A stretch of DNA of 64,000 bases from Dehalococcoidia bacterium (GCA_045562555.1 JBJKVO010000001.1:262089-326088), one strand, 5' to 3'; counted from the first letter of the stretch, positions 1 through 64,000 are shown. Notes: generated by a model from the letters alone, not told the origin. Made by a program: numbers and translations.

Positions 1-279
1 CATCGCTGCGTACACAGAGCTGTCTCCATGAGGATGATACTTACCTAATACTTCGCCGACTATTCGAGCACTTTTCTTATAAGAACTATTGGCCCGGATA
101 CCCATTTCATGCATTGAATATAAAATTCTTCGCTGTACGGGTTTTAGTCCATCTCTAACGTCAGGTAATGCTCTTGAAACTATGACGCTCATAGCATAAG
201 TAAGATAAGATTCCCTCATCTCATCTTCGATTCTAATTGGGGATATTCTATCTTGAGGAGTTGGATCAGTAGTAACCAT
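1..279 (-). CDS. gyrA: DNA gyrase subunit A, N-terminal 93 codons (gene runs off the window start)
   Basis: My own translation of the minus strand from ATG 279-277 gives [60 protein letters not shown]...[15 protein letters not shown]. This is the canonical GyrA N-terminus and QRDR. A GAGG lies upstream. The ORF is open-ended, so it is absent from the ORF track. Confidence 0.9.
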
Positions 280-296
280 TATGTGTATACCTCTTT

Positions 297-968
297 TTAA
301 ATTTCCTGTTTGATTTCACTGCGTTCCATTAAGGCCATAAACAAATTTACAAATAACCTTGGTAGTTCCTGTAATTTCTCTAGATTGAATTGGGTAGCAA
401 CTACCCATGAGTGATTAGGGCTTTCCAAGATCTCTATCAACCCATCTTCTACAGCATAAGCCATTGCGATTAAGTTATCGGATTTCTGCTTGTCGTAAAT
501 TCCTTGATTATGATAACTGTTAACCTTGAAAAACCCAGTTGTTCCCATAGTCGCTGATGTTTTTGCTCCAGGGGACAGGAAGATCAGATGTTCATGCCTT
601 GGGTCTTCATTCTCTTTTTGGCTCAAATGGTTAGATAGTATAGATACAGGTTTAGCTCCGCCTTCTAGAAGGTTTAGTAGATGAAAACCCCTCCCGATAC
701 ACAGTATAGGGAGGTCTCTTTCTAATCCTTGTTTAAGTATTTCCATTTCTGCTAATGCTAGTGAGTCGTCTATCTTTTCGTCGTCGTTAAAAGGTACTGA
801 AGGTCCGTCCATTACTAGGAGACCTGTAGTTTGAACTTGTAGTCGCTTAGTAAATATTTCCTCATTATTCAAGAAATGAAATTTTGCTCCGATATCGTTA
901 AGCGTAGTAGTACATAATTCGATATCTTTTGGGTTTCTGTCAGCTGTTACTATTCCAATCTCTCCCAT
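297..968 (-). CDS. class I glutamine amidotransferase-like / peptidase C26-type protein
   Basis: 223-aa [17 protein letters not shown] (C-x-G nucleophile-elbow-like) and NSYHNQG resemble the GATase1/C26 family. This is a family-level call only. Confidence 0.5.
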
Positions 969-1135
969 ATCTAAATAATTATAATTGAAACATAGAGTTT
1001 ACACAGCTATACAATGACATATATTCGTTGATTTGATGTGCATGCATTATAATAGGAATGAGATCTGTTAAATATGTATCAAAACTTTTAGAATTTGAGG
1101 ACAATTTTATCTAGAGATTTGATAGGAGTACTCTT

Positions 1136-2239
1136 ATGGAAGAAGTTATAAAGGGAGCCGTACAAGCGCTGAAAGAAGGTGAAAAGTGTGTGCTCGTTAC
1201 AGTAGTTCGAACTAAAGGTTCTACTCCACAAAAATCCGGAGCAATGTTACTAGTTAAGGAAGATGGTAGTGGTATAGGGACTTTAGGTGGAGGATGTGTG
1301 GAAGGGGACATTTGGTTCGCTGCCACAGAGATACTTCAGAAAAAGACAGGACCAGAATTTAAAGACTACTATTTGAATGAAGACATAGCGGCTCGCGATG
1401 GACTAGTGTGTGGGGGCTCGATGTACTTTTTCCTTGATCCATTACATGACAAACAAGATTTTCTAGGCATAGGCGAAAAACTGATTGATGCCTACAGTGG
1501 AAATTCTTCTATCACCATGGCGACTGTGGTTCGGAGTGACAGGGATGAATTAGTTCCGGGCTCCAAATTGATTATTGATAGTAACTCGTCCGTTTCTGGC
1601 ACGCTTGGGACGCAAGCTGTTGATGGTATCGCGACTGAAATAGGAAAAGATATAGCGGAAGTTGGTCAGATTCATAACTTAAACGTGGATGATAATGTTG
1701 AAGTGTTTATGGAAGGATTTACTATACCCCCCACATTATGCATGGTCGGAGGCGGGCATGTTGGTAAAGCTACAGCAGATTTGGCTGAACAGATTGGGTT
1801 CAACGTCATTATTGTGGATGATAGAGAGGAATTTTGTAATATCGATAGATTCCCGTATGCTAGCCAGCTAATACAGACCTCCTTTTCAAATTGGTCAGAT
1901 CAATTAGATATTCACACAAACACATTTGTCGTAGTTGCAACTAGAGGTCATAATTATGATGATCTTGCTCTTAGATCTGCGTTAAACACTAAAGCGAGAT
2001 ATATAGGCCTTTTGGGCAGTAAACGTAAAACAATCATGATTTATAAATTGCTAGCATCTGATGGCATACCTTTGGATAGACTGAATCAGGTTTATGCTCC
2101 TGTAGGACTGGATATCGGTGCACTTACTCCTGAAGAAATAGCCTTAAGCATCATGTCAGAATTGGTAATGGTTAGAAGAGGTGGTGGTGGCAGTCCTATG
2201 GCTATGGACAAAAAATACTTAGAAAATTTGCTTTCCTGA
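1136..2239 (+). CDS. XdhC/CoxI-family molybdoenzyme maturation protein
   Basis: 367 aa. N-terminal VVRTKGSTPQKSGAMLLV..GTLGGGCVE and C-terminal Rossmann-like MVGGGHVGKA...VVATRGHNYD are typical of XdhC. Confidence 0.8.
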   Translation: MEEVIKGAVQALKEGEKCVLVTVVRTKGSTPQKSGAMLLVKEDGSGIGTLGGGCVEGDIWFAATEILQKKTGPEFKDYYLNEDIAARDGLVCGGSMYFFLDPLHDKQDFLGIGEKLIDAYSGNSSITMATVVRSDRDELVPGSKLIIDSNSSVSGTLGTQAVDGIATEIGKDIAEVGQIHNLNVDDNVEVFMEGFTIPPTLCMVGGGHVGKATADLAEQIGFNVIIVDDREEFCNIDRFPYASQLIQTSFSNWSDQLDIHTNTFVVVATRGHNYDDLALRSALNTKARYIGLLGSKRKTIMIYKLLASDGIPLDRLNQVYAPVGLDIGALTPEEIALSIMSELVMVRRGGGGSPMAMDKKYLENLLS

Positions 2240-2242
2240 GAA

Positions 2243-2854
2243 ATGGCCACTTCGAGAAGAATTGCAGCACTTCTTTTGAGTGCTGGGTTATCTAGTAGGA
2301 TGCACCGACATAAAGCTTTGGTGGATTGGGGAGGTCGCTCCCTCTTGCGCTACCAAGTTGATACATTACTACAAGCAGGTTTGGATCAAATAGTGGTTGT
2401 GTTGGGTGCAAATCAAAGTAATATCAGACCTGAAATTGATAATTTAGATAATATTACCGTTGTTGTTAATCAGGATTTTGAAAACGGAAAGACAACATCT
2501 ATAACAACGGGAGCGGAGGCTTTACAAGAACTTGCGCCAGATGACCTGATGATATTGAATGTAGATCAACCTCGATCTGCAGAGATAATTCAAGATATTG
2601 TTCGTTTTCACAATCATTCTAAAAAAGGCATCACTATCCCGAGATTTAAGTCTAAGGGGGGGCATCCAATTGTATTAAGCGCATCATATCTTGATGATCT
2701 CAAACTTGTTAAGGAGAGTACTTTAGGATTAAAGCAATTAATGCTGGATAATGCAGATGATATTGGTGATTTTTTTGCAGATAGTGAAGAGATATTAATC
2801 GATATGAATACTGAAGCTGAATATAATTCGGCGAAGCTTTTTTTTGGGATATAA
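2243..2854 (+). CDS. MobA-like NTP transferase, probable molybdenum cofactor cytidylyltransferase (MocA-type)
   Basis: 203 aa with an AALLLSAGLSSRM nucleotide-binding N-terminus. It starts 4 nt after the xdhC-like stop, so the two are probably an operon. Confidence 0.7.
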   Translation: MATSRRIAALLLSAGLSSRMHRHKALVDWGGRSLLRYQVDTLLQAGLDQIVVVLGANQSNIRPEIDNLDNITVVVNQDFENGKTTSITTGAEALQELAPDDLMILNVDQPRSAEIIQDIVRFHNHSKKGITIPRFKSKGGHPIVLSASYLDDLKLVKESTLGLKQLMLDNADDIGDFFADSEEILIDMNTEAEYNSAKLFFGI

Positions 2855-2983
2855 GGGTCTAAAAATAATATTTTCATTGTGATATGTCATATTCAAACAG
2901 GAGTACTATTCTTAGTATGAATAAGACCTATCATGCAAGCTATGATTTGAGTCACGGTATGGTATAAACTACCTGCACATTTA

Positions 2984-3012
2984 TTGACAATACGGTTCTA
3001 TGTTGGTACTTT
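2984..3012 (+). promoter_or_regulatory. candidate sigma70-type promoter for the tRNA-Lys/tRNA-Leu (and possibly oppDF) transcript
   Basis: TTGACA (2984-2989), a 17-nt spacer, then TACTTT (3007-3012), about 24 nt upstream of tRNA-Lys. Confidence 0.35.
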
Positions 3013-3035
3013 GAACGTGTGAGTCATATTGTAAT

Positions 3036-3107
<72 letters not shown>

Positions 3108-3160
3108 CGAAGAATCTGCATCGAGGGATCAAATGATGAACATGATAAGTGCGATCCTCC

Positions 3161-3245
3161 GGGGGAGTGTCGGAATTGGTAGACGAGCATGACTTAGGAT
3201 CATGTGCCCTTGGGCGTGAGAGTTCGAGTCTCTCCTTCCCCACCA
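3161..3245 (+). tRNA. tRNA-Leu (anticodon TAG), long variable arm, CCA encoded
   Basis: Acceptor GGGGGAG/CTTCCCC, anticodon loop CTTAGGA, T-arm GAGAG-TTCGAGT-CTCTC, discriminator A followed by CCA. Confidence 0.9.
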
Positions 3246-3279
3246 AATAGAAACTAGAACAATAGAAAGAGGTATTACA

Positions 3280-4260
3280 TTGGCAACACTGTTAGAAGTT
3301 AAAGATCTACGGACTTATTTTTACACCTACGAAGGTGTTGTGAAAGCAGTAGACGGTATATCTTATGAAGTCGAAGAAGGGGAAACACTTGCAATCGTTG
3401 GTGAAAGTGGTTGCGGTAAGAGTGTTGGAGCTTTATCACTGATGAGATTGATACCAGACCCACCAGGAAAGATTATTGATGGCGAGATACTCTTTGACGG
3501 AGAAGATGTTTTAAAAGTAGACCTTGACGATATGAGAGAGATTAGAGGCGGAAAAATGTCAATGGTCTTCCAAGAACCGATGACCTCATTAAATCCTGTG
3601 TTGACCGTCGAACGCCAACTCAGTGAGACATTGCAACTGCACAAGGAAATGAGTAGATCGGAAGCTGCCAAAGAAGCGGTAAACCTGCTTGAAAGAGTCG
3701 GTATCCCTGATCCTGAGAGCCGCGTAAAGCAATACCCACATCAATTTAGTGGAGGCATGAGACAAAGAGTGATGATTGCTATGGCTTTAAGTTGCAATCC
3801 TAGATTGATCATAGCAGATGAGCCTACTACTGCTTTGGATGTGACAATCCAGGCACAGATTTTGGAATTAATGAAATCACTCACCACAGAATTTGGAGTG
3901 GCACTGATTATTATCACTCACAATTTAGGGGTGGTTGCGAGGTACGCTGACAGAGTTAACATAATGTACGGAGGGAAAATCATTGAACGAGGTACAGCTC
4001 AAGAGATATATGCGGATCCCAAACACCCATATACTCGTGGTTTGTTGAAATCGGTTCCACGATTAGACCTTCCAAGGACTGATAAATTGGATCCTATTGA
4101 AGGACAACCACCTGATTTGGTTGATCCTCCTGCGGGATGTGTATTCAGAGAAAGATGTCCAGACCCGACTGAAGAATGTAAACAAGGGTCCATCGAAATG
4201 AAATTGATAGAAGTTAGCCCAGGCCATTGGGTAGACCAATGCTGTGTTAATTGTGGGTAA
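3280..4260 (+). CDS. oligopeptide/dipeptide ABC transporter ATP-binding protein (OppD/DppD-type)
   Basis: Walker A GESGCGKS, signature FSGGMRQR, Walker B LIIADEPTTALD. The C-terminal oligopeptide-type domain is Cys-rich. TTG start with an AGAGG RBS. Confidence 0.85.
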   Translation: MATLLEVKDLRTYFYTYEGVVKAVDGISYEVEEGETLAIVGESGCGKSVGALSLMRLIPDPPGKIIDGEILFDGEDVLKVDLDDMREIRGGKMSMVFQEPMTSLNPVLTVERQLSETLQLHKEMSRSEAAKEAVNLLERVGIPDPESRVKQYPHQFSGGMRQRVMIAMALSCNPRLIIADEPTTALDVTIQAQILELMKSLTTEFGVALIIITHNLGVVARYADRVNIMYGGKIIERGTAQEIYADPKHPYTRGLLKSVPRLDLPRTDKLDPIEGQPPDLVDPPAGCVFRERCPDPTEECKQGSIEMKLIEVSPGHWVDQCCVNCG

Positions 4261-4309
4261 TTCCTGGATTATAGTATCAAATTAAATTCCAATGACTGGA
4301 GCGATTTAG

Positions 4310-5332
4310 ATGACAACTCAAACCAAAGATGAAGCAATAAAAACTGATACTTTGTTAGAAGTAAAAAACTTAAAAATGCACTTTCCTGTGACTGCAGGGA
4401 TAGTGTTCCAGAGAGAAGTTGCGAGTATTAAGGCTGTGGATGATATAAGCTTTGATGTTTTGCGCGGAGAAACATTCGGTTTAGTAGGGGAAAGTGGCTG
4501 TGGTAAGACAACTACTGGACGCTGTATTCTCCAGCTGAATACACCTACTGCGGGGTCAATTAAATTTGAAGGGAATGAACTAACAGAGTTCACTGGTTCT
4601 GAAATGAGGTCGATGCGTAAAGAAATGCAAGTTATATTTCAGGATCCATATAGTTCGCTAAATCCTCGAATGACTACAGGCGGGATTGTCGGAGAGCCAT
4701 TGGTAGTACACGGACTAGTTGACGGCAAAAATGAGTATAGAGATAGAGTAGAAGAGCTGCTTACAAACGTGGGACTGAATCCGTATATGGCTGAAAGGTA
4801 TCCTCATGAGTTTAGTGGTGGGCAACGACAAAGAATAGGTGTAGCAAGAGCTTTGTCAGTGAATCCTAAGTTTATAGTATGCGACGAGCCTGTTTCTGCG
4901 TTGGATGTATCAATTCAGGCCCAGTTAATTAATCTATTAGAAGAATTGCAGCAGAAATTACAACTGACTTACTTGTTTATAGCCCATGATTTATCAGTAG
5001 TTAGGCATATAAGCAATAGAGTTGCTGTTATGTATTTGGGGCACATCGTTGAGATTGCTGATAGGGACGAAATATATGCGAATCCTATCCACCCATATAC
5101 TAGAGCATTATTATCTGCGGTGCCTATTCCAGACCCTGTGATAGACGCTCAAAGAGAAAGAGTATTACTTGCAGGAGATGTTCCTTCTCCTCTAAATCCT
5201 CCATCAGGATGTGTCTTTAGAACCAGATGTCCTAAACCGACAGATGAATGTAGAGATGGACATAGCACCATGGGATTGATCGAGAAAAGTCCTGGTCATT
5301 GGGTAGATCAATGTTGTGTAAATTGCGGATAG
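4310..5332 (+). CDS. oligopeptide/dipeptide ABC transporter ATP-binding protein (OppF/DppF-type)
   Basis: Walker A GESGCGKT, signature FSGGQRQR, Walker [13 protein letters not shown]. Its C-terminal tail is the same as in the preceding gene. Confidence 0.85.
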
Positions 5333-5428
5333 TACAGTAATTAATATTACTAAGTTCAGATGAGGACATAACGCTACAAAGCGTGTATCATTTCCGTTAT
5401 AAACTATACAATCATGATGTAAGGTAAC

Positions 5429-7267
5429 ATGGATCCAGCCAATATAAGGAATTTTTCTATAATTGCACATATAGATCACGGAAAGTCGACCCTGGCTGAT
5501 CGTTTTCTAGAAATCACAGGAACAGTGCGCCCACAAGATATGAAAGCCCAGTTTTTGGATCGTATGGATCTTGAACGAGAACGCGGTATCACTATCAAAG
5601 GTAAAGCTGTTTCTATGAGTCATGTCGGGGTAAACGGTAACGAATATCAATTGAATCTAATTGACACTCCAGGTCATGTCGACTTCAGCTATGAAGTTTC
5701 TAGATCATTGGCTGCTTGTGAAGGAGCATTACTAGTCGTGGATGCTAGCCAAGGAATAGAGGCTCAGACTATTGCCAATGCACTGCTAGCTCTTGATTAT
5801 GATTTGGTGCTGATCCCAGTAATCAATAAGATTGACTTACCGCAAGCTGAACCAGACAGGGTTGCGTCTGAATTGATGCAGGTATTTGGATTCACAGAGG
5901 ATGAGCTTCTTTTTGTATCTGCTAAAGAAGGTACCGGGGCTTTGAATATCCTAAATGAAGTAATTACAAGAATCCCTAGTCCAACAGGATCTCCAGATTC
6001 CGATTTCAGAGCTCTCATATTTGATTCTTTGTACGATTCCTATAAAGGTATTATCGGATATGTCCGAGCCACGGATGGCAGCATAAATGATACAGATAAG
6101 ATTAGAGTGATGTCGTCTGATAAAGAAGCGGACATAGTTGAACTTGGAATCTTCAACCCTGGACCTACTCCTGTGAAGACATTGTATGCAGGCCAAGTGG
6201 GTTATGTTGCTACAGGTTTTAAAGATGTCAAAGAGTGTTCCGTAGGAGACACATTGACTAACTCATTACGCCCTGCAATAACACCTCTAGAAGGATACAA
6301 ACCTCTTAAATCTATGGTGTTTGCAGGACTGTATCCTTCGGATGGAGAAGATTATGATAATTTAAGAAGTGCCTTGCAAAAACTTCAATTGAATGATGCT
6401 TCATTAACGATACAACCAGAAAACAGTACTGCATTAGGCTTTGGTTTTAGATGTGGATTCTTAGGTCTAATGCATCTCGAAATAGTTCAGGAAAGACTTG
6501 AGAGAGAATACAATTTAGATATTATAGCCACTGCACCGAACGTATCCTATAGGGTTCACTTGCGAACAGGAGAAGAAATAGTTGTTGAGAATCCAACCTA
6601 CTTTCCTAATCCTTCTGAGATTGATCACATAGAAGAACCTATGTTGAGATTAACTATCGTAGTTCCAGGAAAATTCGTAGGATCGGTTATGGAATTGATG
6701 CATAGTAAACGGTCTGAATATATACGAATGGAATACATTCAGTCCTTGCCTGGAGATGAAGATTCCTCAGAATCTAACAGCACCGGACGTGTGATGATGG
6801 AATATACAATGCCACTATCAGAGATGATCACCGATTTCTATAATCAAATAAAATCTAAAACTCAGGGGTATGCATCACTGGATTACTCCTTAGATGGTTA
6901 TAAGGCCTCCCAATTAATCAAGATCGATATATTGGTAAATAAATATGCAGTAGAAGCATTGTCTATGATAGTGCATAAAGATCAAGCTGTGCATTATGGA
7001 AGATCGTTAGTTAGTAAATTACATGGTACTATTCCTCGGCAAATGTTTGAGGTACCAATTCAAGCCTCTATAGGCGGGCGTGTTATCGCAAGGGAAACTG
7101 TTAGAGCTGTTCGGAAAGATGTGCTTGCAAAATGTTATGGTGGCGATATAACACGGAAAAGAAAGTTGCTGGAGAAACAAAAAGAGGGTAAAAAGCGTTT
7201 GAAAAGTATAGGCAGGGTTGAAGTGCCTCAAGAAGCGTTTCTTACTTTAATGAATATCAACTCTTAG
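5429..7267 (+). CDS. lepA: translation elongation factor 4
   Basis: IRNFSIIAHIDHGKSTLADR, DTPGHVDF, NKIDL and the LepA-specific C-terminal region ...KCYGGDITRKRKLLEKQKEGKKRLK. Confidence 0.95.
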   Translation: MDPANIRNFSIIAHIDHGKSTLADRFLEITGTVRPQDMKAQFLDRMDLERERGITIKGKAVSMSHVGVNGNEYQLNLIDTPGHVDFSYEVSRSLAACEGALLVVDASQGIEAQTIANALLALDYDLVLIPVINKIDLPQAEPDRVASELMQVFGFTEDELLFVSAKEGTGALNILNEVITRIPSPTGSPDSDFRALIFDSLYDSYKGIIGYVRATDGSINDTDKIRVMSSDKEADIVELGIFNPGPTPVKTLYAGQVGYVATGFKDVKECSVGDTLTNSLRPAITPLEGYKPLKSMVFAGLYPSDGEDYDNLRSALQKLQLNDASLTIQPENSTALGFGFRCGFLGLMHLEIVQERLEREYNLDIIATAPNVSYRVHLRTGEEIVVENPTYFPNPSEIDHIEEPMLRLTIVVPGKFVGSVMELMHSKRSEYIRMEYIQSLPGDEDSSESNSTGRVMMEYTMPLSEMITDFYNQIKSKTQGYASLDYSLDGYKASQLIKIDILVNKYAVEALSMIVHKDQAVHYGRSLVSKLHGTIPRQMFEVPIQASIGGRVIARETVRAVRKDVLAKCYGGDITRKRKLLEKQKEGKKRLKSIGRVEVPQEAFLTLMNINS

Positions 7268-7749
7268 TTGTTAAGATTTGTCATATCATACAAATGTTCC
7301 GACCAATGTCTGACAAACAATCTATCTAACAAAGTTCGTGCCGAGCGATCTTCTTTAAAGCCTCGTTTAGGGAAAGAGGTTTCTATGATTATAGTGTCTA
7401 ATTTAGACTGGTTATATGAGGCTAATACTTTGTGAAAAGCGTAGGAATAATTGTCTAAATCCTTAAGTATTTCAATATGATTAAAGACTCTTCTTTCTTC
7501 ATTAAGATTGTCTAGGTCAGGGATGATTTCAAGAATAAAGTCCGGGATCGACATAGCTTGCTCTAATCCAGTGTGTAGGCCGCCTATAGGCGTATCGATC
7601 AAATGATATATATGCTGGCGGAGACTCCATCCATCTTTTCCTAAAGGTTTGTCCAAATCACAATATGGTTTAGAGATAATCGCTTTAATTGTATGTATGA
7701 AGGCATCTAAAATGCTTATGTAATTATTGTTTTGGAGGTTTAATGTCAT
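7264..7749 (-). CDS. DinB/YfiT-like (DinB_2-type) hypothetical protein
   Basis: 161 aa. Helical protein with spaced His residues (QHIYHLID, RHWSEHL) reminiscent of the DinB superfamily. Its start abuts the galU stop. Weak call. Confidence 0.35.
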   Translation of the reverse strand: MTLNLQNNNYISILDAFIHTIKAIISKPYCDLDKPLGKDGWSLRQHIYHLIDTPIGGLHTGLEQAMSIPDFILEIIPDLDNLNEERRVFNHIEILKDLDNYSYAFHKVLASYNQSKLDTIIIETSFPKRGFKEDRSARTLLDRLFVRHWSEHLYDMTNLNN

Positions 7750-8523
7750 TTAGTATTGTCCAGAAACCAGATTAGGATTTTGCGATGCAAACATAGATGC
7801 CGATAATAACCCTGGAGGGGTTCCAATGTCAAAATGATTGCCTTGCACTATGTGTTTATAGAAATCCTGGTGTTCCATCATCAAATTCAAGCTGTCGGTT
7901 AGTTGTATTTCTTTATTAACTGTTGGCTTGGCAGTTTGTAAATAATTAAATATTTCCGGTTCAAGAATGTATCGTCCTAGTGCACAAAAGTTGCTTGGAG
8001 CTTTATGCGGCTCTGGTTTTTCTACGATTCCAGTTATCCGATCACCGTCAGATTTTATTACTCCGTAATTACTTAATAAATTGGTAGGTGTCTTCTTCAC
8101 GCATAATACAGAGCTTCGCGATTCTTGGTAGAGATCTATCATCTGTTTCAATGCTGGTGGGTAAGAGAAAATGATGTCGTCTGGTAACATTACCCCGAAG
8201 ACCTCATCTCCCACCAATGTTTGAGATTGTAATATAGCGTGCCCCAACCCCAATGGGGATTCTTGAATTAATTCACTCGCAGATATTCCGTTAGTATTGT
8301 GTTCTCGATTGAATTGAAAAATCCATTCGCTTAAAAGAGGTTTGTTTCTAGAATTTATGATTATTAAGTCCTGAATGCCAGATCTGATAGCTTCATTAGC
8401 AATATGCTGAATTGCTGGTACATTTAGAACAGGTAATAGTTCTTTGGGAATTATCTTTGTAGTTGGATAAAACCTTGTACCTAACCCTGCAGCAGGAATT
8501 ACTATTTTAGTGATCAAGTTCAT
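7750..8523 (-). CDS. galU: UTP--glucose-1-phosphate uridylyltransferase
   Basis: KIVIPAAGLGTRFYPTTKIIPKELLPV N-terminal signature, plus a VEKP motif. Confidence 0.85.
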   Translation of the reverse strand: MNLITKIVIPAAGLGTRFYPTTKIIPKELLPVLNVPAIQHIANEAIRSGIQDLIIINSRNKPLLSEWIFQFNREHNTNGISASELIQESPLGLGHAILQSQTLVGDEVFGVMLPDDIIFSYPPALKQMIDLYQESRSSVLCVKKTPTNLLSNYGVIKSDGDRITGIVEKPEPHKAPSNFCALGRYILEPEIFNYLQTAKPTVNKEIQLTDSLNLMMEHQDFYKHIVQGNHFDIGTPPGLLSASMFASQNPNLVSGQY

Positions 8524-8623
8524 AACCCAAATCTTTTGCGTTTAATACTAACTCTATATTCTTTAATTATAAAGGTAAAACTAACTGATTGACACGAAGG
8601 TACATCTCAAATACGATATTATA

Positions 8624-8892
8624 GGTTGTGCTAGATGGGGAATTAGCGGAGCCCTGTACCTGCAATCCGCTAGAGCAGGATTGAATTCCTTGCTTAGGGA
8701 TTCTGTAATCATTTCTCTGGCAGATTTCATTACGTTGATGTTTGGGCCTTACGCGACAGAGCCCCGCGAACCCCGCCAGGTCCGGAAGGAAGCAACGGTA
8801 AGTGGACCGCTTTGGGTGCCGTGAGAACACTCAGACTGAGTTATGAAATTTGTTACGAATGATTGCTGAGTTACGAAGTGAGGTGCACGACC
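8624..8892 (+). ncRNA. ffs: signal recognition particle RNA, long (Bacillus-type, Alu-domain-containing) form
   Basis: Domain IV core CCAGGTCCGGAAGGAAGCAAC at 8776-8796. The 5' Alu-like block AGCGGAGCCCTGTACCTGCAATCCGCTAGAGCAGG (8645-8679) closely resembles the B. subtilis scRNA as I remember it. A terminal helix pairs GGTTGTGC (8624-8631) with GCACGACC (8885-8892). The ends are approximate. Confidence 0.85.
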
Positions 8893-8922
8893 ACCTCTAA
8901 TATCACAATATAGGATAAGTGT

Positions 8923-9732
8923 TTGAGATATAGAGCTCAAAAATCCCTGGGACAAAACTTTATTAATGACGACAGTGTCATATTTTCTGCAATAAATGCG
9001 GCAGAAATAAGTGGCGAAGATTTGATTGTAGAGATAGGTCCAGGAACAGGGAAATTGACGGAACCTTTATTAGGATTAGCCAGGCAGGTTATCGGGATAG
9101 AACTAGACCAAGATCTTGCTCTTAAACTATCAAATCACTTGAAAGATTTTGATAATTTCTCGTTGATCACTGAAGATGCGAGGCATGTGGACTACGGCAA
9201 AGTTACTAATAATCAGTCTTACAAGATAATGTCTAATCTACCTTATTATGCTGCTACATTTTTCTTGCGTACATTCTTAGAACTAAATCATAAACCGGAA
9301 TTAATGGTTTTAATGTTTCAAAAAGAGGTTGCTGACAATGTACTCGCGAGCCCAGGGTCAATGCGTTTATTATCTGTGATCACTCAGATCTTGTGTAATG
9401 TGGAGCGGGTGTGTGACGTTCCTAAAGAGGCATTTGAACCTTCTCCTAAAGTAGACTCTTCTATAATCAAATTAATTCCTAAAACAGATGATTTCATAAC
9501 GGCGTCGAATTATGTAGCCTTTTGCGATTTGTTGCGAGCAGGTTTTTCATCTCCTAGGAAAACTATTTCTAACTCTTTATCGATAATACTAAAAAAACCC
9601 AAGCCCGAATGCATTGCAGTGTTAAATGATTGTTATATAGATCCCTTGCGTCGTGCTGAAACTTTAGAATTAGCAGAATGGGAGTTTCTGTTCAACAATG
9701 GTTACTCTAAATTATTTAACAGTGGAGAATAG
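8923..9732 (+). CDS. rsmA: 16S rRNA (adenine1518/1519-N6)-dimethyltransferase
   Basis: KSLGQNFI, EIGPGTGKLT, MSNLPYY. TTG start. Confidence 0.9.
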   Translation: MRYRAQKSLGQNFINDDSVIFSAINAAEISGEDLIVEIGPGTGKLTEPLLGLARQVIGIELDQDLALKLSNHLKDFDNFSLITEDARHVDYGKVTNNQSYKIMSNLPYYAATFFLRTFLELNHKPELMVLMFQKEVADNVLASPGSMRLLSVITQILCNVERVCDVPKEAFEPSPKVDSSIIKLIPKTDDFITASNYVAFCDLLRAGFSSPRKTISNSLSIILKKPKPECIAVLNDCYIDPLRRAETLELAEWEFLFNNGYSKLFNSGE

Positions 9733-9745
9733 AAGAGGTATCTAG

Positions 9746-10609
9746 ATGTTCATTGTTCAAACTAGCGCAAAAATTAATTTGGGACTTGAGATACTTTCAA
9801 AACGAGAGGATGGATACCATAATATCTGTTCAGTACTGCAAAGCGTCAATTTGTTTGATGAAATCACTTTTGATTTCGCTCCAACAACAACCTTAATTAC
9901 AAATATTGATTCGCTGAATGTGGAATCTAATCTGGTTTTGGAGTCGGTCAAAACATTTCAAGAATATACTAAAATACCTGTATCTATGAGTATTACTTTG
10001 CGAAAGGATATACCAATTGGTATGGGACTAGGGGGCGGCAGCGGCAATGCGGCTGGTACCTTGTTCGCTCTAAATGAAATATATTCCGCAGGGTTGTCAC
10101 TCATTGAATTAATGAATTTAGGTAAGACTTTGGGCGCTGATGTACCATATTTTTTTCATGGAGGTACAGCGGTCGTATCGGGAATCGGTGATGTGGTAAC
10201 TCCTTTGGTAAATATGTTGCCTGGCAACTTTGTATTGATCTGCCCTAAGCTTTCTATTAAAGAGAAAACTAAATCTTTTTTCCAGGAAATTCGTGAAGAG
10301 GATTTTACTGATGGCTCAATTATGAAAGCTTACAGTGAAGATATTCGTCAATCGTATGAGATATTTAATGGAGTGCCTAATAATGCATTTTCTCGTGTTC
10401 TATTAAAAAGATTTCCTGAATTAATGGAATTGATAACTAACATACAGGAAAAATTGGGGATAACAGTTAATTTCACCGGAGCAGGATTGGGTATGTTTGC
10501 TATTACTGACGAGTACAAACCATTGAAAGAATTAATAGACTCGCAGTATTATGATACATATATTCTAAATACTATCGATCACTCGATTAAAATGAGATCT
10601 AAAATATGA
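9746..10609 (+). CDS. ispE: 4-diphosphocytidyl-2-C-methyl-D-erythritol kinase
   Basis: AKINLGLEIL..REDGYH and the GHMP motif PIGMGLGGGSGNAAG. Confidence 0.85.
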   Translation: MFIVQTSAKINLGLEILSKREDGYHNICSVLQSVNLFDEITFDFAPTTTLITNIDSLNVESNLVLESVKTFQEYTKIPVSMSITLRKDIPIGMGLGGGSGNAAGTLFALNEIYSAGLSLIELMNLGKTLGADVPYFFHGGTAVVSGIGDVVTPLVNMLPGNFVLICPKLSIKEKTKSFFQEIREEDFTDGSIMKAYSEDIRQSYEIFNGVPNNAFSRVLLKRFPELMELITNIQEKLGITVNFTGAGLGMFAITDEYKPLKELIDSQYYDTYILNTIDHSIKMRSKI

Positions 10610-11496
10610 ACCTTATTGTTATCAATTTACCATTTAATCCATATATTATTGATTTGGGTGCTTTGGCGCTATCATGGCATGGATTTTTTACTGCGGTCGG
10701 CCTAATGTCTGCTTTGTACCTTGTTGTGCGATGGTCAAAAACTCGATCTGATATATTGCATCGTGCTGGACAATCCGAATTAAATTTGACTGCTGATACT
10801 GTATTACAGGTAGCCCCTTGGGCGATTTTATCCGGAATAATAGGAGCTCGATTGTTCCATGTGATAGATTTTTGGTCTGCTATATACACCTACGATCCAG
10901 TATCCGTTTTTTATATTTGGAAAGGAGGCATTGCTATATATGGAGCAGTGCTGGGAGGTTTTGTAGGGGGATTTTTATACCTAAAACTTAGGAATTCTGT
11001 TCAACTATTAAATTTCATTGGATATATCCCTTTGCTGAAAAAGCCTAATGTTATCAAGTTACCAAAACCTGGAGTTCTTGCAGATTTGGTAGCTGCTCCA
11101 ATGATTTTAGGTATGGCTATAGGTAGGATCGGAGATGTGATAAATGGTGAGCATTTTGCGACTTATACAGACTTGCCTTGGGGTATTATATATACTCATC
11201 CTTTAAGTCCAGGGTTCGGTAGACCCGCTAGTCATCCTGCAGTATTTTATGAATTGCTGTGGGACTTAGCAATATTTGGATTGTTGCTATGGCTGAAGGA
11301 TAAAATAAAACCCAATGGCATGATTTTTGTGCTGTTTATTTTGCTTTATTCTTTCGGGAGATTTTTCATAATGTTCCTTCGGGAAGATTATTACATGAAC
11401 ATTTTAGGATTCAATCAAGCTCAGGTGGTAGCATTGATTCTAGTGTTGATAACTCTACCGATAGTGTGCTTCAAAGCAAGATTTTTCAAAGGATAA
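10606..11496 (+). CDS. lgt: prolipoprotein diacylglyceryl transferase
   Basis: Polytopic membrane protein with IWKGGIAIYGAVLGG and GRIGDVINGEHFA (the Lgt signature). Overlaps the ispE stop by 4 nt. Confidence 0.85.
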   Translation: MNLIVINLPFNPYIIDLGALALSWHGFFTAVGLMSALYLVVRWSKTRSDILHRAGQSELNLTADTVLQVAPWAILSGIIGARLFHVIDFWSAIYTYDPVSVFYIWKGGIAIYGAVLGGFVGGFLYLKLRNSVQLLNFIGYIPLLKKPNVIKLPKPGVLADLVAAPMILGMAIGRIGDVINGEHFATYTDLPWGIIYTHPLSPGFGRPASHPAVFYELLWDLAIFGLLLWLKDKIKPNGMIFVLFILLYSFGRFFIMFLREDYYMNILGFNQAQVVALILVLITLPIVCFKARFFKG

Positions 11497-11501
11497 TGTT
11501 C

Positions 11502-11966
11502 TCATTTTTTAGTAGGTAGATAGGGATCTTCAAACTTTTTTCTGCTTTGGTTGATTAACGATACTTTTTTTGATACTTTTCCGATTAGGATGTAATTAAA
11601 ATCGAAGCCCAGAATTACATCTAGCGCTCCCCATAATGTGTACAGGGCTGTTATAAATGAAGCAGTAAGCATCAACAACGTTATGCCATTGGGTAAATTG
11701 AATTCCAGCGCCATAAAAATTGTTAGGCCAAGTATGAGATTAACTATGGTTCCTTGGAAGGCTTGAGAAGATAGCCAGTGGGAACTTATTTTTCTGTATT
11801 TCCTACATACCAAATACGATATCACAGGACAGATAAGAAACATTACAGACGAACCTGTGATTATTAAAGAAGGGACACCCACAATGACCGAAACACAATG
11901 GGATCCTCCTGCTAAGATCCGCTGTATTATAGGTAGATCTGAGTATGTGGGAATTATGGACTTCAC
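11502..11966 (-). CDS. small integral membrane protein (possibly DUF4870-like), function unknown
   Basis: 154 aa with about 4 hydrophobic segments. It lies 3 nt downstream of fabF on the same strand. No catalytic motif recognised. Confidence 0.3.
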   Translation of the reverse strand: MKSIIPTYSDLPIIQRILAGGSHCVSVIVGVPSLIITGSSVMFLICPVISYLVCRKYRKISSHWLSSQAFQGTIVNLILGLTIFMALEFNLPNGITLLMLTASFITALYTLWGALDVILGFDFNYILIGKVSKKVSLINQSRKKFEDPYLPTKK

Positions 11967-11969
11967 TTA

Positions 11970-13208
11970 TCAGTATTTGGTAAATATCAGGACAGAGTTG
12001 TGTCCACCAAACCCAAAAGAGTTACTCATACATGTGTTAATTATTTTGTCTTTACTGTGATTAGGAGTGTAATCCAAATCGCATAATGGATCGGGTTCCT
12101 CTAGATTTATGGTGGGTGGTATAGATGCATTCTCTATTGCTTTAACGCATAGAGCAGCTTCTAATGCTCCTCCTGCTCCTAATAAATGACCAGTCATAGA
12201 TTTGGTTGAACTGATGCTTAAATTTGAAGCTACATCTCCTAGAGCGAGTTTTATTGCTTTAGTTTCTTGAGTATCATTTAGAGGAGTGGACGTGCCATGG
12301 GCGTTCAAATAGTCAAGTTGATCTGGAGAAATTTTAGCTGCTGCTAAAGCGTTTTTAATAGCTTTAGCAGCAGTTTCTCCAGTAGGATTAGGTTCAGTTA
12401 GATGGTGCGCATCTGATGATGACCCATAGCTACTTAATACTGCCAAAGGAGTGGCTCCACGATTGATAGCATGTTCTTCGCTTTCTAGGACGAGCATAGC
12501 CGAACCTTCTCCCATAACAAAGCCGTCACGTTTGATGTCAAAAGGCCTGCTAGCATTCTTAGGGTTTTCATTGAATCTTGAAAGAGCCCTTAGGCTGTTA
12601 AACCCAGCTACTGCGATCGGGGTTAAAGGAGCTTCAGCTCCTCCTGCTAGTATTATTTCTGATTGGTTGCTTTTAATAGAGTACCATGCTTGGCCGATTG
12701 CATCAGCCCCGGAGGAGCAAGAAGATACGACGCAGTAATTTGCACCCATAGCTCCTGTCATCATAGATACTTGAGCTGATGCCATATCTCCTAACATCAT
12801 TGGTATTAGAAATGGTGAAACTCTACGAGGTCCTCTTTCTGATAGGATATTGTGTTGTTCAGAAAGGGTTACAATCCCTCCTATACCGCTACCTACAATT
12901 ACAGATAGTTCATAAGGTTTAAGACTTTGAGGGGAAAGATTAGCTGAATCGCAAGCTTCTAGTGCTGCGACACATGCAAACTGCGCAAACCTATCCATTC
13001 TGCGGGCAACTTTACGATCTAATATGTCTTCAGGTACAAAATTCTTAACTTCTGCACCAAATCTGGTATCGAATCCTTCTGTATCAAAGGATGTTAAATA
13101 ATCAACCCCACTTTCACCTTTTAGTATTTTAGTCCAAGTACTGTTGGTGTCATGAGCTAAAGGGTTTATAGTTCCTATTCCAGTAATTACAACTCTAGTA
13201 TCTTTCAT
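11970..13208 (-). CDS. fabF: beta-ketoacyl-ACP synthase II (paralogue 1)
   Basis: 412 aa. Active-site Cys context SSCSSGADAIG, NAHGTSTPLND, SSTKSMTGHLLGAGG, FGFGGHN. Confidence 0.9.
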   Translation of the reverse strand: MKDTRVVITGIGTINPLAHDTNSTWTKILKGESGVDYLTSFDTEGFDTRFGAEVKNFVPEDILDRKVARRMDRFAQFACVAALEACDSANLSPQSLKPYELSVIVGSGIGGIVTLSEQHNILSERGPRRVSPFLIPMMLGDMASAQVSMMTGAMGANYCVVSSCSSGADAIGQAWYSIKSNQSEIILAGGAEAPLTPIAVAGFNSLRALSRFNENPKNASRPFDIKRDGFVMGEGSAMLVLESEEHAINRGATPLAVLSSYGSSSDAHHLTEPNPTGETAAKAIKNALAAAKISPDQLDYLNAHGTSTPLNDTQETKAIKLALGDVASNLSISSTKSMTGHLLGAGGALEAALCVKAIENASIPPTINLEEPDPLCDLDYTPNHSKDKIINTCMSNSFGFGGHNSVLIFTKY

Positions 13209-13226
13209 GATCGCAGAGAGTTGTAA

Positions 13227-14990
13227 TTACGAGTTTTCCGGCTGGGATTTAGTGTCGTTCATTAGAGACCCAAGCAATGTATTAAGCTCGGTTACTGTAG
13301 ACTCTAAGACCGATGTGTCCTGTTTGTCCTCTGCGGTTGTTAGATTCCTGTATAGGTTATTTACTTCCTGTAATTTAACTGAAATATTTTCTGATAATTC
13401 AGTTCTAGCATTAGATAATGGCTGGCTAGCTGCCCTAAGGCTGTCAAGAAGGGTTTCAATAGTTTGTCCAGCAACTGCACTCTGTGTCTGAGTAGATTCC
13501 CTGGCTAGTTCAGATAGTTCTCCGATCCTAGCGCCGATTGAATCAGAAAGTTCTCTGCCTGTGGCTGCAAGCCGCATTCTATATGTTCGGAGCATTCTGA
13601 ATATTCTTCCGTACAAATTATCTATTGATCGTAATTTGGCAGAATACCTCTCAAATAATTCCTCACTTTCTTGCATTCCCCATCTTTCATCGTAGTGTAC
13701 AAATCTTCTGCCGGTGTACAGATGATAAGGCCTCAATTCCCCATCTTTCAGTAACTCACCTTTCTCATTTAATGGTTTCAAGTCTGTCCAATTGGAAGTT
13801 GCAGGTAGAGGAGTGAGTAAATTAGCTGTTTGGTAATTACTGACCTCAGTTACCCAGTCAGCTAAACTCATAATACTTTCTTCTGTGTCATACGGAAGAC
13901 CAATTATAGTCATTGCCACAACGCTGAAGCCCATTCCATTCAATGTGGTTAGATCAGTATGCATTTGGCCTGGATCTTGACGTTTTCTGACAAGTTTCAA
14001 ATTTTCTGCGTTATCAGATTCAACCCCTAGGTACAACATTTTTATGTTTGCATCCTGCATAGCATTTGCTAGTTCCATATCTTGTCCGACTTCAGCACGG
14101 GCCTGGCAAATCATATACATGTTATCGGTGTGACCTTTCCAGTTCTTGAGTCGTTCTAGGCGTTCATCTCTAAATTTGATAGCTCTTAACGGAGGAGCAT
14201 GTAAATCGTCAGATATAAATATGCTTATGTTGCCGTTTTGCCCTTTATGGATTAGCCCATCTTCAGCTAATTCGCGAATTTGATCGATTCTTTTAAGTTC
14301 TGTTTCTCTGCTTATAAGACGATATCCGAGGAACTGTTGAATAACCTGGCAATAGGAGCAATTCTCAGTGCAACCTCGTGTAGTTTCAAGGACGCCACCG
14401 GTTAGAGGTGTCTGAGGAGTAAGGTCTTTGATTGATCGGTAATCTGGTAATTCTGCAAAATCTGGAGCTACTAGGCCTCTCCTAGGGGTTTGTACTAGCT
14501 GTGCGATTTTGTCTCCTTTCAGGAATGTAATACCTGGAATTTTTTCCAGATAAGATTCCTTTTGGGAGGAGTTGTTGATCAGCACGTCGCATAGCTGACC
14601 AATTATGTCTTCGCCTTCTCTGTTGACGATTACATCGAATGATCCATATTTAAATGCTTCTTCAGGTAGAGGGCTCATTTGAGGTCCTCCACCAATGATT
14701 ATTAGATTAGGGTGGTGCTGACGTGCCTCCCTGCTAATTTGAAAAGCTCTAGGAGTTTCATTAATCAAGGCTGTGATCATTAATATATCTACGCCATCCA
14801 AATCTTTATCTGGATCCATCAAGCCAGATCTATCCTCAAACCATATGCTTCTTTCGTAGAAATAGTCACCCTGCCATTGAGCTAATGCGGCTGACAGAAA
14901 TAACATTCCTTGTCTTGGAATAGCCATGTATTCAAAATTACCTCCAGCTGACGCTGGTTGTACCATTACTACTTTTTTAATCTTACTCAT
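13227..14990 (-). CDS. B12-binding-domain radical SAM protein (class B) with a long C-terminal helical extension
   Basis: N-terminal cobalamin-binding-like Rossmann segment (VDILMITAL..IIIGGGPQMS). CxxxCxxC motif in TTRGCTENCSYCQV. The last ~110 aa are Cys-free, S/T/L/E/N-rich and helical. It ends 18 nt upstream of fabF. Confidence 0.85.
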   Translation of the reverse strand: MSKIKKVVMVQPASAGGNFEYMAIPRQGMLFLSAALAQWQGDYFYERSIWFEDRSGLMDPDKDLDGVDILMITALINETPRAFQISREARQHHPNLIIIGGGPQMSPLPEEAFKYGSFDVIVNREGEDIIGQLCDVLINNSSQKESYLEKIPGITFLKGDKIAQLVQTPRRGLVAPDFAELPDYRSIKDLTPQTPLTGGVLETTRGCTENCSYCQVIQQFLGYRLISRETELKRIDQIRELAEDGLIHKGQNGNISIFISDDLHAPPLRAIKFRDERLERLKNWKGHTDNMYMICQARAEVGQDMELANAMQDANIKMLYLGVESDNAENLKLVRKRQDPGQMHTDLTTLNGMGFSVVAMTIIGLPYDTEESIMSLADWVTEVSNYQTANLLTPLPATSNWTDLKPLNEKGELLKDGELRPYHLYTGRRFVHYDERWGMQESEELFERYSAKLRSIDNLYGRIFRMLRTYRMRLAATGRELSDSIGARIGELSELARESTQTQSAVAGQTIETLLDSLRAASQPLSNARTELSENISVKLQEVNNLYRNLTTAEDKQDTSVLESTVTELNTLLGSLMNDTKSQPENS

Positions 14991-15161
14991 ATTTTCTCGT
15001 ACGCTTTAAGGTTTATATATTTATATTCAATTATATTAAATCCGTTACGTATTATATACTATCTACTAAGATATTTGTCAGGTTAAATATCATCTTAAAT
15101 ATGTGTTCTCATCAAGGAATAGTCGAATGATGAGTGTTGATACGATTCTCGGGAGTGCAAA

Positions 15162-16103
15162 TTGATTCTTGTTACTGGAGCCACAGGGTTTATAGGTAGT
15201 GCAGTTGTCAAACAACTAAGTGACCAAGGTGTAGAATTTAAATGCTTGGTTCGTACCCCCGGTAACGAGAATCGGATTCAAACTTTTAGCCCAGAAATCC
15301 ATTACGGGGATTTACTTAACCGGCGTAGTCTTAACCATGTCTTAGCAGGAACAGACACAGTAATAAATGTTGCTGGAACCCTACCTTTCGGGGATAATTC
15401 TGAAGGATATCGCAGGAAAAATGTAGGTTCTGCTGTAAATCTTGTGGAAGCAGGAGAAGACGCAGGGGTTAAGAAAATAATTCATGTCAGCGCAGTAGGG
15501 AGTACAGAGAATAATTCGAATCCGTTTCTTAGAAGTAAGTATCTCTCAGAAAACGTGATTATCCGGAGTGCGATAAATCATACAATATTGAGATTACCAC
15601 ATGTTTTTGGTCCGAGAGACTCTTTCACAAATCATTGTGCCTCACTGATGAGAGTTTTACCTTGTAAGTTGATTTATGGCGATCCAAGGTGTGTTCTCCA
15701 ACCTATGCACGTTTCAGATGTGGCGTATTGCATCGTGAGATCAGCTACTGGTGACGATATGTCTGGAAAAATCATAGACTTAGTGGGTACCGAGTCAATT
15801 TCTTATTCGGATTTATTTACGACGATCAGAAACCGTTTCTCAAGTAATTTGATTCCGTATTGCCCTACACTTGAAGTACCAGATTTTGCGGCTAAAATAT
15901 TTGCCTCTTTATGGTCCGACTTTAGCCCGCTGAGTTTCTCTTTTGGACAATACCTTAGGTCGAACATGATCTCATCAGACAGCTCAGTAGCGGACTTATT
16001 TGATTTCGAGCCACGGTTACTTTTCAATAATATCCAGCATGTGCAAAGAATTAAATATAAAACAGCACTCAGAGTATTATTTGGAGATAAAAATCGGTGG
16101 TGA
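15162..16103 (+). CDS. NAD(P)-binding SDR-family (atypical, NmrA/NDUFA9-like) protein
   Basis: ILVTGATGFIGSAVV Rossmann motif. TTG start with GGGAG 6 nt upstream. Confidence 0.7.
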   Translation: MILVTGATGFIGSAVVKQLSDQGVEFKCLVRTPGNENRIQTFSPEIHYGDLLNRRSLNHVLAGTDTVINVAGTLPFGDNSEGYRRKNVGSAVNLVEAGEDAGVKKIIHVSAVGSTENNSNPFLRSKYLSENVIIRSAINHTILRLPHVFGPRDSFTNHCASLMRVLPCKLIYGDPRCVLQPMHVSDVAYCIVRSATGDDMSGKIIDLVGTESISYSDLFTTIRNRFSSNLIPYCPTLEVPDFAAKIFASLWSDFSPLSFSFGQYLRSNMISSDSSVADLFDFEPRLLFNNIQHVQRIKYKTALRVLFGDKNRW

Positions 16104-16116
16104 ATGGTTGTCTCAG

Positions 16117-17472
16117 ATGAATTACAAGAACGCTTTGGAAAAATTGATGTCTCTTATAGATTTAGAAAGAATCGAATTTTCAGGCCCCCGGCAAAAAGCA
16201 ATTTATGACCTCTCGCGGATTCAAAATTTCTTGAATTATATCGGGAATCCCCATCTGGACGTTCCTTGCATCCATGTTGCAGGAACGAAAGGGAAAGGAA
16301 GTGTTTCAGCTATTTGCGAATCCGTATTGAATGAATCAGGGTTCAAGACAGGTTTTTTCTCATCTCCTCATATTCATTCCTTTACTGAACGTATCAGGAT
16401 TAATGGTGAACCAATAAGTAAACTGAAATTTTCTGAATATTTTCATTGTTTATGGAGTCATCATGAAACCTGGACTAAAGAAGTTTCAGGAGCAAGACTG
16501 ACTTTGTTTGAATATATTACGGCCTTGGCTTTCTATATATTTGAGAAAGAATCTGTAGACATAAGTGTCATAGAGGTTGGCTTAGGAGGCCGTCTGGACG
16601 CCACAAACGTAGTCATACCGGAGGTGTCAGCTATCACTGCATTGGGTTATGACCATATGAATATTTTAGGTTCCGACATAGAGTCAATCACTAAAGAAAA
16701 AGCAGGTATCATAAAACCGCATGTCCCTGTAGTCGTTTCCCATCAATCATATGATGTGATTGATATTATCCAGTCGGTTTGCGCCGCCAATAATTCGAAT
16801 TTGATAGATACGGATGAAAATTTTTGCTATTCGTTAATCAGAATTGAAAATCACAGGCAATGTATTTTTGTTACCAGCCCATCCTTTTCAGGAGAATTAA
16901 ATACTGCGCTATTAGGTGCCCATCAAGCCCAGAATGTATTAACCGCATTAGGTGTGATTCAAGAACTCAAAAGAAAGGATTGGATTATTTCCGAAGAGCA
17001 TATTAAACAAGGCGTTTATTCGGTTTCATGGCCTTGCAGGATGGAGATTATCGAATCAGAATCTCAAACTGTAGTATTGGACGGCGCGCACACCTATGAA
17101 TCTATTCAATTAGTTATGGAATCAATACAGGAATTATTTCAATACAATAAATTAGGTATCTTGCTTGGCTTGTCAAAAGATAAGGAAATAGACAAGATAT
17201 GCGAATTACTTAGTAGATCAACTGCTGATCTGATTTTATTAATCAAGAGTAGACACCCTAAAGCAATGGATCAAAAGGAAATACTTGAGTACTTTACTGA
17301 AAATAATAATACTGTAAAAAATGCGTCTTCTATATTTGAAGCCATATCAACCGCTAGAAAAGAATTGGGACCAGAGGCTCTGATACTGTCTATAGGGTCA
17401 TTATTTTCATCAGCTGAGGTGAGAGAATATCTGTTGGGAATAGATCCAGAACTTTATCAGGCTATCGTGTGA
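16117..17472 (+). CDS. folC: bifunctional folylpolyglutamate synthase/dihydrofolate synthase
   Basis: HVAGTKGKGSV P-loop and GLGGRLDATNV. I place the start at ATG 16117 (MNYKNALEKL...). The ORF-track start at 16000 would overlap the SDR gene. Confidence 0.85.
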   Translation: MNYKNALEKLMSLIDLERIEFSGPRQKAIYDLSRIQNFLNYIGNPHLDVPCIHVAGTKGKGSVSAICESVLNESGFKTGFFSSPHIHSFTERIRINGEPISKLKFSEYFHCLWSHHETWTKEVSGARLTLFEYITALAFYIFEKESVDISVIEVGLGGRLDATNVVIPEVSAITALGYDHMNILGSDIESITKEKAGIIKPHVPVVVSHQSYDVIDIIQSVCAANNSNLIDTDENFCYSLIRIENHRQCIFVTSPSFSGELNTALLGAHQAQNVLTALGVIQELKRKDWIISEEHIKQGVYSVSWPCRMEIIESESQTVVLDGAHTYESIQLVMESIQELFQYNKLGILLGLSKDKEIDKICELLSRSTADLILLIKSRHPKAMDQKEILEYFTENNNTVKNASSIFEAISTARKELGPEALILSIGSLFSSAEVREYLLGIDPELYQAIV

Positions 17473-17490
17473 TACAAGGAGAAAAATGAA

Positions 17491-18732
17491 GTGCAAACGC
17501 AAAGAGTAGTAATAACAGGTTTGGGAGCGGTAAGTCCTAATGGGATTACTGTAAAAGAGTTTTGGAACAGTCTGATTAACGGAAAATCAGGAATTGGCCC
17601 AATGACTCTTTGTGATCCATCCGGATACACTTGTCGAATAGCTGGCGAAATTCTAGACTTCGACCCTTCTGTGGCGATTGACTTTAAAGAATCCAGAAGA
17701 ATGGCAAGATTTTCACAATTAGCTGTAGTGGCAGGAAAAGAAGCCTTAATCAATTCAGGATTAAATCTAGAGGGAATAGATTCTTACCGAGTTGGAGTGA
17801 TCCTAGGCAATGGCAATGGAGGATTTCCAACCTTAGAAGAAAACAGTAGAGTTCTTGCATCTCGTGGAGGTATGAAAATGTCTCCCTTTTTCTTCCCTAT
17901 GATATTACCGAACATGGCAACCGCCAACTTGAGCAGATTCTTGGGAGCTCAAGGATATAGTTCTACAGCCGTTACAGCTTGTGCTGCTTCTAATCAAGCT
18001 ATTGGAGAAGCTTTTAACGTGATACGTCACGGTATGGCAGATGTAATGTTTACAGGAGGCACTGAAGCGGGGATTAGTCAATTGGGGTTGGGGGGGTTTG
18101 CTGTAATGAAAGCACTAACCAATCAGAATTCTGACCCAATAAAAGCTAGCAAACCCTTCGATAACAACCGGGATGGATTTGTTCCTGCAGAAGGATCTGG
18201 AATCATTGTGTTGGAAGAACTAAAACATGCACTTAGTAGAGGAGCTAATATTTTGGCTGAAATTAAAGGTTTTGGTTGCACTTCTGATGCATCACATCTT
18301 GTCCAGCCTAAAGAAGATGGGTCTTCTGCTTGCAAAGCTATAGAATTAGCTCTCGGAGACGCAGAAATTTCCAAAGAAAGCGTGGATTACATAAATGCTC
18401 ATGGCACGTCTACTCCATTGAATGATTTAGTTGAAACAAGGGCTATTAAAAGAGCGTTTGGTGATTACGCATATAAAATTCCTATCAGTTCAACAAAGTC
18501 CATGATAGGGCATTCTTTGGGTGCTTCAGGTTCATTGGAAGCAATAGCATGTATTAATTCTATAATTCATGACAAGGTGCATCCAACTATCAATTATGAA
18601 CATCCAGATCCTGAATGCGACTTAGACTACGTGCCTAACAATGCTAGGTCAGCATCAGTTAATATCGCATTATCTAACGCATTTGGATTCGGAGGCCAGA
18701 ACGCTTGTGTGGTATTTTCTGGTTACGAATAA
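17491..18732 (+). CDS. fabF: beta-ketoacyl-ACP synthase II (paralogue 2)
   Basis: 413 aa. VTACAASNQAIG, NAHGTSTPLND, SSTKSMIGHSLGASG, FGFGGQN. GTG start. Confidence 0.9.
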   Translation: MQTQRVVITGLGAVSPNGITVKEFWNSLINGKSGIGPMTLCDPSGYTCRIAGEILDFDPSVAIDFKESRRMARFSQLAVVAGKEALINSGLNLEGIDSYRVGVILGNGNGGFPTLEENSRVLASRGGMKMSPFFFPMILPNMATANLSRFLGAQGYSSTAVTACAASNQAIGEAFNVIRHGMADVMFTGGTEAGISQLGLGGFAVMKALTNQNSDPIKASKPFDNNRDGFVPAEGSGIIVLEELKHALSRGANILAEIKGFGCTSDASHLVQPKEDGSSACKAIELALGDAEISKESVDYINAHGTSTPLNDLVETRAIKRAFGDYAYKIPISSTKSMIGHSLGASGSLEAIACINSIIHDKVHPTINYEHPDPECDLDYVPNNARSASVNIALSNAFGFGGQNACVVFSGYE

Positions 18733-18813
18733 TGTGCATACATCAAATTGACTGGATTTTTTGAGTGCCATACAATCTTCTAGATAAAAATTAAATCAAT
18801 TAGAAGGGTAATC

Positions 18814-21651
18814 GTGAAAAGCTCCATAATCCGAGAATCTTATATAAAATATTTTCAAGATCAAGACCATATTAATGAGCCTAGTGCATCGTTGATACCG
18901 TCTGGTGATCCGACGCTATTATTCACCAGTGCAGGAATGGTTCCGTTCAAGGCTTATTTCATGGGAGAGCAAGTTCCTCCCTCTACACGCATGACTAGCA
19001 TTCAAAAAAGCTTCAGGACAACAGATATAGATGAAGTGGGTGATCATAAACATTTAACATTTTTTGAAATGTTGGGTAATTTTAGTTTTGGAGACTATTT
19101 TAAGGAAGAATCTATCACTTATGCATGGGAAGTATGCACACAGGTTTTTGGATTAGATCCTAATAAATTTTATATCACAGTCCATTTGGATGATGATGAA
19201 GCCTATGATTATTGGCATAAAAACATTGGCATCCCTGCAGATAGACTTTACCGTTATGGCAACAAAGATAATTGGTGGGGACCTGCAGGAGATGAAGGAC
19301 CTACGGGCCCATGTTCTGAATTGCACTATGACACAGGTTCTAGCAAAGGCTGCGGAGGATTACTTAGTGTAGATACATTGACCGGGTATGAACGTTTGGA
19401 AAATGAAGGTAAACAAGTAGTATGGGATCCTGGATGTCACCCCAACTGTGATAATTGTGAACGGTTTGTGGAACTGTGGAATTTAGTTTTCACTCAATTC
19501 TATCAAAATACTGACGGACACCGGATTGATTTACCGTCACCAAATATTGATACAGGAATGGGATTGGAACGGATAACTGCCGTTTTACAGAATAAGAGTA
19601 ATGTTTACGAAACCGACTTATTTTCGCCTGTTATTTCTGTGATTGAAAATCTTACTGACGAAAAATATGGTGCTGATGAATCGACCGATTATTCTATTAG
19701 AGTTGTAGCAGAACATGGCAGGGCGGCAACTTTTTTGATAGGGGATGGAGTAATTCCCAGTAATGAAGGTAGAGGGTATGTACTGAGAAGGATAATACGT
19801 AGAGCTATAAGGCATGGAAGACTACTTGGTTTGACCGATCCATTCATGACGAATATTGTAGCAGCTGTGGCAGATAATTTTGGAGATATTTATCCAGAAC
19901 TGATAGAACAATCAAAATTCATAACTGACGTTGTAATGAATGAAGAAGATCGTTTTGGATTGGCGTTACAGAATGGATTACCGATACTAGAACGTGGATT
20001 CATTAAAGCTAGAACTTTAATTGAAGCCGCCAAAGACAGGACACAGATTTCTCAATTGTTGGAAAATGAAAGTGTAGCTATACCTGATGCTATTTTAAAC
20101 AGGGTGATACCTACTTACGAGGAGTTAATCAGGTCAGGAAAAGGATTCAGAGAGTTATCAGGCTTGGAAATGTTCATTTTATATGACACTTATGGATTTC
20201 CGCCAGAGTTAACTGCTGAGATATGTGAGGTGCATAATTTTATTGCAGATTTGGCAGGATTCAACCATGAAATGGATTACCAGAAATCAATAGCTCGGAG
20301 TGTTGATTCATTTGCTGGGAACATGGCTATAGATACCGACATTGATAACCTAGGTCTGCCTGCCACTAAGTTCTTAGGATACGAATTAGAAAAAACCGAA
20401 TCGGAGATACTGGCTATATTGACAGATAATGGAACTACAGATTCTCTAAAAGAAAAAGAATCTGGCAAAATCATACTGTCGGATACTGTATTCTATGCAG
20501 AAGGTGGAGGACAATTAGGGGATAAAGGATTTATAAAATCTCCTAACGGCTTATTCGAAGTTTTGGATACAAAAGTACTTGTTGCAGGTATTACTGAACA
20601 CATTGGTAGAGTAGCGTCCGGCCAAATGAGAGTAGCTGATTCAGCTTTATGTGAAATAGATTTAGTCCATAGGACAGGAACGTCGTCTAATCATAGTGCT
20701 ACCCATATGATTCACGCCGCATTAAGAGAAATATTAGGAACGCATGTTAAACAAGCTGGTTCATTAGTTTCTCCTGACAGGTTAAGGTTTGATTTCAGTC
20801 ATATTGGCCCTATGAAGACGGGTGAAATTCAAAGGACCCAACAATTGGTTAATGACAAAGTACGCTCTAATTTAGATCTGAGCGTAGAAGAATCTTCTTA
20901 CACAGAAGCGGTAGCCGGTGGGGCGTTGGCATTTTTTGATGAACGGTATGGTGAAAATGTTCGAGTCGTATCTATGAGTGACAAACATTCTGGTGAAAGC
21001 TTTAGCGTAGAAGTCTGCGGAGGCACTCATCTCCACGCTTCTGGAGAGATCGGCACCGTGTTGATCTTAGGAGAATCTGGGATAGGGAGCGGAATGCGCA
21101 GAGTGGAAGCAATTACCGGCTATCAAGCAGAAATGCTTATGAACGAAAAATTCGCTACGTTAGATGCAGTGGCAGCGAAATTCCAATCCCCTATAGCTGA
21201 CCTCGAATCCAGGATTGAGAACTTCATGGAAGAACGAGATTCTTTGAAACATGCTCTAGAAAACTTGCAGAAAGAGGCTACATACTCACAGGCTGAAGAA
21301 TTGTTAGAAAATGTTATTCAGATAGGAGAACTGAAAGTAATAGCGACCATTGTTAACTCCAATTCTGTGGAGGAGCTTCGTACGATGTGTGATTCAATTC
21401 GAAATATGATTCACGACGTTTTAATCGTTTTAGCATCTAATATTTCAGGCTCACCTGTAGTAGTGGTGATGTGCACTGATTCAGTAAAAGAAAAAGGTTT
21501 TAAAGCTAATGATATGGCACTGAATTTAGGTAAGATCATAGAAGGTGGTGGAGGAGGAACTCCAGACTTCGCGCAAGCAGGAGGAAAGAGAACTGATTTG
21601 TTACCTGCGGTTATCAATGAAAGTCTGGAGTATATAAAAGCACAATCATGA
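18814..21651 (+). CDS. alaS: alanine--tRNA ligase
   Basis: 945 aa. FTSAGMVPFK, RFVELWNLVFTQF, editing-domain HSATHM, C-terminal DHHA1-like GGGGGTPDFAQAGG. Confidence 0.95.
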   Translation: MKSSIIRESYIKYFQDQDHINEPSASLIPSGDPTLLFTSAGMVPFKAYFMGEQVPPSTRMTSIQKSFRTTDIDEVGDHKHLTFFEMLGNFSFGDYFKEESITYAWEVCTQVFGLDPNKFYITVHLDDDEAYDYWHKNIGIPADRLYRYGNKDNWWGPAGDEGPTGPCSELHYDTGSSKGCGGLLSVDTLTGYERLENEGKQVVWDPGCHPNCDNCERFVELWNLVFTQFYQNTDGHRIDLPSPNIDTGMGLERITAVLQNKSNVYETDLFSPVISVIENLTDEKYGADESTDYSIRVVAEHGRAATFLIGDGVIPSNEGRGYVLRRIIRRAIRHGRLLGLTDPFMTNIVAAVADNFGDIYPELIEQSKFITDVVMNEEDRFGLALQNGLPILERGFIKARTLIEAAKDRTQISQLLENESVAIPDAILNRVIPTYEELIRSGKGFRELSGLEMFILYDTYGFPPELTAEICEVHNFIADLAGFNHEMDYQKSIARSVDSFAGNMAIDTDIDNLGLPATKFLGYELEKTESEILAILTDNGTTDSLKEKESGKIILSDTVFYAEGGGQLGDKGFIKSPNGLFEVLDTKVLVAGITEHIGRVASGQMRVADSALCEIDLVHRTGTSSNHSATHMIHAALREILGTHVKQAGSLVSPDRLRFDFSHIGPMKTGEIQRTQQLVNDKVRSNLDLSVEESSYTEAVAGGALAFFDERYGENVRVVSMSDKHSGESFSVEVCGGTHLHASGEIGTVLILGESGIGSGMRRVEAITGYQAEMLMNEKFATLDAVAAKFQSPIADLESRIENFMEERDSLKHALENLQKEATYSQAEELLENVIQIGELKVIATIVNSNSVEELRTMCDSIRNMIHDVLIVLASNISGSPVVVVMCTDSVKEKGFKANDMALNLGKIIEGGGGGTPDFAQAGGKRTDLLPAVINESLEYIKAQS

Positions 21652-22055
21652 GATGTCTCGGAATAGATTATGGTATCGCTAGGATTGGATTAGCATTTAC
21701 GGATAGCACTCTGGATTTGATCTTGCCCTTAGATGCAATTGATGTACGAGCAATCTCAGATCCATTCAGTGTAATAAAAAATATAGTTGACGAAAGGAAT
21801 ATAGATGAGGTGGTAGTGGGTTTGCCTCTAAGACCTGATCACTCAGAGACTGAGCAGTCTAAGCATACTAGGAATTTTATAGCTAAACTGAATATAGCTT
21901 TGGGTAAAAAAATTTGTACAGTTGACGAGAGTTTTTCTTCTAAAGAAGCAGGAACGTATATGACGTATGATGCATACAAGGACAAATCTAGTGGTCGTTT
22001 AGATAGTGCTTCAGCATGCGTAATATTAAGCAGGTTTTTGAAGGAAGTCGATTAA
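21648..22055 (+). CDS. ruvX: putative pre-16S rRNA nuclease / Holliday junction resolvase-like protein (YqgF)
   Basis: CLGIDYGIARIGLAF N-terminus. 4-nt overlap with alaS, the usual alaS-ruvX arrangement. Confidence 0.85.
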   Translation: MRCLGIDYGIARIGLAFTDSTLDLILPLDAIDVRAISDPFSVIKNIVDERNIDEVVVGLPLRPDHSETEQSKHTRNFIAKLNIALGKKICTVDESFSSKEAGTYMTYDAYKDKSSGRLDSASACVILSRFLKEVD

Positions 22056-22841
22056 TTAATTTGTAGCGTTTACAGAGGTATAGCTGAATTCTTTTGATAA
22101 GATGCTGCCTGAATCCATGTCTATTTCGAATGTAAGTATTGTCGAATCATCAGGAGCAGCACTCAATATTCGTTCACCTTTCTCTGCCACTATTGAATCG
22201 GATCCCCTCCAATCTACTACATCTAAATCTTTCCCTGTTCTGTTACAAACTATTAATGGAACATCTACTTCGAGGCTGCGCTGTTCCCACTCTCCATTTG
22301 GGGCACAATCACCAGGTCCCCAAGCTGAAGGACATATCAATGCTTTAACTCCCTGTTTATGGTATTCGTTTGATATTTGAGGACGGTAAGCATCTGCACA
22401 TATCAGAATCCCGACAGGAATTCTGTCTACGGAGATTGATTTGATTTCTTCTCCAGGAGATGACCAACCTTCTGATTGAGGTAAAACCTTTATTTTCCTG
22501 TAATTACCTATGATGCTGCCTTCCCTGTTAATAACGAACACTGTATTGTGCAATTGGTTTGTTGAATTGTCTTTTTCTGGCATCGATAAAAATAAATTAA
22601 AGTTCCAAGTTGGCATATTAGAGCATAACTCTTGCATCCATGTGTCTGGTTGATGAGTTATCCAGTCGCTTCCAATCATTCTTTCGAAGCTATATCCACA
22701 TACCCATAATTCTGGGCTGATTACCCAGTCGGATTTCATTTGAGCGCATAATTTTAGACTTTGTAATAATAAAGCTTTATTAGATTCTAATTGGCCTGTA
22801 ATAGGTGCTAAGTGAAGTAATGAGATCTTTATTTTATTCAT
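22056..22841 (-). CDS. carbon-nitrogen hydrolase (nitrilase-superfamily) protein
   Basis: E-K-C triad candidates: ISPELW, YRKIKVL, ILICADAY. Confidence 0.7.
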   Translation of the reverse strand: MNKIKISLLHLAPITGQLESNKALLLQSLKLCAQMKSDWVISPELWVCGYSFERMIGSDWITHQPDTWMQELCSNMPTWNFNLFLSMPEKDNSTNQLHNTVFVINREGSIIGNYRKIKVLPQSEGWSSPGEEIKSISVDRIPVGILICADAYRPQISNEYHKQGVKALICPSAWGPGDCAPNGEWEQRSLEVDVPLIVCNRTGKDLDVVDWRGSDSIVAEKGERILSAAPDDSTILTFEIDMDSGSILSKEFSYTSVNATN

Positions 22842-22939
22842 TTCACCTCAATTCATGTGCTGAAGACGAGAATAGCACATGAGATAATGCGCCTCAAGTA
22901 CTTGACCAAATGTGAACATCGATTCAAAATAGTAAAGTA

Positions 22940-23013
22940 TGCCCTATGGTGTAGCGGTAGCACACCGGCCTTTGAAGCCGTCAGCCCTGGTTCGAATCCA
23001 GGTAGGGCAGCCA
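22940..23013 (+). tRNA. tRNA-Gln (anticodon TTG), CCA encoded
   Basis: Acceptor TGCCCTA/TAGGGCA with a U1:A72 pair and G73 discriminator (typical bacterial tRNA-Gln). Anticodon loop CTTTGAA. T-arm CCTGG-TTCGAAT-CCAGG. Confidence 0.9.
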
Positions 23014-23025
23014 AAGCATACTTTA

Positions 23026-23058
23026 AAAGAGCTCATTGATTTGGGCTCTTTTAATTTT
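23026..23058 (+). terminator. rho-independent terminator after tRNA-Gln
   Basis: AAAGAGC...GCTCTTT stem (with inner pairs) followed by TTAATTTT. Confidence 0.5.
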
Positions 23059-23075
23059 AGTGGGATACTGTAAGT

Positions 23076-23714
23076 ATGAAAATAGCACTACTCGGAAATG
23101 GTAAAACAGGCGGCAAAGTTTGTGAACTAGCGACAGGACACACGGTTAAGGTATTCGATAGCCAAAATATCCCCACCTTACGAGACCTACAAGACTGTGA
23201 TGTTGCTATATGCTTCTTACCTGGTCTAATTTTAGAGGCTTATATAGGACTTCTCATCGAGTCTTCGCTGCCTGCCGTAATCGGCTCTACTGGCAGTAGA
23301 TGGCAAGATGGCTTACATACAAAGCTTGTCGAAGCTGGCTTAACTTGGATGTACGCACCGAATTTTTCTAGAAATATGGGAAAGCTCAAAGATATGATTG
23401 AAATTATGGCTAGTATACAAGATCAGAACCACAGCCCTCTCCTAGAAGAAACCCTTCATATAGATAAAGTTGATAGTCCAAGCGGCACTGCTCTTGCGTG
23501 GGAGGAATGGCTCGGTGAGAAAGTTGAGTTCATTGACTACAGAGCAGTAGATACATACGGAATACACAAGCTTACCGTAGAGACGGAAAACGAAACAGTA
23601 TCTATTCAGCATACCGTTAAAGACAGGTCCGCTTATGCTCAAGGAGCACTGGATGCTGCAGTAAAGTTGCACTCTGATAATTTTACTCCGGGTTTAGTGA
23701 ACCTACTTGACTAA
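23076..23714 (+). CDS. dapB: 4-hydroxy-tetrahydrodipicolinate reductase-like protein (short form)
   Basis: MKIALLGNGKTGG, VIGSTGS, APNFSRNMG, ETLHIDKVDSPSGTA (compare the E. coli EAHHRHKVDAPSGTA region). Only 212 aa. Confidence 0.6.
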   Translation: MKIALLGNGKTGGKVCELATGHTVKVFDSQNIPTLRDLQDCDVAICFLPGLILEAYIGLLIESSLPAVIGSTGSRWQDGLHTKLVEAGLTWMYAPNFSRNMGKLKDMIEIMASIQDQNHSPLLEETLHIDKVDSPSGTALAWEEWLGEKVEFIDYRAVDTYGIHKLTVETENETVSIQHTVKDRSAYAQGALDAAVKLHSDNFTPGLVNLLD

Positions 23715-23779
23715 GACCAACTACGTATCCGATTTCCCAAGCCCAGTTAGTTTACACCGATTGTAAAAGCGTGTATCCT

Positions 23780-23880
23780 TTCTGCAAATTGGGGAGCTGA
23801 GCAATCGGCTGAGATGGAAGTTGATCTTCCGTACCCTTAAACCTGATCTGGATAATGCCAGCGTAGGGATAATCTTACGA
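23780..23880 (+). promoter_or_regulatory. TPP (THI-box) riboswitch
   Basis: GGGGAGCTGAGCAATCGGCTGAGATGG...ACCCTTAAACCTGATCTGGATAATGCCAGCGTAGGGAT is the canonical thi-box core. The ends are approximate. Confidence 0.9.
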
Positions 23881-23907
23881 ACAGCCTTCCAGAGGCTGTT
23901 TTTTTTT
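23881..23907 (+). terminator. riboswitch expression-platform intrinsic terminator
   Basis: ACAGCCT-TCCAG-AGGCTGT hairpin followed by T9, immediately 3' of the aptamer and 5' of the RBS GAAAGAGGA. Confidence 0.8.
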
Positions 23908-23920
23908 GAAAGAGGAAATC

Positions 23921-25399
23921 ATGATTACTATGATTATTACAGCTGCATTTATGGCTGCATTTGCTGCCGTAGGAGTGTTGTATGCAAGAAAGTCCAGTAT
24001 AAGTCTGGAAGACTTTATATCGGCTAGGAAATCTGTTGGATCAATAGGATCTATGGCTACAGTGGTAGCGTCAGTGTTAGGTGCGTGGATTTTATTCAGC
24101 CCTGCTGAAGCTGCTACATGGGCGGGTTTGGCGGCAGTAATTTGCTATGCTATAGGGCAGGCGGCTCCTATTTTGGCTTTTACCGTTGTTGGTACTAAGT
24201 TAAGACGTCTGATGCCCAATGGTCATTCTCTAAATGAATTTGTGTGGTACAGATATGGAAAACTGATGTATGCAACGACTCTTATCATAGTCGTCTTATA
24301 TATGTTTACTTTTATATCTGCAGAATTAGGAGCGATATCTAGAGCTTTGGAATTTGTTACAGGGGTGCCTCTCATAGTAACTATGGTGTTAGTAGTAGTG
24401 TCGACTTTGGTGTATACCGTGTATGGGGGATTAAAAGTTTCTATATTCACGGATAAAATACAGTTAATTATAATTATACCGTTACTGCTGATTTTATTTT
24501 TGTTCAGCTTAAATCAATTGGGTGGCTGGGAAGCTTCTCTGGGGAATATAAGCTCTGAAAGTAATCTTCTTTCTCTAAGCAATCAAGTAGGGATAGAATT
24601 TGGAATCACTTTAATCATAGCTATTCTAGCAGCTAACTTGTTTCATCAAGGATTTTGGCAAAGAATATATGCTGCAAAATCAGATACTGATATATATAAA
24701 GGCTTCATAGTAGGCGGGATTATTGTTATCCCAATGATCATTATCAGTGGTTTTTTTGGGTTATGGGCTGTGTCTCAAGGATTGGTCACTGATCATTATT
24801 CTGCATCAATATCATTATTCTTATTGGCTGACACTATTTTGCCAGATGCTCTGTTGATAGTATTGAGCATTTTGGCATTGATGTTAGTTATGAGTAGTGT
24901 GGACTCGTTGCTCAATGGCATTGCAAGCATATTCACAAGTGACTTGCCTAAAGTCTTTAGTGGCATCAATCCACCAGATTTGATCAAATACACTCGAGTG
25001 ATAACCGTTGTTCTAGTTTTACCTGCAATGGTTGTAGGGTGGACATTTCAAAGTGTATTGTATTTGTTTTTGATAGCTGATTTAGTCTGCGCAGCGGCAA
25101 TGATACCTGTGTTTGCAGGGTTATATACTCAAAAGATAACTGGTATCAATTGTTTTATAAGCATATTGATCGGTTTAGTAAGTGGCGGTTTATTTTTTCC
25201 CAAGAATGATTTGTCTGGATGGTGGACACTGGAACCTTTAACCAATATTTGGCACGTTCTAGCTTCAGGTAATCTACTTGCTAGTTTTGGTATAGCGATT
25301 GTGGCATCTACTGCATCTTTGGTTGTGCTTACTATGTTTAGTGCCTCAAGAGAATTTGATTTTGATTCATTGCAAGAAGTACAGGAGATTACTTCTTAG
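23921..25399 (+). CDS. sodium:solute symporter family transporter, TPP-riboswitch controlled (candidate thiamine-precursor importer)
   Basis: Polytopic SSS-like protein. I place the start at ATG 23921 (MITMIITAAF...) after the RBS. The ORF-track TTG at 23906 lies inside the terminator T-tract. Confidence 0.8.
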   Translation: MITMIITAAFMAAFAAVGVLYARKSSISLEDFISARKSVGSIGSMATVVASVLGAWILFSPAEAATWAGLAAVICYAIGQAAPILAFTVVGTKLRRLMPNGHSLNEFVWYRYGKLMYATTLIIVVLYMFTFISAELGAISRALEFVTGVPLIVTMVLVVVSTLVYTVYGGLKVSIFTDKIQLIIIIPLLLILFLFSLNQLGGWEASLGNISSESNLLSLSNQVGIEFGITLIIAILAANLFHQGFWQRIYAAKSDTDIYKGFIVGGIIVIPMIIISGFFGLWAVSQGLVTDHYSASISLFLLADTILPDALLIVLSILALMLVMSSVDSLLNGIASIFTSDLPKVFSGINPPDLIKYTRVITVVLVLPAMVVGWTFQSVLYLFLIADLVCAAAMIPVFAGLYTQKITGINCFISILIGLVSGGLFFPKNDLSGWWTLEPLTNIWHVLASGNLLASFGIAIVASTASLVVLTMFSASREFDFDSLQEVQEITS

Positions 25400-25418
25400 T
25401 TTATTGAAGGACACGAAT

Positions 25419-26309
25419 CTAGAATTGATCGAAAGTCGTTGCAGATATTCTTTCAGCGATTAATTTCGTTTCTGTTATGTCTGAAGAGCTGATTGCAAAA
25501 ATAACATGATCTAGCCCTTTCTCTTGATACGTGTTCACTATCTCTGCGATTTGCAATGGATCTTTTCCGTTCAAAGACAGGCCATGACGCGGATTTGCAC
25601 TCGTTTCGTCAGGAGACACATCTAGGCGTATGGAATAGTTGATTTCGTTTGGATCTCTATTGATAGTAGTACAAATTTCTTCTATTTTTGATTTCCCCTC
25701 AGCAAACTCTAAGGCGGTTATTCCTGAAGGATGCCACCCGTCACCAAGCGTAGCAGCTCTTTTAATAGCACCTGCACTAGAGCCTCCAACCCATATGGGT
25801 ATGTTTGAGTTGTAAGGTTTCGGTGAGAAAGTCACATTGTTAAAATTCCATCTGGTACTGTTATAAGAAGGTGAGTCGTTTTCCCATAGTTCGTGCATAA
25901 TATTTATACTTTCATTTGTTAAAATCGCTCTCTGCGACATTGGTATGCCCAAAGCTTCGAATTCTTCTACCATGCCTCCAACGCCAACTCCTAAAATAAG
26001 CCTTCCCGCTGAAAATTGATCCAGAGTTGCTGCATATTTAGCTAGTTCTACAGGATTATGGTAGGGTAGTACTAAGATGGACGTCCCTAAATAGATCTTA
26101 GTAGTCAGCGCAGATATACATGATAAGGTGGCTAAAGGATGATAATACGGTTTATCGTTTAATCTTTTGCCTATGTACCCAATATTGAAAAGGTGGTCCA
26201 TTGTCCAAAGAGAGTCAAATTCGAGATCTTCGTAGTATTTCCCAATATGCAATACTTCAGAAGGCTCTTCAATCCCCCAATTGTTGGGAACAGTAATTCC
26301 GAATTTCAT
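25419..26309 (-). CDS. luciferase-like monooxygenase (LLM) class, probably F420-dependent, oxidoreductase
   Basis: 296 aa. MKFGITVPN...FDSLWTMDHL N-terminus and TIM-barrel LLM pattern. The cofactor assignment is family inference. Confidence 0.7.
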   Translation of the reverse strand: MKFGITVPNNWGIEEPSEVLHIGKYYEDLEFDSLWTMDHLFNIGYIGKRLNDKPYYHPLATLSCISALTTKIYLGTSILVLPYHNPVELAKYAATLDQFSAGRLILGVGVGGMVEEFEALGIPMSQRAILTNESINIMHELWENDSPSYNSTRWNFNNVTFSPKPYNSNIPIWVGGSSAGAIKRAATLGDGWHPSGITALEFAEGKSKIEEICTTINRDPNEINYSIRLDVSPDETSANPRHGLSLNGKDPLQIAEIVNTYQEKGLDHVIFAISSSDITETKLIAERISATTFDQF

Positions 26310-26310
26310 A

Positions 26311-26784
26311 TTATTTGTTTTGTATTTGGCTAATTACTGTTGCGGTCTCTATTGCTGCTTCAGCAGCATGTCTTCCTGCATTGCCTGATTTACCCCCTGA
26401 ACGATTAATAGCCTGTTCTAGGGTATCAGTGGTTAATACACCGAAAAGAATCGGCTTAGAGGTGCTTATAGATGTGGTTAATATACCGCTTGCGGCATTT
26501 CCTGCGACTATATCGTAGTGGTCAGTTTCGCCTTTTATAACGGCCCCTAAGCATATGACCGCGCTAACGTCTGTATTATCAGCTAAGTTTTTTGCCACTA
26601 CGGGTAATTCGAATGCTCCTGGAACCCATGTGACAGTTATGTCGGATTCTTTAACTCCACAGTTGGTCAGTGTATCTAGAGCTCCTTCGAGTAATTGCTT
26701 AGTTATGAACTCGTTAAAACGGGATATTACTATGCCGATTTTTAAGCCGGATCCATTTTGTGTGCCATTTATTTGATTAAACAC
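26311..26784 (-). CDS. ribH: 6,7-dimethyl-8-ribityllumazine synthase
   Basis: KIGIVISRFNEFIT, VPGAFELP, GVLT. Confidence 0.9.
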   Translation of the reverse strand: MFNQINGTQNGSGLKIGIVISRFNEFITKQLLEGALDTLTNCGVKESDITVTWVPGAFELPVVAKNLADNTDVSAVICLGAVIKGETDHYDIVAGNAASGILTTSISTSKPILFGVLTTDTLEQAINRSGGKSGNAGRHAAEAAIETATVISQIQNK

Positions 26785-26821
26785 ATCAACCTCATAATTC
26801 TACTAGAATCCCTATATTCTA

Positions 26822-27508
26822 CTATTTGGTTTCATTATTGACCACTGTTTTAATATCTCTGCTGATTTTGTAAACCCTTTGGATTAATGTTAGGCAAGAT
26901 AGTGTTGCTATGATCATAATTGCTACAAACAAGTAGCCTGTTATCAATCCTATGGATATCAGTATCACTCGTTCTGCTCGAGTCATTAGACCATGCTTCA
27001 TTGATACCCCAAGACTTTCACCTCGTGCTCGCGCATAGCTCACTAATTGAGACGATATCAATGCTAATAGCCCTATTGGTATCAAAAAAGCATTTAACTG
27101 ATGTTCTAATATAAATACATTTCGATAGTCCTCAATCACAAAGGTGATTTGTGGGTTGTGCAATATAGGAAGCATTATTATTGCTGATAATAATGCAGAT
27201 TCACCCAGTCGATCTCCTACAGAATCCAGTAATGCTCCAAATTCTGTGGAAGTTGATGTAAGCCTAGACAAGGTACCGTCGAACAAATCGAGAGCAGAAC
27301 CTAAGAAAAATATTAGTCCAGCAGAGAATAAATTTTGTGAGATTACAAGATAGCTACTATACAAACACATTAGCAATGAAATGATGGTGATATGATTTGG
27401 CCGAAGTCCGCATTTATGCATGCATTTAGCAAGAGGTAATTCTATATATTTAGTCAGTATTGGCCTAATATTCAGGGTTTCAAACATTATCGTCCGCACA
27501 TATTCCAA
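26822..27508 (-). CDS. CDP-alcohol phosphatidyltransferase (candidate phosphatidylinositol-phosphate synthase)
   Basis: DLFDGTLSRLTSTSTEFGALLDSVGDRLGE matches D-x2-DG-x2-(A/S)R-x8-G-x3-D-x3-D. An alternative start at ATG 27487 overlaps the upstream TAA (TAATG coupling). Confidence 0.8.
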   Translation of the reverse strand: MEYVRTIMFETLNIRPILTKYIELPLAKCMHKCGLRPNHITIISLLMCLYSSYLVISQNLFSAGLIFFLGSALDLFDGTLSRLTSTSTEFGALLDSVGDRLGESALLSAIIMLPILHNPQITFVIEDYRNVFILEHQLNAFLIPIGLLALISSQLVSYARARGESLGVSMKHGLMTRAERVILISIGLITGYLFVAIMIIATLSCLTLIQRVYKISRDIKTVVNNETK

Positions 27509-28614
27509 TAAATAGATTCAATTTCGCTACCTATAGCAGTCCAATTATATTTTCGCACAATATCTGTACCCAATTCAGCCATATTATGTCTTAATTCTGG
27601 GTTCAATATCAGACTTTCTAATGCATGTTCTAGGGCAGAAGCATCATTAACTGGTATTAGTGGGTAGTTCTGCTGGGAAAGTATTTGGGAGTATCCTTTA
27701 ATATCTGATGCAATAACTGGTGTATTACTAGCTAGAGCTTCTAGAAGGACAATACCGAAACTCTCCCCTCCTAATGATGGTACGCACACTACGTCGCTGG
27801 TTTGAAGGATATTGGGAATTAAGTCATTATGCACTGAACCTAGACATTCGATTTCAAAACTTTTGAATATGTTTGGGAAAAGGTTGTTGTATGAATTCAA
27901 ATCATTTAATCCAGCAACAAGTAATTTAAATTTATAATTAGAATACGATAAGTTTTCAAGAGCCTTGAGCAGCAGTGTTAATCCTTTGCGAGGTTCGTCT
28001 CTTCCGATAAATACGACGGTGAAAGGAGTATTGTTGATATAGGGTTTGATACTATTTTTGAACTTTGATGTATCTATTCCGTTACCAATTACAGAGACGT
28101 TTCCTGTGAAATTGTGCATCCACGGCTGTATATAAGATTTCGAAGCTTCAGACACACATATTGCATGATCAATCAAATTCATGAGTGGAGATACTACGCT
28201 TTGTAATATTGCGTAATTATTTTTATATTCATGATAGGCATGGAATGTGCCTATTTTGGGACACTTTGACAATAACAAAGTAGATAAAGATGTTAATGGC
28301 ATGAAAGGTTCATGTATGTGGACGATATCAAATTGATTTTTAAGTATAGATTTGATCTGGAAATACACTTTAGGGTTTAATGAGATTCGGGCAGCCGTGC
28401 TGGATATTGGGAAAGGAATTGTAGAACCCAATGAATGGAAAGTGATCCCTTCATATGCGTCATGCTCATAATAAGAATCAGAGCAAGGACCGAGTAAATC
28501 AATGCAGTGTCCTTGGGATGCCAAATATCTTGAGAGGTTAACTGCGTGGGTGTTAACTCCGCTAGGGTGAGAAAAGTCATAAGGAGAAACCATAGCAATG
28601 GATAACTTCTCCAA
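27487..28614 (-). CDS. pimA: GT4 glycosyltransferase, PimA-like (phosphatidylinositol alpha-mannosyltransferase type)
   Basis: The N-terminus MVSPYDFSHPSGVNTHAVNL, FIGRDEPRKGLTLLLKAL and LGGESFGIVLLEA closely parallel the mycobacterial PimA sequence as I recall it. Confidence 0.65.
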   Translation of the reverse strand: MEKLSIAMVSPYDFSHPSGVNTHAVNLSRYLASQGHCIDLLGPCSDSYYEHDAYEGITFHSLGSTIPFPISSTAARISLNPKVYFQIKSILKNQFDIVHIHEPFMPLTSLSTLLLSKCPKIGTFHAYHEYKNNYAILQSVVSPLMNLIDHAICVSEASKSYIQPWMHNFTGNVSVIGNGIDTSKFKNSIKPYINNTPFTVVFIGRDEPRKGLTLLLKALENLSYSNYKFKLLVAGLNDLNSYNNLFPNIFKSFEIECLGSVHNDLIPNILQTSDVVCVPSLGGESFGIVLLEALASNTPVIASDIKGYSQILSQQNYPLIPVNDASALEHALESLILNPELRHNMAELGTDIVRKYNWTAIGSEIESIYWNMCGR

Positions 28615-28623
28615 TATGCCCCC

Positions 28624-29694
28624 CTAAATTGGCTCTATAAATTTATCTAGTAATGTACGGGCTTGGTCATCGGTGAATTGTTTCGGAGGTGATTTCATGA
28701 AGTAGGCGCTAGCACTCTCTATAGGGCCTCCAATTCCTCTGTCTAACCCCAGTTTTGCGCATCTAATAGCATCTACTACGACACCTGCAGAATTTGGACT
28801 GTCCCATACTTCAAGCTTAACTTCTACGTTTACAGGCGCTTCACCGAATAGTTTACCTTCCATCCTGATGTAAGCCCATTTGCGATCATTCAACCAGGGG
28901 ACATGGTCACTAGGACCAATGTGAACCGTGTTAGGATCTACATCATTGTCCATTTGGGAAGTTACAGCGGAAGTTTTAGAAATCTTTTTTGAGACTAATC
29001 TTTCACGTTCTAGCATGTTTAGAAAATCTGTGTTACCACCAAAATTCAGCTGATAAGTGTTATCTACAGTAACGCCTCTATCTTCGAAAAGCCTAGTCAA
29101 AACCCTATGTAAGATGGTTGCACCTACTTGTGATTTGATATCATCTCCTACAATCGGAACACCAGTCTCTTTAAATTTGTTAATCCAATAAGGATTTTTC
29201 GCTATGAATACTGGTATACAATTAACCATCGCGCATTTTGCTTCTAATATTTGTTCTGTGTACCATTCTGTTGCAGATTGGCTGCCTACGGGCAGATAAT
29301 TGATTACTACATCTACCTGTTTATCTTTGAGCACTTGAGAAATGTTGGTTGTTTTTTGATTTGATGGTTCGACAAGATGCTCAGTATACTGTCCTATGCC
29401 ATCTAATACTTGACCCATTTGAACCTTCACGCCAGTATTGGGTACATCCGCAAACTTCATTGTGTTATTGGGTTCAGAGAAAATGGCCTCTGACAAGTCT
29501 TTGCCGACTTTATTTTTATCTACATCGAATGCGGCGACCACTTCTATATCTTCTATTTTATAGTCACCGATTTTATTGTGCATGATACCAGGGACTCTAG
29601 TATTATCAGGTGTTTCTGGATATTGATGAATCCCTTGGACTAGAGAAGAGGCGCAATTACCTACGCCAATGATAGCTACCTTTATTCTTCCCAA
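28624..29694 (-). CDS. ino1: myo-inositol-1-phosphate synthase
   Basis: [20 protein letters not shown]-terminal NAD motif and overall bacterial/archaeal MIPS-like sequence (356 aa). Confidence 0.9.
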
Positions 29695-29762
29695 AATAGT
29701 CTCCTGTTTTTATTATGAGTAACGAATGTTATCAAATACGAATTTTTTAAACAACATTTCTA

Positions 29763-30431
29763 TTAGAAAAATCTTGCTATAATGCTTCTGTCGTCATTGC
29801 GAACCCTCCCTCGCATCGAAGCAGGGGTACCTCCTCGCTGAGTTCTTTCTGAGGAAGTGGTTTCTAAAATTTGAGATAATTCTTGAGTGCTTTCGCTGTC
29901 TAACATGAATTCTTTAATTTCATTTAATTCTAGGTTATCACTTATTCCATCTGACACTATTAATAACCTATCCCCTGCAGACACAGGGGAATCATAAGTT
30001 TGGAATGTTAATGAGTCTTTAGCACCTATCGCGGAGGATGAATTGAGTCTTAGTAACCCGCCTATTCTTCCTGAAAGCTGTGAGAATTCCCCCATTCTTA
30101 TGAGGTAGACAGGGCTGTCTCCTACTGCAATAACATACAAATGAGAGGAAGATGTGATTGCAATTGAAGCGGTAGTCAACAGGAACCTCCCTCCTCCTAC
30201 TTGATAGAATTCCGTATTAAGGTCATTGAGTAAATCCTGCATACTATTTGAGGTGATAGGATGGTCCGATTCTATTCGATCTCTGACCGCAGAGCTGGCT
30301 TCAGCTCCTCCATGGTCTGTAACTCCATCCATTACAGCGTCAATCGTTATGTTCTCATTAATTACTACGGTTAATAACGAGTCGTCGCCATGAACAGAAT
30401 TATTTTGGTGCGTTGTTACATGATTATTCAT
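29763..30431 (-). CDS. PP2C-family (PPM) Ser/Thr phosphatase, minimal cytoplasmic form
   Basis: MDGVTDHGGAEAS, VGDSPVYLI, VSDGISDNL, NDDRS motifs. I place the start at ATG 30431 with GGAG upstream. The track ORF extension to 30533 overlaps the upstream gene. Confidence 0.7.
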   Translation of the reverse strand: MNNHVTTHQNNSVHGDDSLLTVVINENITIDAVMDGVTDHGGAEASSAVRDRIESDHPITSNSMQDLLNDLNTEFYQVGGGRFLLTTASIAITSSSHLYVIAVGDSPVYLIRMGEFSQLSGRIGGLLRLNSSSAIGAKDSLTFQTYDSPVSAGDRLLIVSDGISDNLELNEIKEFMLDSESTQELSQILETTSSERTQRGGTPASMRGRVRNDDRSIIARFF

Positions 30432-30457
30432 TTTTGAATCTCCAGATATATAGTTGG

Positions 30458-31456
30458 TTATAAATCGTGATCGGGATCGAAGTCGTATTTGGACCAATGG
30501 TCGTGGTGTAAAAGCTTTCGCGCTGAATGCCAACTTTCTAGTATTTGAGGGTTTTCTTTGGCTAATTCTATTCGTCGTTCTGCCATTGCAAAATATTCCA
30601 TCATATCCTGATTGAATTCGAATACATTTCCATATTGGTTAGATTGTATTTTAGATAATATATTTATCATGATAGGGGCGTCCAAGCTGTTCATTTGTTC
30701 GAATTGAAGTTTAAGGGAGGTCAGTTCAGATTTCTGATCTGTGTAAGGTCGGTCACCTCTGGGAAGATAATAACCGGATTCTTCTATGGGAATATCTTCT
30801 GCTGCTATGAAATATCGGATTAGCTCCAAGAAAAAATCCTCCTTACATTTATTAGAAGTTTTAACGTCGTTATCTCCGCTTAGATTGTGTAAGTCTGCAG
30901 TGTCTATTACGTTTATCTCAGAAGTATTAGGTGAATAGAATATATTTTGAGGATTTAGGTCAAACAAAAGATAGCCTTGTTCGTAAAGGTTGTTCTGGAT
31001 TTCCATTATTTTAAGAGCTATCGCAAATTTGTTAACGATTCCCAGAGGGAAAATAGAAAACAGATTCTGTCCGAGCCCAGTGGGAACTTTTAAAATCCTT
31101 GCTCTCACGTCTGCATTCAAAGGAATACCAGGAGCCCGAGCCTGACACACTACAGTGTAATCGTGACTAAGGTCGTCACTATACAATTGAGTGCTTTCAG
31201 GAGTGTTGTTGAAATATCCAACAATTGTCGTGATGCCATCTATGTTGTTCCCGATTTCTTCATGGAATTTGAGCATCTTCTGTGTTCTGTGTTCCGTAGA
31301 TCTGTGTAAATTTTTTAAGATAGCATGAGGATTGGGGCGTTTTAAGACTAGGTTGGGCGGTTCCCCTATGGGGCCTGCTAATCTAACTTCGTAATCGGCG
31401 CCAGTCCCTACTACAGAATGAAGCTCAAAGTCTCTGAGATTTAAGTCATGCATCAT
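30458..31456 (-). CDS. atypical protein-kinase-like fold protein
   Basis: VVGTGADYEV (G-loop-like), LVLKRP (VAIK-like Lys), LLFDLNPQNIF (catalytic-loop-like D..N), VIDTAD (DFG-like Asp), then a ~130-aa helical C-terminal region. The start overlaps the prmA stop by 11 nt. Confidence 0.5.
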   Translation of the reverse strand: MMHDLNLRDFELHSVVGTGADYEVRLAGPIGEPPNLVLKRPNPHAILKNLHRSTEHRTQKMLKFHEEIGNNIDGITTIVGYFNNTPESTQLYSDDLSHDYTVVCQARAPGIPLNADVRARILKVPTGLGQNLFSIFPLGIVNKFAIALKIMEIQNNLYEQGYLLFDLNPQNIFYSPNTSEINVIDTADLHNLSGDNDVKTSNKCKEDFFLELIRYFIAAEDIPIEESGYYLPRGDRPYTDQKSELTSLKLQFEQMNSLDAPIMINILSKIQSNQYGNVFEFNQDMMEYFAMAERRIELAKENPQILESWHSARKLLHHDHWSKYDFDPDHDL

Positions 31457-32333
31457 TTACAACCTTAGTAATGGGTTTTCTGATTAAGAATGTTACCCAG
31501 TCGTCTTTCCAATATTGCTGTTCGATTAACCCCACCGTTTCGTAATGCTGGATTGTATCTGCAGCCTGATTATTAATTATCCCTGATAATATCAATGCGC
31601 CAGACGGCTTTATAATCTTCATGATTTCAAGGGATTTTTCGATTCCAATCCTAGCAGAAATATTAGCAACGACACAATCGTAGGTATCTTCATGGAATTG
31701 AGAGGATGGTAATGTCCCTGTTTGGAATTTTGTATTGTCGTTGACTCCACACATTTTAGCGTTTTGATTAGCTGCTTTGATACATAGCGGATCTATATCT
31801 AATCCAACTATTTGACCAGCTCCTAACTTTGATGCAGCGATAGATAATATCCCTGATCCGGTACCCAAATCAAGAACATTGTCGCCGGTGGCGATATGTG
31901 TTTGTAGTAATGCTAGGCAACTGTGGGTGGTCGGGTGGTATCCTGTGCCAAACGCAAACCCAGGGTCTATTTCAATAACCATTTCATGTGAGGCAGCAGT
32001 GTAATCCAGCCAAGAAGGTTTAATTACTATTTTGTCAGTGATGTGAAGTACTGAAAAATGCTCTTTCCATGCATTCCTCCAGTCCGTTTCGTTACTCAAC
32101 GGGGATATTTCCAAGTCTCCCATAGTAGCGATTGATTTAGCGAGATTTACCCCTATTTCAATTCTTGCCATCCGGGAATCAGATCCTGAAGGGAGGAAGG
32201 TTGTTATCTGTGCGTCATTCTTATTTAGAGATTGTATGCCAACTCCATGTCCATAGCGTTCGAATACATGCGATATAGGTTCTACAAACTCATGTGGTAC
32301 TGTGATGCTGATTTGATCCCATGCCATTATCAT
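31446..32333 (-). CDS. prmA: ribosomal protein L11 methyltransferase
   Basis: DPGFAFGTGYHPTTHSCL and VLDLGTGSGILSIAA. Confidence 0.85.
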   Translation of the reverse strand: MIMAWDQISITVPHEFVEPISHVFERYGHGVGIQSLNKNDAQITTFLPSGSDSRMARIEIGVNLAKSIATMGDLEISPLSNETDWRNAWKEHFSVLHITDKIVIKPSWLDYTAASHEMVIEIDPGFAFGTGYHPTTHSCLALLQTHIATGDNVLDLGTGSGILSIAASKLGAGQIVGLDIDPLCIKAANQNAKMCGVNDNTKFQTGTLPSSQFHEDTYDCVVANISARIGIEKSLEIMKIIKPSGALILSGIINNQAADTIQHYETVGLIEQQYWKDDWVTFLIRKPITKVVNDA

Positions 32334-32369
32334 GCCCTCTTAGTGTAAATAAGTACTATCCAGAAAATT

Positions 32370-33509
32370 TCAAGTTAGTACATCTTTAATTTTGTTAATA
32401 AGATTATTATCGTTAGATTTATTATCTGAGAGATTATCCGGTGATTCTCCCTTCAAACTTTTATTTAATTCTTCAAGAAGATCTCGCTGATATTTTGATA
32501 ATTTGACTGGTGTTTGTACGTCTGCTATCACTTTAATATCACCTCTGCCATTGCCTCTTAAATGAGGTACCCCTTTGTTTTTAACACTTAAAATATCTCC
32601 TGGTTGTGTCCCAGAGGGTATTTTTAAAGGATGGTCTTTCCCTTCTAAAGTGGGGATTAGAATTTCCGTACCAATAGCGGCTTCTGCCATGTTCAGTGTG
32701 AGTTCGTAAATCAGGTCGAATTTTCTTCTGATAAATATAGCGTGGTCTTCAACTATGGTCTCTACATATAAGTTTCCGGCTGGCCCACCATTTTTTCCAT
32801 GATTTCCCCATCCAGTTAACCGAACTTGCATTCCATTTTCTATTCCTTGAGGGATTTCAATGGATGTGCTCCTGTTGGCTCTATTAAGGCCTACTCCTGC
32901 GCATTCTTTGCATGGAGAGCTTACTATTTGACCAGTTGCTTCGCAGGAAGAGCACCCTACTACCTGAGTGAATTGTCCAAAGACACTCTGCTGACTACGT
33001 CTTACCTGCCCACTTCCATTGCACGAGGTACACTTGGTTGGAGATGTGCCAGGTTCTGCTCGGGTACCTTTGCAATTATCACATGATTCAATTCGTGTTA
33101 TTTGCAGAGTTTTTTCAATTCCAAACACTGCTTCTTCGAATGTTAAATTTATGGAGGTATAGATATCATCGCCTCTGGTAGCCTGATTCCCAGTTCGTCT
33201 GGAAGAACCTCCGAAAAATGAATCGAATATGTCTCCAAAGCCACCAAATGTTTCAAATCCTTCGAACGGAGAACCTGTATTACGACCACCATTTACCCCA
33301 GCATGCCCAAATTGATCATATTGTGCTCGTTTTTGGGAATCAGATAATACTTGGTAGGCCTCATTGATTTCCTTGAATTTTTCGGGCGCGTCGGCTGATT
33401 TGTTGCGATCGGGATGATAATCCATAGCCTTCCTACGAAAGGCTTTCCGGATATCTTCTTGGGAGTCACTTTTTGTGACACCAAGAACTTTGTAATAATC
33501 TTCAGGCAT
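32370..33509 (-). CDS. dnaJ: molecular chaperone DnaJ
   Basis: J domain DYYKVLGV...HPD, a G/F region, and four CxxCxGxG zinc-finger repeats. Confidence 0.95.
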   Translation of the reverse strand: MPEDYYKVLGVTKSDSQEDIRKAFRRKAMDYHPDRNKSADAPEKFKEINEAYQVLSDSQKRAQYDQFGHAGVNGGRNTGSPFEGFETFGGFGDIFDSFFGGSSRRTGNQATRGDDIYTSINLTFEEAVFGIEKTLQITRIESCDNCKGTRAEPGTSPTKCTSCNGSGQVRRSQQSVFGQFTQVVGCSSCEATGQIVSSPCKECAGVGLNRANRSTSIEIPQGIENGMQVRLTGWGNHGKNGGPAGNLYVETIVEDHAIFIRRKFDLIYELTLNMAEAAIGTEILIPTLEGKDHPLKIPSGTQPGDILSVKNKGVPHLRGNGRGDIKVIADVQTPVKLSKYQRDLLEELNKSLKGESPDNLSDNKSNDNNLINKIKDVLT

Positions 33510-33548
33510 TACTTCCTCTATGTGAGTTCACAGGTCAGTTTTGAGGTA

Positions 33549-33577
33549 ATTATAAATTAATGAACTATTTGGCTCAA
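33549..33577 (-). promoter_or_regulatory. candidate promoter of dnaJ
   Basis: On the minus strand: TTGAGC, 17 nt, TATAAT, about 40 nt upstream of the dnaJ ATG. Confidence 0.45.
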
Positions 33578-33609
33578 GGATAATTATATAAATGTTAGAT
33601 TATTTTAAC

Positions 33610-33638
33610 TTGACACTAATAAGGGCGTTAGTTAGGAT
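33610..33638 (+). promoter_or_regulatory. candidate promoter of rny
   Basis: TTGACA (33610-33615), 17 nt, TAGGAT (33633-33638). Confidence 0.4.
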
Positions 33639-33684
33639 TGAAATAGGAAAAGACAATATAATAGACGGAATAAGGAAGGGTATC

Positions 33685-35217
33685 GTGATCGAAACAATTC
33701 TATTTTCCGTTCTAGCACTAATTGGAATAGTCGGAACTGTTTTTTCACTTTGGTTAAGCCTGAAGTTGAGATCTGACAGGAAATTGGTAGGCAATGCAAA
33801 GCAATATTCTGCCAATCTCTTGAATCAAGCAGAAGAAGAAAAGCGCAAGCTGGTCCTTGAAGCTCAAGAGAATGCACTTAACATAAGAACCGAAAGTGAA
33901 AACGAAATCAAAGCACAGCGACAGGAATTAAATCGCTTAGAGAATCGAAATATTCTTAGGGAAGAGTCTCTTGAAAACAAGTCTGCAGAATTGCAGGGAA
34001 AGGAAGAAGAGCTTCTCTCAGAACGGGAACAGTTAGAGTCTTCTCAAAAAGAAATTGAAGTAGTCAGAGAAGAGGTACAATCTACCTTGGAAAATATTGC
34101 TTCATTATCCGCAGAAGAAGCTCGAACTCAGGTGGTTTCTAAAGCAGAAGATGACTTAAAGTACGATTTAGCTAGACGGAACGTACGCATAGAGAGAGAA
34201 TTTAAGGCGCAGGCTGACGAAGTAGCGCGCAATGTTTTAACATTAGCTATAAACCGATTGTCTACAGACGTGGTGTCTGAAGGTACAACATCTGTTGTCC
34301 ATCTCCCTAGTGATGATATGAAAGGCAGACTAATTGGTAGAGAAGGACGTAATATCAGAACGTTAGAATCCTTAACCGGGGTTGATGTGATGATTGATGA
34401 CACTCCTGGTTTAGTAACTGTGTCTTGTTTTGACCCAGTGCGAAGGGAAGTAGCTAAATTAGCCTTAGAGAAATTAATATCAGACGGTAGGATCCAGCCA
34501 TCTCGTATTGAAGAAACTGTCCAAAGAGCAACAGATGATATAGATCAAATCATCTGGAAAGCTGGTGAGCAGGCTATATTTGATACAGGGATAAGTGGAT
34601 TAGATCCAGAACTTATTAGACACTTAGGCAGACTCAAATACCGATTTAGCTACGGAGAGAATGTGCTAAAGCATTCTATAGAAGTAGGCTTAATGTCTGG
34701 CATCATGGCAGCAGAGATAGGAGCTAATGTAGACGAAGCTAAATTAGGTGGTTTATTGCATGACATTGGTAAAGCTTTGACCCATGAAGTGCAGGGACCA
34801 CATGCTGAAATAGGAGCAGAATTGGCAGAAAGAAACGGAGTTTCTTCTAAAATATGTATGTCTATTGCAGAGCATCATGATGATCATCATAATACCGATG
34901 AATCATTTTTGGTTTCTGCAGCAGATACATTAAGTGCTGCAAGACCAGGCGCACGGAAAGAATCTGTGGAGCTGTACGTACAAAGGCTTCAAGATCTTGA
35001 GACTGCTGCGACTAGTTTCGATGGCGTAGATAAAGCCTTCGCTATACAAGCCGGAAGAGAAGTCAGAGTATTGGTTAAACCTGATGATATAGATGATCTA
35101 ATGTCTTCGGATTTGGCTAGGAATATAGCCCAAAAAGTAGAGAAGGAATTGGTGTATCCCGGACAAATAAAAGTTACTGTGATACGTGAGACAAGAAGTA
35201 CGGAATACGCCCAGTAG
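33685..35217 (+). CDS. rny: ribonuclease Y
   Basis: N-terminal TM helix, coiled coil, KH domain (GREGRNIRTLE), HD domain (GLLHDIGK). I prefer GTG 33685 (RBS AAGGAAGGG) to the track start at 33592. Confidence 0.9.
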   Translation: MIETILFSVLALIGIVGTVFSLWLSLKLRSDRKLVGNAKQYSANLLNQAEEEKRKLVLEAQENALNIRTESENEIKAQRQELNRLENRNILREESLENKSAELQGKEEELLSEREQLESSQKEIEVVREEVQSTLENIASLSAEEARTQVVSKAEDDLKYDLARRNVRIEREFKAQADEVARNVLTLAINRLSTDVVSEGTTSVVHLPSDDMKGRLIGREGRNIRTLESLTGVDVMIDDTPGLVTVSCFDPVRREVAKLALEKLISDGRIQPSRIEETVQRATDDIDQIIWKAGEQAIFDTGISGLDPELIRHLGRLKYRFSYGENVLKHSIEVGLMSGIMAAEIGANVDEAKLGGLLHDIGKALTHEVQGPHAEIGAELAERNGVSSKICMSIAEHHDDHHNTDESFLVSAADTLSAARPGARKESVELYVQRLQDLETAATSFDGVDKAFAIQAGREVRVLVKPDDIDDLMSSDLARNIAQKVEKELVYPGQIKVTVIRETRSTEYAQ

Positions 35218-35251
35218 CGACTATGGTATCACCACGTAGTCAAGAAGTGAT

Positions 35252-36076
35252 ATGGGGTTAGCAGATTTACATCTTCACACAACCGAATCTGATGGGAGGT
35301 TGAGTGTAACAGCGTTAATCGATGTTGTTGCTTCAAGTGGAGCGAAAGTTTTCTCTATTACTGATCATGATACCACTAATGGATTGGATAAAGCTTTTGA
35401 TTATCTAAAGCTTTATCCAGAGCTTAAATTGGTTCCTGGGATTGAACTGAGTGCTGATATCGAGAACGATGAAATCCATATGTTGGGATATTTTATAGAC
35501 TATCATCAAATAGCTTTTCAAGATAAATTAAGTGCATTCAGAGACGGCCGAAAAATTAGAGCTAAAATGATGATTGAAAAATTATCCCACCTTGGTATGG
35601 ATATTACGTGGGATAGAGTGCAAGAAATAGCGGGAGAAGGAACAGTGGGGCGACCTCATATAGCTCTTGCTCTGGTAGAAGCAGGATACTTCAAAGTCCC
35701 TAAAGAAGCTTTTGCCAATCACTTGAATCGAACTGGACTCGCGTATGCGGAAGTTCCCAAAATATCCCCTCAAGAAGCAATACAGCTAATCAAATCGGTA
35801 GGAGGTGTTGCTGTATTAGCCCACCCGTATGAGATTGTTGATATGACTAAGTGGGTAAAAATACTAAAAGAAGATGGACTTGACGGAATTGAAGTGCATT
35901 ATGGTTCGTATGACTCGAATACAATTGAACATTTGTTGAGGATAAGTAAAGCGTATGACTTGATACCTGCAGGAGGTAGCGATTTTCACGGATTGGGTAA
36001 TCCTGGAGAAATATTGCCTGGTAGTGTAGGTACTCCACTAGAAACTTTTGAACGACTTGAACGTTTGGCTATTTGA
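35252..36076 (+). CDS. PHP-domain metal-dependent phosphoesterase (TrpH/YciV-like)
   Basis: DLHLHTTESDG N-terminus, ITDHDT, GGSDFHG. Confidence 0.8.
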   Translation: MGLADLHLHTTESDGRLSVTALIDVVASSGAKVFSITDHDTTNGLDKAFDYLKLYPELKLVPGIELSADIENDEIHMLGYFIDYHQIAFQDKLSAFRDGRKIRAKMMIEKLSHLGMDITWDRVQEIAGEGTVGRPHIALALVEAGYFKVPKEAFANHLNRTGLAYAEVPKISPQEAIQLIKSVGGVAVLAHPYEIVDMTKWVKILKEDGLDGIEVHYGSYDSNTIEHLLRISKAYDLIPAGGSDFHGLGNPGEILPGSVGTPLETFERLERLAI

Positions 36077-36080
36077 TTTA

Positions 36081-36737
36081 ATGGAAGTTTATGGATTCTA
36101 TTTGTTATTTGGTACTTTATTCTGGGTAATAGGCTCTATTCCTTCAGGATATTTGATTGTTCGTTTGATTGAAGGAAAGGATGTTTTTCTGGCGGGTAAT
36201 GGGAATCCTGGCCTGAATAATATATATGATAATTTCGGTGCACAGCTAACGGTGATGTTAGGTATTAGTGATCTAATTGTTAAAGTATTAATTCCAAGGT
36301 TTGTTTTGTTCGCAGCGTCCTCTTATCAAATTATTCCCCCAAATGATGAATGGGTTGTTTTGTATGGGATACTGTGCGTGCTGATTGGCAATGGATGGTC
36401 AATGTTTAGTAAATTTAAGGGAGGAAAAGGAGTTTATATACTCTTTACCTCCTTAATGTTTCTTAGCCCATCTAACTGGATCTGGGTTCTTTTAATTCCA
36501 TTGTTTTCTAAGATATTCAAAATTGATTCCGCTCCGATTACTCTGCTGGCTCTTGTTCCTTTACTAATGTTTTATTGGCGAGATAGTAACGCGTTGATTA
36601 TTAGTATAGGTTTGATCGGAGTTATTCTACTGAAACGAGTATTCAGTTCTAGTATTCAAACAACAACCAATAATAAACTTCTAGTGTTGTTGAATAGACT
36701 CTTGTATGATCGGGATTCTAGTCATAGGTCCTACTAG
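36081..36737 (+). CDS. PlsY-family (acyl-phosphate:glycerol-3-phosphate acyltransferase-like) membrane protein, divergent paralogue A
   Basis: GSIPSGYLIV...AGNGNPGLNNIY and GNGWSMFSKFKGGKGV align with the PlsY signature blocks. ATG 36081 is preferred over TTG 36048. Confidence 0.6.
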   Translation: MEVYGFYLLFGTLFWVIGSIPSGYLIVRLIEGKDVFLAGNGNPGLNNIYDNFGAQLTVMLGISDLIVKVLIPRFVLFAASSYQIIPPNDEWVVLYGILCVLIGNGWSMFSKFKGGKGVYILFTSLMFLSPSNWIWVLLIPLFSKIFKIDSAPITLLALVPLLMFYWRDSNALIISIGLIGVILLKRVFSSSIQTTTNNKLLVLLNRLLYDRDSSHRSY

Positions 36738-36740
36738 AGG

Positions 36741-37211
36741 ATGAACTGCTCCAGGCATCCTAACGCTTTAGCAAGCTTGAGTTGTAGTAAATGCATGAAT
36801 AGGATTTGTTCAAGGTGCGTAGGCGATGATTCCCTAGGGATAAAATGTATTGAATGCACAGTGATAAGTATAAATCCGTTGTACAAAGTGACAAAAATCT
36901 CATTATTGCTTGGAACTTTGACTTGCTTGGGTTGTGTTCCCGTTGTGATATTGATGTGGGCTTGGATCCTAAATTATTTTAATATCCTATTCGTGAATGC
37001 ATTAATCCCTGTAATAATTGGCTGGTTAGTGGCTGCGATGATATCTAAAATAATCAAAGGCAAACGATCTAAGTACATGTTTGTATTTGGATCGTTCACC
37101 ATTGTCGGAGGTTATGTAGGAGTGTTGTTGTTAGCCTGGAGCCTCATGAATGTGTGGGACTTTGTTGGCATAGGAGCGGCTATATACATCATGAGGCTCA
37201 AATTATTGTAG
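36741..37211 (+). CDS. membrane protein with N-terminal B-box-like zinc ribbon
   Basis: CSRHPNALASLSCSKCMNRICSRCVG...CIEC (Cys/His-rich) followed by 3-4 TM segments. Function unknown. Confidence 0.4.
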   Translation: MNCSRHPNALASLSCSKCMNRICSRCVGDDSLGIKCIECTVISINPLYKVTKISLLLGTLTCLGCVPVVILMWAWILNYFNILFVNALIPVIIGWLVAAMISKIIKGKRSKYMFVFGSFTIVGGYVGVLLLAWSLMNVWDFVGIGAAIYIMRLKLL

Positions 37212-37215
37212 TTAG

Positions 37216-38307
37216 CTATTCGTTGTTGGTTAGTAATTTAAGATCGTCTGCTAATTTGGTGACTTCGGCAGACTCTGATTGCGGTTGATCTGTCACATTT
37301 TGCTTAGTTCTCAAGAGGCCTTCAATTTCTTGCATTACTATAGGGTTGTCTTTTAAGAAACTTTTTGCTGCTTCTCGCCCTTGACCTAACTTGGTCTCTT
37401 GATATGAATAGAATGCGCCTGACTTTTTAATGAGTCCTTCTGTTACCCCTAGTTCTATCAAATCGCCTGTTTTACTGATTCCTGTACCAAACATGATGTC
37501 GAATTCTGCAACTTTAAACGGAGCAGCTACCTTGTTTTTGACGACTCTTGCTCGTACGCGATTTCCGATAATTTCGGAGCCTTGCTTGATGGATTCTGCT
37601 CTTCTTAGATCAATTCTAACTGAGCTATAGAACTTGAGAGCTCTGCCTCCAGGGGTTACTTCAGGACTGCCATAATAAACTCCGACTTTTTCTCGTAATT
37701 GGTTTATAAAAACTACTGCTGTGTTGGATTTATTGATGGAACTTGTTAACTTCCGCAATGCCTGAGACATGAGTCTCGCTTGGAGACCCACATGAGTATC
37801 CCCTATTTCACCGTCTATTTCTGCTTGTGGTACCAGTGCTGCAACGCTATCGATCACTAAGCTGTCTATAGCGCCACTTGTCACGAGTTGTTCAGTGATA
37901 TCTAGAGCCTGTTCCCCACTATCTGGTTGGGCTATTAGAAGGTCTTTTAAGTTCAGTCCACAGCGACCAGCATATGCTGGGTCAAAAGCATGTTCTGCAT
38001 CTATGTATGCAGCAACTCCGCCAGCTCTTTGGGTTTCCGCCATGAAATGCACTGCCAAGGTTGATTTCCCAGCTGATTCAGCGCCGTAAATTTCTGTAAC
38101 TCTCCCTCGCGGTAACCCTCCAACCCCTAAAGCAAGGTCTAGGGTTAATGACCCAGTTGGAATGGCATGAGTTTCTACCTTGTCCGCTTTATCTCCCAGG
38201 CGCATGATTGCGCCTTTTCCGTGGTCTTTTTCTATACTGGAGATCGCAATATCCAATGCCGAAGTTTTCTCTGAAGTTTTCTCTGAAGTTTCGTTTCCTC
38301 GTTGCAT
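37216..38307 (-). CDS. recA: recombinase RecA
   Basis: [11 protein letters not shown] Walker [20 protein letters not shown], and the rest of the canonical sequence. Confidence 0.97.
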
Positions 38308-38343
38308 TAAGTCCTCTCGTTTAATATGATTTACTTATAGAAT

Positions 38344-38357
38344 AGTACAGATGTTCT
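38344..38357. promoter_or_regulatory. SOS (LexA) box 1 upstream of recA
   Basis: AGTACAGATGTTCT, a variant of GAAC-N4-GTTC. It overlaps a candidate recA promoter on the minus strand (TTTACA-17-TATTCT). Confidence 0.55.
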
Positions 38358-38376
38358 AGTTTGTAAAGGGTTTATT

Positions 38377-38390
38377 AGAACGGATGTTTG
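38377..38390. promoter_or_regulatory. SOS (LexA) box 2 upstream of recA
   Basis: AGAACGGATGTTTG, the same AG(A/T)AC-N4-GTT(T/C) pattern as the box at lexA. Confidence 0.5.
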
Positions 38391-38408
38391 AGATTCAAAC
38401 TTGAATCG

Positions 38409-38645
38409 TTAAAAGTCTCAATATCCGCCTTTGTATCCTATAGTGACCGCTCCGTTTTCCACGATTACTGGCGTAATCCTTTCCCCATCGGTCAGTTTAA
38501 CGAGTTCAGGGATTTGCTCTGGTTGCTTAGCAAGATCTATTTCCGTATACGGTACCTTGCTCCTACGATAGTCTGCTTTGGCTGCAGCGGAAAAAGCACA
38601 GTCTGGATGTGTGTAAATTAGAATGTCTCCTGTTGCTTCTGTCAT
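38409..38645 (-). CDS. glutaredoxin-like small thioredoxin-fold protein. The conventional ORF ends at TGA 38420-38418. Possible Sec read-through to TAA 38411-38409.
   Basis: ILIYTHPDCAFSAAAK...ITPVIVENGAVTIGYKGGY is Grx/NrdH-like with a CxxS motif. GAGGAG RBS. The sequence ends TAT TGA GAC TTT TAA (see finding). Confidence 0.6.
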
Positions 38646-38750
38646 TAGTTGCTCCTCAGGTAATATGAATAGTTAAATTCTACTACAAGGGAAAATCTTT
38701 GAAATAGGGGTTAACGACACATGTTTCGTATAAAGTTAATTTTGATAAAC

Positions 38751-39386
38751 TTAATATTCAGTTATGGATTCGATTGGAACTTCTAGAGATAGAGATTTTT
38801 GAATTTTGACCTTCTTGTACAAGGCATGGATGATTATGCTTAGTGATAGGAAGCTTAGGCCTATAGTGATTGTCCCGGGATAAACACCAGATCTTCCGAG
38901 TACTAGGATAGCAATGGTGCAAACAAATAGGCCTATTGAAGTTCGGCTATGCATCCTACTGCACATCAGAATGAATATGATGCCTAGAAGCATTGAGATC
39001 ACTGCAATAGATGGTACCAGCATAAATATGATTCCTATCATGCTAGCCATTCCATCTCCCCCTTGAAACTTTGTGAAAACAGAATGCCAGTGTCCAAGTA
39101 TGGCGGCATAAGCGGATAGTAGAGTCACGGCGTCAGGGAGATTGAAATAAATAGGAATTGCGACAGCGAGTGCCCCTTTTAAAATATCGATGGTCATCAC
39201 TAGCACTCCTCTGGCTTTGCCAATACTCCGAAAGACATTCGAGGTTCCTGCGGAACGTGTCCCAACTTTGAAAATATCTATACCTTTACGTTTGCTGAGT
39301 ATGAATGCTGCAGGTATAGATCCTAACAAGTAAGCTATGATTACGCATATGGATGTAGTAGTGACAAGAAGGGTCAAATCGTTCAT
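38751..39386 (-). CDS. PlsY-family membrane protein, divergent paralogue B
   Basis: LLGSIPAAFILSKRKGIDIFKVGTRSAGTSNVFR and GHWHSVFTKFQGGDGMAS align with the PlsY signature blocks. Confidence 0.6.
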   Translation of the reverse strand: MNDLTLLVTTTSICVIIAYLLGSIPAAFILSKRKGIDIFKVGTRSAGTSNVFRSIGKARGVLVMTIDILKGALAVAIPIYFNLPDAVTLLSAYAAILGHWHSVFTKFQGGDGMASMIGIIFMLVPSIAVISMLLGIIFILMCSRMHSRTSIGLFVCTIAILVLGRSGVYPGTITIGLSFLSLSIIIHALYKKVKIQKSLSLEVPIESITEY

Positions 39387-39419
39387 TATGTATCGGTCTC
39401 TTTCATTAATATCTAGTGA

Positions 39420-40250
39420 TTATAATAATCGCCATTCGGAAGAAGACGTTATATTTTTGAAATCTTCTAATATAGAGGGGTTTGAGGCTATAATACCACC
39501 ACTGAAAATATTTGCTGGGTCACCAAATTTTGTTTGGACTTCCCCTCCTGCTTCTCTGACCAACAACAATCCTGAGGCAACATCCCAAGCAGATAGCGAA
39601 TGATGAAAATACAAATCTATTCGGTTGCAAGCTGCGTAAGCCAGTCCTAAAGCAGAAGAACCCATAAGTCTAAAACCTTGTATGTCAGGCCATAGATCTT
39701 GGTGAATCATTGCCAGTGCAGATGTTGCTTTGTCGTCCACGTAACCGAGGTCAAATCCTAATATGGAATCCAGTAGTTTCGATTTGGAGGATATCTTGAT
39801 AGGCTTACCATTCAGATAGGCTCCTTCCCCTTTTACTGCTGTGAACATTTCATTTCTCACAGGATCGAACGTTACTCCCGTAATTATGTCTATTGTGCGT
39901 GTAGCAGGGTCCATTTTACCCAGAGCGACAACCACGCAAAAATGAGGTATACCCGCCGCGTAATTTTTGGTTCCATCTATTGGGTCTATAATCCAAGTGT
40001 AGTCTGAACCTTGGTCGAAAGGATCTGACTCCTCAGATAATATGTTGTGGTCAGGATATTCTGAATTTAAGTGGGTGATTGCCAATTCTTCAGAATGAGT
40101 ATCAGCATCGGTTACAATGTCGGTGCGACCTTTGAAAGATATATCTAGGTCAGTGTTAAATCTGCTTAGGATGTACTCGCCTGATATGATAGCGGTTTCT
40201 TTGGCTACCATAAGGGCAGTTTTTTTGTTTTTAGAAAGTGGCGTAGTCAT
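39420..40250 (-). CDS. inositol monophosphatase family protein
   Basis: EESD, WIIDPIDGTKNY, WDVASG motifs. Confidence 0.85.
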   Translation of the reverse strand: MTTPLSKNKKTALMVAKETAIISGEYILSRFNTDLDISFKGRTDIVTDADTHSEELAITHLNSEYPDHNILSEESDPFDQGSDYTWIIDPIDGTKNYAAGIPHFCVVVALGKMDPATRTIDIITGVTFDPVRNEMFTAVKGEGAYLNGKPIKISSKSKLLDSILGFDLGYVDDKATSALAMIHQDLWPDIQGFRLMGSSALGLAYAACNRIDLYFHHSLSAWDVASGLLLVREAGGEVQTKFGDPANIFSGGIIASNPSILEDFKNITSSSEWRLL

Positions 40251-40274
40251 TTAAAATTTATATGATGTGACATC

Positions 40275-41276
40275 TTACGTATTAACGCTGTAAGAAAGCC
40301 CCATCCTCTCTCTAACTTCTTTCATCGTGTTTTGTGCGGTTACTCTCGCTTTTGCAGACCCGTTTTCAATGCAATCATTAACGTAATCAATATCGTGTTC
40401 ATATTTATCTCGGAGGTCGCGGATTGGGTCTAGAAATTGATTAACTGCAGAGATTAGTTTTTGTTTAACTTCTACATCCCCAACTGTGCCTTGGACATAT
40501 CTTTCTTTAAGATCGTTAACTTCTTCTAAATCATCGTTGAAAGCGTCATGGTACTGAAATACAGGATTCCCCTCTACATGGCCTGGGTCTGTTGCTCGTA
40601 AACGAGTTGGGTCCGTGTACATCGACATAATTTTTTTCTTGACTGTATCTGAATCGTCCGATAGATAAATAACATTACCAATGCTTTTACTCATTTTGGC
40701 TTGTCCGTCAGTTCCCATGAGTCGCGCGACTCTCCCTACTAGACTATCGGGTTCTGGAAAAACTTCTCCATATCGGTTGTTAAACCTTCTTGCTATTTCT
40801 CTTGTCATTTCAATATGCGGTAGTTGATCTTCTCCCACGGGAACTAGATGAGCTTTTGGTAACAGGATATCTGCTATTTGACTGACTGGGTATGTATAAA
40901 ACCCTACAGATAAGCTAGTGTTAGAGAGACGTTCCCTTTCAGATTTTAGCGTTGGATTCCTGTCTAACATTCCTAAAGGAGTCAGCATTGAAAGTAGTAG
41001 CGCTAATTCTGCATGTTCCGGAACATAGCTTTGAACGAGGAATGTAGACTTTTCGGGGTCTAAGCCAACGCTTAGCCAATCTAGTACGACATCTCGAACT
41101 GCTATTTTGATATTTTCCATTTCGTCGATGTGATCTCCAAGGGCTTGGTAGTCAGCTATGAGAAAGAAGCAGTCATATTCCTCTTGCAGTCGAATCCAAT
41201 TTTCCAGAGCTCCGACGTAATGACCTAAATGTAATTTCCCTGTGGGTCTAATGCCTGTGAGTATTCGTTGTTTCAT
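40275..41276 (-). CDS. trpS: tryptophan--tRNA ligase
   Basis: TGIRPTGKLHLGHYVG (HIGH) and KMSKS. ATG 41276 gives a normal ~333-aa protein. The track TTG at 41399 adds 41 unconserved residues. Confidence 0.9.
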   Translation of the reverse strand: MKQRILTGIRPTGKLHLGHYVGALENWIRLQEEYDCFFLIADYQALGDHIDEMENIKIAVRDVVLDWLSVGLDPEKSTFLVQSYVPEHAELALLLSMLTPLGMLDRNPTLKSERERLSNTSLSVGFYTYPVSQIADILLPKAHLVPVGEDQLPHIEMTREIARRFNNRYGEVFPEPDSLVGRVARLMGTDGQAKMSKSIGNVIYLSDDSDTVKKKIMSMYTDPTRLRATDPGHVEGNPVFQYHDAFNDDLEEVNDLKERYVQGTVGDVEVKQKLISAVNQFLDPIRDLRDKYEHDIDYVNDCIENGSAKARVTAQNTMKEVRERMGLSYSVNT

Positions 41277-41470
41277 AATATTAAATTCTATTTGTGTGAT
41301 GTGTTCGTTTGGATATGTACAATTGAGTCCTTGAGATTTAAAAGTATTGGTTCCTAAGTTTTCTAGATCAAAAGACCAGCGGGGTTGAAAATTTGTCAAA
41401 ATACTATCTATCCAACAATTATACCAATCGAGGAAGTATAATACACTAAATTTTACCAGGATGGTTTAAA

Positions 41471-41890
41471 TTGGACACTGTAAGAGTTGGAGTAGGAACG
41501 CTATTAATAAAAGATGAGCTAATATTTTTGTCGAAGCGTTCAGGATCACATGGTGAAGGCACATGGGGTTCTTCTGGTGGGCATTTAGAATTCGGCGAAA
41601 CTCTAGAGGACTGTGCAAAGAGAGAAGCTTATGAAGAATTTGGAATCCAGTTGAGAGATTTACGTTTTTTGTGTGTGTCTAATGTGATTGATTATGGTAG
41701 CCATTATTTAGACGTGGAATTCTTGAGTGAATTAGATGATAACCAAGTACCATCCATTCAAGAACCTAATAAATTTGATATTTTTGGGTGGTTTCCATTT
41801 GAGAATTTGCCAGAGCCACTGTTCAAGCCAGTAGAATATGCGATCAAATCATTTCTAACAGGAAGTTATTACTGGGATAAACATATCTGA
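41471..41890 (+). CDS. NUDIX hydrolase
   Basis: Nudix box GGHLEFGETLEDCAKREAYEEFG. Confidence 0.8.
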   Translation: MDTVRVGVGTLLIKDELIFLSKRSGSHGEGTWGSSGGHLEFGETLEDCAKREAYEEFGIQLRDLRFLCVSNVIDYGSHYLDVEFLSELDDNQVPSIQEPNKFDIFGWFPFENLPEPLFKPVEYAIKSFLTGSYYWDKHI

Positions 41891-41977
41891 CATCAGATTT
41901 GGGTAGTATTTATATGACATTAACGTAGGGTTTATATAGTTTATTTTTGGTAGAATATAGTAGCTGTTCCTCATTAA

Positions 41978-43951
<1,974 letters not shown>

Positions 43952-44010
43952 TATGCATCATTTTGAAAATGGTGTATACTGTGTTCCACTAATATCGTAG
44001 GTGAGATACA

Positions 44011-44268
44011 ATGCCGGCTGAAAAAGCACACAGGCGCTCTAAAACTAAACAAGTACATAACCATAGTATTATGAGTGAGACGCGCACTATAGTGAGTGCT
44101 GCGAAAAAAGCGATATCATCTAACGATGATACGGACCAAGTGAATGAGTTAGTGAATAAAGCAGTGCAACAACTTGATAAAGTTGCAGGAAAGAAACTCA
44201 TACACAAAAACACAGCAGCCAGATCTAAATCTAGACTGATTGCTTCTGCAAAATCTGCTACTGAATAA
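44011..44268 (+). CDS. rpsT: 30S ribosomal protein S20
   Basis: 85 aa, basic. MPAEKAHRRSKTKQVHN..., ...HKNTAARSKSRL. Confidence 0.9.
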   Translation: MPAEKAHRRSKTKQVHNHSIMSETRTIVSAAKKAISSNDDTDQVNELVNKAVQQLDKVAGKKLIHKNTAARSKSRLIASAKSATE

Positions 44269-44420
44269 CTAGGCCTGCCAGACTCTCAGTCCTCTTAGAC
44301 CCGTTCCGCAGCTATTTTTTTGTTGCTGGATTGTAACAAGAATTTAACATTTCCATATTAATATTCTCCTATTCTCGTTCATATAACGCCAAAATCAGAA
44401 ATGAACGCAGAGGAGGAATT

Positions 44421-45602
44421 ATGGAATCTGGTTCTATTGCATGGATGTTGACCTGTTCGGCATTGGTGCTACTCATGACCCCTGGCCTGGCTCTCTTTTA
44501 TGGAGGCTTAGTGCAGGGCAAAAACCTACTATCGACTATTATGTATTCATTTGTATGCTTGGGTCTAGTAAGTGTGGTTTGGGTTTTGTGGGGATATAGC
44601 TTAGCTTTCGGAGAAGGTGGCAACGCCTTGATAGGATCGCTAAACAACTTTGCGTTGAATGGTATAGATTCAGCAGAAGATCAAGTGTTTGTGATTTTCC
44701 AGATGATGTTTGCAATTATAACTCCTGCACTTATTACTGGAGCATTTTGCGAAAGATTCAAATTTAAAACTTATTTAGTATTTTTAGTCTTATGGGTGAC
44801 TTTCGTATATGCCCCAATAGCTCATTGGGTTTGGGATAGTAATGGATGGTTGGCTAATATGGGAGCTTTGGACTTTGCTGGAGGAGCAGTGGTACACATC
44901 AATGCTGGAATAGCAGCTATAGCAGCAGCAGCATTAGTGGGCAGAAGAAAAAATTCTGATGTTTCTCCTAACAACGTTCCTTTCGTAATACTTGGAGCAT
45001 CTATGTTGTGGTTCGGATGGTTCGGATTTAACGCCGGGTCAGGACTTGCTGCTAATGGACAAGCCGTGAGTGCGTTTTTGGTTACCAATACATCAGCTGC
45101 GACAGCTATGATGGTATGGGTGATATTAGGAATCATGCACGGAGGAAAAGTTAGCGGGGTTGGAGCAGCTGTTGGCGCAATTGCAGGATTAGCTACTATC
45201 ACACCAGCTTCTGGTTTTGTAGGTGTTGATGCTGCATTGATACTAGGATTAATTAGCGGAATCGTCACATATTATGCTGTTTATTTTAAATCCAAAGTTA
45301 ATTTGGATGACGCACTAGATGTTTTTGCTGTACACGGTATAGGAGGAATTATAGGGCTAATTGGCACTGGAGTATTCGCATCTGAAGCGGTAGGTGGTGC
45401 TAAAGGCTTAGTCGAAGGTTCATCCGCTTTGCTATTTAATAACTTTATTTTGATCGTCGCTACTGTGCTATATTCTTTAATTGCTACTTTAATAATCTTG
45501 AAAGTTCTGGACATAATACCAGGGCTGGGTTTGAGATCTAGCGAATCAGAAGAAGATATCGGTTTAGATATTAGTGATCATGGTGAGAGCGCTTACAACT
45601 GA
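44421..45602 (+). CDS. amt: ammonium transporter
   Basis: LMTPGLALFYGG, DFAGGAVVHINAG, FGWFGFNAGS, VHGIGG. No glnK/glnB is adjacent. Confidence 0.9.
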   Translation: MESGSIAWMLTCSALVLLMTPGLALFYGGLVQGKNLLSTIMYSFVCLGLVSVVWVLWGYSLAFGEGGNALIGSLNNFALNGIDSAEDQVFVIFQMMFAIITPALITGAFCERFKFKTYLVFLVLWVTFVYAPIAHWVWDSNGWLANMGALDFAGGAVVHINAGIAAIAAAALVGRRKNSDVSPNNVPFVILGASMLWFGWFGFNAGSGLAANGQAVSAFLVTNTSAATAMMVWVILGIMHGGKVSGVGAAVGAIAGLATITPASGFVGVDAALILGLISGIVTYYAVYFKSKVNLDDALDVFAVHGIGGIIGLIGTGVFASEAVGGAKGLVEGSSALLFNNFILIVATVLYSLIATLIILKVLDIIPGLGLRSSESEEDIGLDISDHGESAYN

Positions 45603-45658
45603 ATTTCTATTTAATCCGCTTACAGATAGTTTCTATGCTCGCGATAGTGTGATATATT

Positions 45659-45672
45659 AGAACAAATGTTTT
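45659..45672. promoter_or_regulatory. SOS (LexA) box upstream of lexA (autoregulation)
   Basis: AGAACAAATGTTTT, 15 nt upstream of the lexA ATG and just downstream of a TATATT -10-like hexamer. Confidence 0.6.
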
Positions 45673-45686
45673 AAAAGCGAGAATTT

Positions 45687-46343
45687 ATGGACGAATCAAA
45701 TTTATCTAAGCGGCAGTTGCAAATCAAAGAGGCGATAAGCTCGTTTTGGGAAGCAAACGAGCTTCCGCCTACTGTCAGAGATATACAGGGCATATGTAAT
45801 ATAAGCTCCACGTCTGTGGTGGACTACAACTTAAAAATTCTACAGAAAAAGGGCATAGTCACTCGGCGCAAAGATGTTGCTCGTGGTATTGAACTAGTTG
45901 GCAGTAATGGTCGGGTTTTTAAAGGTTCAGCAAACAAAGTTCCGGTGCTAGGAAAGATAGCTGCTGGTTCCCCTTTGCCTGTGTTTGGAGACAACTTGGC
46001 TGGGCTTGATGAATTTAATTCGGAATATATAGACGTCCCTGGAGGCATAGCTAAAGAAGAAGGTTTGTACGGCTTAAGGGTAGAAGGAACTTCTATGATT
46101 GATTCGTGTATTGATGATGGAGACGTGGTGATCATTAAATCGACCGATAGTGCTCAGAATGGTCAGACAGTTGTTGCATGGCTGATTCAGGAAGAAGAAG
46201 CCACGTTAAAGAAAATATACTTCCATGAGAATGGAGTGGTTAGACTTCAGCCAGCTAATAGCAATATGGCGCCCATTTTTGTGGCGGGAGAAAACATTCA
46301 AGTCAGAGGAACGGTAGTTTCTGTGATAAGAGAGTATGCTTGA
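45687..46343 (+). CDS. lexA: transcriptional repressor LexA
   Basis: N-terminal wHTH and C-terminal S24 peptidase domain with GLRVEGTSMID (Ser nucleophile) and ATLKK (Lys). Confidence 0.9.
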   Translation: MDESNLSKRQLQIKEAISSFWEANELPPTVRDIQGICNISSTSVVDYNLKILQKKGIVTRRKDVARGIELVGSNGRVFKGSANKVPVLGKIAAGSPLPVFGDNLAGLDEFNSEYIDVPGGIAKEEGLYGLRVEGTSMIDSCIDDGDVVIIKSTDSAQNGQTVVAWLIQEEEATLKKIYFHENGVVRLQPANSNMAPIFVAGENIQVRGTVVSVIREYA

Positions 46344-46346
46344 TAG

Positions 46347-46676
46347 TCATTTGGTTCTTGCTACAAGTAAGGAAGTAGTAAGGGATACCAGAAAAGGAAC
46401 GATAAAATTCAGGCCTAACTTATAGGTATCTCCTTGAATTATCGTAGGGTTGAATAAGTTGCCGTAGTTGGTGACGTTTAATATAGTTCCAACTACAAAG
46501 GCAATAACAATGCTTCTTTTTAAAAGTTTGCTATCAAGAATAAAGCACCGTAAACATTTGGATGTTGTAGTTTTAGTCCGTTTTCTAGAGGATTTATCAA
46601 CTCCAATATACCGGGTGCCTTGCGTAGTTTTTTCGCACACATCACATTTGGGGGATTGTTCATCTAGTTGATACAT
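46347..46676 (-). CDS. small membrane protein, NrtS-like C-terminal domain with N-terminal Cys-rich segment
   Basis: KCDVCEK...KCLRC, then RSIVIAFVVGTILNVTNYG...NFIVPFLVSL. The latter resembles the NrtS family as I recall it. Weak call. Confidence 0.4.
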   Translation of the reverse strand: MYQLDEQSPKCDVCEKTTQGTRYIGVDKSSRKRTKTTTSKCLRCFILDSKLLKRSIVIAFVVGTILNVTNYGNLFNPTIIQGDTYKLGLNFIVPFLVSLTTSLLVARTK

Positions 46677-46682
46677 GTGACC

Positions 46683-46718
46683 AATCTCTTGCTTCTCGAT
46701 TCAGAGAAGCAAGAGATT
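46683..46718. other. perfect 15-bp inverted repeat (hairpin) between two small minus-strand genes
   Basis: AATCTCTTGCTTCTC-GATTCA-GAGAAGCAAGAGATT. There is no U-tract on either strand. It ends 6 nt before the ATG at 46676. Confidence 0.8.
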
Positions 46719-46727
46719 ACTATGGGG

Positions 46728-46871
46728 TTAAGATGATTTACCTATTCTAAACAGCTTCGTGCTGCATACCCCGCAGGTACCTTGTGTAGCGGGTCTTCCG
46801 TTCTTCAAGGTGACCGCTGCTGGATTCTGGATTTCTTTTTTGGATCTGCACTTAAAACAATATGCTTCCAT
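46728..46871 (-). CDS. 47-aa Cys4 zinc-ribbon protein (DUF5679-like), not in the supplied ORF track
   Basis: My own translation gives MEAYCFKCRSKKEIQNPAAVTLKNGRPATQGTCGVCSTKLFRIGKSS. AGGAGG lies 5 nt upstream of the ATG, and the stop is TAA. The CxxC...CxxC layout and ...TxKNGRxAxxGxCxxC...F resemble the DUF5679 family as I recall it. Confidence 0.7.
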   Translation of the reverse strand: MEAYCFKCRSKKEIQNPAAVTLKNGRPATQGTCGVCSTKLFRIGKSS

Positions 46872-47022
46872 AGGACCTCCTTTTTTTCTATGTACCGCGT
46901 CAGTTTGAGTATCACTTCGTTAAGCCGATTCAGTACTTATTTAGTGTTCCATTGGAGCATCATACAGAATTAAGCACGTAGATACAATCCCTATCTGTCA
47001 ATTCTAGATCGGGTATGTGTCT

Positions 47023-47036
47023 AGTACTATAGTTTT
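47023..47036. promoter_or_regulatory. SOS-box-like site overlapping the predicted transcription start of the zinc-ribbon gene
   Basis: AGTACTATAGTTTT fits the local pattern AG(A/T)AC-N4-GTT(T/C)(T/G) derived from the lexA and recA boxes. It lies 3-16 nt downstream of the -10. Confidence 0.4.
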
Positions 47037-47038
47037 CT

Positions 47039-47068
47039 ATTGTAAATGGGAATGAGTCTCATTGTCAA
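47039..47068 (-). promoter_or_regulatory. promoter P1 (zinc-ribbon gene) with spacer palindrome
   Basis: On the minus strand: TTGACA-ATGAGACTCATTCCCATT-TACAAT. The 6-1-6 palindrome AATGAG-N-CTCATT sits at 47051-47063. Confidence 0.55.
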
Positions 47069-47111
47069 GAGGCTCTGCCCAGGTGTTTGGGATCAGTGCG
47101 GATCCTGGTGA

Positions 47112-47312
47112 TTATTTGGATTCGTTCTTGGCGTCTTGAATCTTCTTTCTTAATTCCTTGCTGATTTTTGTGATTTCCGTCAACGCTTTTCGGGCTCTTG
47201 TCCCTGCTGCGTTATTGCCTAAGTCAAAGAACTTTGAGACGTTTTCTTTATATTCATCAATCTGTGTTTCGATTTGTGCTCTCAAGCCGTCATCTTTGTG
47301 TTGTGTTGCCAT
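47112..47312 (-). CDS. histone H1-like small basic DNA-binding protein
   Basis: 66 aa. ...FFDLGNNAAGTRARKALTEITKISKELRKKIQDAK matches the bacterial histone-H1-like motif (GNKAAGTRxRK...LR) as I recall it. AAAGGAG RBS. Confidence 0.7.
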   Translation of the reverse strand: MATQHKDDGLRAQIETQIDEYKENVSKFFDLGNNAAGTRARKALTEITKISKELRKKIQDAKNESK

Positions 47313-47394
47313 GTGATATCTCCTTTAATTTGAGTACTCGAGGTACATGCATACTTGAGAATGCCTCACCAGTATGCCCCACCGAGTGATTTAT

Positions 47395-47424
47395 ATCATA
47401 AATGGGAATGAGACTCATTGTCAA
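47395..47424 (-). promoter_or_regulatory. promoter P2 (H1-like gene) with the same spacer palindrome
   Basis: On the minus strand: TTGACA-ATGAGTCTCATTCCCATT-TATGAT. Palindrome at 47407-47419. It starts 11 nt after the truB stop. Confidence 0.55.
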
Positions 47425-47434
47425 TATGGAGTGG

Positions 47435-48343
47435 TCAGAGCGAATTGAAAACCTTAACTGGTTTCCAGTTTCCTGATGAATAGTCGTGGGACATAATCGC
47501 CAAAAACGTTCCGGAAGGATTGTACGCACGGTGCAGAGGTATCATACTTGGATCGGATAAATTGGGGGTGTGCGCCTGTATTGTTTTTCCATGGAGGATG
47601 TTTAGTTCGTTGTTTGAAGAGATCCCGAGTTTGGGCATGTATGCGATCGGGGAATCAATCGGCTGGAGATATTGCGAAATAGCTTTTGGGTTCGAGCTGA
47701 TTGCGTCATGAATGGTATTTAGTTTGATTGAATCCTTGAGTTTAAATCCTGAAGATTGCTCCCTGATGAGTCCAACCATGTGTGCTCCACATCCTAATGA
47801 TCTGCCAAGGTCGTCTGCTAGGGACCTGATGTACGTGCCAGCCCCACAGGTTATACGCAATTCTACAAATGGTTCATTAAATGTGAGTAGATCAATGTTA
47901 TGGATATATACCCAACGTGGCTCTATCTCTACTAGGTCACCTTTCCTTGCATATTCGTATAAAGGCCTCCCTGCTTTTTTCAGCGCACTGTAAATTGGAG
48001 GGACCTGTTGTATGTTTCCTGTGTATTGAGGCAAGATCTGTTCGATCAGGCTGCGTGTTAGGCCTGAAGTAGGTGCGTGGGCGGTTATAGTGCCTTCAGC
48101 GTCATATGTAGTAGTTGATTCTCCCAATTTGATCTTCGCTTTATAAGTTTTAGATTCATGTAAGACATATTCAACTATTCTTGAGGCTTTGCCTATTGCA
48201 ATTGGGAGAACTCCTTCAGCTAACGGGTCAAGCGTGCCGCAGTGTCCTGTTTTAACATTCCCGAGAGGTTTTTTTATTTGCCTTACAACTTCCATGGAAG
48301 TTATTCCAGGAGGTTTATACACATTAATAAAACCATTGGTCAT
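47435..48343 (-). CDS. truB: tRNA pseudouridine(55) synthase
   Basis: VYKPPGITSMEVV and GHCGTLDPLAEGVLP. Confidence 0.9.
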   Translation of the reverse strand: MTNGFINVYKPPGITSMEVVRQIKKPLGNVKTGHCGTLDPLAEGVLPIAIGKASRIVEYVLHESKTYKAKIKLGESTTTYDAEGTITAHAPTSGLTRSLIEQILPQYTGNIQQVPPIYSALKKAGRPLYEYARKGDLVEIEPRWVYIHNIDLLTFNEPFVELRITCGAGTYIRSLADDLGRSLGCGAHMVGLIREQSSGFKLKDSIKLNTIHDAISSNPKAISQYLQPIDSPIAYMPKLGISSNNELNILHGKTIQAHTPNLSDPSMIPLHRAYNPSGTFLAIMSHDYSSGNWKPVKVFNSL

Positions 48344-48364
48344 GATAGAGCCTGATATGTAGAG

Positions 48365-48709
48365 TCAGTCTTGGTTGGCTTTGGAAATCAGTTTAAGGAG
48401 GTTATCCCCTATCTCTGCTGAGTTATCTAGCTTGAATGACAGAAAGGGAGTGTTTCTTAACATAATACGATTTCTTAAACTTCGTCTTAGGAAGCTTGCT
48501 GCCGACTTCATGCCTTCTAAGGCTTCATCTTGCTGTTGTTTGGTTCCTAGAACACTTATAAAAACTTGAGCGTTTTTCAGGTCTGGGGACACACTGACTT
48601 CTGTTATGGTGATTATGCCGTCTAGTCTTGGGTCATTAATGTCTTTGAGTAGTAATTGACTTATTTCTGTTCGAAGTGTTTCATTGATACGTTCTGTTCT
48701 TATGGTCAT
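48365..48709 (-). CDS. rbfA: ribosome-binding factor A
   Basis: RINETLRTEISQLL..DPRL..ITITEVSVSPDLKNAQVF. ATG 48709 has GGAGG 9 nt upstream, so it is preferred over the track start at 48730. Confidence 0.85.
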   Translation of the reverse strand: MTIRTERINETLRTEISQLLLKDINDPRLDGIITITEVSVSPDLKNAQVFISVLGTKQQQDEALEGMKSAASFLRRSLRNRIMLRNTPFLSFKLDNSAEIGDNLLKLISKANQD

Positions 48710-48736
48710 TTCAAAAAACCTCCAGTGCAACAGGCG

Positions 48737-50530
48737 TTATTGTTCTCGGTGGAATTCTAAGATGTCTCCTTCGACAAAGTCGTTGAAACTTTCTAACTGA
48801 ATTCCGCATTCCGTCCCAGTAGCCATTTCATTCACCTCATCTCGGAAATGTCTCAAGCTCAAGATTGAATAGTCTCCAATGACTTCTTCTTGACGAACAA
48901 GGCGAGCCATCGAGTTCTTAAGAGCTTTGCCATCGATGATTCTACATCCCCCGATAGCGGTGTTCTTCTTCCCTGGGAATATCTCTCTAATTTCTGCCTT
49001 CCCGATGTAAAGGTCGGTAATGCCACCATCAACCATACCTTCTACTGCTTTTTGCATGTCTTCTAGTAGTTGATAGATAATGTTGTAATGTCGTACTTCT
49101 ACTCCAGACCTTTCTGCAATCCTGCCTACATTTGGATCTTCTGCTAGTGAGAATGCGACTATTATAGCGTCTGATGCGCTTGCTAGTAGTATATCGGATT
49201 CATTGACTGCTCCACTGCCGGTGTGGATGACTTGGATTTGGACGTTATCTGATTCAATGGATTCGATGGATTGGTGTACAGCTTCAACACTTCCTTGCAC
49301 ATCTGCTTTTAAAACAAGATTTAATGTGCGTAATTCTCCAGAGTCGATCTTTTGAACGACTTCATTCAATGTCAGAGTTTTGGATGCCGAATTCAAGTTG
49401 GTTGTCTCGTTAATTTGTGATCTTGCGTCCCGTTCAGAATCTACAACGGTGATTATGGCTCCGGCTTCAGGAGTAGAACTCAACCCCAAAATTTCTACAG
49501 GTGTACCAGGCACGGCTTGGGTAGCTGATTCTGATAAATGATTAGTAAGAGCTCTTACTCGTCCCCAGCTATTCCCTGCAAGAATGTAGTCTCCTAGATT
49601 TAAGGTTCCCTCTTGTATGAGTACAGTAGCTATTGGACCTTTCTGTTTGTCTAGCTTAGCTTCGATTACCACGCCTGATGCTGGGCTACTATGGTCAGCA
49701 TGTAGTTCCAGTATTTCTGCTAGTAGCGTTATACTCTCTAGCAAATCGTCTATTCCTTCACCTGTTTTAGCAGACACTGGCACAGAAATGATGTCTCCTC
49801 CCCAATCTTCAACGAGTAGCTCCTGCTCACTTAATTGACGTTTTATTTTATCTAGGTCTGCTCCTGGGACGTCTATTTTGTTCATCGCTACTATCAGAGG
49901 AACATCGGCAGCTTTGGCATGGTTTATAGCTTCAATTGTCTGTGGCATGAGCCCATCGTCCGCTGCTACTACTAAAACGGCTATATCAGTTAGCCTTACT
50001 CCTCTAGATCTTATGGCTGTGAACGCAGCATGGCCAGGTGTGTCCAAGAATGTTATCTTTCCATTGTTATAATCTGCTTGGTATGCCCCTATGTGTTGGG
50101 TTATTCCGCCATGTTCTTTATCTGCTACATTGGTTTCTCTGATTTTATCCAGAAGTGATGTCTTTCCGTGATCTACATGGCCCAGGATTGTTACAACAGG
50201 CGGCCTTGCAGGAAGGTCTTTGTTAGACTTACCCGTGGCGCCAAGTTTTTTACTTGATGGTTTAGCAGTTTCTATATATCTAGCAGGAATACCATAGGCA
50301 TTTGTTATAAGTTTGGCTACTTGATGGTCAACTACTTGGTTCATGCCTGCCATAATACCGTTTCTCATTAATTGTTTGATGACATCGACCGGATCTTCAT
50401 CTATTAACTCAGCGAGGTTTTTGACGCTAATATTTTCAGGCAAAGCTAAAGCTCTACGAGTAGTTGATCTCGCAGGACTTTTAACATTTTCAACAGATTC
50501 GGTTTGAGTTTCGGATGAGTTTGAGTTCAT
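48737..50530 (-). CDS. infB: translation initiation factor IF-2
   Basis: [32 protein letters not shown]. Short N-terminal region (597 aa). Confidence 0.95.
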
Positions 50531-50562
50531 CGAATCCCCCTTCAGTTTAGATCCAATTTTGA

Positions 50563-52107
50563 CTATCTAGCTGATCCTTTCGATCGTCTTTGATTATTCG
50601 AGCGGCCAGAGCCTCGTCTCCGAGAGCTACCGGTCCTTTCATTTTCTTCTACAATGTCTTCAGCGAACCGTATCAGTCCAGCATTTTGACCAAGTTGAGG
50701 GAACTCAAGGTTTCCATTATTGATGTCATCCATTTCTTCAAGGTCTTCGATCGTAAATTCGTCTAACTCGTCTATGGATAGTGACTCATCCAACTGTTCG
50801 GAAACTGTTTCTGATTGTTCTTCTTCTAATATCAGTGCTTCCAAGATAGCGTCTTCGTCTTCTTTGGAAATTGGAGGTTCGTCGGTTGTGGCAATTACGG
50901 TCTCTTCAATCTTTTCTTCTAAAATTGTAGCGTTTGAACTGTCATCGAGTGCTTCTGAGACTGCTTCAGCAACTACAGGCACTTCTTCGGGAATCTCAGG
51001 TTCTGCAGCTTTCTGCAGTGCCATTGCTTCTTCCATTTCCTTTCTGATAACTTCCCATTCTGCGTGACCTTTAATATCTAGCCTCCAACCTGTTAGCCTT
51101 GCGGCTAATCTGGCGTTTTGGCCGTCTTTACCAATTGCGAGGGACAGTTGTTTGTCAGGTACTACTACAGTGGCGGTAGGTTCGCCTTGAGCTAACTCTA
51201 CATGTAATACTTCAGATGGACTTATAGATCTTGATATGAATACCTTAGGATCAGAATCCCATTGGACTACATCGATTTTCTCGCCTTGCAGTTCATTAAC
51301 AATGCTTTGGATTCGGTTTCCGCGCACTCCTATGCATGATCCTACTGGGTCAATTCCATCTTGAGTGGTGGACACAGCTATTTTACTTCTCGATCCGGCT
51401 TCTCTGGCTACCGCTTGAATAGTAACCACTCCGCCGTTAATTTCAGGTACCTCTATCTCAAAAAGTCTCTTTAGCAAATCCGGATGGCTTCTTGATACAA
51501 TTATAGCTGGACCTTTGGCTGAATTTCTAACGTCTACTACAAATACTTTAGTTCTTTGCCCTTTCCTGTACCGCTCGACGTACACTTGTTCATCACCAGG
51601 CATTACAGCTTGGGCTCGTCCTAGTTCTATGATTACGGCTTTGCCTGGGTCTACTTGTTCAACAACTCCTGACATCACGGTGTCTTTGTGTTGATAGAAT
51701 TCCTCATACAATCTTTCTCTTTCTGCTTCACGTAATCTTTGAAGTACTACTTGTTTGGCAGTTTGGGCGGCAATCCTACTAGCATTGTGCGACAGTGGTT
51801 CTGACGTTTTGAATTCATCTCCTACTGATAGTCCAGGTTGCAGTTTCACAGCGTCTGTTAATTGTATTTCGATGGATGGATCGGATACTTCTTCCACAAC
51901 TGTTTTTAAAGAGTACACATTGATGTCACCGCTGTTTGGATCTAGAGTAACAGATATATTGTCTGCTGAATCAGGGTAGTCTTTCTTAAAAGCGGACGCT
52001 AAAGCCATTTCTATAGCTTCTAATACTTGTTCTTTGGGAAGATGGCGTTCTGATGCCAATTGGGTTAGTGCTATAAAGAAATCACTTTTCATCGACTTGT
52101 ACCCCAT
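50563..52107 (-). CDS. nusA: transcription termination/antitermination factor NusA
   Basis: N-terminal, S1 and two KH domains, followed by a long acidic C-terminal region and an Arg/Ser-rich tail. The start may be ATG 52092 ([12 protein letters not shown]...). Confidence 0.95.
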
Positions 52108-52140
52108 CTTTTACTTTTTTTTCGTGCGTTAATCAGCAAG

Positions 52141-52163
52141 AAAGCGGGTCTAACCCGCCTTTG
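52141..52163 (-). terminator. candidate intrinsic terminator downstream of the cysK-like gene
   Basis: On the minus strand: GGCGGG-TTAGA-CCCGC followed by TTTCTT. Confidence 0.4.
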
Positions 52164-52236
52164 TTACATTCTAGCACTCATACAATATTGTTTCAACCGG
52201 CGTTAAGGTTTTCGAGTAACTTTTATAACGAATTGC

Positions 52237-53187
52237 TTACCACCAGATTTTACCTTTGGAGTCCTCAGCTAATTGAGGGTAATCTTTGGTCCATAAGCTT
52301 GTGCTCAGGTATTTCCATCCTCCGTCTGCTAAAAGACATACTATTTTGCCTTGTTTTATCCTTTCTGCCTGTTTTATCGCTCCATATACTACTGAGCCAC
52401 AGGAAATACCAGCGAAAATACCTTCTTTCTCTAATAGATCTTTGGTGGTTTTGAAAGCGTCGAAACTACTTATAAGGAGCCTTGCATCTAGTACGTTAAT
52501 ATCTAATATTGGAGGTATAAAACCATCTTCTAATTTGCGCAGTCCAGAGATCAGATCATCTGGTTCTGGGGCAACAGCAATCACTTTTATGTTGGGATTT
52601 TGTTCTTTCAAGTACTTACCTGTTCCCGTTAAAGTCCCTCCTGTTCCCAAACCAGCTATGAACATGTCTACATCGGGCAAGGAATGTAATATTTCAGGAC
52701 CAGTACCTTCGTAATGGGCTCCCGGGTTTGCTGAGTTCCCATATTGGTACGGCATGTAATAATCGTCAGAATTCTTCGATATTATGTCTTGAGCTAATTC
52801 TATAGAACCATTGCTGCCTTTTTCTCCTTCCGAATAAATGATGCTTGCGCCATATGCCTCCAAGAGCTGAGTCCGTTCTTCGCTGACATTGTCAGGCATT
52901 ACCACTGTGACCTTGTATCCTTTTAGTTTTCCTACTAACGCTATTGAAATACCGGTGTTTCCACTAGTTGGTTCAAGGATAGTACGGCTTGGCGAGATTT
53001 CACCATGGGTTTCTGCTTGAGTTATCATCTTTAATGCGATTCTGTCTTTGACGGAACCTGTAGGGTTTTGTCCCTCAAGCTTCACATATATATCCACGTC
53101 CGGATTAGGGCTCATATGATTTAACTTTACAATAGGGGTACAACCTATCGTTTGCAAGATGCTATTTTGGTATTTGATTGTGCTCAT
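52237..53187 (-). CDS. cysK: cysteine synthase (CysK/CysM family, PLP-dependent)
   Basis: NPTGSVKDR (PLP Lys), TSGNTGIS, GTGGTLTG, ADGGWKYLST. Confidence 0.85.
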   Translation of the reverse strand: MSTIKYQNSILQTIGCTPIVKLNHMSPNPDVDIYVKLEGQNPTGSVKDRIALKMITQAETHGEISPSRTILEPTSGNTGISIALVGKLKGYKVTVVMPDNVSEERTQLLEAYGASIIYSEGEKGSNGSIELAQDIISKNSDDYYMPYQYGNSANPGAHYEGTGPEILHSLPDVDMFIAGLGTGGTLTGTGKYLKEQNPNIKVIAVAPEPDDLISGLRKLEDGFIPPILDINVLDARLLISSFDAFKTTKDLLEKEGIFAGISCGSVVYGAIKQAERIKQGKIVCLLADGGWKYLSTSLWTKDYPQLAEDSKGKIWW

Positions 53188-53205
53188 TTATGTTCCTCAT
53201 TTTAA

Positions 53206-53237
53206 TTAAAAAAGCCCTCTTCATTCGGAGAGGGCTT
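53206..53237 (-). terminator. intrinsic terminator between the moeB-like and cysK-like genes (part of a terminator/antiterminator leader)
   Basis: On the minus strand: AAGCCCTCT-CCGAATGA-AGAGGGCTT followed by TTTT. It ends about 20 nt before the cysK RBS GAGGAA. Confidence 0.7.
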
Positions 53238-53326
53238 AATTGAAATATGCATAAAGCCCTGTCCTACAATGGCGAACACAGGCAACAACAGATTAAATTA
53301 CAACCGGAAAGACTGGCAGAAATCAT

Positions 53327-54160
53327 TTATGACATCGCTGGAGTATCTGCGGTAATACCACAGAAGATTTCATAGTCGATTAGTTCTGTAACCGTAGGAT
53401 TGTCTCCACAAAGTGGACAGTTTGGGTTCCTTTTTAGTTTAAATTCTCGAAAGGTCATGCTCAGGGCATCAATTATAAGCAACCGAGACTCGAGGCTTTC
53501 CCCTATCCCCAATATATATTTCAGGGCTTCTGTAGATTGGATACTACCTACTAATCCTGTTAATGCTCCTAACACTCCTGCTTCTGCGCAGTTTGGGACC
53601 ATTCCAGGAGGAGGAGGCGAGGGGAACAGACATCTATAACAACCATTTCCAGGGGTAAATACAGTTGATTGTCCATCAAATATTAATATGCTGCCATCTA
53701 TTAAGGGTTTCCCCAATAAATAGCACGCGTCATTTACTAGGTATCTGGTAGCAAAGTTGTCTGCGCCATTAATTACCATATCATATTGTTCGATGATTTC
53801 CATGGCGTTCTCAGACTCTAGTCGTGTTTCATGAAGAACTACATGTGTGTCTGGGTTATAGGCTTTGATGTTATCTCTGGCTGAGTCCAGTTTCGATCTG
53901 CCAACATCTGATGTGTGGTGTAGCACCTGCCTTTGTAAGTTGGACAAGTCAACCACGTCGAAGTCAACTAATCCGATGGTGCCAACACCTGCTAGTGCCA
54001 GATATATGGCGGATGGAGATCCGAGCCCGCCTGCTCCAAGTATCAATACTTTGGCGTCGAGCAGTTTTCTTTGGCCACTGCTTCCTACATCATTCATTAT
54101 AAGATGCCTGGAATATCTTTTTACTTGTTCTGGAGTAAGAGTTATTGGTTTGTCATTCAT
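53327..54160 (-). CDS. moeB: ThiF/MoeB/HesA-family E1-like adenylyltransferase (no rhodanese domain)
   Basis: RYSRHLIM..., LILGAGGLGSP, NLQRQ, and the zinc motifs CYRC and CPLC. ATG 54160 (MNDKPITL...) is preferred. The track GTG at 54205 lies inside a 12-bp hairpin. Confidence 0.8.
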   Translation of the reverse strand: MNDKPITLTPEQVKRYSRHLIMNDVGSSGQRKLLDAKVLILGAGGLGSPSAIYLALAGVGTIGLVDFDVVDLSNLQRQVLHHTSDVGRSKLDSARDNIKAYNPDTHVVLHETRLESENAMEIIEQYDMVINGADNFATRYLVNDACYLLGKPLIDGSILIFDGQSTVFTPGNGCYRCLFPSPPPPGMVPNCAEAGVLGALTGLVGSIQSTEALKYILGIGESLESRLLIIDALSMTFREFKLKRNPNCPLCGDNPTVTELIDYEIFCGITADTPAMS

Positions 54161-54191
54161 ATTATTAATCCCACATTTTGTGATTAACGCT

Positions 54192-54220
54192 AAAACACCC
54201 TCCACTTAGGAGGGTGTTTT
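54192..54220 (-). terminator. terminator-like hairpin in the moeB-like leader
   Basis: On the minus strand: AAAACACCCTCC-TAAGT-GGAGGGTGTTTT (12-bp perfect stem plus U-tract), 32 nt upstream of the ATG. The structure is symmetric, so it could act in both directions. Confidence 0.65.
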
Positions 54221-54300
54221 AAGATTCGCGCGCAGTTACCCTCCAATTACATATGGAGTTTCGTACAGGCGCAATTCACAATTATTTGTTTCATACTTAA

Positions 54301-54329
54301 AGTGTAATAATGGATATATTAATTGTCAA
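54301..54329 (-). promoter_or_regulatory. candidate promoter of the moeB-like leader
   Basis: On the minus strand: TTGACA (54329-54324), 17 nt, TACACT (54306-54301). Confidence 0.4.
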
Positions 54330-54395
54330 ACCATATGTGCATTAATTAGAACACTTTTTAGATTCTAAAATAGGACGTTATAATAGAATAAAATA

Positions 54396-54815
54396 TTGTG
54401 TGTGAGTATCCCTAATATGTTAAAAACAGCAGTTAAATCCCTAGGTGTCATGTTTCTTGCATGGACCGTATGCGTCCCTGTCCTGTTGATTCCGGGGGTT
54501 CATTTTCTTTTAATCGTTATTGTTCCTTTGGTGCCATTCGTAGTGTCTTACCGTCAAGCTCAGAAAACTTCAACCCAGGCAAATAGTGTTGGCATGGATG
54601 GGCTGACTTTTGGGTTTGTAATCGGCGTGGCAATTCTGCTTGGATTAATAATTTTATTAGTGTTAGGTAGTCAATTAGACTGGTATAAGTTTGAAGGTAG
54701 AACGCGAGCGATCGTGTGGATCGTGGTGTTGATAGCTCCTCTTTATAGTGGAAGCATGTCAGCATTAGGCTTCATGTACGGCATTTTGAAGAAAACGAAG
54801 TCCGAGGGTAGTTGA
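54396..54815 (+). CDS. hypothetical integral membrane protein
   Basis: About 4 TM segments and no recognisable motif. The start may be ATG 54417. Confidence 0.3.
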   Translation: MCVSIPNMLKTAVKSLGVMFLAWTVCVPVLLIPGVHFLLIVIVPLVPFVVSYRQAQKTSTQANSVGMDGLTFGFVIGVAILLGLIILLVLGSQLDWYKFEGRTRAIVWIVVLIAPLYSGSMSALGFMYGILKKTKSEGS

Positions 54816-54822
54816 TATTGCA

Positions 54823-55170
54823 ATGGTCTTGAATGCGATCACATTGAATGTCTCGGATATGAATAAGTCCGTCCATTTCTACAAAGATTTGTTAGGCCTA
54901 GAACTAATATATGGTGGCTACGATAGCACGTTTTCTTCCCTAAGAATGTCTAGTTCTTTCATAAATCTCAGTTTAAACCACGGTCCTATTGCCATCGGGT
55001 GGGGACGGTTCATCATTCATGTTGGAGACGTGGATGAAATGTTTGCTGCTTTAAAATGTACAGAAGTGCTTATAGAAAACGAACCTCAAGATGCGGAATG
55101 GAATGAGAGGTATATCCATCTGAAAGACCCGGATGGCCATGATTTAAGCTTGGCTACGCCGATTCAGTAA
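54823..55170 (+). CDS. VOC/glyoxalase-family protein
   Basis: 115 aa. LNVSDMNKSVHFYKDLLGL N-terminal beta-alpha-beta-beta-beta module and ...DPDGHDL. Confidence 0.7.
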   Translation: MVLNAITLNVSDMNKSVHFYKDLLGLELIYGGYDSTFSSLRMSSSFINLSLNHGPIAIGWGRFIIHVGDVDEMFAALKCTEVLIENEPQDAEWNERYIHLKDPDGHDLSLATPIQ

Positions 55171-55675
55171 ACAGAGTTGTAGGTAAAGTTTTTTTGAAGT
55201 GTACCGCAGTTATTAGCCCATGAACTGTACGGTCATATTCTTCGAACCCGTTTTTCTGATATAGGTTGATAGCTGGGATTTGTACGGTAGTAGTAGTTAG
55301 TCTTAGGATATCGTATTCATGGTTTATGCAAAAGTTTTCCGCGGTTTTCAGAAGGTTAGATGCAACGCTACTTCTCCGACTAGATTCTGACACGCTCATT
55401 CTCCTAAGCTCTGCCGTGTCTACAGTGATTTTTTTAATTGCAGTCATCCCTATTATTACGTCGTCTGCGACAGCTACCCAAAAATTGGACCCATCCTCTT
55501 CCAGATAGGTGGATTCAATAGTGGAAAGGTCTGTATTTAGAGATTCGGAAATATAGGGTTGGATATCGAATCCTTTTGGATATACCAATTTGATTAACCC
55601 GTTTGTAAACAATGTGCGCACCACAGCATAATCTGCACTTTCGTATTCGCGGATTCGGACAGTGTTTCCAGACAT
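55154..55675 (-). CDS. GNAT-family N-acetyltransferase
   Basis: IREYESADY..., ...LRRMSVSESSRRSSVASNLL (acetyl-CoA-binding R/Q-x-x-G-x-A/G-like segment), YQKNGF. Confidence 0.75.
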   Translation of the reverse strand: MSGNTVRIREYESADYAVVRTLFTNGLIKLVYPKGFDIQPYISESLNTDLSTIESTYLEEDGSNFWVAVADDVIIGMTAIKKITVDTAELRRMSVSESSRRSSVASNLLKTAENFCINHEYDILRLTTTTVQIPAINLYQKNGFEEYDRTVHGLITAVHFKKTLPTTLFTESA

Positions 55676-55679
55676 GTGA

Positions 55680-56762
55680 TTATTGATTAATCAGGAAATT
55701 GATAATATCGCCATCTTGGACTTCATATGTTTTCCCTTCTGATTTACACAACCCTTCTTTTTTGCTTTCAGTCCATCCCCCGCATCGCATCAGATTATCA
55801 TAAGTAACTACCTCGGCTTTTACGAATCCTTTAATAAAGTCTGTATGGATTGCACCAGCTGCCTCAGGAGCAGTAAAGTTAGCTCCTATGGGCCATGCTC
55901 GCACCTCATCTTGTCCAACTGTTAAGAATGATATTAGATTAAGCCCTGAATAAGTGGCGCTGACTATCTGATCACAAGCAGATTTTTCTAACCCTAGATC
56001 AGTCCTGAATTCCATTTCTTCTTCTGGGGACATCTGTGATAATTCTGATTCTGTTTGTGCAGGAACTGAGATTTCGGATAATGGTCCGTTGTAGGTAGTT
56101 ATATTATCGATGAGGTGTATCGCTTCTCCTGATTCGCCAATGTTATATACAACTATTACGGGTTTGCTAGTCAAAAATTGGTAATTAGATAAGAATTGAG
56201 TATCAGGAAGAGTATTTTCTATAGTAGATACAGGGTTATTTTGTTCAAGAGACTGTTTAATTTGAATCATCGTTTCGATTTGTCGTTCAACACTGGGTCG
56301 TTCTTCAGGTTTCGCCTTCTTAAACCCTTCCTGTAATCTAGTTAGTGCATTATCAGCCATCTCCAAATCCGAATATATGAGTTCTTCTAAGATTCCATTT
56401 ATGTCTCGAAGAGGATCTATATCTCCTTTGATATGAGCTATGAACGGGCTTTCAAATGCTCTTATACATATAAGTAAAGCGTCTGCTGATTGCAATATAT
56501 TTCTATATCTCCCAGATACACTTTCTGTAGAAACTCCACTTTCCATTCCTGGAGGGTCCCAGTATTTGATTTCAGCAGGTATAACCTTTTGAGGATTGTA
56601 CATCTCCGCAAGTTTATCCAGCCTGTCATCTGGCACCTTGGCTGTACCAATTTTCATGTCTATTCCATTCCCAATACCTGACGTTGCAGATACGCCCTTA
56701 GTCAAAGCATCGAATAATGAACTTTTACCGCTCTGGGGTAATCCAATAATTACTATTTCCAT
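55680..56762 (-). CDS. ychF: redox-regulated ribosome-binding ATPase YchF
   Basis: IGLPQSGKSSLFDALT P-loop and C-terminal TGS-like ...RAWPI..GA.AP.AAG.IH.DF..GF. Confidence 0.9.
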   Translation of the reverse strand: MEIVIIGLPQSGKSSLFDALTKGVSATSGIGNGIDMKIGTAKVPDDRLDKLAEMYNPQKVIPAEIKYWDPPGMESGVSTESVSGRYRNILQSADALLICIRAFESPFIAHIKGDIDPLRDINGILEELIYSDLEMADNALTRLQEGFKKAKPEERPSVERQIETMIQIKQSLEQNNPVSTIENTLPDTQFLSNYQFLTSKPVIVVYNIGESGEAIHLIDNITTYNGPLSEISVPAQTESELSQMSPEEEMEFRTDLGLEKSACDQIVSATYSGLNLISFLTVGQDEVRAWPIGANFTAPEAAGAIHTDFIKGFVKAEVVTYDNLMRCGGWTESKKEGLCKSEGKTYEVQDGDIINFLINQ

Positions 56763-56773
56763 CTTCTAATAAA

Positions 56774-57946
56774 TTAGTCTCTGGCTAAAATGACGGTGCC
56801 GGTTGATGATAATGATCCCCCGGTCCCATTTACTAGAGAAATTTGAGGGTCATTAAGCGGGTTTTGCTTGGATCTAATTTGTCGTTCCCCTGCTTCTCCT
56901 CGTAATTGCCGCACAGCTTCTACGAGCAAGAAACTGCCATACATCCCAGGATGGCTATATGACAGGCCACCTCCATTCGTATTTAATGCAAACTCTCCCC
57001 CTGGAGCCGTTCGCTGATTTTTGACAAAATCAGCAGCCTCACCGGGGCCGCAAAATCCTAGTCCTTCAAGAGATGCCATTACCGTGTAAGTGAACGAATC
57101 ATAAATCATAGTGAGGTCTATGTCGTCATGTTTAAGGCCTGCTCTTTGAAGTGCTAAAGGACCTGTAGTCCTAGATACTGTAGAGGTCATATCAGGCATC
57201 ATGCTAATCATGTTGTGATCATGAGATTCAGCCGCTCCTAATATCCAAATGGGTTTTTTAGGCGTGTCTTGGATTACCTCAGGAGAAGCTACCACAATCG
57301 CAGCCCCAGAGTCTGTGGTTAGACAGCAGTCGGGCAGATGGAATGGCCAAGAGATCCAACGGGAATTATGATAGTCATCGAATGACATAGGAGTATCGTA
57401 CATCATCGCTTTAGGATTGAGATTGGCCCACTTTCTTGTGGAAACAGCAATTTCAGCCATTCCGTCGCGAGTTTTATCTCGACCGTATTTATCCATGTAT
57501 CTAGAGCAAGCCAACGCATAATTTATCGGCTGTCCTATGAAGCCATAAGGTGTTTCATATTGGGCTATAGGTAGGTTCGGGTCGACAGGTATTCGAGCTC
57601 TTGTGGATCTGCCAGCCTGGCCGTGTGTTATGAGTGCGACTTTACAATAACCTGCCTGAATAGCTGCTACAGCGTGTGCTACGTGTATTACGAATGAAGA
57701 TCCTCCGACCGAAGTGTTGTCGGTGAATTGAGGTTCAATCCCTAAATATTCTGCTGTGAGTAATGTAGAGAATCCGGCGGTAAATAACCCATCTACATCT
57801 GAAATTTTCAGCCCAGCGTCTTCTAGCGCGTTGTAAGCGGCTTCTGCATGATGTTGTAGGGAGGACTTATTGGGGACTCTGCCTATTTCATCTGATTCAG
57901 CCACTCCTACTATAGCGGCTAATTTCTTCTGGTTTTGTAAAGTCAT
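56774..57946 (-). CDS. thiolase-superfamily protein (SCP-x/non-specific lipid-transfer-type thiolase)
   Basis: Thiolase-like fold motifs (GGSSFVIH..., NTNGGGLSYSHPG). ATG 57946 has AAGGA 8 nt upstream. No DUF35/OB partner gene is adjacent. Confidence 0.7.
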   Translation of the reverse strand: MTLQNQKKLAAIVGVAESDEIGRVPNKSSLQHHAEAAYNALEDAGLKISDVDGLFTAGFSTLLTAEYLGIEPQFTDNTSVGGSSFVIHVAHAVAAIQAGYCKVALITHGQAGRSTRARIPVDPNLPIAQYETPYGFIGQPINYALACSRYMDKYGRDKTRDGMAEIAVSTRKWANLNPKAMMYDTPMSFDDYHNSRWISWPFHLPDCCLTTDSGAAIVVASPEVIQDTPKKPIWILGAAESHDHNMISMMPDMTSTVSRTTGPLALQRAGLKHDDIDLTMIYDSFTYTVMASLEGLGFCGPGEAADFVKNQRTAPGGEFALNTNGGGLSYSHPGMYGSFLLVEAVRQLRGEAGERQIRSKQNPLNDPQISLVNGTGGSLSSTGTVILARD

Positions 57947-58070
57947 AATATGGTCCTTAAATTTTGAACTCAGTGAATAGTACACCAAATTAAATTGGGG
58001 AACAATTAGGTTTAAGCTATGGATTTTCTGGTGTACACTATTGCTGTGAATTATATTTGGGAGTTATTGG

Positions 58071-58547
58071 TTGGCGATTAGATATAATAATAAAAAAAAT
58101 CATACGCCTAGAAATTTTTGGATGGTTGTATGCGACCCTGCTAGTTTTGAAATTAGCATGGACAGAGATTTCGATATTTATCCATTATCAGGAGAGCATC
58201 GACGTAAAATTCAGAGAATAGAAGCCGGTGATCGCATTTTATTTTATGTTAATGGAACAAGAAAATTCCCTGCCACAGGTCATGTAAGCAGGCCATATCA
58301 AGATTTAACAGAGAATGTCTGGACTGATGAAGAGGCCATGGGCTGGAAATATGAGATTGGTGTAAGCACTGAAGTGTTGTTGGATCCAGATGACTATATT
58401 GACGCCTACCAAATTGCTCCAAGGCTTGAATACGTGAAAAGATGGGCTCCCGAAGATTGGCCGATGGCGTTTCAAGGGAATTTACATTTGTTGCCTAAAT
58501 CAGATTTCTATTTATTAGAAGATGAGATGAAAAAAATTAAACCCTGA
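58071..58547 (+). CDS. EVE/PUA-like domain protein
   Basis: FWMVVCDP..., IEAGDRILFYVNG, ...FQGNLHLLPKSDFYLLEDEM resemble the EVE-domain layout. Weak family-level call. TTG start with GGGAG upstream. Confidence 0.4.
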   Translation: MAIRYNNKKNHTPRNFWMVVCDPASFEISMDRDFDIYPLSGEHRRKIQRIEAGDRILFYVNGTRKFPATGHVSRPYQDLTENVWTDEEAMGWKYEIGVSTEVLLDPDDYIDAYQIAPRLEYVKRWAPEDWPMAFQGNLHLLPKSDFYLLEDEMKKIKP

Positions 58548-58552
58548 AGCAT

Positions 58553-59671
58553 TTAAGTTTCAGCTAGACCCAGGGCCATGTTGATCTCTTTGCTAACCGT
58601 TATATCTTGTTCTAAGGTGAGTGCTTGTTTTAATATTTCCATCGTTTCATATGTACTAAATTGTCCAAGGGCCCAAGCAGCGTGGCCACGGACGACAGGG
58701 TCAGATGCCCCTAAACACATAGATAATCCTGGCAAATGAGTGTTATCAACTTGATTGCCTGCAACTATGCAGGCGTTACGTCTCATACCATCATATTTTG
58801 CTCGCATGACTGGAGTTCCAGAAAACTGATTTCTAAATTCCTCTTCCGACATTTCTAGTAGGTTTTGTATCGTTGTCTGAGTTCTAGTGGTGTCAAAGTC
58901 AGGAGATGAGTGTTGTTTGGAAAAACGATTTACAGGGCATACTTCTTGGCATATGTCGCATCCAAAAACCCAGTTTCCAAATGATTTTCTCAAGTTTGTT
59001 GGCACGGTACCTCGATTCTCAATGGTATGGAAAGAAATGCACTTCGAATTAGTTATCAGATATGGTTCCGAAATAGCTTGAGTAGGGCACAGATCTATAC
59101 AGATGGTACACTCGCCACAGCTTGTTTGTAGTGGTTGATTAGGAGTTAATTTTAAATCAGTTAGAATCTCGCCAAGTAGGATCCAAGATCCATGAGTCTT
59201 GGACAGAATATTTGAGTTTTTTCCAAACCATCCTAATCCACTGCGGTTTGCTACAGCTTTATCTAACATAGGACCATCGTCAACATACCATTTAGCCTTT
59301 ATGTCAGATTGCAATGATGATTCAAGTCTAAGGACATAATCTTTGATCATTTTTTTAATGATTCTGTGATAGTCTCGTCCTTGAGCATATCTGGCTATGT
59401 AAGCATCTGTAAAATTATTGGAATTGCTCTCCTGATAGTAATTTATTCCGACGCTGATTATAGATTGTGTTTCTGGCATTAGTTGAGTCGGATCTGAACC
59501 TCTGAGTACTCTGTAAGGTGTGTACCAAGTGAGCCCGTCCATGTTCCCATTAGAAATCTGATTGATAGCATGTTCTTGTGATGTACTAAAATTTTCATTC
59601 GTAGTTACGCCTATTAAATCAAATCCACAATCCCTGCCGATCTTAATAATTCTTTCTGTCAAATGTGTCAT
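58553..59671 (-). CDS. queG: epoxyqueuosine reductase
   Basis: Two ferredoxin-type clusters (CGECTICIDLCP, CDICQEVCP), a B12-binding N-terminal domain and a C-terminal HEAT-like repeat. Confidence 0.85.
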   Translation of the reverse strand: MTHLTERIIKIGRDCGFDLIGVTTNENFSTSQEHAINQISNGNMDGLTWYTPYRVLRGSDPTQLMPETQSIISVGINYYQESNSNNFTDAYIARYAQGRDYHRIIKKMIKDYVLRLESSLQSDIKAKWYVDDGPMLDKAVANRSGLGWFGKNSNILSKTHGSWILLGEILTDLKLTPNQPLQTSCGECTICIDLCPTQAISEPYLITNSKCISFHTIENRGTVPTNLRKSFGNWVFGCDICQEVCPVNRFSKQHSSPDFDTTRTQTTIQNLLEMSEEEFRNQFSGTPVMRAKYDGMRRNACIVAGNQVDNTHLPGLSMCLGASDPVVRGHAAWALGQFSTYETMEILKQALTLEQDITVSKEINMALGLAET

Positions 59672-59672
59672 A

Positions 59673-60194
59673 TTACTCTATGTTTTCGTGTTGATAGACC
59701 CCTGAGTACCCTTCTTGTACGCTTGAGTCTGTATAGGAAAATAGCATCTGCAAGATCCTACTGTCTTGCTTCACCCTAAATATAGATTCCGTATTATTTA
59801 CTAGTAGGCATTGGGATCTCCCAGAATAACCGGCATCCCAAATCGCTGTGTGTATTGATACACCAGAACGTAAAAGACTCGATCTAGGCCTCGCTAGTGC
59901 CATGATGTTCTTAGGTAGATTAACTATTTCGTTTAAAGTTATTAGATAAGGACCTTTAGTTAATTCATAGTAGTCATCATCATTTGGCTTAACTAATTCT
60001 GTGTCAGGTAATTTTCTATCTGAATTATCCGTGCTGATTTGGGCTGAACTTGTTAGTATCTCTACACTTCTTAATGTGCAATCAAACCCATTTGGTTGAA
60101 TTTGTTCTTGCAAATTTAAGTAGTCAGAGATCAAGGGAATCCCATGATGTATCCTATTCAGAATTGTTTGCTTGCTGAGGGTACCTGTTAGCAT
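59673..60194 (-). CDS. dCTP deaminase/dUTPase-superfamily protein (archaeal-type dUTPase-like)
   Basis: NGFDCTL, ARPRSSLLRSGVSIHTAIWDAGYSG, ...YQ at the C-terminus. 173 aa. Confidence 0.6.
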   Translation of the reverse strand: MLTGTLSKQTILNRIHHGIPLISDYLNLQEQIQPNGFDCTLRSVEILTSSAQISTDNSDRKLPDTELVKPNDDDYYELTKGPYLITLNEIVNLPKNIMALARPRSSLLRSGVSIHTAIWDAGYSGRSQCLLVNNTESIFRVKQDSRILQMLFSYTDSSVQEGYSGVYQHENIE

Positions 60195-60236
60195 AATGCA
60201 CCGCCGTACAAAAATCGGGAGCAGGTTATTCTCAGG

Positions 60237-61862
60237 TTAATCTCGCATGAAGCTCTTGATGTCATCTGGAAGAGGTACAAATACTGGTATTTCGGTGACT
60301 ACAGCTTGTGTGGTTAGTAACATACCAGCTACGCTACATGCGTTTTCAACAGCTGATCTTGTTACTTTAGCAGGGTCTATTATCCCTTGGGTTACGAGAT
60401 CGCAGTATTCACCAGTTTCAGCATCAAATCCCCAATTGTCTTCAGAATTTCTTACTTTATCTACTATCACTTCGCTAGGATACCCTGCATTCTTTGCAAT
60501 TACCGCTAAGGGAGCTGTCAGGGCGTCTTTTACGATTCGCACTCCTAATGCCTCTTCCCCAGACAATTGATCCTGTAATTCTTGAAGGGTAGATTGAGCT
60601 TTTATAAGAGTAACTCCTCCTCCTGGAACTATGCCTTCCTCTACAGCGGCTCTAGTAGCTGCTAAAGCGTCTTCTGCTCTGGATTTTCTTTCATTCAATT
60701 CTGGTTCAGTAAAGGCCCCAATTTTTATTACGGCTACTCCACCTACCAGAGCGGCTAACCTTTCTTGCAGTTTTTCTCTGTCGTAGTCAGATGTTGTGTT
60801 ATCTATTTGAACTTTCAGTTGATCTACGCGTGCGGCTACATTCTGTTCTGCGCCTGATCCATCTACTATGAAGGACTCGTCTTTATTAGCAATATATCTT
60901 CTTGTGCTGCCTAAGTGGTGTAGTTCTGCAGTATCTAGCGATAATCCTGTGTCTGAGCTAATTACTGTTGCTCCGGTGAGTATCGCAACGTCTTCAAGTA
61001 ATGCTTTTCTTCGATCACCAAATCCAGGAGCCTTAACAGCGACACAGTTGAGTGCGCCACGTAGTTTATTAACCACTAGGGTAGATAAAGCCTCTCCATC
61101 TACATCTTCAGCTACTATTACAACGGATCTATTCCCTGATTCAGATATTTTTTCTAATAAGGGAACGATTTCTTGAACGGTAGATATTTTTTGATCTGTA
61201 AGTAGTATGTAAGGGTTGTCTAGCGAGACTTCCATTTTTTCAGTGTCGGAAACGAAATGAGGAGATAAATATCCTCTATCTAAGCGCATTCCTTCTACTA
61301 TTTCTAAATCGTCACCCAATGTATTAGATTCTTCAATCGTAATAATTCCTTCTTTGCCAACTTTATCCATAGCTTCCGCTATTAGCTCAGCAATGTCATT
61401 TTCATGTGCAGACAATGCAGCAACTTTACTAATTTGGTCTTTCGTACTCACGGGAATTGCGGCCTTTTCGATTTGATCTTTTACAGATTGGGCTGCTTTA
61501 TCTATTCCTGCCTTTAGAGTTATTCCGTTAGCTCCAGAAGCGACATTTTTAAACCCCTCTTGGACAATTGCCTGGCTTAGTACAATAGAGGTGGTTGTGC
61601 CATCTCCCACCATATCGTTTGTTTTTGAAGCTGCTTCTTTCACGATTTGAGCGCCCATGTTTTCATAAGGATCAGGTAGTTCAATTTCTTTAGCTATGGT
61701 TACGCCATCACTGCATACGACTGGCATGGCCCATACTCTGGTTAAAAGTACATTCCTTCCGCTTGGCCCCAAGGTGACGCTAACACATTTAGCTAGTTCG
61801 TCTACCCCTTTCATTAAACTCGAACGTGCGCTCTGGTCAAATATAAGTTGTTTTTCTGGCAT
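60237..61862 (-). CDS. groEL: chaperonin GroEL (no adjacent groES; no Gly-Met C-terminal tail)
   Basis: VTLGPSGRNVLL, DGTTTSIVL, AVKAPGFGDRRKA. Ends ...PLPDDIKSFMRD. Confidence 0.95.
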   Translation of the reverse strand: MPEKQLIFDQSARSSLMKGVDELAKCVSVTLGPSGRNVLLTRVWAMPVVCSDGVTIAKEIELPDPYENMGAQIVKEAASKTNDMVGDGTTTSIVLSQAIVQEGFKNVASGANGITLKAGIDKAAQSVKDQIEKAAIPVSTKDQISKVAALSAHENDIAELIAEAMDKVGKEGIITIEESNTLGDDLEIVEGMRLDRGYLSPHFVSDTEKMEVSLDNPYILLTDQKISTVQEIVPLLEKISESGNRSVVIVAEDVDGEALSTLVVNKLRGALNCVAVKAPGFGDRRKALLEDVAILTGATVISSDTGLSLDTAELHHLGSTRRYIANKDESFIVDGSGAEQNVAARVDQLKVQIDNTTSDYDREKLQERLAALVGGVAVIKIGAFTEPELNERKSRAEDALAATRAAVEEGIVPGGGVTLIKAQSTLQELQDQLSGEEALGVRIVKDALTAPLAVIAKNAGYPSEVIVDKVRNSEDNWGFDAETGEYCDLVTQGIIDPAKVTRSAVENACSVAGMLLTTQAVVTEIPVFVPLPDDIKSFMRD

Positions 61863-61928
61863 CCTATCTCCCTATGTTCAAAACAATAAAATGATGAGTT
61901 TTTAATATGCTTCAGTTTGTGTAAATTG

Positions 61929-62462
61929 TCAACTATTTCGCATGTTAATCAAATCTGTGCCATCCATTATAAATTCAGCTTTGGGGTGGTCTCCGAGCAT
62001 AGAAAGTAACTCCTGAGTGGGCAATTTTAGTATGGGATGTGACTTTAGTGGCTGAATATCATTTAGAGGGATTAACACAAATTCTCTATGAATTAACAAT
62101 GGGTGAGGTATGGTCAGATCTGGATGTTTTATATGTAATGAGGTACTTCCGTAATACAGTATATCTATATCTATTATCCTAGGTTGGTACAGTTTGTGGA
62201 CTGGTGTTCTACCTAAACTAGCCTCGATGTTTTTTATGGTGGTTAAAAGAGCTATTGGAGATAAGTATGTTGATGCAGATAGTACCATATTGAAGAACTT
62301 GTCTTGGCAAGGGTTCCCCCAAGGTTCTGTCTGATAAACAGGGGACACTTTATGTATCGAGCCTACGTCCTTGTCAATGAGTTCTATGCACGATCGCAAG
62401 TTTTGCAGTTTCTCGCCTATGTTAGTGCCTATCCCAAGAGATATTTCTATGGGTTGGTCCAA
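61929..62462 (-). CDS. folK: 2-amino-4-hydroxy-6-hydroxymethyldihydropteridine diphosphokinase
   Basis: LGIGTNIG..., PWGN..Q..F.N, RIIDIDIL, HPR-like ...IPHPLLIHREFVLIPL. Confidence 0.85.
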   Translation of the reverse strand: MDQPIEISLGIGTNIGEKLQNLRSCIELIDKDVGSIHKVSPVYQTEPWGNPCQDKFFNMVLSASTYLSPIALLTTIKNIEASLGRTPVHKLYQPRIIDIDILYYGSTSLHIKHPDLTIPHPLLIHREFVLIPLNDIQPLKSHPILKLPTQELLSMLGDHPKAEFIMDGTDLINMRNS

Positions 62463-63298
62463 TTATTTGGCCTCCAAGAACGAGTAATTGAATCCGTCAT
62501 AGTACATACGCGCTTCATCTGTAGCACGTCGTGCACTCTCACTATATCCACTCCTCTTGCTATGCTTATTGCCACTGTTGAAGCAGTGCCTTCTAGGCGT
62601 TCCTCTACACTCGTTCCTAATATGTGACCGATTGTAGATTTGCGAGACGTACCTATCAAAGTAGGTAGTTTTGAGGGATTAATTGATTGCAGTTCATTGA
62701 TTAATAAAAGATTATCATCTGGAGTTTTCCCAAAGCCTATCCCGGGATCTATGATTATGTTCTCCTTTAGGACTCCTGCATTTAGGGCCCTTTGAACGGT
62801 GGTGTTCAATGAATCACGTACTTCTGAGACTACATCTTGGTGATTAGTGGCTTTACTATTGTGCATAATCACTATGGGGCATTCCCATTTGTGTAAAACT
62901 TCTGTCATTTTAGGATCAGCATGTAACCCAGAAACGTCGTTAATCATATGCGCCCCTGCTTTCAAAGCTTCCAGTGCTACAGATGATTTTGATGTGTCAA
63001 TACTTATAGGCAATCCAATTTCATTTACGATTCTTTCTATCGCCGGCATGATTCTTTCTAACTCTTCATTTTCACTAACTGGAATGTGTTGTGGGCGAGT
63101 TGATTCTGCTCCTATATCAATGAAATCTGCTCCTTCTGCCATGAAGCTGCAAGCTTGCCTTAATGCTTTATCATTATCCGAGTATATGCCATCTCCTGAA
63201 AAGGAATCTGGCGTGATATTTATGATACCCATTACATATGTTCTGGTACCCCAGGTTATAAGTTCATCGTTAGCGACTCTTAAGTCGGTGAGCTTCAT
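62447..63298 (-). CDS. folP: dihydropteroate synthase
   Basis: VMGIINITPDSFSGDG, DIGAESTRP, INDVSG. Overlaps folK by 16 nt. Confidence 0.9.
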   Translation of the reverse strand: MKLTDLRVANDELITWGTRTYVMGIINITPDSFSGDGIYSDNDKALRQACSFMAEGADFIDIGAESTRPQHIPVSENEELERIMPAIERIVNEIGLPISIDTSKSSVALEALKAGAHMINDVSGLHADPKMTEVLHKWECPIVIMHNSKATNHQDVVSEVRDSLNTTVQRALNAGVLKENIIIDPGIGFGKTPDDNLLLINELQSINPSKLPTLIGTSRKSTIGHILGTSVEERLEGTASTVAISIARGVDIVRVHDVLQMKRVCTMTDSITRSWRPNNWTNP

Positions 63299-63379
63299 GT
63301 ATACACTTCCTTTCTGGAGATAACTGTGGAAATTTTACCATTTTGATGTCGATTGCACCTTAAATTGCCGTCTGCTAGT

Positions 63380-64000
63380 ATGGAACTACTCGAGAGGTGT
63401 GTTTTGGAAGACAAATATAATCCTATGAAAAACGAATTAGATGAACTCAATTCTAGACGTGAATCAGGACGGCAAGGCGGTGGAGCCGCCCGAATTGAGC
63501 AACAGCATAGTCGCGGGAAATTGACTGCTAGGGAACGAATAATACTACTGATGGATGACGGTGAGTTTACCGAGATCGATTCATTCGTTACTCATCGGGC
63601 TGTAGATTTTGGAATGAAAGACCGGAAAATAGCCGGTGATGCTGTAGTGACCGGGTATGGGAAAATAGCGGGCAAACAGGTTTTTGTTTATTCTCAGGAT
63701 TTTACCGTACTTGGAGGATCTTTATCTGAAGTAGTGGGCGAGAAAATATGCAAAATAATGGACATGGCTGCCAAGACAGGTTGTCCAGTCGTAGGGATAA
63801 ATGATTCAGGCGGTGCTCGTATTCAGGAAGGAACACTGAGTCTTGCGGCTTATGGAGAGATATTTCTAAGGAATACGTTATATTCGGGTGTAATACCTCA
63901 AATTTCAGTAATTATGGGGCCTTCTGCGGGAGGAGCTGTTTATTCTCCAGCAATTACCGATTTTATTTTCATGGTGCAAGGTACAGGTCAGATGTATATA
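63380..64000 (+). CDS. acyl-CoA carboxylase carboxyltransferase (beta) subunit, propionyl-CoA carboxylase/methylmalonyl-CoA carboxyltransferase type, 5' part (runs off the window end)
   Basis: My own translation gives ...[27 protein letters not shown]...[29 protein letters not shown]...[11 protein letters not shown]...[12 protein letters not shown]. The start is ATG 63380 or, in frame, ATG 63425. Confidence 0.85.

What the first reader, a model, noticed from the sequence alone, without database searches (positions are those of the whole stretch)
38392..38645. Glutaredoxin-like ORF stops at TGA followed by exactly two codons and TAA: candidate C-terminal U-x-x-stop selenoprotein
The 75-aa thioredoxin-fold ORF has only a single-Cys redox motif (C-A-F-S). 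On the minus strand it ends ...GGC GGA TAT TGA GAC TTT TAA (TGA = 38420-38418, TAA = 38411-38409). If the TGA is read as selenocysteine, the product ends G-G-Y-U-D-F.

I recall an NCBI-named family of small glutaredoxin-like (seleno)proteins ('Uxx-star': Sec or Cys, two residues, stop) with exactly this architecture.

A hairpin GAUUCA-AGUU-UGAAUC (38407-38392) begins after 10 intervening nt. There are 16 nt between the UGA and a G/U-containing apical loop. That sits at the short end of the geometry usually quoted for bacterial SECIS elements.

TGA is an ordinary stop elsewhere in this window (for example the xdhC-like gene and folC), so this would be local recoding. A C-terminal Sec could form a selenenylsulfide with the lone Cys.
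Basis: partly seen in the sequence, partly recalled or inferred. Interest (0 to 1): 0.7.

Follow-up and report, generated by a model that had tools for sequence, protein, structure and literature searches.

The report
Known C-terminal selenocysteine glutaredoxin-like protein

Summary
A minus-strand ORF (38645-38418) ends TAT TGA GAC TTT TAA, and a 6-bp hairpin with an AGUU loop follows (38407-38392). The ORF scores above the curated cut-off of NCBIfam NF041211, "UXX-star (seleno)protein family 2", and covers the whole profile only when read through the TGA. The identical protein is already in NCBI under that name (MFL2644340.1, deposited as the truncated 75-aa form).

In 80 Dehalococcoidia/SAR202 species, 80/80 orthologues keep the TGA. 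All 79 scorable ones keep exactly two codons (Asp/Glu-Phe) that vary only at wobble positions, then a stop. A hairpin follows, with a covarying stem, an N-G-U-N loop, and 16-20 nt between UGA and loop in 74 of 79. Natural relatives end Cys-x-x-stop at the aligned position. TGA is an ordinary stop elsewhere in the window.

Not shown:
- No selA, selB, selD or tRNA-Sec was found in the roughly 84 kb of this genome that could be reached, which is too little to count as evidence of absence.
- Actual selenium insertion is untested.
- The proposed Cys16-Sec76 selenenylsulfide is untested.
- The window's own hairpin is energetically weak.

Verdict: already known, and correctly recognised. The conserved position directly upstream of recA, with LexA-box-like motifs between the two genes, is a side observation.

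The parts
38409..38645 (-). Full recoded coding sequence: 78 codons (MTEATGD...GYKGGY-U-D-F) plus the TAA stop
   Evidence: sequence, ORF; the NF041211 profile is covered 1-71/71 only with the 3-residue extension (120.1 bits).
38652..38657 (-). Shine-Dalgarno-like GAGGAG, 6 nt upstream of the ATG
   Evidence: Read directly. Its function is inferred.
38589..38600 (-). Monothiol active-site motif Cys16-Ala-Phe-Ser19, holding the only Cys in the protein
   Evidence: HPDC..S is invariant in the family alignments.
38418..38420 (-). In-frame TGA, the proposed Sec76 codon
   Evidence: TGA at this column in 80/80 species loci. Cys at the aligned column in natural relatives.
38412..38417 (-). Two translated codons after the TGA: GAC TTT (Asp77-Phe78)
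   Evidence: positions +3, +4, +6 and +7 are invariant, +5 takes all four bases and +8 is C or T. This is D/E-F in 79/79 loci, the pattern of selection on the protein.
38409..38411 (-). True stop codon TAA
   Evidence: An in-frame stop at exactly this position in 79/79 scorable loci. Among the 74 tabulated: TAG 37, TAA 28, TGA 9.
38392..38407 (-). SECIS-like hairpin lying wholly in the 3' UTR: stem GAUUCA/UGAAUC (6 bp), loop AGUU
   Evidence: Geometry is shared by the family. Covariation is seen in 6 of 7 stem pairs in 39 other species. Compensatory changes occur in the closest relatives L020 and L012/L093. It is weak in energy, -5.2 kcal/mol.

Best explanation
The gene encodes a 78-residue NrdH/glutaredoxin-like protein of the curated UXX-star (seleno)protein family 2. 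The UGA at 38420-38418 is recoded as selenocysteine. A small stem-loop starts 10 nt after the UGA and therefore lies entirely beyond the real stop codon. It presents a G-U in its apical loop 16 nt from the UGA, and this is taken to recruit SelB carrying Sec-tRNA(Sec) while the ribosome sits on the UGA. Translation then adds Asp-Phe and stops at TAA.

The product has one Cys (Cys16, in a C-x-x-S motif at the start of helix 1) and Sec76 on a short tail that follows strand 4 in place of the usual last helix. The most likely chemistry is a Cys16-Sec76 selenenylsulfide/selenolthiol redox couple, which would make the protein a small thiol-selenol oxidoreductase.

Shown here: family membership, conservation of the TGA-x-x-stop architecture, protein-level selection on the two codons after the TGA, the covarying hairpin, Sec/Cys pairing, and the fold.

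Inferred: that Sec is really inserted, that SelB binds this hairpin, and the selenenylsulfide.

The confidence of 0.78 is for the redox-couple reading as stated. Confidence that the UGA is recoded as Sec at all, whatever the chemistry, is about 0.9.
For: - Family: NF041211 scores 111.8 and 120.1 bits against a cut-off of 100, with full profile coverage only when read through the TGA. Pfam Glutaredoxin also matches.
- The identical protein is already named "UXX-star (seleno)protein family 2" by NCBI, MFL2644340.1. The family is listed as a selenoprotein in review PMC13188914, citing Haft and Tolstoy 2025.
- Architecture: 80/80 species keep the TGA and 79/79 keep [D/E]-F-stop. Three-base periodicity of conservation continues through the two post-TGA codons and collapses after the final stop.
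- Hairpin geometry across the 79 sequences (78 species plus the window): stem of 5-8 bp in most, N-G-U-N loop in about 70 of 79 (AGUU, the window's loop, in 28), and 16-20 nt from UGA to loop in 74 of 79.
- Covariation: 6 of 7 stem pairs show compensatory changes, 86.8% of cells are paired, and the score is 0.463 against at most 0.154 for slid controls and 0/500 shuffles.
- In the window's own AT-rich sublineage the stem changes in a compensatory way: GATTCA/TGAATC, GACTCA/TGAGTC, GATTCG/CGAATC.
- Natural Cys forms end C-x-x-stop at the aligned column. Two of them score 102.4 bits on NF041211.
- TGA is an ordinary stop for 12 of 47 long ORFs in the window, and it is the terminal stop after x-x in 9 of the 74 tabulated loci (73 homologues plus the window). 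That excludes codon reassignment.
- The hairpin meets the published bacterial SECIS rules for loop, stem and spacing.
- The AlphaFold model of a Cys-form relative has a confident thioredoxin-fold core that ends after strand 4, with no last helix. The nearest solved folds are NrdH-redoxins, cGrx1 and BC3987.
- Established knowledge of the glutaredoxin fold: the segment just after strand 4 lines the active-site groove next to the catalytic Cys and the cis-Pro.
Against: - No selA, selB, selD or tRNA-Sec was found in the window, in 10 kb beyond each end, or in the other loci fetched. This covers only about 84 kb of this genome, so it is uninformative rather than negative.
- The window's hairpin is weak. 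It folds at -5.2 kcal/mol alone and -6.3 from the UGA onward, above the -7.5 threshold of the published model. It reaches -12.0 only with a lower stem that is not conserved in relative L091.
- A covariance model built from GC-rich relatives placed its best window hit at the right spot (E about 0.035), but it aligned only the UGA-GAN-UUY-UAA string and skipped the AT-rich stem.
- No Rfam family matches.
- No proteomic or 75Se evidence exists for any member, as far as the held literature shows.
Confidence: 0.78

Rival explanations
1. Sec is inserted as above, but Cys16 and Sec76 act as a ligand pair for a metal or metalloid (for example Hg or As), or for another unknown substrate, and not as a redox couple.
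For: [quoted passage not shown] A flexible C-terminal selenolate next to a single thiol would be a good soft-metal site. No thioredoxin reductase, peroxiredoxin or Msr partner is encoded next to the gene.
Against: No metal-resistance or transport genes are adjacent. The neighbours are plsY and recA in most species. The fold and the C-x-x-S motif are those of monothiol redoxins. Nothing here tests metal binding.
Confidence: 0.15
2. The TGA is a genuine stop and the protein is 75 residues long. The conserved downstream sequence and hairpin would then be a regulatory or processing element of the transcript running into recA.
For: Public gene calls, including the NCBI record, end at the TGA. recA follows on the same strand in 73 of 79 species. 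The Sec machinery has not been demonstrated for this genome. The window's hairpin is weak.
Against: An RNA element would not leave exactly the two wobble positions free while fixing GA-/TT- and an in-frame stop at +3 codons in 79/79 species. Relatives encode Cys-x-x-stop at the aligned column. The curated profile extends through those three residues. The hairpin has no U-tract, and the terminator scan finds nothing there.
Confidence: 0.04
3. The UGA is read through by a standard amino acid (Trp or Cys by near-cognate decoding) and not by selenocysteine.
For: One distant family-1 representative has Trp (GGT-W-GV) at the aligned position. Read-through would equally explain the coding-type conservation of the next two codons.
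Against: The element conserved at a fixed distance has the loop G-U and the spacing typical of SelB-dependent bacterial SECIS elements. Sec/Cys alternation at a redox-type position is the hallmark of selenoproteins. Leaky read-through would give mostly truncated product and would not need a covarying hairpin.
Confidence: 0.03

Closest known systems
UXX-star (seleno)protein family 2 (NCBIfam NF041211; Haft and Tolstoy 2025, as listed in PMC13188914)
   Same: Everything tested matches: HMM score above the cut-off, glutaredoxin-like fold, Sec followed by two residues and a stop, and Cys-form relatives. The identical sequence already carries this name in NCBI.
   Different: Nothing that defines the family differs. 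The public record holds the 75-aa truncated form without U-D-F.
UXX-star selenoprotein family 1 / "Distant Grx-like protein 1" (NF041114)
   Same: Same small glutaredoxin-like scaffold and the same C-terminal U-x-x-stop.
   Different: Family 1 is listed with a U-x-x-T active site and two Sec residues. The window protein has C-x-x-S and a single Sec, and scores 62-65 bits against a cut-off of 72.
NrdH-redoxin / YruB-type glutaredoxin-like proteins (TIGR02194, TIGR02196; PDB 1h75, 4fiw, 4hs1, 3zij)
   Same: The nearest solved folds, at 1.4-2.1 A over about 66 residues. Same size class and the same b1-a1-b2-a2-b3-b4 core.
   Different: Those proteins have a dithiol C-x-x-C site and a C-terminal helix. 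Here the site is C-x-x-S, there is no last helix, and a Sec tail takes its place. HMM scores are far below the cut-offs: 27.5 against 85.75 and 36.3 against 88.55.
Bacterial SECIS of E. coli fdhF type / bSECISearch consensus (PMC13188914, Fig. 2)
   Same: A small apical loop with G then U, a 4-16 bp stem, and a fixed short distance from the UGA. Nine relatives have the loop GGUC, which from my own knowledge is also the fdhF loop.
   Different: The element lies entirely after the stop codon and not inside the coding sequence. The window's copy is below the energy threshold.
Mammalian thioredoxin reductase C-terminus (Gly-Cys-Sec-Gly-stop), expressed in E. coli with an engineered bacterial-type SECIS placed after the stop (Arner et al. 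1999, cited in PMC2268967)
   Same: Sec lies within three residues of the C-terminus on a flexible tail and forms a selenenylsulfide. The E. coli expression system shows that a bacterial SECIS can work from untranslated sequence just after the stop (for the citation; the mechanistic detail is from my own knowledge).
   Different: An unrelated protein fold. There the partner Cys is adjacent in sequence, whereas here it would be 60 residues away in the active site. Here the arrangement is natural and not engineered.

Membership tests
UXX-star (seleno)protein family 2 (NF041211) | Whole-protein HMM score at or above the curated cut-off (100 bits) | tested here: met
   111.8 bits for the 75-aa form. 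120.1 bits for the 78-aa read-through form, with the profile covered 1-71/71.
UXX-star (seleno)protein family 2 (NF041211) | Sec (TGA) or Cys followed by exactly two residues and then a stop | tested here: met
   TGA GAC TTT TAA. The same architecture is found in 79/79 scorable species loci.
UXX-star (seleno)protein family 2 (NF041211) | Glutaredoxin-like (thioredoxin-fold) domain | tested here: met
   Pfam PF00462 scores 33.3 bits against 22.9. The AlphaFold core has pLDDT of about 90. Foldseek hits are NrdH, Grx and BC3987.
Selenoprotein (general computational criteria) | Cys-containing homologues with Cys aligned to the TGA | tested here: met
   P0139 (...GCAF) and P0143 lie within NF041211 at 102.4 bits. 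P0146, P0243, P0244, P0237, P0181, P0183 and P0200 are in the wider Uxx-star family. P0087 has TGT at the codon.
Selenoprotein (general computational criteria) | Conservation of coding sequence downstream of the TGA | tested here: met
   Only two codons are available. Both show variation at the wobble position only, across 79 species, and the signal is lost right after the stop.
Selenoprotein (general computational criteria) | Sec-decoding machinery (selA, selB, selC, selD) in the same genome | not testable with these tools
   None was found in the window, in 10 kb beyond each end, or in the other fetched loci. Only about 84 kb of this genome could be reached, and other contigs of the MAGs cannot be fetched.
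Selenoprotein (general computational criteria) | Physical incorporation of selenium at the UGA position | not testable with these tools
   This needs proteomics or 75Se labelling.
Bacterial SECIS (bSECISearch consensus, PMC13188914 Fig. 2) | [quoted passage not shown] | tested here: met
   The loop is AGUU. N-G-U-N occurs in about 70 of the 79 sequences examined.
Bacterial SECIS (bSECISearch consensus, PMC13188914 Fig. 2) | Upper stem of 4-16 bp, supported by covariation | tested here: met
   6 bp in the window. 6 of 7 pairs covary in 39 species. Compensatory changes are seen in the closest relatives.
Bacterial SECIS (bSECISearch consensus, PMC13188914 Fig. 2) | 16-37 nt between the UGA and the apical loop | tested here: met
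   16 nt in the window, at the lower limit. 16-20 nt in 74 of the 79 sequences.
Bacterial SECIS (bSECISearch consensus, PMC13188914 Fig. 2) | Folding energy of -7.5 kcal/mol or lower | tested here: inconclusive
   -5.2 kcal/mol for the hairpin and -6.3 from the UGA to +45 both fail. -12.0 with a lower stem that includes upstream codons passes, but that stem is not conserved in L091. 75 of the 79 sequences pass; the window is among the four that do not.
NrdH-redoxin (TIGR02194) / classical glutaredoxin | HMM score above the cut-off, a C-x-x-C dithiol site and a C-terminal helix | tested here: not met
   27.5 bits against 85.75. The motif is C-A-F-S. No helix follows strand 4 in the model.

The most novel reading that the evidence does not exclude
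The gene's position is not accidental. In 73 of 79 SAR202/Dehalococcoidia species it sits directly upstream of recA on the same strand. In the marine, lower-GC lineages, LexA-box-like GAAC-N4-GTAC motifs lie between the hairpin and recA. The selenoprotein might therefore be functionally tied to the DNA-damage or oxidative-stress response. The 3'-UTR hairpin, with SelB bound to it, might also influence read-through transcription or translation of recA, which would link selenium status to SOS gene expression.
Probability: 0.07. Interest if true: 0.55.

Novelty: already known. Interest (0 to 1): 0.2.

Why it matters
For the scan, this is a correct catch of a real recoding event that ordinary gene callers miss. 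Every public copy of this protein, including the NCBI record that bears the family name, is truncated at the TGA and lacks its probable catalytic residue. For biology, it adds nothing categorically new, because the family, its U-x-x-stop architecture and its selenoprotein status are already curated and published.

Two modest points of value remain:
- The 80-species comparison gives clean evidence of natural bacterial SECIS elements that lie wholly in the 3' UTR at a fixed distance of 16-20 nt.
- It indicates that SAR202, an abundant deep-ocean lineage, very probably uses selenocysteine.

The protein's function is still unknown and has never been tested experimentally.

Tried and rejected
1. 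The minimum-energy fold (-15.6 kcal/mol, z = -3.7) pairs UUGAGA with UCUCAA and GGCGGAU with AUCCGUU. I rejected it as the functional element. Relative L091 breaks it, other species do not share it, and its 3' arm overlaps a LexA-box-like motif.
2. RNAalifold on a plain MAFFT alignment of 79 downstream regions found almost nothing. The columns were not structural, because tetraloop and triloop registers differ by one base and the AT-rich sequences were misplaced. I replaced this with per-sequence hairpin finding and a clean 39-sequence alignment.
3. The held-out covariance-model test was only partly informative. The best hit in 64 kb is at the right place, but the AT-rich stem was not aligned.
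4. The Rfam scan returned only noise. The terminator scan found nothing at the hairpin.
5. Sec machinery was not found by any route: ARAGORN on the window and on all loci, tblastn with E. coli SelD, SelA and SelB written from memory (used only as probes), inspection of all window ORFs of at least 250 aa, and 10 kb beyond each window end.
6. Other selenoprotein genes in the window: two long TGA-spanning frames (1115-2854 and 15991-18732) are simply adjacent genes in the same frame.
I used the natural Cys form P0087 instead. Its coordinates are not exposed, so the Cys-Sec distance was not measured.
8. The primary paper (Haft and Tolstoy 2025) is not in the held library. Searches for the Sec trait in SAR202 or Chloroflexi gave nothing useful.
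9. Codon reassignment (genetic code 4 or 25) is rejected, because TGA ends 12 of 47 long ORFs in the window and 9 of the 74 tabulated genes after the x-x codons.

Full report
**1. The observation**

The ORF starts at ATG 38645-38643, six bases after a GAGGAG. It encodes 75 residues with a single cysteine in C16-A-F-S19 (38600-38589). It ends GGC GGA TAT TGA (38420-38418) GAC TTT TAA (38411-38409). One C follows, then GATTCA-AGTT-TGAATC (38407-38392). There are 10 nt between the UGA and the stem and 16 nt between the UGA and the loop. The ORF listing gives the same 75-aa ORF.

The xdhC-like and folC-like ORFs end in TGA, as do 12 of 47 long ORFs in the window.

As a chance baseline, the window's six frames hold 226 stop-to-stop stretches of at least 60 codons. 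Of these, 11 show stop-x-x-stop and 6 show a SECIS-like hairpin at 16-20 nt. Only this locus shows both, with about 0.3 expected by chance. Taken alone, the window is suggestive and not conclusive.

**2. Family membership**

| Model | Description | Score (bits) | Cut-off |
|---|---|---|---|
| NF041211 | UXX-star (seleno)protein family 2, equivalog | 111.8 (75 aa); 120.1 (read-through, Sec as Cys) | 100 |
| NF041212 | parent Uxx-star subfamily | 101 | 66 |
| NF041114 | UXX-star family 1 | 62-65 | 72 |
| TIGR02194 | NrdH | 27.5 | 85.75 |
| TIGR02196 | YruB | 36 | 88.55 |

Only the read-through form covers the NF041211 profile end to end (1-71 of 71). Family 3 and classical glutaredoxin models also fall below their cut-offs. 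Pfam sees a Glutaredoxin domain.

The identical 75-aa sequence is in the public collection. It was seen on 87 contigs from marine metagenomes and in two NCBI MAGs. NCBI names it [quoted passage not shown], accession MFL2644340.1. [quoted passage not shown] That primary paper is not in the held library.

**3. Comparative test of the recoding**

Of the 120 closest public proteins, 118 end at ...KGG[Y/T/N/F], which is exactly where the window ORF is cut.

I fetched the DNA of orthologues from 80 different Dehalococcoidia, SAR202 and Chloroflexota species.
- All 80 have TGA at this codon.
- All 79 that are not cut by a contig end then have GA[N] TT[Y] (Asp or Glu, then Phe) and a stop. Among the 74 tabulated (73 species loci plus the window), the stop is TAG in 37, TAA in 28 and TGA in 9.
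- Base by base, positions +3, +4, +6 and +7 after the TGA are invariant. Position +5 takes all four bases and position +8 is C or T. Conservation collapses immediately after the final stop.

That is the signature of translated sequence under selection on the protein, and not of an RNA motif. TGA serving as the final stop in nine of the genes, and as an ordinary stop in the window, excludes a reassigned genetic code.

**4. The hairpin**

The minimum-energy fold of the region is a longer stem that buries the UGA (-15.6 kcal/mol, z = -3.7). It is not the conserved element. Relative L091 (88% protein identity) breaks it while keeping the small hairpin, and other species do not share it.

- The stem is 5-8 bp in most species.
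- The loop is N-G-U-N in about 70 of 79 sequences: AGUU 28, GUU 15, GGUC 9, GGUU 7.
- There are 16-20 nt from UGA to loop in 74 of 79.

The window's copy (6 bp, AGUU, 16 nt) lies inside this distribution.

On a clean alignment of 39 tetraloop sequences that excludes the window and its two nearest relatives, 6 of 7 stem pairs show compensatory changes. 86.8% of cells are paired. The covariation score is 0.463, against at most 0.154 when partners are slid, and 0 of 500 shuffles reach it.

Within the window's AT-rich sublineage the stem changes in a compensatory way:

| Locus | 5' arm | 3' arm |
|---|---|---|
| window | GATTCA | TGAATC |
| L020 | GACTCA | TGAGTC |
| L012/L093 | GATTCG | CGAATC |

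A covariance model built without the window put its best hit in all 64 kb at 38420-38402 (13.7 bits, E about 0.035). It aligned only the UGA-GAN-UUY-UAA string and skipped the AT-rich stem, so I count it as partial support only.

Against the published bacterial SECIS model, the window's element passes on loop, stem and spacing but is weak on energy. It folds at -5.2 kcal/mol for the hairpin and -6.3 from the UGA onward, against a threshold of -7.5. It reaches -12.0 only with the non-conserved lower stem. 75 of the 79 sequences pass the threshold, and the window is one of the four that do not. No Rfam family matches. The hairpin has no U-tract, and the terminator scan finds nothing there.

**5. 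Sec/Cys pairs**

An exhaustive HMMER search of 1.84 billion representatives returned 137 relatives. Most stop at the residue before the would-be Sec. Several are natural Cys forms that end Cys-x-x-stop at the aligned column: P0139 ...GCAF, P0146 ...GCSF, P0243 and P0244 ...GCAF, P0237 ...YCAV, P0181 ...TCGV, P0183 ...YCGI and P0200 ...GCVE.

P0139 and P0143 themselves reach the family-2 cut-off at 102.4 bits.

A closer relative, P0087, has TGT at the codon. It keeps the E-F codons and a hairpin at the same spacing, but the stop position reads TTA. This is a single contig, so it is either a recent conversion or a sequencing error.

**6. Fold and likely chemistry**

An AlphaFold model of the Cys form P0087, built with the family alignment, has a confident core (pLDDT about 90 over residues 10-78). 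Its topology is b1-a1-b2-a2-b3-b4, and no helix follows strand 4. The nearest solved structures are NrdH-redoxins, clostridial cGrx1 and BC3987, at 1.4-2.1 A over about 66 residues. Sequence search of the PDB gives only weak glutaredoxin hits that stop before the tail.

In the glutaredoxin fold, the segment after strand 4 lines the active-site groove beside the catalytic Cys and the cis-Pro; this is established knowledge. A G-G-Y-U-D-F tail there could plausibly reach Cys16, which fits a selenenylsulfide/selenolthiol couple. This remains an inference.

**7. What could not be shown**

There is no tRNA-Sec and no selA, selB or selD in the window, in 10 kb beyond each end, or in the other loci fetched. 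Only about 84 kb of this genome was reachable, so this is not evidence of absence. Nor is there any experimental evidence for Sec insertion in this family in the literature I could reach.

**8. Verdict**

The locus is a member of an already curated and published selenoprotein family, and this exact protein already carries the family name. The novelty rating is therefore "already known", and interest is low.

What remains of value is a clean comparative demonstration of a natural bacterial SECIS lying wholly in the 3' UTR. It is also worth noting that all public copies are truncated at the TGA.

A side observation may deserve a follow-up. The gene sits directly upstream of recA in 73 of 79 species. 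LexA-box-like GAAC-N4-GTAC motifs occur in the spacer in 15 of 79 species, against 0.7 expected. In the window these motifs are at 38389-38378 and 38356-38345. The second lies inside a promoter-like site.

Noticed in passing
window 38389-38378 and 38356-38345 (minus strand); promoter-like site 38367-38339: There are two LexA/Cheo-box-like motifs (AAACATCCGTTC and GAACATCTGTAC) between the hairpin and recA. The second lies between the -35 and -10 hexamers of a promoter-like site. GAAC-N4-GT[AT]C occurs within 200 nt after the stop in 15 of 79 species, against 0.7 expected. lexA itself is encoded in the window at about 45.7-46.3 kb (Pfam calls in the syntenic loci). These are probably the SOS boxes of recA.
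   Followed up: partly
window 37216-39386; loci L011-L090: The Uxx-star gene lies directly upstream of recA on the same strand in 73 of 79 species, and downstream of a plsY-like gene in 61. The reason for this tight linkage to recA is unknown.
   Followed up: partly
window 38418-38645; NCBI MFL2644340.1: Every public copy of this protein, including the NCBI record that is named as a UXX-star family member, is the 75-aa form cut at the TGA. The U-D-F end is missing from the databases.
   Followed up: yes
window 38370-38435 (minus strand): A longer minimum-energy stem (-15.6 kcal/mol, z = -3.7) pairs the last codons and the UGA with sequence 3' of the hairpin. It is not conserved in L091 or in other species, and its 3' arm overlaps the first LexA-like box. 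It is probably incidental, though it could add stability to the weak AT-rich hairpin in this population.
   Followed up: partly
L096 3220-3270 (protein P0087): A relative has TGT (Cys) in place of TGA. It retains the E-F codons and the hairpin, but TTA stands where the stop should be, which gives a 44-residue disordered extension. It is on a single contig, so it is a recent Sec-to-Cys conversion with a damaged stop, a pseudogene, or a sequencing error.
   Followed up: partly
protein P0207: A family-1 representative (102 bits on NF041114) has Trp at the Sec/Cys column (...GGT-W-GV). This suggests a TGA-to-TGG change, or a lineage that reads UGA as Trp.
   Followed up: no
window 36048-36737 (+) and 38751-39386 (-): Two plsY-like (G3P_acyltransf) paralogues flank the Uxx-star/recA pair on opposite strands.
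   Followed up: no
window 1136-2854 (+) and about 10 kb upstream (L097): An XdhC/CoxI-like gene is followed, in the same frame after a TGA, by a MobA-like nucleotidyltransferase gene. This is a molybdenum-cofactor maturation pair. Cobalamin-biosynthesis genes (CbiG, precorrin methylases) and gyrA lie just beyond the window start. The TGA between the two genes is an ordinary stop.
   Followed up: partly
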